Notes under the pieces: generated by a model
What the model was told of the DNA's origin: nothing
Databases searched by the model: none
The model's input: only the letters and a program-made list of their open reading frames with translations
Position numbers and translations under genes: made by a program
Assembly (NCBI GenBank): GCA_045589635.1
Contig: JAZNPJ010000001.1
Location: 1-27,612, forward strand
DNA from: Clostridia bacterium
Lineage (GTDB): Bacteria; Bacillota; Clostridia; UBA1381
Reading direction: 5' to 3'
DNA: 27,612 nucleotides
Part shown: one piece after another, positions 1-27,612 of the stretch
How positions within the stretch are numbered: the first letter of the stretch is position 1
How the letters are laid out: every line of letters starts with the position of its first letter

Positions 1-450
1 GATTTTGTGGCAGATTTAAGAGCACCAACGCCATCGGCAGCGGCAGAAATTGCAGTACCGTCAACTCTTGAGCTTGGTGCGGCAGTAGAAAATTACAAAA
101 CAAGAGCTTTAAATGCAACACTCAAACGAATAGAAAATAACAAGGTCCGTATAGGTTCTATGCGGATTAAAAACCCCACAGAGATAATAGAAGAAAATTA
201 TCAGAGAATAGATAACCTTGTAAAGCATATGGAAAACAAGCTCATGCTAAAGCTTTCTGAGGGAAGACGTGTTCTTGGCGAGAGTGCATCAAAGCTTGAT
301 GTACTAAGCCCGTTGCAGACACTATCGCGCGGATACTCAATAGCCCTTACACCAAATGGTGATGTGGTACGTACAACAAACGACCTTGCAAGTGGTGATG
401 AGTTTACCCTAAAGTTAAGAGATGGCGATGTAGAATGTTATGCTAAATAG
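1..450 (+). CDS. xseA: Exodeoxyribonuclease VII large subunit, 3' part (5' truncated by window edge)
   Basis: Frame open from base 1. DFVADLRAPTPSAAAE motif and the C-terminal LSPLQTLSRGYSI...L.DG motif typical of XseA. Confidence 0.95.
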   Translation, partial: DFVADLRAPTPSAAAEIAVPSTLELGAAVENYKTRALNATLKRIENNKVRIGSMRIKNPTEIIEENYQRIDNLVKHMENKLMLKLSEGRRVLGESASKLDVLSPLQTLSRGYSIALTPNGDVVRTTNDLASGDEFTLKLRDGDVECYAK

Positions 451-475
451 GGAATGTTAAAATTGTCCTCAACGC

Positions 476-503
476 AAAAAAGGCACATAAAGTGCCTTTT
501 TTT
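476..503. terminator. Bidirectional rho-independent terminator between convergent xseA and azlD
   Basis: AAAAAAGGCAC-ATAAA-GTGCCTTTTTTT: GC-rich stem with A-tract and T-tract on either side. Confidence 0.9.
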
Positions 504-505
504 GT

Positions 506-820
506 TTAAAAATAATTCACTATAATTCCCACAACGTACACCGTTGCACTTGCGGCAGCGGCAACTGTGCACAGGCTTTTATTTAAAAATGCAAGTATAA
601 GTGCACACACCACACCCGCTATTGCCGCAATGGGATTTTCTACCGAGTAGAAAACTGCGGGGAAGGTCATAGCACAAAGCACAGTATACGGAATATAATG
701 TAAAAATGAACGTATATACTTATTCTTAATCTGATGACGTATCAAGGCAAGCGGTAAAACGCGTATTAAATATGTAACGCCAAACATAACCAAAAGGTAA
801 ATCCAGAAATTATTATTCAT
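506..820 (-). CDS. azlD: AzlD-family branched-chain amino acid export small membrane subunit
   Basis: Hydrophobic ~104 aa protein with VTYLIRVLPL and LHYIPYTVLCAMTFP motifs, overlapping the end of azlC. Start placed at MNNNFW (820; 826 is an alternative) behind AAGGAG rather than at the ORF-track start of 868. Confidence 0.85.
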   Translation of the reverse strand: MNNNFWIYLLVMFGVTYLIRVLPLALIRHQIKNKYIRSFLHYIPYTVLCAMTFPAVFYSVENPIAAIAGVVCALILAFLNKSLCTVAAAASATVYVVGIIVNYF

Positions 821-1520
821 TTTCATCGTCTCCTTTCGGGAAAATAATCGCGCCCGCAAGTGAGGCAATAACTGCGCATATTATAATAGCAAATCCGCTT
901 GTTATAAATTTAAAACACGGAACAAAGTACAAAATACAGCTTAGTGTTATAGCAATAAGTGATACTAAAAGGACAGAAAAATCCTTCTTTGCCTCGGGCA
1001 CAACTATAGCAATAAACATTCCATAAATTGCAACCGAGAGTGCCAGACGGATATCTGTAGGCAGAAGTGCGCCAAAAAATGAACCCATTGCAGTGCCCAA
1101 CGACCAGCCTATATACGGGAGTGTGGCAAGCCCCATATAATATATGGGTGTTACGGGCCTTACTCTGCTTATGGAAACTGCAAAAATCTCGTCAGTTGTC
1201 ATATGCCCCAAAAATATGGCGTGTAATCTGCTAAAAGATTTATCAAGCTTTTGCGAGAGGGATATTCCCATAAGCGCATATCTTAAATTTATTACAAGCT
1301 GCGAGATTGCCATTTCTAAATATGTACCCGATGCCGCTATTATGCCAATGCCTGCAAACTGTCCCGCAGAGGTCAGATTTGTCATAGAAATGAGAAGTGC
1401 CTCCATAGGTGATAGCCCTGCGGCAACTGCGGCAATTCCAAAAGAAAAGGACACCGCCAGGTATCCCATGCCTATAGGCAATCCGTCTTTTAGTCCTGTT
1501 TTAAACAATAAAAATTTCAT
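813..1520 (-). CDS. azlC: AzlC-family branched-chain amino acid export permease
   Basis: GLKDGLPIGMGYLAVSFSFG, SAGQFAG, INLRY and TDEIFA motifs; multiple hydrophobic segments. Confidence 0.92.
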   Translation of the reverse strand: MKFLLFKTGLKDGLPIGMGYLAVSFSFGIAAVAAGLSPMEALLISMTNLTSAGQFAGIGIIAASGTYLEMAISQLVINLRYALMGISLSQKLDKSFSRLHAIFLGHMTTDEIFAVSISRVRPVTPIYYMGLATLPYIGWSLGTAMGSFFGALLPTDIRLALSVAIYGMFIAIVVPEAKKDFSVLLVSLIAITLSCILYFVPCFKFITSGFAIIICAVIASLAGAIIFPKGDDENE

Positions 1521-1537
1521 TTGTTATCCTCAGTTTT

Positions 1538-2407
1538 TTAATTATTTCTGCTTGCAAGATATTTTGTAAGCTCACAAAGGAAGTGAGCCTTATCACCAAA
1601 TATCGATAAAGCATTAAGTGCTTTATCGGTATGCTCACCAAGAAGAGCCTTTGCACCGTCTAGACCAAAGGTTTTTACGTATGTTGTTCTGTCCATCTCG
1701 CTGTCCGAGCCGATTGGCTTGCCCAAATCCTCTTGGGTTCCCGTAACATCTAAAATATCATCGCAAATCTGGAAAGCAATTCCAAGATGATGTGCATACT
1801 CTTCTGTGGCTTTAATCTCCTCGTCTGTTGCATCTGCAAATATTGCACCACAAACACACGAGCTTTTTATTATTGCTCCCGTTTTTAGAGAGTCTACATA
1901 TTCCAATCTCTCCTGAGACATTGCACCGTTTTCGATATCCAAAAGCTGTCCGCCAATCATACCGTCAGTACCTGATGATTTTGCAATAACACTCATTACC
2001 TTAAGTGCCTTTTTCGGATTTTTTGCACCATACTCTGCCATAACCTCAAAAGCCTTGTTAAGCAAAGCATCGCCCGTTAAAATGGCATTTGCCTCGCCGA
2101 ATTTTATGTGGCATGTGGGTTTTCCGCGACGCAGGTTATCATTATCCATTGCGGGGAGGTCGTCGTGAACAAGAGAATATGTGTGTATCATCTCCATTGC
2201 ACAGGCAAAAGGCATAGCCTCCTCAATATCTCCTCCGCACATTTTACATACCGAAAGCATAAGTACAGGTCGTAAACGTTTACCGCCTGCCATAAGTGCA
2301 TATCTCATCATTTCGTAAATATCCTTTTGCAGATTGTCCTTTGCACCGATATACACATCAAGAGAAGTATTGATTTTTTCAATCAACATATCAAGTTCTT
2401 TTTTCAC
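1538..2407 (-). CDS. ispA: Farnesyl/geranylgeranyl diphosphate synthase (polyprenyl synthetase)
   Basis: GGKRLRP, first Asp-rich motif HDDLPAMDNDNLRRGKPTCH, KTG, second motif FQICDDILD; directly downstream of xseB; GTG start. Confidence 0.95.
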   Translation of the reverse strand: MKKELDMLIEKINTSLDVYIGAKDNLQKDIYEMMRYALMAGGKRLRPVLMLSVCKMCGGDIEEAMPFACAMEMIHTYSLVHDDLPAMDNDNLRRGKPTCHIKFGEANAILTGDALLNKAFEVMAEYGAKNPKKALKVMSVIAKSSGTDGMIGGQLLDIENGAMSQERLEYVDSLKTGAIIKSSCVCGAIFADATDEEIKATEEYAHHLGIAFQICDDILDVTGTQEDLGKPIGSDSEMDRTTYVKTFGLDGAKALLGEHTDKALNALSIFGDKAHFLCELTKYLASRNN

Positions 2408-2429
2408 GTTATTTCCCCCAAAGAGATTT

Positions 2430-2639
2430 TTAGTTATTTAAATCCTCAAATTGTTGCTTTTCGCCATTTACAAGCACATTCACCTTTTTTTGTGCTTCCT
2501 CGAGCATATTATGGCAAGACTTGGAAAGCTTTATGCCCTCTTCGAAAAGCTTTAGAGAATCATCAAGCGAGCAATCGTTACCTTCTAATTTTCGTACAAT
2601 TTCTTCTAATTTTGAGATTTGTTCTTCAAATGTATTCAT
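2430..2639 (-). CDS. xseB: Exodeoxyribonuclease VII small subunit
   Basis: TFEEQISKLEEIVRKLE...SLDDSLKLFEEG..L...C...LEEAQKKV pattern; AGGAG RBS; ATG overlaps the upstream stop (ATGA at 2636-2639). Confidence 0.95.
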   Translation of the reverse strand: MNTFEEQISKLEEIVRKLEGNDCSLDDSLKLFEEGIKLSKSCHNMLEEAQKKVNVLVNGEKQQFEDLNN

Positions 2640-3859
2640 AGTTCAAAAGTCTCCTTTTTGTTAATCTCCTCAAGGGGTATTATTATTTCAGGTTCTGGTG
2701 ATTCACTAAGCTTTTGTGAGCCGATATTTATGTAAATATTTTCAGCTGTTTCCTCGGTTAATTCGGGCAGAGCCTCTCTTTTTATTATATGATATCCGTA
2801 TAGACTTTTTATGGGCTCGCTTATTTTACCTGTTTCGAGGTTAAATGCAGCCTTTTCAAATTCCTCTACCATTTCGCCTTTTGTAAACACATATCCGTCA
2901 GGGTACTGTGTCATGCCCGGGTCTTTGCCGAATTCCTTTATAAGTTTATCAAAATCTGTGCCTGCAATCGCTTCTTTATAGATAGCATTTGCGTTGGTTT
3001 CGTCTTCAACCAAAATGTGTTTTGCACATACATATTCATTTTCGTATATACCTTGCGCATCAATGCTTGTGGCAAGCTTACGAAGGACTGTGCTTTGTGC
3101 CCATAAAAAGAATTTTTCGTGAGTAAGGGCACTAAGAGCACTAAGAGACGGTGAAAACATTTCGTTGTCTGCCTCAATCCATACGCGTATTGATGTTTCG
3201 TCCGTAGGTTCGAATGGCATATATGAGAACGTGTTTGCCATTTTAGCTATGTTTTGCAAATCATTAAATGTTGTCTGGGCAGCAAGCAGTTTCATTTCAT
3301 CAGTTATTTCGTCGTAAGGAACTTCTAAATTGATGTTATTTATGTACAGGTCGTAAAGACCGCAATATTCGGCAAAAGAAATTTTTACATCTCCGCATTT
3401 AATAATTATGGGTGTATTATCAATAACAATCTGCTTTGTAGTATTTACGTAGTTTACGTTATAGCCTAAGCTTTCGCTTATAAATCTTAATGGGACAAAG
3501 GTTCTGTCGTTAACGACAACGGGTGCACAATCAAGTGTAACCTCGCTATCATTAACAAATGCAGTTTTTGAATTTATTGTAAGTATTATCTTTTTATCCC
3601 CATCAGAAATACTTACACTCTTGTCTTCTCCGTTCCACTCAACATCTGCATCAAAGCTTTGTGAAATTACACGGATTGGAACCATAGTCCTGTCATTTGC
3701 AACATATGGTGCCGCCTCAAGTGTATTTTGTGATATGAGTGTGTTTTTTTCTAAATTATAGTTTTTTTCGCCTATTGTAAATTCAATAGTTGCAGCAGTT
3801 GCTGAGATGGTTGTAACTGTTGCAGCAAATATAAAAGATAGCAGTAATTTCCTTAACAT
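2636..3859 (-). CDS. Secreted protein: copper amine oxidase N-terminal (stalk) domain plus C-terminal parvulin/PpiC peptidyl-prolyl isomerase (PrsA-like foldase)
   Basis: Signal peptide MLRKLLLSFIFAATVTTISATAA; two AP....RT.VP.R.IS..... repeats of the Cu-amine-oxidase-N domain; parvulin motifs CAKHILV, KDPG, MVEEFEKAAF, YGYHIIK. Start at 3859 has an AGGAG RBS and lies downstream of a consensus promoter. Confidence 0.85.
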   Translation of the reverse strand: MLRKLLLSFIFAATVTTISATAATIEFTIGEKNYNLEKNTLISQNTLEAAPYVANDRTMVPIRVISQSFDADVEWNGEDKSVSISDGDKKIILTINSKTAFVNDSEVTLDCAPVVVNDRTFVPLRFISESLGYNVNYVNTTKQIVIDNTPIIIKCGDVKISFAEYCGLYDLYINNINLEVPYDEITDEMKLLAAQTTFNDLQNIAKMANTFSYMPFEPTDETSIRVWIEADNEMFSPSLSALSALTHEKFFLWAQSTVLRKLATSIDAQGIYENEYVCAKHILVEDETNANAIYKEAIAGTDFDKLIKEFGKDPGMTQYPDGYVFTKGEMVEEFEKAAFNLETGKISEPIKSLYGYHIIKREALPELTEETAENIYINIGSQKLSESPEPEIIIPLEEINKKETFEL

Positions 3860-3892
3860 TGTTCTTCTCCTGGTTATAAATTTCATATAACT

Positions 3893-3921
3893 ATTATAGT
3901 ATATTCTTTGGGTATTGTCAA
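3893..3921 (-). promoter_or_regulatory. Sigma-A promoter for the foldase-xseB-ispA-azlC-azlD transcript
   Basis: Minus strand TTGACA (3921-3916), 17 nt, TATAAT (3898-3893): perfect consensus. Confidence 0.85.
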
Positions 3922-3934
3922 CCATATAATGAGC

Positions 3935-3974
3935 AAAAAAAGAGTTGTAAAAAATCATAGATTTTTTACAACTC
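3935..3974 (-). terminator. Rho-independent terminator of rpsT
   Basis: 14-bp perfect stem GAGTTGTAAAAAAT / ATTTTTTACAACTC with a 5-nt loop, followed on the minus strand by T7. Confidence 0.85.
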
Positions 3975-3992
3975 CTGTTCATTTTTAGAAAC

Positions 3993-4256
3993 TTACGCTA
4001 ATTTTGCAAGCTTTATTGCAAGTTGAGATTTCTTTCTCGCTGCTGTATTCTTATGAAGAATACCTTGCTTAACGCCCATATCGAGTTTCTTAACCGCATC
4101 GTTGAATAAAGGCTTTACATTTTCCTTATCAGCGGCCTCCACAGCTGCTTCAAACTTCTTAATAGCAGTCTTTAAAGCAGTCTTGTGCATTTGATTGATT
4201 AAAGTCTTTTTTTGTGTAACCAAAACACGTTTTTTTGCAGACTTAATATTTGGCAT
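3993..4256 (-). CDS. rpsT: 30S ribosomal protein S20
   Basis: [10 protein letters not shown]...[13 protein letters not shown] signature, 87 aa, GGAGGTG RBS. Confidence 0.98.
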
Positions 4257-4296
4257 TTTTTTACACCTCCACGAATTTAATGTATAACACCATAAC

Positions 4297-4325
4297 AGTA
4301 TACAACATTTTAATAATAATTTCAA
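4297..4325 (-). promoter_or_regulatory. Sigma-A promoter of rpsT
   Basis: Minus strand TTGAAA, 17 nt, TATACT. Confidence 0.75.
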
Positions 4326-4404
4326 GTCTTTTTTCAAAAATTTTTTAATTTTTCCAAAGTATTATAAAAAAATGCCGATTTTATGTGTTTTTTATCTAAT
4401 ATAA

Positions 4405-5811
4405 CTAAAACGGAGTACAGGTATACATATCGCTGAAGCTTCCGTATGTTGCTATCTCACAGGTAAATGAAACATTATAGCTATCAGATACCCACTTGGG
4501 CACAGCTACCCCTTTTGGCATAAATACCAGAATATTTTTTTCGTTATCAGCATTTCTTTTGTCAAGTGGAAGTACATTTTTAAATGGTGAGCCTTGCGAG
4601 ATTTTTGGTCTGTAAATCGGTTTTTGCGGCTCATAGTACGATAAAACGCCATACAGATGTGAATCCTGATAACATACTATAGAATCGTATTGGCTTTTTG
4701 CAAGTGTCTCTTCTATAAAGCTTTCTGATGAGTTATATTCAATATCATACGTGTATATATAAGCACTGCCACAAAAGAGAATGGCAACAAGAGTTATAAG
4801 TGTTATAACTGTTTTTGATTTTATGCGTCCTAATCCTAATGCAATAACTGTGAGTACAAATGGAATTGCTGGGATTGCATATCTTTCTATAAATACGGGT
4901 CTTACCGCAAGTGAGGCAATTATTCCTATAAGGCATGTGCCAACAAATACAAAAAGAACTGTTAAAGATAAGCTAAGCCTCTTAAAATCTGTCTTTTTGA
5001 ACATTACAATAAGAGATAATACAAAAACTATTGCAAAAAACGGTATAAAAAATCGGGTATAATCTCCGCAACCGAGCCATACATTAAAAAATTCTTTTAC
5101 TGTTTTAAGTGTTATGGGTGCAATCCAGTATTCATTTGTTACTTTTTCGGAAAGCTGTCCCAAAAATGATGACATCCATGGCACATATGCAACCACAAGC
5201 GCCGCAGCAGATAAAAACCACTTCGATACTTTATATCTGTAAACTGAGGCAAGAAGAAGCATAAAGCTTATTACAAGCACCGAAACAAATGCAAAATAGT
5301 GCAAATATGCACTGAGTATTGTAAAGATGGTATATATTATCCATAAACAACGCTTATCCTCTGTAACTGCACGGTAAGCATATATACCAGAGCCAAAAAC
5401 TGCAAAGGACGCCCACGTATACATTCTTATCTCTACCGAGTATATCTGGTAAAGCGGTAATAAAAGCATAGCAGCTACAAAAATCAGTCCCTCTTTGTGG
5501 GTAAAGACTTTAGAAATGTTTCGATACCCCATTATCATTGTAAGTATAAGAGGTATAATAGAAAAGATTTTTGTAAATATAAGCTCTGTCCCAAATATCA
5601 TACAAAATATCTTTAACCCAAAGTAGTACAGAGGGGGATGTACGTCTGCAGCGGTGATTTTGCAAATGTCCGAAAAACTGTGCCCAATCATTGCAAGAGA
5701 GTATGCCTCATCATACCACACGTTGTTGTTAAAAATCAAAGAGCTATATAACAATGCGCCTAAGATTATAAATATTATAAAAGCTATGTGATAACCTATA
5801 TTCTTTTTCAT
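4405..5811 (-). CDS. GT-C fold integral-membrane glycosyltransferase (GT39/PMT_2-like)
   Basis: About 11-13 hydrophobic segments; first-loop WYDEAYS, then DVHPPLYY, EIRMY and ERY motifs typical of PMT_2/ArnT-like enzymes; soluble C-terminal domain. Confidence 0.8.
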   Translation of the reverse strand: MKKNIGYHIAFIIFIILGALLYSSLIFNNNVWYDEAYSLAMIGHSFSDICKITAADVHPPLYYFGLKIFCMIFGTELIFTKIFSIIPLILTMIMGYRNISKVFTHKEGLIFVAAMLLLPLYQIYSVEIRMYTWASFAVFGSGIYAYRAVTEDKRCLWIIYTIFTILSAYLHYFAFVSVLVISFMLLLASVYRYKVSKWFLSAAALVVAYVPWMSSFLGQLSEKVTNEYWIAPITLKTVKEFFNVWLGCGDYTRFFIPFFAIVFVLSLIVMFKKTDFKRLSLSLTVLFVFVGTCLIGIIASLAVRPVFIERYAIPAIPFVLTVIALGLGRIKSKTVITLITLVAILFCGSAYIYTYDIEYNSSESFIEETLAKSQYDSIVCYQDSHLYGVLSYYEPQKPIYRPKISQGSPFKNVLPLDKRNADNEKNILVFMPKGVAVPKWVSDSYNVSFTCEIATYGSFSDMYTCTPF

Positions 5812-5874
5812 TTATATATTTAAACTCCTATCCCGACGGTATAAACCGCAAAAATAAAATAGTTAAACATATAA

Positions 5875-5903
5875 ATTTTAACATAAAAGCCTTTGTTTGT
5901 CAA
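5875..5903 (-). promoter_or_regulatory. Sigma-A promoter of the glycosyltransferase gene
   Basis: Minus strand TTGACA, 17 nt, TG-n-TAAAAT (extended -10). Confidence 0.75.
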
Positions 5904-5960
5904 ATTTAAGGGTGTATACAATAAAAACATACCAAAAAACAACAAAAAGTTATCATAATA

Positions 5961-5989
5961 TTGACATTGTTAAAATTACGTGATAAAAT
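5961..5989 (+). promoter_or_regulatory. Sigma-A promoter of the amino-acid ABC transporter operon (divergent from the GT promoter)
   Basis: TTGACA, 17 nt, TG-n-TAAAAT; AAGGAG RBS downstream. Confidence 0.8.
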
Positions 5990-6027
5990 GTAGTAGTTAA
6001 AATATTTTTTAAAGGAGAATACATATT

Positions 6028-6849
6028 ATGAAAAAACTTTTAGTAATGGCAATGGCGGCTGTTATGGCTCTTACAATGGCAGCTTGCGGACAGGGACAAA
6101 AAACAAACGATAAGCTTGCTATAATCGATAAAGACTATCCGTCAGAGGAATACGGAATAGCTTTCAGAAAAGGCTCAGACGTTACAGAAGCAGTTAACAA
6201 TGCAATGGTTGAGCTTACAAAAGAAGGTAAGCTCGGCGAAATCGCAAGTGCATACGGACTAAACGAGTTGTTGCTTGTTGACGAAACAAATGCAAATATT
6301 TCTCAGTCAGAAATCACACTAAAAGAGCTTGACGAAATCAAGGAAAGCGGTGTTTTAAAGATAGGTTATACAATTATGAAGCCTCTTAACTACACAGACG
6401 AAGAGGGCAAGTTCGTAGGCTTTGAAACAGAATTTGCAACTGCAGTTTGCGAAAAGCTTGGTGTAGTTCCTGAATTTATAGAGATTGAATGGGCTGCAAA
6501 GGAAATTGAGCTTAACTCAAAGAATATCGACTGTATCTGGAACGGTATGACAATTACCGAAGAAAGAATGGAAAATATGTCAATAACAATGCCTTATCTT
6601 GCAAACAGACAGGTACTTGTTGTAAGAGAAGAAAATGTTGACAAGTTCAGCGCAAATCTTGACGGTGCAGTTGTTATAGCAGAGGGCGGCAGTGCTGGTG
6701 AAGAATTAGCAACAACCCAGGAGGATTTTGCAAATGCAGAGTATACAGCTGTTGCATCACAGGCAACTGCTCTTATGGACGTTGCAGCAGGCACATCTGA
6801 CGTTGCAGTTATAGACTATGTAATGGCAGGCAGCTCAATAAATAAGTAA
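6028..6849 (+). CDS. Polar amino-acid ABC transporter substrate-binding lipoprotein (SBP_bac_3 family), circularly permuted
   Basis: Lipobox MAAC at residue 20. Family motifs are present (LKIGYT..PLNY.DEEG...GFE, IDCIWNGMTITEER, PYLANRQVLVV, DVAVID, EEYGIAFRKG), but the normally C-terminal EEYGIAFRKG...AYGL block comes first. Confidence 0.9.
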   Translation: MKKLLVMAMAAVMALTMAACGQGQKTNDKLAIIDKDYPSEEYGIAFRKGSDVTEAVNNAMVELTKEGKLGEIASAYGLNELLLVDETNANISQSEITLKELDEIKESGVLKIGYTIMKPLNYTDEEGKFVGFETEFATAVCEKLGVVPEFIEIEWAAKEIELNSKNIDCIWNGMTITEERMENMSITMPYLANRQVLVVREENVDKFSANLDGAVVIAEGGSAGEELATTQEDFANAEYTAVASQATALMDVAAGTSDVAVIDYVMAGSSINK

Positions 6850-6870
6850 TTTTAAATAAATTCTTTTCTG

Positions 6871-6902
6871 ACACCGTTTTGTTCGTATGAACAAAACGGT
6901 GT
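6871..6902. other. Intercistronic hairpin after the SBP gene (mRNA stabiliser or partial terminator)
   Basis: Perfect 14-bp stem ACACCGTTTTGTTC-GTAT-GAACAAAACGGTGT without a clear U-tract. Confidence 0.7.
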
Positions 6903-6973
6903 TACGTATAATTTAATCCAAATATTGTTTGTCCAAAAGAAAAAGACTTAATTTGCGGACAGAAAGGCATAAT

Positions 6974-7612
6974 ATGAATGTATGGTTAGAGCTTTTTGAG
7001 GGCTTTAAATATAATTTAATAATATTCTTTGGTACAATAGCGGCGGCAGTCCCCCTAGGACTTTTAATAACATTTTGTTCAATGTCAAAATTTAAGCCGC
7101 TCTCTTACATATCAAAGCTTTTTGTGTGGATAATCAGAGGAACACCGCTTATGCTTCAGCTTTTTGTTGTTGCATATGCACCAGGACTTTTGTTTGACAT
7201 TCCTATGAAATCGCGAATGATGGCTACTTTTATTGCTTTTATTATAAACTATGCCGCATACTTTTCCGAAATATACAGAGGCGGAATAGAGAGCATACCA
7301 AAAGGTCAGTATGAGGCGGGTCAGGTGCTTGGTCTTACAAAAATACAGGTATTTACCAAAATTGTTCTGTTTCAGGTGGTAAAAAGAATTGTTCCGCCTA
7401 TGGGTAATGAGATTATTACACTTGTTAAGGATACGTCTTTATCAAGAATTATAGGCGTTGGAGAAATTATAATGAGTGCGGAGCGCTTTTCGAAGAACGG
7501 AGGTCTTATATGGCCATTGTTCTCGACGGGATTATTCTTCCTTGCAATGGGTGGAATATTAACCGTTCTTTTTAGTAAAATCGAAAAGAAAATGAGCTAT
7601 TATGACGCATAA
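6974..7612 (+). CDS. Polar amino-acid ABC transporter permease (HisM/GlnP family)
   Basis: IRGTPLMLQLF, NYAAYFSEIYRGGIESIPKGQYEAGQVLG (EAA motif), KDTSL. Start at ATG 6974, 6 nt after AAAGG. Confidence 0.93.
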   Translation: MNVWLELFEGFKYNLIIFFGTIAAAVPLGLLITFCSMSKFKPLSYISKLFVWIIRGTPLMLQLFVVAYAPGLLFDIPMKSRMMATFIAFIINYAAYFSEIYRGGIESIPKGQYEAGQVLGLTKIQVFTKIVLFQVVKRIVPPMGNEIITLVKDTSLSRIIGVGEIIMSAERFSKNGGLIWPLFSTGLFFLAMGGILTVLFSKIEKKMSYYDA

Positions 7613-7615
7613 AGG

Positions 7616-7789
7616 AGGATAAACGTGATTTTTCACGTTTATCCTTCGGCAGATTTTATTGCACCACCGAAATTTTCGCACCCATAAAGGTGCGAAACGG
7701 TGATGTGCATAATTTCCATTATACGCCTTGTCTGTCCACAGGCAGGGCGGCAATTACTATTTGTGGACAGAAAGGCTATGGAAATTATA
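7616..7789. repeat. Three successive inverted repeats in the permease-ATPase spacer
   Basis: AGGATAAACGTGA/TCACGTTTATCCT (7616-7645); TTTCGCACC/GGTGCGAAA with CACCG/CGGTG extension (7665-7702); ATAATTTCCAT..TCTGTCCACA/TGTGGACAGA..ATGGAAATTAT (7709-7788). Confidence 0.8.
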
Positions 7790-8572
7790 ATGGCAATTCT
7801 TGAAGTTAAGAACATACATAAAAGCTTTGGAAAAACAAAGGTTTTAAAAGGAATAGACTTTTCTATGGAAGAGGGCAGTATACTTGCAGTACTTGGTTCC
7901 TCGGGCAGCGGAAAAACAACAATACTAAGATGTATAAATTTTCTGGAAACTGCCGATAAGGGACAAATTTATGTTGACGGAAAACTGATTTTTGACGGTG
8001 ATGATACAACAAAACTAAGTGCGTCGCAAATACGCGAAAGACAATTAAACTTCGGACTTGTTTTTCAGTCGTTTAATTTGTTCCCGCAGTATACCGCGCT
8101 TGAGAATGTTATGCTTGCACCAAAAGAGCTTGCAAAAGAGAGAGAGGACTATAAAAAGAACAAAGCACAGATTTTAGAAGAAATAAAAGAAGAGGCTATT
8201 GCACTTCTCACGAGGGTGGGACTTGAAAATAAGCTAAATAACTATCCCAGTCAGCTCTCGGGCGGACAGCAACAACGTGTTTCCATTGCAAGGGCGTTGG
8301 CACTAAAACCAAAAATATTATTCTTTGATGAGCCGACTTCCGCGCTTGACCCCGAGCTTACGGGCGAAATTTTAAGAGTAATAAAGAGCCTTGCGCAAAA
8401 GAAAATGACAATGGTTATTGTTACTCACGAAATAGAATTTGCAAAGAATGTTGCTGACGAAATAATCTTTATGAACGACGGTGTTATTTTGGAAAGAGGA
8501 ACACCCGAAGAGGTAATTGACAATCCCAAAAACCAGAGAACAAGGGAATTTTTAAGCAAACTTATGGAATAA
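7790..8572 (+). CDS. Polar amino-acid ABC transporter ATP-binding protein (GlnQ family)
   Basis: Walker A GSSGSGKT, VFQSFNLFP, signature LSGGQQQRV, Walker B LFFDEPTSALDPE, H-loop VTHE. Start ambiguous (7778 or 7790). Confidence 0.95.
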   Translation: MAILEVKNIHKSFGKTKVLKGIDFSMEEGSILAVLGSSGSGKTTILRCINFLETADKGQIYVDGKLIFDGDDTTKLSASQIRERQLNFGLVFQSFNLFPQYTALENVMLAPKELAKEREDYKKNKAQILEEIKEEAIALLTRVGLENKLNNYPSQLSGGQQQRVSIARALALKPKILFFDEPTSALDPELTGEILRVIKSLAQKKMTMVIVTHEIEFAKNVADEIIFMNDGVILERGTPEEVIDNPKNQRTREFLSKLME

Positions 8573-8739
8573 TAGCACTTCAAAAGGTCTGGTCCCGGTC
8601 TGAATAAAATTGCCCATCTCACCATTTTAAAAAGCTTGGAGTATCAACATACGCCGTCGCTTTTTTAAACGGCAATCTGAACAATTTTCTTTCAGACCCA
8701 TTTATTGTATTATAGACGTTAAAAAGGTGGGTTATAAAA

Positions 8740-9459
8740 ATGAAAAGAAAAGATATACTAAAAAGACTTTCGCTTTTATTTGTTATGGTCGCTTTAAGTG
8801 TTTGTACAGTATCATGTGCAGGCAAGGAGGCGCCTAAAAAAAGCTCGCTTGTTTCGCCTGATAAGCCTGTTACATCAAAGGTGGACAAGGACAAAAAAGA
8901 AGATAAAACAGAAGCAGAAAATGAAGACAAGCCTCAGAGTACACAAAAAGCTGATACACCGACAGCACCTACTGAATACAAGGAGGGCAAGCTTGAGGAA
9001 AAAACCTTTGAGAGTGAGTATATAGGTGTTAAGTTTAATCTTCCCCAAGGGTACAAAATGTATAACCGCGAACAGGTTGAGGCTATAATGGCAGAGCTTG
9101 TAGAAGACGACAGTACAGTCGGCGATATGAGCTACGAAACAATAATTCACAATGAGCAGGGCGATGTACAGGTTGTTATAGCGGTTGACCGAAACAAAGG
9201 TCAATACAGTGAGGAGGAGTATCTTGGCGGAATAGCTAACGGATACAAACAGATACCAACTGCCCAGATAAGCGAAGAAATTTCATATGCAACTATTGCA
9301 GGAATGGAGTTTTCGGCAATAGAGATATCAAGCGGTGATACATCAATGCTTCATTGTGTAAGGAAAAAGAATAGTGATATGCTCTATTACGTAATTACGT
9401 ATCCAAAGGGAAATATCGACGCGGTACAGACAGTAATGAATGCATTTGTACCAATGTAA
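8740..9459 (+). CDS. Putative lipoprotein of unknown function
   Basis: Signal peptide ending in a lipobox-like TVSC, a charged low-complexity linker (K/E/D/P/T), then a ~150-aa globular domain I cannot assign with confidence. Confidence 0.65.
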   Translation: MKRKDILKRLSLLFVMVALSVCTVSCAGKEAPKKSSLVSPDKPVTSKVDKDKKEDKTEAENEDKPQSTQKADTPTAPTEYKEGKLEEKTFESEYIGVKFNLPQGYKMYNREQVEAIMAELVEDDSTVGDMSYETIIHNEQGDVQVVIAVDRNKGQYSEEEYLGGIANGYKQIPTAQISEEISYATIAGMEFSAIEISSGDTSMLHCVRKKNSDMLYYVITYPKGNIDAVQTVMNAFVPM

Positions 9460-9472
9460 CAATAATTTAACA
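9456..9472 (-). promoter_or_regulatory. Candidate WalR-binding box upstream of the LCP gene
   Basis: Minus strand TGTTAA-ATTAT-TGTTAC, an exact match to the Bacillota WalR consensus TGTWAH-N5-TGTWAH, ending 30 bp before the -35. Confidence 0.45.
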
Positions 9473-9502
9473 AAAAGAAAAGAATTGTTAACAGTTCTAT
9501 AA

Positions 9503-9531
9503 TTGACATTTTTTGCGATTTAAAGTATAAT
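9503..9531 (+). promoter_or_regulatory. Sigma-A promoter of the LCP gene
   Basis: TTGACA, 17 nt, TATAAT: perfect consensus. Confidence 0.88.
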
Positions 9532-9566
9532 AAAGGCAACAAACAGGAAATGGAGAAACTTTTTGT

Positions 9567-10682
9567 ATGAAGTTTAATGTAAAAAGATACTTTCAGGTTT
9601 TAGGAGTATCGCTTGCGGTGATTTTGTGTCTGGGCGCGCTTGTGCTTGGTTGCAATTTCTCATCAATGCTTGGCGAGTTTTCCAACAATGGTTTTAACGA
9701 TAATGTTGTTAAAGCTGATGACGGAAAAATAAATGTACTTTTAACCTGTGTAGATATGGACGGATTAAGAACTGACGCGATAATGCTTGCACAATATGAC
9801 AGTGAGCGAAACAAGGTGAGCGTTTTATCAATCCCAAGAGATACAAGAGTGTTTGTAGGAAACCGTTACCAGAAGATAAATGCTGCACATGCCTTCCTTT
9901 ATGAGGATGGGAAAATTGGCGGACCTGAGGCTATATGCGGTACAGTTTCAAGACTTACGGGAGTGCCTATAAACTACTATATAGATTTCTCGTTTGATGC
10001 AGTTGCACAAATAATGAACGATTTGGGACCAGTTAACTTTGACATTCCCGATGTACACGGAGACGGACGCGGAATGGTATATGATGACCCCATTCAGGGC
10101 TTGCATATAAATCTTCCGCCGGGAAATCACGACCTTAACGGTTCTGAGGTTGTACACCTTTTAAGATACAGAAAAAACAACAGAGGACAAGGCTATGTTG
10201 ATGGTGATATAGGCAGAATAAGACTGCAGCAGAATTTTATAAAAGCACTTGCAGACCAGAAGCTTAACGCGTCGCTTATATTAAAAGTACCGTCTATTTT
10301 TAAAGATGTTGTGGATAATATAGACACAAATATAAGTCTTTCGGATGTTGTTAAATATTCAAAATACTTAACGGGAATATCTTCTTTAAATATTACAACA
10401 CTTACACTTCCGGGTGTGGATGCATATGACACATTGGAAAAACAGTCAATGCTTGTTCCTAATATGAATGAGTTAAAAACCCTAATTATAGAAAACTTTG
10501 GTTATGATGAAGAAATGACTGTAGAAGACCCGCAAAGACAAATGGAATATTTTGGGGACGCTTATCAGGCATATTATAATGCAGTAAACAGCGGCAGCGT
10601 TGATGCATTGGGACATTCTCCAAAGTATAATGAAAGATTAAGATATAACGAAGCATATTACGACAGTGTATACGACAGTTAG
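9567..10682 (+). CDS. LCP (LytR-CpsA-Psr) family cell-wall glycopolymer ligase
   Basis: One N-terminal TM segment; RTDAIML, LSIPRDT, KINAAH, LRYR and DIGRIRLQQ motifs. Confidence 0.93.
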   Translation: MKFNVKRYFQVLGVSLAVILCLGALVLGCNFSSMLGEFSNNGFNDNVVKADDGKINVLLTCVDMDGLRTDAIMLAQYDSERNKVSVLSIPRDTRVFVGNRYQKINAAHAFLYEDGKIGGPEAICGTVSRLTGVPINYYIDFSFDAVAQIMNDLGPVNFDIPDVHGDGRGMVYDDPIQGLHINLPPGNHDLNGSEVVHLLRYRKNNRGQGYVDGDIGRIRLQQNFIKALADQKLNASLILKVPSIFKDVVDNIDTNISLSDVVKYSKYLTGISSLNITTLTLPGVDAYDTLEKQSMLVPNMNELKTLIIENFGYDEEMTVEDPQRQMEYFGDAYQAYYNAVNSGSVDALGHSPKYNERLRYNEAYYDSVYDS

Positions 10683-10771
10683 AGGCGGCTGTTTCTTTTA
10701 GCGCCCAACGTTCAAAGGCGTTCTAAACATAAAAAAGACAATTTTATTTACGTCAAATCATAAAATTAGAG

Positions 10772-10808
10772 TAAGAAAATCTGCGTTTTTGCAGATTTTC
10801 TTATTTTT
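10772..10808 (+). terminator. Rho-independent terminator downstream of the LCP gene
   Basis: 13-bp stem TAAGAAAATCTGC/GCAGATTTTCTTA followed by TTTTT. Confidence 0.75.
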
Positions 10809-10822
10809 ATGCCTTTGAACTA

Positions 10823-10970
10823 TACACAAAACTCGCCCTGTCGACGCTCTCAAAACCTTGCGGTTTTGTCGCTACAAATTGCTATGCAATTTGTTGACCT
10901 CGACGTACCCTTGTACGCCTTCGGGCAGGGTAAAATGCGAAGGTGTTCGCATTTTACCTCGTTTTGTGTA
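10823..10970. ncRNA. Multi-stem structured intergenic element (candidate structured RNA motif or small palindromic repeat/MITE-like element)
   Basis: Outer stem TACACAAAAC/GTTTTGTGTA; inner stem CCCTGTCGA/TCGGGCAGGG; hairpins CAAAACC/GGTTTTG, ACAAATTGC/GCAATTTGT, CGTAC/GTACG and GGTAAAATGCGA/TCGCATTTTACC. More GC-rich than the flanks. Confidence 0.5.
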
Positions 10971-11073
10971 TTCTGCATCTAAAATAAATCAGCCTTAATT
11001 ATCTTGTTGTTATTGGATATGCACAAAAAAGGGACACAAAATGCATAAAATTGAATAAATTTCTAAAATATAC

Positions 11074-11102
11074 TTGATAAATTTGTAATTGTTTGATACA
11101 AT
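11074..11102 (+). promoter_or_regulatory. Sigma-A promoter of walR-walK-yycI
   Basis: TTGATA, 17 nt, TG-n-TACAAT. Confidence 0.7.
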
Positions 11103-11178
11103 ATATGTAACTGTAAAGAAACAAATGTAATCTTTAATGTATTTGAAGATTTTCTGAGAGGAGTTAACAGAAACTGTT

Positions 11179-11880
11179 ATGGAAAAGACTATACTTATAA
11201 TTGAAGATGAAAAAAACATCAATGATATACTTGCTTTTAAATTTGCCAAAGAGGGCTACAAAACACTTTCAGCATTTGACGGTATAAAAGGACTTGAGAT
11301 GGCACTTGGTGAAAATCCGGATATAATATTGCTTGACGTAATGTTACCCGGAATGGACGGATTTGAAGTGTGCAGACGTGTAAGAGACCGCTCCAATGTT
11401 CCTATTATTATGCTTACTGCGCGTGAGGACGAGGTTGATAAGGTACTGGGTCTTGAATTGGGTGCAGACGACTATATTACAAAGCCATACTCGGCAAGAG
11501 AATTGACTGCAAGAGTAAGAGCAAACCTCAGAAGAAGTGCGTATGACGTAGTAGAGATTGCAAGCACATCATCTGACGTAAATACTGTTGTATCGGGTGA
11601 TTTATCAATTAACATAGAGCGTTATGAGGTTTTAAAAGGCGGCGAAAATGTAGATATTACATTAAGAGAGTTTGAACTCTTAAAGTTTTTGGCAACACAG
11701 CCCGATAAGATTTTCTCGCGTGAAAAGCTTTTGGAAAATGTGTGGGGATATGAATATTACGGAGACGTACGTACTGTTGACGTTACTGTAAGACGTCTTC
11801 GCGAAAAAATAGAAGACGACCCAAGCTTACCTAAATATATCATAACAAAAAGAGGTTTGGGATACTATTTCAACAAATAA
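11179..11880 (+). CDS. walR: OmpR-family response regulator, WalR (YycF)-like
   Basis: Receiver LLDVMLP and GADDYITKP; effector VWGYEYYGDVRTVDVTVRRLREKIEDDPS closely resembling WalR; followed by a WalK-like kinase and a YycI-like gene. Confidence 0.85.
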   Translation: MEKTILIIEDEKNINDILAFKFAKEGYKTLSAFDGIKGLEMALGENPDIILLDVMLPGMDGFEVCRRVRDRSNVPIIMLTAREDEVDKVLGLELGADDYITKPYSARELTARVRANLRRSAYDVVEIASTSSDVNTVVSGDLSINIERYEVLKGGENVDITLREFELLKFLATQPDKIFSREKLLENVWGYEYYGDVRTVDVTVRRLREKIEDDPSLPKYIITKRGLGYYFNK

Positions 11881-11910
11881 GCATACACAGATGAAATGGA
11901 GTTTTAATAA

Positions 11911-13716
11911 TTGTTTAAAAGTATAAAAGGAAAAATAGTAGTGTACTTTGTGATTATGATACTTGTTATGCAGGCTATCTGTTCAGCTACTGCAATGTTG
12001 GGTGTATCATATCGCTACCACAATAATTTTAAAGAAGAAATCGCAAGTGTTTTTACTGAAGATTTTAAAAAACAATTATCAGAATTAGCCAATATAAGCA
12101 CCTCTCCGGAAGGAGAGGCGATTATTTTTGAGGAGAATGATACCTACATACTTTCAAAAATAACGGAGCTTGTAAATGCATATTCTTTTAAATTGAGCTT
12201 GTCTGGGTCAAGATTTTTTTCTGTAGTTGACAAGGACGGAAGATTTATATATTCAAGTGCGGAGCATGACGGGGATTATACCCCTACTCTTTTAAATGCA
12301 ATGCGAGGCACAGAGGATATAGAAAATTCTCTTACCGCCTCGTATGCGGATTATGCATTTCCGATAATGAGCGGCACTCAGGTGAGGTACATAATTTATA
12401 TAAAAGAGGATTGCAGCGACAGAAACTCGGCACTTACGTGGCTATTCTTTATGCTTATAGCCTCGTGGTTCTTCTCGGGTGCAATAGCAGTTATTGTGGG
12501 TATGATTTTTGCTACAGACATAACAAATCCTCTGAAGCAATTAACAGAGAAAGCACGTCTGTTAACAGAGGGAGACATAAATGCGCTCGAGCAAAGTGAT
12601 ATAAAAGACGAAATAGGTCAGATGACGAATATGCTTGTATTACTTGCCAAAAAGGGCGAAGACGCTACCGCAAAAGCCAATGAGGAAAAAAACAAGATAG
12701 AAACTATTTTGCAGAATATGACAGATGGTATCCTTGCCTTTGACATCAACGGAAAGCTTATTCACTTCAATAACGAAGCACAGAGATTGCTTGGCAGAAA
12801 ATATCTTGATGATATCACATTCGACAGATTTTTTAAAGAGCTTAATGCAAATATCACCCTTGGTGATATACTGTATGTAAAAAATGAACAGGGCGAGGAA
12901 ACAGAGCGAACAATAAAGGTAGACGAGCAGTTTTTAACTTTAAGCTTTGCTACTTTTATGCTGCAAAATAAAACAGCGGGTATAATTGTTATTATACACG
13001 ATATAACAAAGCAGGAGAGGCTCGAAAAATCACGACGTGAATTTGTATCCAACGTTTCGCATGAGCTAAGAACCCCTCTTACCACAATAAAATCGTATGC
13101 AGAAATGCTCTCAGATACTCCTGATGCAGATGTTGAGCTAAGAACACGTTTTTTAGGCACAATCACGTCCGAGTCCGACAGAATGACGCGTATGATAAGC
13201 GACTTTTTAACACTGTCGCAGCTTGATGAAAATCAGGCATATATGAAAAACATAGATGAGATAGATGTTCGTGCACTTGTGGATAATATAATAGAAAGAA
13301 ATATCTTTACCGCTAAAAAGAAAAATATCGAGTTAAAGCACAGACGTATAAATAAAACCCCCAAAATAATGGGTTATCGCGACGGACTTGACAGAGTTAT
13401 CACAAACATTGTTACCAATGCATTAAAATATACACGCGAGGGCGGGACTGTAACAGTGTACACATCTAAGGTGTATAAAGATATCCAGATAAAGGTCGCA
13501 GACACGGGTATAGGAATTTCCGAAGAACAACTGCCCAAGATTTTTGACAGATTTTTCAGGGTTGATAAGGCGCGCTCAAGAGACCGTGGTGGTTCGGGGC
13601 TTGGTCTTGCTATTGCAAAGCAGACAATCGAGAGCTTTTTCGGCGGTAAAATCAAAATAACAAGCGAACTCAATGTTGGGACGGAGGTTACAATAACTAT
13701 TCCCGTAGGAGAATGA
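11911..13716 (+). CDS. walK: Sensor histidine kinase, WalK (YycG)-like: 2 TM, extracytoplasmic domain, HAMP, PAS, HisKA, HATPase
   Basis: PAS ILQNMTDGILAFD, H-box EFVSNVSHELRTPLT, N-box NIVTNALKY, G-boxes DTGIGI, RFFRVDKARSR and GSGLGLAI; TTG start with GGAG RBS. Confidence 0.85.
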   Translation: MFKSIKGKIVVYFVIMILVMQAICSATAMLGVSYRYHNNFKEEIASVFTEDFKKQLSELANISTSPEGEAIIFEENDTYILSKITELVNAYSFKLSLSGSRFFSVVDKDGRFIYSSAEHDGDYTPTLLNAMRGTEDIENSLTASYADYAFPIMSGTQVRYIIYIKEDCSDRNSALTWLFFMLIASWFFSGAIAVIVGMIFATDITNPLKQLTEKARLLTEGDINALEQSDIKDEIGQMTNMLVLLAKKGEDATAKANEEKNKIETILQNMTDGILAFDINGKLIHFNNEAQRLLGRKYLDDITFDRFFKELNANITLGDILYVKNEQGEETERTIKVDEQFLTLSFATFMLQNKTAGIIVIIHDITKQERLEKSRREFVSNVSHELRTPLTTIKSYAEMLSDTPDADVELRTRFLGTITSESDRMTRMISDFLTLSQLDENQAYMKNIDEIDVRALVDNIIERNIFTAKKKNIELKHRRINKTPKIMGYRDGLDRVITNIVTNALKYTREGGTVTVYTSKVYKDIQIKVADTGIGISEEQLPKIFDRFFRVDKARSRDRGGSGLGLAIAKQTIESFFGGKIKITSELNVGTEVTITIPVGE

Positions 13717-13725
13717 TGATAGATT

Positions 13726-14523
13726 ATGAAGAATTATTTTTTAAAAATATTTATCTTGCTGTCTGTACTTATTGTTTTGCTTGTGTTATGTTGTTATCTT
13801 GCTTTAGGACAAAGCTCAGGGTATGAAAAAGAGTCCGTATATAAAATAGTTTCGTATTTGGGAGAACGTGGAATAAGCGTAGACCCCGATATAATAGACA
13901 TAAAAAAGAAATATGCTATTGATATGGATTTAGAGAGTGTAACGGTCGATAAATCTGCACTGAGTAAAAATATTCTATTAGAAGATGCAAATGTTTTAGC
14001 AGATACATATACCTCCGAATCGGGAACTGTTGCATTTAAGGGTAACGATTTTTCGTTTAAGAGCGCAAAAGAAATAAGCATGGATATAGAAGCGAAAACA
14101 AGTCTGTATGACATTGGTAAAAAAACGCAAAAGCTTATAGAAAATTTTGGCTTTGATGTTGACTCGGGCAATATTACGGTTTTAGAAACCGCTGATGGCT
14201 TCAGGGCAGATATTACCAAAACAACAGACGGAGTAAAAATATTCAATAACTGTATAAGCATCGAAATTAAAGATGGAAAATTCAATCAGTTATGGGGACG
14301 CTGGTATTATCCAAAATCCAAAAGCCGCGACAAGCGAGAAGTAAAACCCGTAATTGATGCACTTGTGCTATTTTCTCAGGATAATATAAACAACAAAAAA
14401 ATTCAGATAAAAAGCATAGAACTCGGATATCTGCTTACCGACACATCTCAAAAAACAACAACTCTAAGGCCTGTTTGGCAAATAAAAACAGATACACAAG
14501 GAGATATCTATATAGATGCATAA
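13726..14523 (+). CDS. yycI: YycI-like two-component system regulatory membrane protein
   Basis: Single N-terminal TM anchor, ~265 aa, C-terminal IELGY....LRPVW.I...IYIDA pattern, position directly after walK. Confidence 0.65.
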   Translation: MKNYFLKIFILLSVLIVLLVLCCYLALGQSSGYEKESVYKIVSYLGERGISVDPDIIDIKKKYAIDMDLESVTVDKSALSKNILLEDANVLADTYTSESGTVAFKGNDFSFKSAKEISMDIEAKTSLYDIGKKTQKLIENFGFDVDSGNITVLETADGFRADITKTTDGVKIFNNCISIEIKDGKFNQLWGRWYYPKSKSRDKREVKPVIDALVLFSQDNINNKKIQIKSIELGYLLTDTSQKTTTLRPVWQIKTDTQGDIYIDA

Positions 14524-14552
14524 AAAGCAGGTTTTTAAACAACCTGCTTTTT
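14522..14552 (+). terminator. Rho-independent terminator of the wal operon
   Basis: AAAAAGCAGGTT-TTTAAAC-AACCTGCTTTTT. Confidence 0.88.
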
Positions 14553-14607
14553 GTAATATTACTAAAAAATACCTAATATAAAAATAATCTAAAAAATATA
14601 TACATTA

Positions 14608-14636
14608 TTGACATAGCAAGAAAATTATGATATACT
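14608..14636 (+). promoter_or_regulatory. Strong sigma-A promoter of the SLH/S-layer gene
   Basis: TTGACA, 17 nt, TG-n-TATACT, about 150 nt upstream of the ATG. Confidence 0.85.
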
Positions 14637-14788
14637 GTCAGTAGTCGAATTGTGAAAACCAACTGGTTTTTTACAAATGGTTTAATAAGTTAAAATATCA
14701 TTACCTGCATTTTGATTTTAGCGACAGTTAAACCCAAAAAATATTTGATTTTTAAAGGTATATAATCTTTAAAAAGGGAGGTATAAAA

Positions 14789-17700
14789 ATGAAAAAACGT
14801 ATTTCGTTGGCGATTGCGGTTATTATGATTATGACTCATTTGCTTTCAATAGTTTCATTTGCTGATTTTAGCGACGTTACAGAAGATAATAATTACAGAC
14901 CAGCTATCATTACACTTACAAAGCTTGGTGTAATTAACGGATATGAAGAAAGTGATAAAACATTCACATTCAGACCTGAGGGTAAAATAACAAGAGCAGA
15001 ATTTACAAAAATGCTCGTTACTGCTCTTGGTCGCGGCAACCACACAACAGAGCCTACAGAGTTTAGCGATGTTGCGGGACACTGGGCAAGATTTAATATT
15101 AAAACTGCATATGATATGGGTATCATAAACGGTTTTGATGATGGTACATTCAGACCAGACGAACAGGTTACATACGAACAGGCACTAAAAATGATGGTTT
15201 GTACTTTGGGATACATCGACTTTGCAGAGGGCAAAGGCGGCTGGCCTACAGGTTATACTTCGCAAGCTAATGAATTAGGTCTTACAAAGGGTATAACAAA
15301 CCAAAAGAATTCTGAGCCTGCACTAAGACAAGTTATAGCTCAGGTTGTTTATAATGCTCTTGAAGTTCACAAAATGGAAAAGGGTGTAACAGGCGATTAT
15401 GAGCAAACAACCAAGACAATCCTTAATAACGACCTTAAGGTGTATAAATTGAAGGGTATATTGGTTGGTGTGGAAGACGTTCAGACAGATGAATGTAACT
15501 CATCATTGTTAGACTACCAGATGGCAGTTGAAGAAAATGGTACAGAGTACATTATTGATGTAAGAAACTATAAAGACCATTCAATAGTAGCACTTCAACA
15601 ATTTGTAGGTAAACAGGTTAACATATACTATTCACAGCCATCAAGCAGTGCAGACAAGTCGTTGGTAGTGTTTGACTCAGATTCAGTTAAAAATACAACA
15701 TACGAGATAAACTATGAGGATATTGTAAGCTATGATGGTTCAACATTAAAGTATTATCCCGAAAATGCAGTAAGAACATCAACAATCAATACATCTCTTG
15801 GCAATATGACAATCGTTTATAACGGTGAAACACTTGATGATTCTACAACATATACAGTAAAGGGAATAAATGCACCTTCATCTGCAAGCATAACAGGTAA
15901 GGTTGCAGTAGCAACAGAGATTCTTAATCCGTCAAGCCCGCACTTTATTTATGGTGATGTAACATTTACAGACAGCGGTTCTGACGGTTCAATAGATATG
16001 GCAACAATCAACGACTATCGCTGGATGGTTGCATATAAAACTGTAAACAGCACAGATTACAAGGTTCAGAACTCTTTGGTAACAACAGACTCACTTATTC
16101 TTGATCCCGATGGTATAAACCAAAAGGTTTATGTCGAAAAAAATGGTAAAGAGGTTCAACCGACAGCAATTTCATCAGGCGATATTTTAACATACACAAA
16201 GAGCTTTGACGGTACAATAAAGAGAGTATATGCTTCTAAGAAAACTGTTACAGGTGAAGTAAACTCACTAAGTGCTGATAAGATTACAATAGCAGGTACA
16301 GAGTATAATCTTGATAAAAACTGCGTTCAGTATATGAAGAACAAGGGAAACACTGTAAATATCGGCTCCAATGTAACAATGTATCTTGATAAAATAGGTA
16401 CGGTAGTTTACGGTACAGTTAAGCAGGACGAAAATATCCCTTACGGATACATTGCTGATGTAGTATATGACGGAGGCGAGGATAAAACATATGTAAAAGC
16501 ATTCTTGCCATCTCTTTCAGCAACAAAATTAAGCAATGTGCCACTTAGTGCAACTGCAAAAATTGACGGAAGAAAAATAAACAATGCAAGCGAGGCGCAA
16601 ACAATTCTTGGAGCGTCTGCACAAAATGGCGAAAACAACGGTGATGCAGAAGTGGGTACAGGCTATACAGGTACTGCACCAACAAATACAACATATTCAC
16701 AGGTTGCAAAAATCAAGTATGATAAATCCACAAAAGAAATCACAGAAATTATTACACTTACAAATCAGAATGTAGGTAATACAAACATAGACAAATCTGT
16801 AATTGTAAAATCAAGAGATTTTGCAAAGTATAACTATAATTCAACAACATTCAAGCCTGATGGCGGCGGTGCACAATTCAGTGTTAATTCATCAACTGTT
16901 ATTATAGATGTTCCTGCAGACAGACACAGTTCAGATTATATGAAGAAGACATACTCTAACTTCACCTCAAAAACAGGAAGCTGCTGGGCAGAAGCCTATG
17001 ACGTAAATGCGAGCAGAGTTGCAGGACTTGTTATAAGATATAACATTGGTACAGAAACAAGAATAACCAAAAAGACCAAAACTTCAGCACACAGTGTTGT
17101 AGCAGGTCCTATAGGTCAGAATGTTGACGATAACGAAACACTTGTATCAACAATTCCGCTATATTCTGCTTCTGAGAGCTCAAAGGACAGAATAATTGCA
17201 GATGGTGCTCCAAACCTTACAGCATTCCAGGGACTTGAGATTGGTGATGTAGTCCAATTTGATACTGACGAAGAAAGTAAGATTCAGGGATTAGAATATG
17301 TCTTTAAGTACAGTGATATCAAATCAATTTTAGACAGAGGCAGTGCCGTAATTAACGGAGAAACACCTGGCGCAGGCGAAACATTGTATGACTGGACAGG
17401 CACATTAACTCAGGATTCAACAAACAGATGGCAAAAGTATAAGTTCGACTTTAAGTTCCCAAGAGAAAGCGTTTCATCAGCTACAGAAAACTATTATGAT
17501 ACATATACATCAAACGGTGCAGACAATGCATATTCAAGAGCGGTAATGTACAACGTTGTTCGTATATTAGATGGCAACAAAGTTCAGGTAACTAAAGAGG
17601 GCTTTGATGAAAATATGACAATGGACATTGAGGCTGTTGACGTTGAAGAGATTAGCATATCAAGTTCTACAAACATGTTGAAGCTTGCTGCAAACGGCAG

Positions 17701-17839
17701 ATTTGTAACAGTTAATGACGAAGGTGGCGACCTTGACATTACAAGCTTAAAGGATGCAGAACACTATGGAATGAACTGTTCAAAGATTATGGTAAGTACA
17801 ATTACAGGTTCTGTTAAGTTAGTAGTAATTTATCAATAA
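14789..17839 (+). CDS. SLH-domain surface protein, probable S-layer protein (1016 aa)
   Basis: Sec signal peptide; three N-terminal SLH repeats ([19 protein letters not shown]; [25 protein letters not shown]; [24 protein letters not shown]); T/S/N/D-rich body; strongly biased codons (ACA, GGT, GCA) suggesting high expression; GGGAGG RBS. Confidence 0.85.
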
Positions 17840-17853
17840 TTCGGAGGTCTTAT

Positions 17854-18576
17854 ATGAGTATAAAATACAAGAGAGTGCTCCTTAAAGTAAGCGGTGAGGC
17901 GCTTGCGGGTGCAAACGGCTTTGGACTTGATGAAAAAACTCTTGAAGAGATAAGCAAAAACATCAAGGAAATTGTTGATTTGGGTGCACAGGTTTCAATC
18001 GTTGTAGGCGGCGGCAACATATGGCGTGGCAGAAGCGGTGTTAATATGAACCGTACAAGAGCTGACCATATGGGAATGCTTGCTACTGCTATAAATGCAC
18101 TTGCCCTTTGCAGTGCACTGGAAAATTGCGGTGTAGAAACAAGAGTTCAGACTGCTATTGATATGCACTCCGTTGCAGAGCCTTATATAAGAGGTAAGGC
18201 AGAAAGACACCTGCAAAAAGGCAGAGTAGTAATATTTGGTTGCGGAACGGGTAATCCGTTTATGTCAACCGATACTGCTGCAGCATTAAGAGCAGTAGAA
18301 ATGGAAGCTGATGTTATATTGCTTGCCAAAAAGGTTGATGCGGTATATGATAGCGACCCCAATCTTAATCCAAATGCCAAAAAGTATGATGTATTATCAT
18401 TTGATGAGGTTTTGGCAAAAAATCTTGGTGTTATGGACTCCACTGCAGCGTCAATGTGCAGAGATAACAATATGCCGATTCTTGTATTCGGACTTAACGA
18501 CCCACAAAATATAGTAAGAGCCATTAAGGGTGATACCATTGGTACTTTGGTCAACACAAGCGGCTCACTTAACTAA
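17854..18576 (+). CDS. pyrH: UMP kinase
   Basis: [47 protein letters not shown]. Confidence 0.98.
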
Positions 18577-18591
18577 GAAAGGAGAAGGAAA

Positions 18592-19143
18592 ATGGCAAAT
18601 TATCCAGAAATAGAAGCAAAAATGGAAAAGAGAGTAGATGGCTATAACGGTGAGTTAAAAACAATCCGTGCAGGACGTGCAAATGCATCAGTTCTTGATA
18701 AAATAGCTATCGACTATTATGGAACAATGACTCCTATTCAACAAATAGGTGCAATTTCATCACCCGACCCAAGACAGCTTTTAATTCAGCCTTGGGATGC
18801 AACAGCTCTTAAGGCTATTGAAAAAGCAATAAACGAATCTGAGCTTGGTATTACTCCTCAAAATGACGGAAAAGCAATAAGACTTAATTTCCCGCCTCTT
18901 ACAGAAGAGAGAAGAAAAGAGCTTGTTAAGCTTGTTAAAAAGTACACAGAGGAAGCAAAGGTTCAAATAAGAAACGTTCGTCGTGACGCTCTTGACGATT
19001 ATAAAAAGAAGAAAAAGGACGGAGAATTCACAGAGGACGATTTAAAGAATATCGAAAAGGATATTCAAAACCTTACTGACAAATATATAAAGGAAATCGA
19101 CAATATTTGTGCGGATAAGGAAAAGGAAATATTAGAGGTTTAA
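18592..19143 (+). CDS. frr: Ribosome recycling factor
   Basis: IRAGRANAS, IQPWD, PPLTEERRKEL, IRNVRRD. Confidence 0.98.
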   Translation: MANYPEIEAKMEKRVDGYNGELKTIRAGRANASVLDKIAIDYYGTMTPIQQIGAISSPDPRQLLIQPWDATALKAIEKAINESELGITPQNDGKAIRLNFPPLTEERRKELVKLVKKYTEEAKVQIRNVRRDALDDYKKKKKDGEFTEDDLKNIEKDIQNLTDKYIKEIDNICADKEKEILEV

Positions 19144-19156
19144 TTGATTTGTGTTG

Positions 19157-19205
19157 GCAATCCGCCGGTGCGTTCGGCGCACCGACGGATTGCTTTATAT
19201 TTTAT
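19157..19205 (+). terminator. GC-rich hairpin between frr and uppS (partial terminator or stabiliser)
   Basis: GCAATCCG-C-CGGTGCG / CGCACCG-A-CGGATTGC followed by TTTATATTTTT. Confidence 0.7.
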
Positions 19206-19220
19206 ATCAGGGATAGGATT

Positions 19221-19958
19221 ATGTTATTTAAAAGAAAACAAAAAATAGAAATAGACCCCAATAACTTACCCAATCACATAGGAATAATAATGGACGGTAA
19301 CGGAAGATGGGCAAAAAAGAGAGGACTTCCCCGAAGTGCGGGACACAGTGCGGGTGCTGAGTGCCTTAAAAAGATTGTAACAGAGGCAAACAAATTAGGT
19401 GTAAAATATGTTACTGTGTATGCCTTTTCGACCGAAAACTGGAAACGCCCAAAAGAAGAAGTCGACTATTTAATGAATTTACTTATGGACTATCTTATAA
19501 ACGCTGAAAAAACACTTGCGGGCGAAAATGTTGTTGTAAGAGCAATAGGCTCAAGAAAAGAGCTGTCCGAAGAAATGCGACAGCAAATTAAAAAAACAGA
19601 GGAGTTTACTAAAAATAATACGGGTGTTGTATTGAACATTGCCTTAAATTATGGCAGCAGAGACGAAATTTTAAATGCCATAAAGAACATATACTCCGAC
19701 ATAGAACAGGGAAAAGTAGAAATTGGTAATTTGAATGAAGAATTATTTGCCGATTATTTATATACAGCAGGGCAGGATGAGGTAGACTTACTTATAAGAA
19801 CAAGCGGCGAAAAGAGACTTTCAAACTTTATGCTCTGGCAGGTAAGCTATGCAGAAATGTGGTTTACCCATAAGCTTTGGCCTGACTTTAAGCCTAAGGA
19901 TTTAAGACAGGCAATATATGACTACCAAAACAGAGGAAGAAGATTCGGAGGAATATAA
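19221..19958 (+). CDS. uppS: Undecaprenyl diphosphate synthase (cis-prenyltransferase)
   Basis: PNHIGIIMDGNGRWA, YAFSTENWKRP, ALNYGSR, LLIRTSGEKRLSNF. Start placed at ATG 19221, downstream of the hairpin. Confidence 0.97.
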   Translation: MLFKRKQKIEIDPNNLPNHIGIIMDGNGRWAKKRGLPRSAGHSAGAECLKKIVTEANKLGVKYVTVYAFSTENWKRPKEEVDYLMNLLMDYLINAEKTLAGENVVVRAIGSRKELSEEMRQQIKKTEEFTKNNTGVVLNIALNYGSRDEILNAIKNIYSDIEQGKVEIGNLNEELFADYLYTAGQDEVDLLIRTSGEKRLSNFMLWQVSYAEMWFTHKLWPDFKPKDLRQAIYDYQNRGRRFGGI

Positions 19959-19959
19959 A

Positions 19960-20775
19960 ATGAAAGTAAGAATATTAACAGGTGTAATATCTGCAATAGT
20001 TTTTATTGGTATTTTATTGTTGCCACCCGTTGTATTTACGGTTGCACTCGGTATAGTGGGACTTATAATGCTCAATGAGTGCTACTTGGTTTCTAAAATA
20101 TCAAAAAAAGTTAAATATGTAGGATATTTGTGTGCAATAATGTTTATGATAACTGCATATGGTTGTATAAATATGCCGCAATTCCTAAACTGGAGCAGCA
20201 TAATGGCAATGGTAACTGTTTTTACCATTCTTATACATATGATACTTGTTGTTAAGGAACATTCCAAAATCAGGTACAGCGAAGTTTTATCGAATGGTTT
20301 TTTAACAATGTATATTGTAATTTCTGTTATTTGTATATTCTTTATTAAAGAAAAATTTGGCATGGTAGATATGCTTTTACTTTTTATATGTGCATGGGGC
20401 ACAGATTCATTTGCATATTTTGGCGGCAGATTCTTCGGAAAGCATAAGCTCATAGAGCATGTAAGCCCCAATAAGACTGTTGAGGGCGCAATAAGCGGTG
20501 TTATCGGCACTACAATTTTGTGTGCATTATACTTGTATTTTATTTATGATATGCAAATACTTTGCCTTGTAAATGGTGCAATAATAGGAATTTTGGGCAG
20601 TATATTCTCACAAATAGGAGATTTATGTGCTTCTGCAATAAAGCGTGATACACAAATAAAGGATTTTGGAACAATCTTCCCAGGTCATGGCGGATTTTTA
20701 GACAGATTTGACAGTGTAATATTTATAGCACCAATCATATATGTATTGCTTAGTGCACTACACAATAATCTTTAA
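19960..20775 (+). CDS. cdsA: Phosphatidate cytidylyltransferase
   Basis: DSFAYFGG, SPNKTVEG, SAIKR..IKDFG..FPGHGGFLDRFDS; GGAGG RBS at the end of uppS. Confidence 0.96.
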   Translation: MKVRILTGVISAIVFIGILLLPPVVFTVALGIVGLIMLNECYLVSKISKKVKYVGYLCAIMFMITAYGCINMPQFLNWSSIMAMVTVFTILIHMILVVKEHSKIRYSEVLSNGFLTMYIVISVICIFFIKEKFGMVDMLLLFICAWGTDSFAYFGGRFFGKHKLIEHVSPNKTVEGAISGVIGTTILCALYLYFIYDMQILCLVNGAIIGILGSIFSQIGDLCASAIKRDTQIKDFGTIFPGHGGFLDRFDSVIFIAPIIYVLLSALHNNL

Positions 20776-20788
20776 AGGACGAATATAG

Positions 20789-21955
20789 ATGAAAAAAAAC
20801 ATTTCGATATTAGGCTCAACGGGCTCAATCGGCACACAGACTCTGCAAATTGCAAGAGATTACAATATAAACGTTGTAGCAATGTCTGCACATTCAAATA
20901 TTAAATTACTTGAGGAGCAAGCACGCGAGTTTAAACCCCAAATAGTTTGCGTTACAGACGAGAACAAAGCATGCGAGCTAAAAACAAAATTAGCCGATAC
21001 CGACATAAAGGTCGTGGGCGGTAAAGAGGGTCTTGTTGAGGTTGCAACTGCAAAAAAAGCCGAAATAGTTGTAACTGCAGTTGTGGGAATAAGCGGTCTT
21101 ATACCCACAATAGAGGCAATAAAAGCAAGAAAAGATATAGCACTTGCAAATAAGGAAACTCTTGTTACGGGCGGACATATAGTAACAAAGCTTGCAAAAG
21201 AATACAACGTCAAATTACTTCCAGTTGACAGTGAGCACAGTGCGATTTTCCAATCACTTATGGGAAATCCCAAAAGTGCACTAAAAAAGATAATACTTAC
21301 TGCCTCGGGCGGTCCGTTCGTGGGCAAAAAAAGAAGTGAACTCGAAAATATAAAGCCTCAGGACGCACTAAAGCATCCTAATTGGAATATGGGTGCAAAG
21401 GTTACTATAGACTCATCAACTCTTGTAAACAAGGGTCTTGAGGTTATAGAGGCAAAGTGGCTTTTTGATGTTGATATAGATAATATAGAGGTTTTAATAC
21501 ACCGTCAAAGCATAGTTCACTCAATGGTTGAATATGTTGATAACGGAGTTATTGCACAGCTTGGTGCACCCGATATGCGTCTTCCTATTCAATTTGCGCT
21601 CACATACCCCGACAGATTGCCAATGACAAAAAACGAAACTGACTTTGCAAAAATATTTAATCTTACATTCGAAAAACCCGATACAGACACCTTTTTTGCT
21701 CTCGAGACAGCAAAAAAAGCAGGTCGTGAGGGTGGAATTTTACCAACAATTTTTAACAGTGCCGACGAGGTTGCTGTAGAAATGTTTTTAAATGGCAAAA
21801 TGAGCTACACGCAAATATCCGACTCAATCGCATATGCGGTTGACTCAGTAAAAAACATTAAGGACCCAAATTTAGCAGAGATATTTGAGGCAGATAAAAA
21901 AGCACGTGAATTGGTTTTGCAGTTTTTGGCAAAGGAAGGAATGTTTATTAAATGA
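20789..21955 (+). CDS. dxr: 1-deoxy-D-xylulose-5-phosphate reductoisomerase
   Basis: LGSTGSIG, LANKETLV, PVDSEHSAIFQ, HPNWNMGAKVTIDS, NKGLEVIEA. Confidence 0.98.
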   Translation: MKKNISILGSTGSIGTQTLQIARDYNINVVAMSAHSNIKLLEEQAREFKPQIVCVTDENKACELKTKLADTDIKVVGGKEGLVEVATAKKAEIVVTAVVGISGLIPTIEAIKARKDIALANKETLVTGGHIVTKLAKEYNVKLLPVDSEHSAIFQSLMGNPKSALKKIILTASGGPFVGKKRSELENIKPQDALKHPNWNMGAKVTIDSSTLVNKGLEVIEAKWLFDVDIDNIEVLIHRQSIVHSMVEYVDNGVIAQLGAPDMRLPIQFALTYPDRLPMTKNETDFAKIFNLTFEKPDTDTFFALETAKKAGREGGILPTIFNSADEVAVEMFLNGKMSYTQISDSIAYAVDSVKNIKDPNLAEIFEADKKARELVLQFLAKEGMFIK

Positions 21956-23106
21956 TAACAGCTATTGTAACTATTTTGCTTTTTCTTTTGATGGTATCAT
22001 TGCATGAATTCGGCCACTATATAGTGGCACGTATTTTTAAATTCAGAATTTTAGAATATGCAATAGGCTTTGGTCCTAAGATATTTAAAAAAGAAAAAAA
22101 CTCAATATTGTATACAATAAGAGCAATTCCGCTGGGCGGATTTTGTCAGTTTGAGGGCGAGGATAAAAAATCAGACGACCCGCAGGCATTCTCAAACCGA
22201 CCCGTATGGCAGAGAATACTTGTCGTTGCTGCCGGTGGAATATTTAACATAATACTTGGCTTTATAGTTTTTATTGTAATGCTGCCATCACTCTCGCCCG
22301 TTGCGACAAATGTGGTGGAAAGCACAATAGAGCATAGCTATCTGAGTCAGGCAGGTGTACAAAAAGGTGATGAAATCATCAAAATAAATGGCAAAAAAAT
22401 CAGCTTTTACAATGACATTTCCCTATATACACAAAGTCTAAAAAAAGACGATGAGCTTAATATAACAATAAAGCGAGATGGTGAAAAAAAGACAGTTAAT
22501 GTACCTGCAACCGAGCAGATTGTAATATATAACTACCTTGATGACGGTGTAGAGTGCAAAGTTTTAGTAAACGGAAACGAAACGACAACCACTGTCCCCT
22601 ATGGTGAAAATTTAAAAAAACAAGACAACCTTGTGGGAAAATCACAGACACAAACACGCTATCTTTTGGGAATAACTGTACAAAATGAGGATATAACATT
22701 TAAAAACGTATGGGAATATGCGTTTGATAACACAAAGTTTGTTGTAAAGCTTGTATATAATTCCTTGTGGGATATGATAAGGGGCAAAGCAGATGTATCG
22801 CAGATGTCAGGTCCTGTCGGAATAGTAAAGGAAGTTAATACTGCGGTAAACCAGGGAAGCTACAGCTTAATTTATATTTTGAATTTACTTGCACTTCTTA
22901 CAATAAATCTTGGTGTATTTAATCTGTTACCTTTACCTGCATTAGATGGCGGCAGAATGTTCTTTATGCTTGTAGAGCTTGTAAGGGGAAAACCAATCCC
23001 GCCCGAAAAAGAGGGTGTTGTTCACGCAATAGGAATGTTATTGTTATTGGGGTTGGTTGTATTTATATCGTTTAACGATATAGCCAAGCTTATAGGGGGA
23101 GTATGA
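21952..23106 (+). CDS. rseP: RseP/RasP site-2 intramembrane zinc metalloprotease (M50) with PDZ domain
   Basis: HEFGH zinc motif, IPLGG, PDZ segment AGVQKGDEIIKING, NLLPLPALDGG. Confidence 0.95.
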   Translation: MITAIVTILLFLLMVSLHEFGHYIVARIFKFRILEYAIGFGPKIFKKEKNSILYTIRAIPLGGFCQFEGEDKKSDDPQAFSNRPVWQRILVVAAGGIFNIILGFIVFIVMLPSLSPVATNVVESTIEHSYLSQAGVQKGDEIIKINGKKISFYNDISLYTQSLKKDDELNITIKRDGEKKTVNVPATEQIVIYNYLDDGVECKVLVNGNETTTTVPYGENLKKQDNLVGKSQTQTRYLLGITVQNEDITFKNVWEYAFDNTKFVVKLVYNSLWDMIRGKADVSQMSGPVGIVKEVNTAVNQGSYSLIYILNLLALLTINLGVFNLLPLPALDGGRMFFMLVELVRGKPIPPEKEGVVHAIGMLLLLGLVVFISFNDIAKLIGGV

Positions 23107-24149
23107 TGAAAAGAATTGTAAACATAGGCGGTGTAAAAATAGGCGCTGGTGAGCGTGTTGCCATACAATCTATGTGCAATACCGATACACGTGATGTACA
23201 AAGAACAGTATCACAAATCTTAGCCTTAGAGCAGGCGGGTTGTGAAATAATACGTGTGGCAGTGCCCGATATGGCGGCAGCCGAGGCAATAGCAGAAATA
23301 AAAAGAAAAATACACATTCCGCTTGTTGCAGACATTCATTTTGATTACAGACTTGCTTTAGAGAGTATGAAAAACGGTGTTGATAAGGTGCGTATAAACC
23401 CAGGTAATATCGGCGACAAATCGCGCGTAAAGCAAGTTGTGGATATGGCAAAGGAGCGCGGAGTGCCTATACGAATAGGTGTAAATGGCGGCTCATTGGA
23501 TAAAACACTTTTGCAAAAATACGGCGGTGTAAGTGCAGAGGCACTTGTTGAGAGCGCCTTCTCTCACGTAGAGATACTTGATGATTTGAATTTTAGAGAC
23601 ATAGTGGTATCAATAAAGGTTTCTGATGTGCCTACAATGATACAGGCTTACAGAATATTTAACGAAAAGTGCGATATCCCATTACATATTGGTGTAACAG
23701 AGGCAGGAACGTTAAGAGGCGGAACAATAAAATCTGCAGTGGGAATAGGTGCGCTTCTCTCACAGGGCATAGGCAATACAATGCGTGTTTCGCTTACTGC
23801 AGACCCCATTGAGGAGATATATGCCGCATATGACATATTAAAGGTTCTTGGTTTAAGAGAGGCGGGTGCAACTCTTGTATCGTGTCCTATGTGCGGAAGA
23901 ACACAAATAGATTTAATATCACTTGCCACAGAGGTAGAAAAAAGAATTGCACACATACAAAAGCCAATAAAAGTGGCGGTTATGGGTTGCGCGGTAAACG
24001 GACCCGGCGAGGCGCGCGAGGCAGATATAGGAATTGCAGGCGGAAAAGGTGAAGGTCTTATATTTAAAAAAGGCGAGATAATTAAAAAAGTAAAAGAGGA
24101 AGTTTTGTTACAGGAATTTATAAAGGAGTTGGAGAAAATTTCCGAGTAA
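23103..24149 (+). CDS. ispG: (E)-4-hydroxy-3-methylbut-2-enyl-diphosphate synthase
   Basis: IQSMCNT, PLVADIHF, RINPGNIG, RIGVNGGSL, [4Fe-4S] ligands CPMCGR and MGCAVNGPGE. Confidence 0.98.
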   Translation: MMKRIVNIGGVKIGAGERVAIQSMCNTDTRDVQRTVSQILALEQAGCEIIRVAVPDMAAAEAIAEIKRKIHIPLVADIHFDYRLALESMKNGVDKVRINPGNIGDKSRVKQVVDMAKERGVPIRIGVNGGSLDKTLLQKYGGVSAEALVESAFSHVEILDDLNFRDIVVSIKVSDVPTMIQAYRIFNEKCDIPLHIGVTEAGTLRGGTIKSAVGIGALLSQGIGNTMRVSLTADPIEEIYAAYDILKVLGLREAGATLVSCPMCGRTQIDLISLATEVEKRIAHIQKPIKVAVMGCAVNGPGEAREADIGIAGGKGEGLIFKKGEIIKKVKEEVLLQEFIKELEKISE

Positions 24150-24189
24150 AATTGCCTTAAATATAGAAGTATGTAGCAGATTAAACATT

Positions 24190-24216
24190 GTAGAGGACGG
24201 CCTCCCGGACGTCCCG
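24190..24216 (+). repeat. Solitary GTAG-family REP-like element
   Basis: GTAG tetranucleotide directly followed by the imperfect hairpin GGACG-GCCTCCCGGA-CGTCC, a GC-rich island in an AT-rich spacer. Confidence 0.5.
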
Positions 24217-24263
24217 ATTTAATCATTTGATACCAAAATCAAAACCGGAAAGGAACGAAAAAA

Positions 24264-24695
24264 ATGAAAAAGTTTTTAGTAATAAACGGTGTAAATATGA
24301 ATATGTTAGGTGTTCGTGAGCCTGACATATACGGAAGTAACACATTAGCAGACTTAGAAGCAATGATAACAAAAAAAGCACAGGAATTAGGCGTGGGTGT
24401 TGACTTTTATCAAAGCAATATTGAGGGCGAAATATGCACACAAATTCAAAAGGCATACGGAGTATATGACGGTATTATAATAAACCCTGCCGCATTTACA
24501 CACTATTCATATGCAATTCGTGATGCAATCGGCTCTGTTAAAATAGATACAATAGAGGTACATATCTCAAATGTACATAAACGTGAGCCCTTCAGGGATA
24601 ATTCCGTAATTGTCCCTGAATGTATAGGACAAATATGCGGTCTTGGCTTTGATGGCTATAATTATGCTTTGGAGTATTTAGCAAAAAAGGATTGA
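24264..24695 (+). CDS. aroQ: Type II 3-dehydroquinate dehydratase
   Basis: NGVNMNMLGVREP.IYG, QSNIEG, INPAAFTHYS, EVHISNVHKRE.FR. Confidence 0.96.
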   Translation: MKKFLVINGVNMNMLGVREPDIYGSNTLADLEAMITKKAQELGVGVDFYQSNIEGEICTQIQKAYGVYDGIIINPAAFTHYSYAIRDAIGSVKIDTIEVHISNVHKREPFRDNSVIVPECIGQICGLGFDGYNYALEYLAKKD

Positions 24696-24699
24696 GTTA

Positions 24700-25755
24700 A
24701 TGAAGAAACGATTAGAAAAGCTCAAAAATTCATTAAGGGATAATGAGGCGGTATACATATCATCATACCCCAATATATTCTACTATAGTGGATTTACAAG
24801 TGGCGATGCAAGGCTTATAATAACACACGATAACCAATATATCCTTACCGATTCAAGATATACAATACAGGCAAAAGAGCAGGCGACTGATTTTGAGATT
24901 GCAGATATCAGTAAGGAATATGATGAAATTTTTAAAAAGCTTGGTGATATCAGCATTGGTTATGAGGGCGAAAGCTTAACTGTAAGCGAGCTTAAAAAGA
25001 TAGAAAAAGCACTCTGTGGCAGTCAAAGTGTTAGGGATATGCAACAGATAATAAATACACCCCGAAAGCTGAAGGATGAGAGCGAAATCAAAAAAATAGC
25101 AGAGGCCGAGAGGATAGGTGATGAGGCTTTTTCGTATATACTTCCTAAAATACGCGAGGGTGTAAGTGAGGTGGAGTTAGCACTTGAGTTGGAATTTTTT
25201 ATGAAAAAATCAGGTGTAAGTGCTCTTTCTTTTGAAACAATAGTTGCCTCGGGTACAAGGAGCGCAATGCCTCATGGTGTGGCAAGTAAAAAGTGTATTG
25301 AAAAAGGAGATTTTGTAACCTTTGATTTTGGTTGCGTATTTGAGGGCTATTGCTCGGATATGACAAGAACTGTTGTTATAGGTAAGGCTGACAAATGGCA
25401 AAGAGAAATTTATGACGTGGTTTTAAAAGCGCAACTCGCTGCACTAAATGCAATAGAGGCAGGCAAAAAATGTTCTGATACAGATAAAATTGCAAGGGAT
25501 ATAATATCATCTGCGGGCTATGGTAACAATTTTGGTCATGGACTTGGACACAGTGTAGGAATAGAAATTCACGAAATGCCATCGCTCTCGCCTAAGTGTG
25601 ATGAGATAATACAAAATGGTCATATTTTAACTGTTGAGCCGGGTATTTACATAGAGGACAAGGGCGGTGTAAGAATAGAAGATTTGGTTGCAATCTGTAA
25701 CGGACAGGCTATAAATCTTACAAAGTCGGAAAAAACACTCATTGAGATTGTTTGA
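24700..25755 (+). CDS. Xaa-Pro aminopeptidase/dipeptidase, M24B family (YqhT/PapA-like)
   Basis: Creatinase-N domain (YYSGFTSG, TDSRY..QA); catalytic DFG...YCSDMTRT, HGLGHSVGIEIHE, TVEPGIY, GVRIED. Confidence 0.93.
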   Translation: MKKRLEKLKNSLRDNEAVYISSYPNIFYYSGFTSGDARLIITHDNQYILTDSRYTIQAKEQATDFEIADISKEYDEIFKKLGDISIGYEGESLTVSELKKIEKALCGSQSVRDMQQIINTPRKLKDESEIKKIAEAERIGDEAFSYILPKIREGVSEVELALELEFFMKKSGVSALSFETIVASGTRSAMPHGVASKKCIEKGDFVTFDFGCVFEGYCSDMTRTVVIGKADKWQREIYDVVLKAQLAALNAIEAGKKCSDTDKIARDIISSAGYGNNFGHGLGHSVGIEIHEMPSLSPKCDEIIQNGHILTVEPGIYIEDKGGVRIEDLVAICNGQAINLTKSEKTLIEIV

Positions 25756-25780
25756 CAAAACGATAAAAATATAATACAAT
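25752..25780 (+). promoter_or_regulatory. Sigma-A promoter of thyA-nfo; the -35 overlaps the peptidase stop codon
   Basis: TTGACA, 17 nt, TACAAT. Confidence 0.75.
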
Positions 25781-25813
25781 ATACTTATAAAATTTGGAAG
25801 GAACGGGATTATT

Positions 25814-26641
25814 ATGAGTTACGCAGATGAAATTTTTAAGAAAAACTGCAGAGATATAATAGATAACGGTTTTAGTGATGAGGGACTCGACGTCAGACCA
25901 AAATGGGAGGACGGTACAAGTGCACACACAGTAAAAAGATTTGGTATAGTAAACAGATATGACCTATCAAAAGAATTCCCAATTTTAACACTAAGACGTA
26001 CATATCTTAAAAGTGCAATAGATGAGCTTTTGTGGATATGGCAAAAGAAATCCAACAATGTAAACGATTTAAACAGCCACATATGGGACCAGTGGGCAGA
26101 CGAGAATGGCTCTATCGGTAAAGCATACGGTTATCAGATGGGTGTAAAGCATGTTTACAGTGATGGTGAATTTGACCAGGTCGACAGAATTCTGCACGAT
26201 TTAAAATACAACAAAGCGTCAAGAAGAATAATCTCAAATATATATGTACACAGCGACTTAAAGGATATGAATTTGTACCCGTGTGCATACAGTATGACAT
26301 TTAATGTAACTGGTAATAAGCTAAATGCTATTTTAAATCAACGCTCACAGGATATGCTTGCGGCAAATAACTGGAACGTTTGTCAGTATGCTGCACTTAC
26401 CCATATGTTTGCAATGGTAAGCGGTCTTGAGGTGGGTGAATTTGTACATGTTATTGCTGATGCACATATTTATGACAGACATCTGCCAATAATAGAAGAG
26501 ATTATAAGCAACAAAGGCTATGACGCACCAACTCTTAGAATAAATAAGGTTGATGATTTTTATAAATTTACAACTAAGGATTTTGAGCTCGAAAACTATA
26601 AATATCACAATTTAGATGTTAAAATTCCTATTGCGGAATAA
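25814..26641 (+). CDS. thyA: Thymidylate synthase (ThyA)
   Basis: ELLWIW, WDQWAD.NG.IG.AYG.Q, SRR, catalytic PC (LYPCAY), QRSQD, DAHIYDRH. Confidence 0.96.
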   Translation: MSYADEIFKKNCRDIIDNGFSDEGLDVRPKWEDGTSAHTVKRFGIVNRYDLSKEFPILTLRRTYLKSAIDELLWIWQKKSNNVNDLNSHIWDQWADENGSIGKAYGYQMGVKHVYSDGEFDQVDRILHDLKYNKASRRIISNIYVHSDLKDMNLYPCAYSMTFNVTGNKLNAILNQRSQDMLAANNWNVCQYAALTHMFAMVSGLEVGEFVHVIADAHIYDRHLPIIEEIISNKGYDAPTLRINKVDDFYKFTTKDFELENYKYHNLDVKIPIAE

Positions 26642-26653
26642 AAGGAGATAAAA

Positions 26654-27490
26654 ATGATTACGGTAGGTTGCCATCTTAGTGCATCAAAGGGATATCTTAA
26701 CATGGGTAAAGAAGCAATTACTCTTGGTGCAAACTCATTTCAGTTTTTTACAAGAAATCCCAGAGGCGGCAGTGCAAAAGCAATAGACGAAAAAGACGTA
26801 AAGGCTTTTTTGGAATACGCTAAAGAAAATGGTATAGAAAAAATTCTTGCACATGCGCCATACACTCTAAATCCGTGCTCGGACAAAGAGCAGACAAGAG
26901 AATTTGCCTATATGGCAATGAAGGACGATTTGGAAAGAATGGAATATACACCAAATCAGCTATATAACTTCCATCCCGGCTCACACGTGGGACAAGGAAC
27001 GGAGGTCGGAATTGAGATGATAGCCGAGCTTTTAAATAAAGTTCTCACACCCCAGATGACTACAACCGTTCTTTTGGAAACCATGTCTGGTAAGGGTAGC
27101 GAAATTGGCTCAACATTTGAAGAATTAAGAGAAATAATAGATAAAGTAGAGCTAAAGGATAGGTTAGGAGTATGCCTTGATACATGCCACGTGTATGATG
27201 CGGGCTACGACATTGTTGGAGATTTGGACGGAGTTTTAGAACATTTTGACAATATAATAGGACTTGACAAACTAAAAGCCATACACATAAACGACAGCAA
27301 AAATCCATTTGCCTCTCATAAGGACAGGCACGAAAAGCTTGGCGATGGCAGTATCGGTTTAGAAGCGTTTGAAAGGATTATAAATCACAAATCACTTTGT
27401 CATATTCCGTTTTTGTTAGAAACTCCAAACGATAACGAGGGTTATAGACAGGAAATTGAACTGATAAAGAAACTGAGTGCTGACAAATAA
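26654..27490 (+). CDS. nfo: Endonuclease IV (AP endonuclease 2)
   Basis: [53 protein letters not shown]. Confidence 0.97.
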
Positions 27491-27612
27491 GATGTTTTGC
27501 GGTAAAAAGCACACACAACGAAATGGAGGAAAATAAATGAAATCCCTTAAAAAGTATTTATTGGTACAATTTGGAGGAATACGTTTATTTTAAGTAAAAG
27601 ATTTGGGAGGGG

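Follow-up and report, generated by a model that had tools for sequence, protein, structure and literature searches.

A probable young natural circular permutant among the family-3 binding lipoproteins of gut Clostridia

Introduction

The gene at positions 6028–6849 of the window, by which we mean the whole 27,612-nucleotide stretch of DNA from a Clostridia bacterium analysed here, raises a simple question: has the chain of an amino-acid receptor been rotated in nature, so that its last part now comes first, and if so, does the protein still work, how recently did the change occur and by what route? As a rule, a natural permutation comes to notice only when distant proteins are compared, and its origin is then argued from models. 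Engineered circularly permuted binding proteins are used as biosensor scaffolds and tell us that the fold tolerates new termini, but the permutant considered here would be of natural origin. Though permutation is already known from other classes of substrate-binding protein (SBP), our search of the full-text literature found no description of natural permutation in the family-3 amino-acid binders; the single paper that mentions both circular permutation and PF00497 deals with an unrelated matter.

Results

Translation of the open frame at 6028–6849 on the forward strand agrees with a sequence-only reading of this DNA, as the coordinates, the lipobox at Cys20 and the residue strings of the segment at aa 30–78 (from nt 6115) were all correct; L101 opens an LDEIKESG stretch. 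The parts of the gene and its neighbours are given in Table 1. The relocated segment consists of the second hinge strand, a lobe-I strand and two terminal helices, which in canonical relatives form the C-terminus. Six residues of the tether precede the first residue that aligns to the profile of canonical relatives described below. The linker is derived from the canonical post-lipobox tether, as the second profile segment starts at position 30, within that tether, and the old termini are joined by some 15–20 residues. The body holds the canonical N-terminal part of lobe I, the first hinge strand and the entire lobe II, and carries the ligand-binding motifs GMTITEER (173–180, with the Arg at 180) and VIDYV (261–265, with the Asp at 263). 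Arg180 aligns with the equivalent motif of 3hv1 and of AncCDT-1. We take Arg180 and Asp263 to be the equivalents of R77 and D161 of HisJ/LAO, that is the Arg that binds the alpha-carboxylate and the Asp that binds the alpha-amino group.

Table 1. Features of the permuted binding-protein gene and its operon, in window coordinates
Feature	Position	Strand	Details and basis
Sigma-70-type promoter	5961..5989	+	-35 TTGACA, 17-nt spacer, extended -10 TG-n-TAAAAT
Ribosome-binding site GGAG	6014..6017	+	10 nt 5' of ATG; sequence read
Binding-lipoprotein ORF	6028-6849	+	273 aa, 822 nt; Cys20 lipobox
Lipoprotein signal peptide and lipobox, last residue Cys20	6028..6087	+	Translation; canonical HMM positions 1-27 = aa 1-27
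Short tether aa 21-29, lipidated Cys to fold	6088..6114	+	HMM alignment
Relocated segment aa 30-84	6115..6279	+	PDB matches, P0005 match, HMM positions 215-272
Linker aa 85-99, old C-terminus to old N-terminus	6280..6324	+	HMM alignment; model
Body aa 100-273 and stop	6325..6849	+	PDB, P0005 and HMM alignments; VIA-align
16-bp stem-loop between binding-protein and permease genes	6869..6904	+	Perfect; -24.1 kcal/mol, z -5.4; without strong U-tract
ABC permease (BPD_transp_1), 212 aa	6974..7612	+	E 1.3e-20; 93-99% identity in three sister species
ABC ATPase (ABC_tran)	7790..8572	+	E 5.9e-35; 90-97% identity among four species

The same reading had proposed a circular permutant with its native termini joined and new termini opened before the second hinge strand, in which case the protein in its native order should match relatives as two out-of-order pieces. 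Two such pieces were found in each of three comparisons, with PDB chains, with the closest canonical homologue (P0005) and with a profile of 273 positions (the canonical HMM) that we built from 127 canonical relatives. When phmmer was run against the PDB it returned 83 sequences at E<=0.001 (best E 1.8e-23), in which aa 96–269 generally match the first ~175–185 residues and a weaker piece, aa 26–75, the last ~50. For instance, residues 96–267 match 11–185 of AncCDT-1 (5t0w) and residues 26–70 match 191–238, and 3hv1 gives the same swapped pattern. Against P0005, aa 96–271 match 32–208 (278 bits) and aa 29–84 match 216–271 (55 bits). The canonical HMM is likewise not colinear with the native sequence, and its two pieces come in swapped order, with aa 27–84 on positions 215–272 (65.8 bits) and aa 92–272 on positions 30–210 (292.6 bits). 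At most 4 profile positions are lost at the cut, and each of the two profile stretches is covered once, which is to say that the protein is a single unit and not a multi-unit tandem. Pfam SBP_bac_3 (PF00497) scores 96.7 bits over two stretches against a cut-off of 26.4, and tblastn of P0005 on the window's own genome finds the two swapped pieces inside one open frame. The colinear N-to-C order of the SBP_bac_3 fold elements is absent from this protein, and to judge from these scores the two swapped homologous pieces lie far beyond chance.

Structure prediction, which had been suggested as a further check, was done with AlphaFold2, for which the permutant was accompanied by 37 sequences colinear with it, drawn from other same-cut permutants and, as windows, from tandem arrays; it gave a pLDDT of 89.9 and a pTM of 0.82. 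Residues 30–80 are modelled at pLDDT 94–97, and the linker, at ~80, is without regular structure. The model has 21 elements, namely E30–33, E39–47, H52–65 and H68–75 followed by 17 from H100–107 to H264–270. The model of P0005 (pLDDT 91.5) runs from H36–43 to H201–207 and then through E217–220, E226–234, H239–252 and H255–262, to which the four relocated elements correspond; barring one short extra helix in P0005 (H169–172), the element list of the permutant is an exact cyclic rotation of that of P0005. Sequential alignment to LAO covers LAO 1–172 for the permutant (167 residues, Z 13.0) and LAO 1–237 for P0005 (227 residues, Z 24.5), and VIA-align places model residues 96/102 to 273 on the N-terminal ~172–195 residues of solved SBPs (Z 13–15, 165–178 residues). 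Both Foldseek and VIA-align are sequential and align just aa ~96–273, with aa 30–78 outside their superposition, and our placement of the latter in space draws on sequence homology and on the confidence of the model. In the model the new C-terminus follows the last helix of lobe II, and only a few residues separate the new N-terminus from the second inter-lobe strand (residues 186–194 in the LAO structure) that follows it. The predicted fold is the ordinary bilobed type II fold with its chain permuted. Taken together, the out-of-order matches and the models agree with the proposed permutation, and support the reading of the product as a family-3 (GlnH/HisJ/ArtJ-type) binding lipoprotein whose chain has been circularly permuted in nature.

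A swapped order of segments could also be produced by a local mis-join in a metagenome-assembled genome (MAG), and the source of the window is indeed such a genome and a fragmented one (1.52 Mb in 213 contigs, 84% complete). Moreover the gene contains a highly conserved DNA motif, at roughly 6506–6587, where contigs of many organisms pile up, and it is precisely there that a related contig, L008, has the look of a chimera. However, three further species-level genomes of the genus carry the 273-codon gene, 96, 92 and 85% identical to that of the window and placed on contigs of 180–244 kb, and in all four species the genes on either side of it are fully syntenic. The permuted gene occurs in one further MAG and in one ENA metagenome contig, where the upstream gene is different. 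The mapping check that had been proposed against mis-assembly points the same way, as Logan contigs from four unrelated studies bridge all of the junctions: one at 5850–6159 spans the promoter, the signal peptide and the start of the relocated segment, those at 6149–6343 and 6247–6494 span the relocated segment, linker and body, and those at 6652–7050 and 6764–6915 span the 3' end and the intergenic hairpin. These contigs are short and of low depth, so that every junction is bridged and the whole gene is spanned by none. The synonymous divergence of 0.3–0.85, with dN/dS near 0.1, implies long independent evolution of the exact permuted arrangement. Given the syntenic sister genomes, the further MAG, the ENA contig and the bridging contigs, we regard mis-assembly as ruled out, its probability being close to nil.

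Several features of the metagenome contigs are worth describing in their own right. Between 6506 and 6587 their depth rises 5- to 50-fold, which we attribute to near-identical DNA encoding the IDCIWNGMTIT motif in many organisms, and chimeric contigs are likely to arise here with particular frequency, perhaps along with recombination between paralogues. Loose contig ends at 6821/6831 run into a canonical loop (G-S-V-G-E-G-T-D-Y), as expected from normal-order relatives resident in the same communities. The contig L008 (ENA ERZ27302493 k141_906384) encodes, at 643–1251, a 202-aa "permutant" (P0004); it has 97.5% DNA identity to L002 up to about codon 176, at the conserved IDCIWNGMTI motif, and past this point it continues with an ending typical of a second class of permutants, cut near profile position 140 (see below), and then a permease gene. 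The likeliest explanation of L008 is a chimeric assembly with its join at the motif; a real recombinant without lobe II is less likely.

The gene is under purifying selection. All six alleles have 822 nt, without indels and with the same C-terminus, and all six keep the position of the lipobox Cys. Pairwise dN/dS among them (dS up to 0.85) is 0.03–0.13 for the whole gene and 0–0.16 for the relocated segment; in the linker it is mostly 0.07–0.29 (range 0–0.54) and exceeds that of the rest of the gene in most pairs.

The sequence-only reading had considered the gene functional, on the grounds of a consensus promoter, a ribosome-binding site and an intact permease and ATPase. Each of these was found: the promoter has 11 of 12 consensus matches with the upstream TG present, GGAG stands before the start codon, and the two transporter genes, which follow directly downstream, carry the Pfam domains BPD_transp_1 and ABC_tran. 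The start of the ATPase is uncertain, as its frame is open from 7700 with an ATG at 7778 or at 7790. Canonical relatives are accompanied by the same permease/ATPase cassette. Searches of the three sister genomes (96–99% complete) found no other homologue at E<=1e-20, which leaves the adjacent permease and ATPase with no candidate receptor but the permuted protein. NCBIfam gave as best matches the cystine and the Lys/Arg/Orn binders, both far below the cut-offs, and searches of RNA runs did not find the sequence of the gene in any of them. From its sequence and neighbourhood, and with dN/dS near 0.1, the product looks like a functional substrate-binding lipoprotein of a putative polar-amino-acid ABC importer. 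The stem-loop that follows the gene is likely to be an internal partial terminator or an mRNA stabiliser, and fits the mechanism described for Clostridia ABC operons, in which internal partial terminators set the excess of the binding protein (PMC9045158).

Three further observations concern the surroundings of these genes. The string TTGTTTGTCCAAA is present at window position 6925. The operon is flanked on one side by a 468-aa multi-pass membrane protein (4405–5811, reverse strand) that has no Pfam match, and on the other by a 239-aa lipoprotein (8740–9459, forward strand) with a weak PsbP_2 match alone. Both flanking genes are syntenic in the four species and fast-evolving (62–89% and 63–90% identity); the transporter genes, by comparison, are 85–99% identical.

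A different view of the gene would be that it is a decaying, non-functional remnant of a tandem duplication, or that its product needs a domain-swapped dimer in order to fold. An unusually short tether would be in keeping with this, as would the closest solved relative class, which includes TmArgBP (entries 4prs/6svf), known for swapping of its C-terminal helix. Against this, the low dN/dS extends to the relocated segment, six alleles are free of indels, the monomer model is confident, the promoter and ribosome-binding site are strong, and the gene is the sole close homologue beside an intact permease (93–99%) and ATPase (90–97%). The dN/dS values and the conservation of length rule out a pseudogene or remnant, and we consider the alternative as a whole very unlikely.

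To place the event in time we looked for relatives of every kind, as had been recommended, and colinear, tandem and permuted homologues were all found in the wider clade. A search of 5.8 billion sequences shows that the closest proteins are lipoproteins in normal order, 65–76% identical over aa ~100–273, the nearest of them at 70–76%. Since the closest relatives have the normal order, the permutation is recent. In trees of re-ordered units the query clade is nested within a canonical clade with support of 97–98, beside P0005 and P0006. The permuted gene is carried by four small-genome species of the genus, and six of the ten other species have normal-order genes at 50–62% identity. By these sequence comparisons the event falls between ~70% and 85% protein identity, which makes it very young as natural permutations go.

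Proteins permuted at the same point also occur in further genera and families within the order (44–47% identity), a distribution that would fit an ancient permuted family that was inherited vertically and came to resemble the normal-order proteins through later gene conversion of the body. However, both parts of our protein are closest to canonical proteins (76% for the body and 65–72% for the relocated segment) and far from the other same-cut permutants (36–52% and 33–53%, respectively). The identities of the two segments correlate across 260 proteins with r 0.87, which leaves no mosaic signal. A single clade of all 14 same-cut permutants is rejected by the AU test (delta lnL 726, p 2.5e-6), and the normal order of six of the ten other species of the genus speaks against the idea as well. 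Trees, AU test and identities together reject a single ancient origin of the same-cut permutants, and we judge an ancient family to be highly improbable.

Within the genomes of the order, the nearest normal-order genes (64–71%) lie in two other genera of the family (g30 and g6), so the operon may have moved horizontally, either before or after the rearrangement. The cassette of the permutant species as a whole is closer to those of other genera (G015 and G099–G125; g6 and g30) than to those of their own genus (G002–G009): the binding-protein body is 64–71% identical to the former and 50–62% to the latter, and the permease 82.5% (in G015) and 68–70%. This likeness and the non-syntenic flanks hint at horizontal transfer or at sorting of paralogues.

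We then considered the route. Tandem duplication followed by trimming is a plausible origin in this lineage. Near this lineage our search of 1.84 billion representatives found no tandem or partly trimmed intermediate, though the word-index search returns only proteins up to 1.75 times the length of the query. At the DNA level we found no rearrangement scar between 6000 and 6930, where direct repeats are short and at chance level; AAACAAA stands at both ends of the relocated segment and is too short to count.

Farther out in the clade the picture is richer. We carried out an exhaustive profile search of the same 1.84 billion representatives and mapped the matches on the canonical HMM. Among single-unit lipoproteins this gave four breakpoint classes, each with its own signal peptide and lipobox: near profile position 210, the class of our gene (14 representatives), near 140–150 (10), near 170 (9) and near 62 (9). 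Every class is scattered over the tree, the starred branches forcing 4–8 changes per class, and the gene in the window represents one of many independent permutation events in this clade of gut Clostridia. Whatever the class, the first piece extends to profile position ~267–272, the canonical C-terminus, and the second piece starts at ~26–34 (up to 47 in a few), within the former tether after the lipobox. This is the signature expected of in-frame tandem fusion, or of excision of a unit from an array. The clade does contain tandem arrays of 2–8 units, and in the tree a protein of two units, P0143, is the sister of a same-cut permutant. Best matches in 239 genomes of the order include colinear same-cut proteins at 44–47% in ten genomes beyond the four-species clade of the query, and a match of the type cut near 140 in seven genomes. 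The AlphaFold DB clusters also contain colinear matches, which are annotated merely as family-3 solute-binding proteins.

Among the arrays, P0121–P0126 are very long proteins of 2–8 tandem family-3 binding units. The largest, P0121, has 2001 aa and eight units, and the same sequence is found on several JGI/ENA contigs. Its units pair 1/5, 2/6, 3/7 and 4/8 in the tree, which suggests duplication of a four-unit block. A normal-order protein from ENA, P0102 (378 aa), repeats its first ~95 mature residues exactly within the chain, which reflects either a tandem duplication of part of the gene (and possibly an early intermediate) or an error of assembly. In two other genomes of the order, cassettes of the same type as that of the window are seen with differently cut binding proteins. 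At L029 (G025:C9), ~7944–8669, the binding protein apparently belongs to the class cut near 140, with query aa 207–271 followed by 16–200. A similar case is L030 (G024:C30), ~8429–8992, where only the piece corresponding to query 21–205 was matched and where we infer the same class.

Discussion

The best explanation of the data as a whole, to which we give a probability of roughly 0.88, is that the gene encodes a working permuted receptor of an ABC importer that arose recently from a normal-order ancestor, by tandem fusion and trimming. We would place the permutation in the last ancestor shared by the four small-genome species, which belong to a single Clostridia genus; most likely two tandem copies were fused in frame and the product was then trimmed at both ends. 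In the resulting protein the chain would run, after Cys20 and a tether of ~6–9 residues, through the second hinge strand, the last strand and the two helices of lobe I, cross a linker of ~15–20 residues (the former N-terminal tether) into the former N-terminus, and end in the loop that follows the last helix of lobe II. The ligand is expected to be held by the Thr and Arg of GMTITEER and the Asp of VIDYV, all of which lie in the unbroken body, and for this reason capture of the ligand and Venus-flytrap closure should match those of canonical relatives. What changes is the anchor, whose long tether to lobe I has given way to a short one next to the hinge. This new position may alter the dynamics of the protein or its docking on the permease; a tether of ~6–9 residues might restrict docking, which would argue for an altered rather than an unchanged function.

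The systems most like this one are the canonical family-3 (cluster F) type II binders. The comparison covered LAO/HisJ (1lst/1hsl), GlnBP (1wdn), ArtJ (2q2a), TmArgBP (4prs), AncCDT-1 (5t0w) and the S. thermophilus protein 3hv1, which share the PF00497 family match. Common to these and the permutant are the Thr-x-x-x-x-Arg and Asp ligand motifs and the operon with a BPD_transp_1 permease and an ABC ATPase. The permutant differs in having its last ~55–60 residues first, and solved chains align colinearly to it over at most ~178 residues, whereas canonical P0005 aligns over 216–245. It differs too in its anchor, which adjoins hinge strand 2 through a tether of ~6–9 residues, in contrast to the canonical anchor at lobe I. 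A further point of comparison is the tandem pair of family-3 units SBD1-SBD2 in GlnPQ of L. lactis (6h30), which is joined by short linkers and represents the presumed type of intermediate, although our protein is a single unit that is not fused to the permease.

One ABC binding lipoprotein already described as naturally permuted is TpMglB-2 (Tp0684) of Treponema pallidum, a type I glucose binder (PMC4990184). For it and its homologues, found chiefly among spirochaetes and Gram-positive gut bacteria with tethered binding proteins, the authors proposed a "Type Ic / Cluster Bc" class, and they speculated that permutation and membrane tethering may be linked (PMC4990184). The likeness is that of a natural, functional, permuted binding lipoprotein of an ABC importer, a description that from its sequence would extend to the protein studied here. 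However, TpMglB-2 is a type I (cluster B) sugar binder in which the first three N-lobe strands have moved to the C-terminus and a fourth hinge crossing has been added; our protein belongs to SBP_bac_3 with a predicted type II fold, without such a relocation of strands 1–3, and keeps two lobe crossings, which makes TpMglB-2 an analogue and not a relative. The permuted part of TpMglB-2 is only ~13% identical to the canonical part, which speaks for an ancient event, compared to 70–76% for the canonical relatives here.

Within the type II periplasmic-binding-protein fold itself, natural permutation relationships were found by CPSARST among the glycine-betaine binders OpuAC (2b4l) and ProX (1r9l, 1sw1), molybdate-binding proteins and CysB (PMC2395249). 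These lie between families, at less than 24% identity, and were detected by structure only (PMC2395249). The permutation in our protein, in contrast, lies inside one subfamily, is visible in sequence and occurred within a genus.

A broader idea is that binding lipoproteins of gut Clostridia have been permuted repeatedly through tandem arrays, and that the permutants were kept because the shift of the anchor tunes receptor closing or docking. We offer this as a tentative proposal that is rather unlikely to hold in full, but if it were true, the window would hold one of the youngest such events known, with both the route of origin and the effect on fitness directly testable. Normal-order relatives at 70–76% identity, tandem arrays and sister permutants with their cuts in three further loops are all available in one clade, and with them the route through duplication, fusion and trimming can be examined step by step. 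With matched natural pairs one could measure how a Venus-flytrap receptor responds to a change in the order of its chain or in the place of its anchor. In annotations, permuted binders appear as ordinary binding proteins, and profile matches to them are broken rather than colinear. They also offer naturally validated new termini for biosensor scaffolds. The main value of the gene at 6028–6849 is that it appears to be an unusually young and well-bracketed case in a repeatedly permuted clade.
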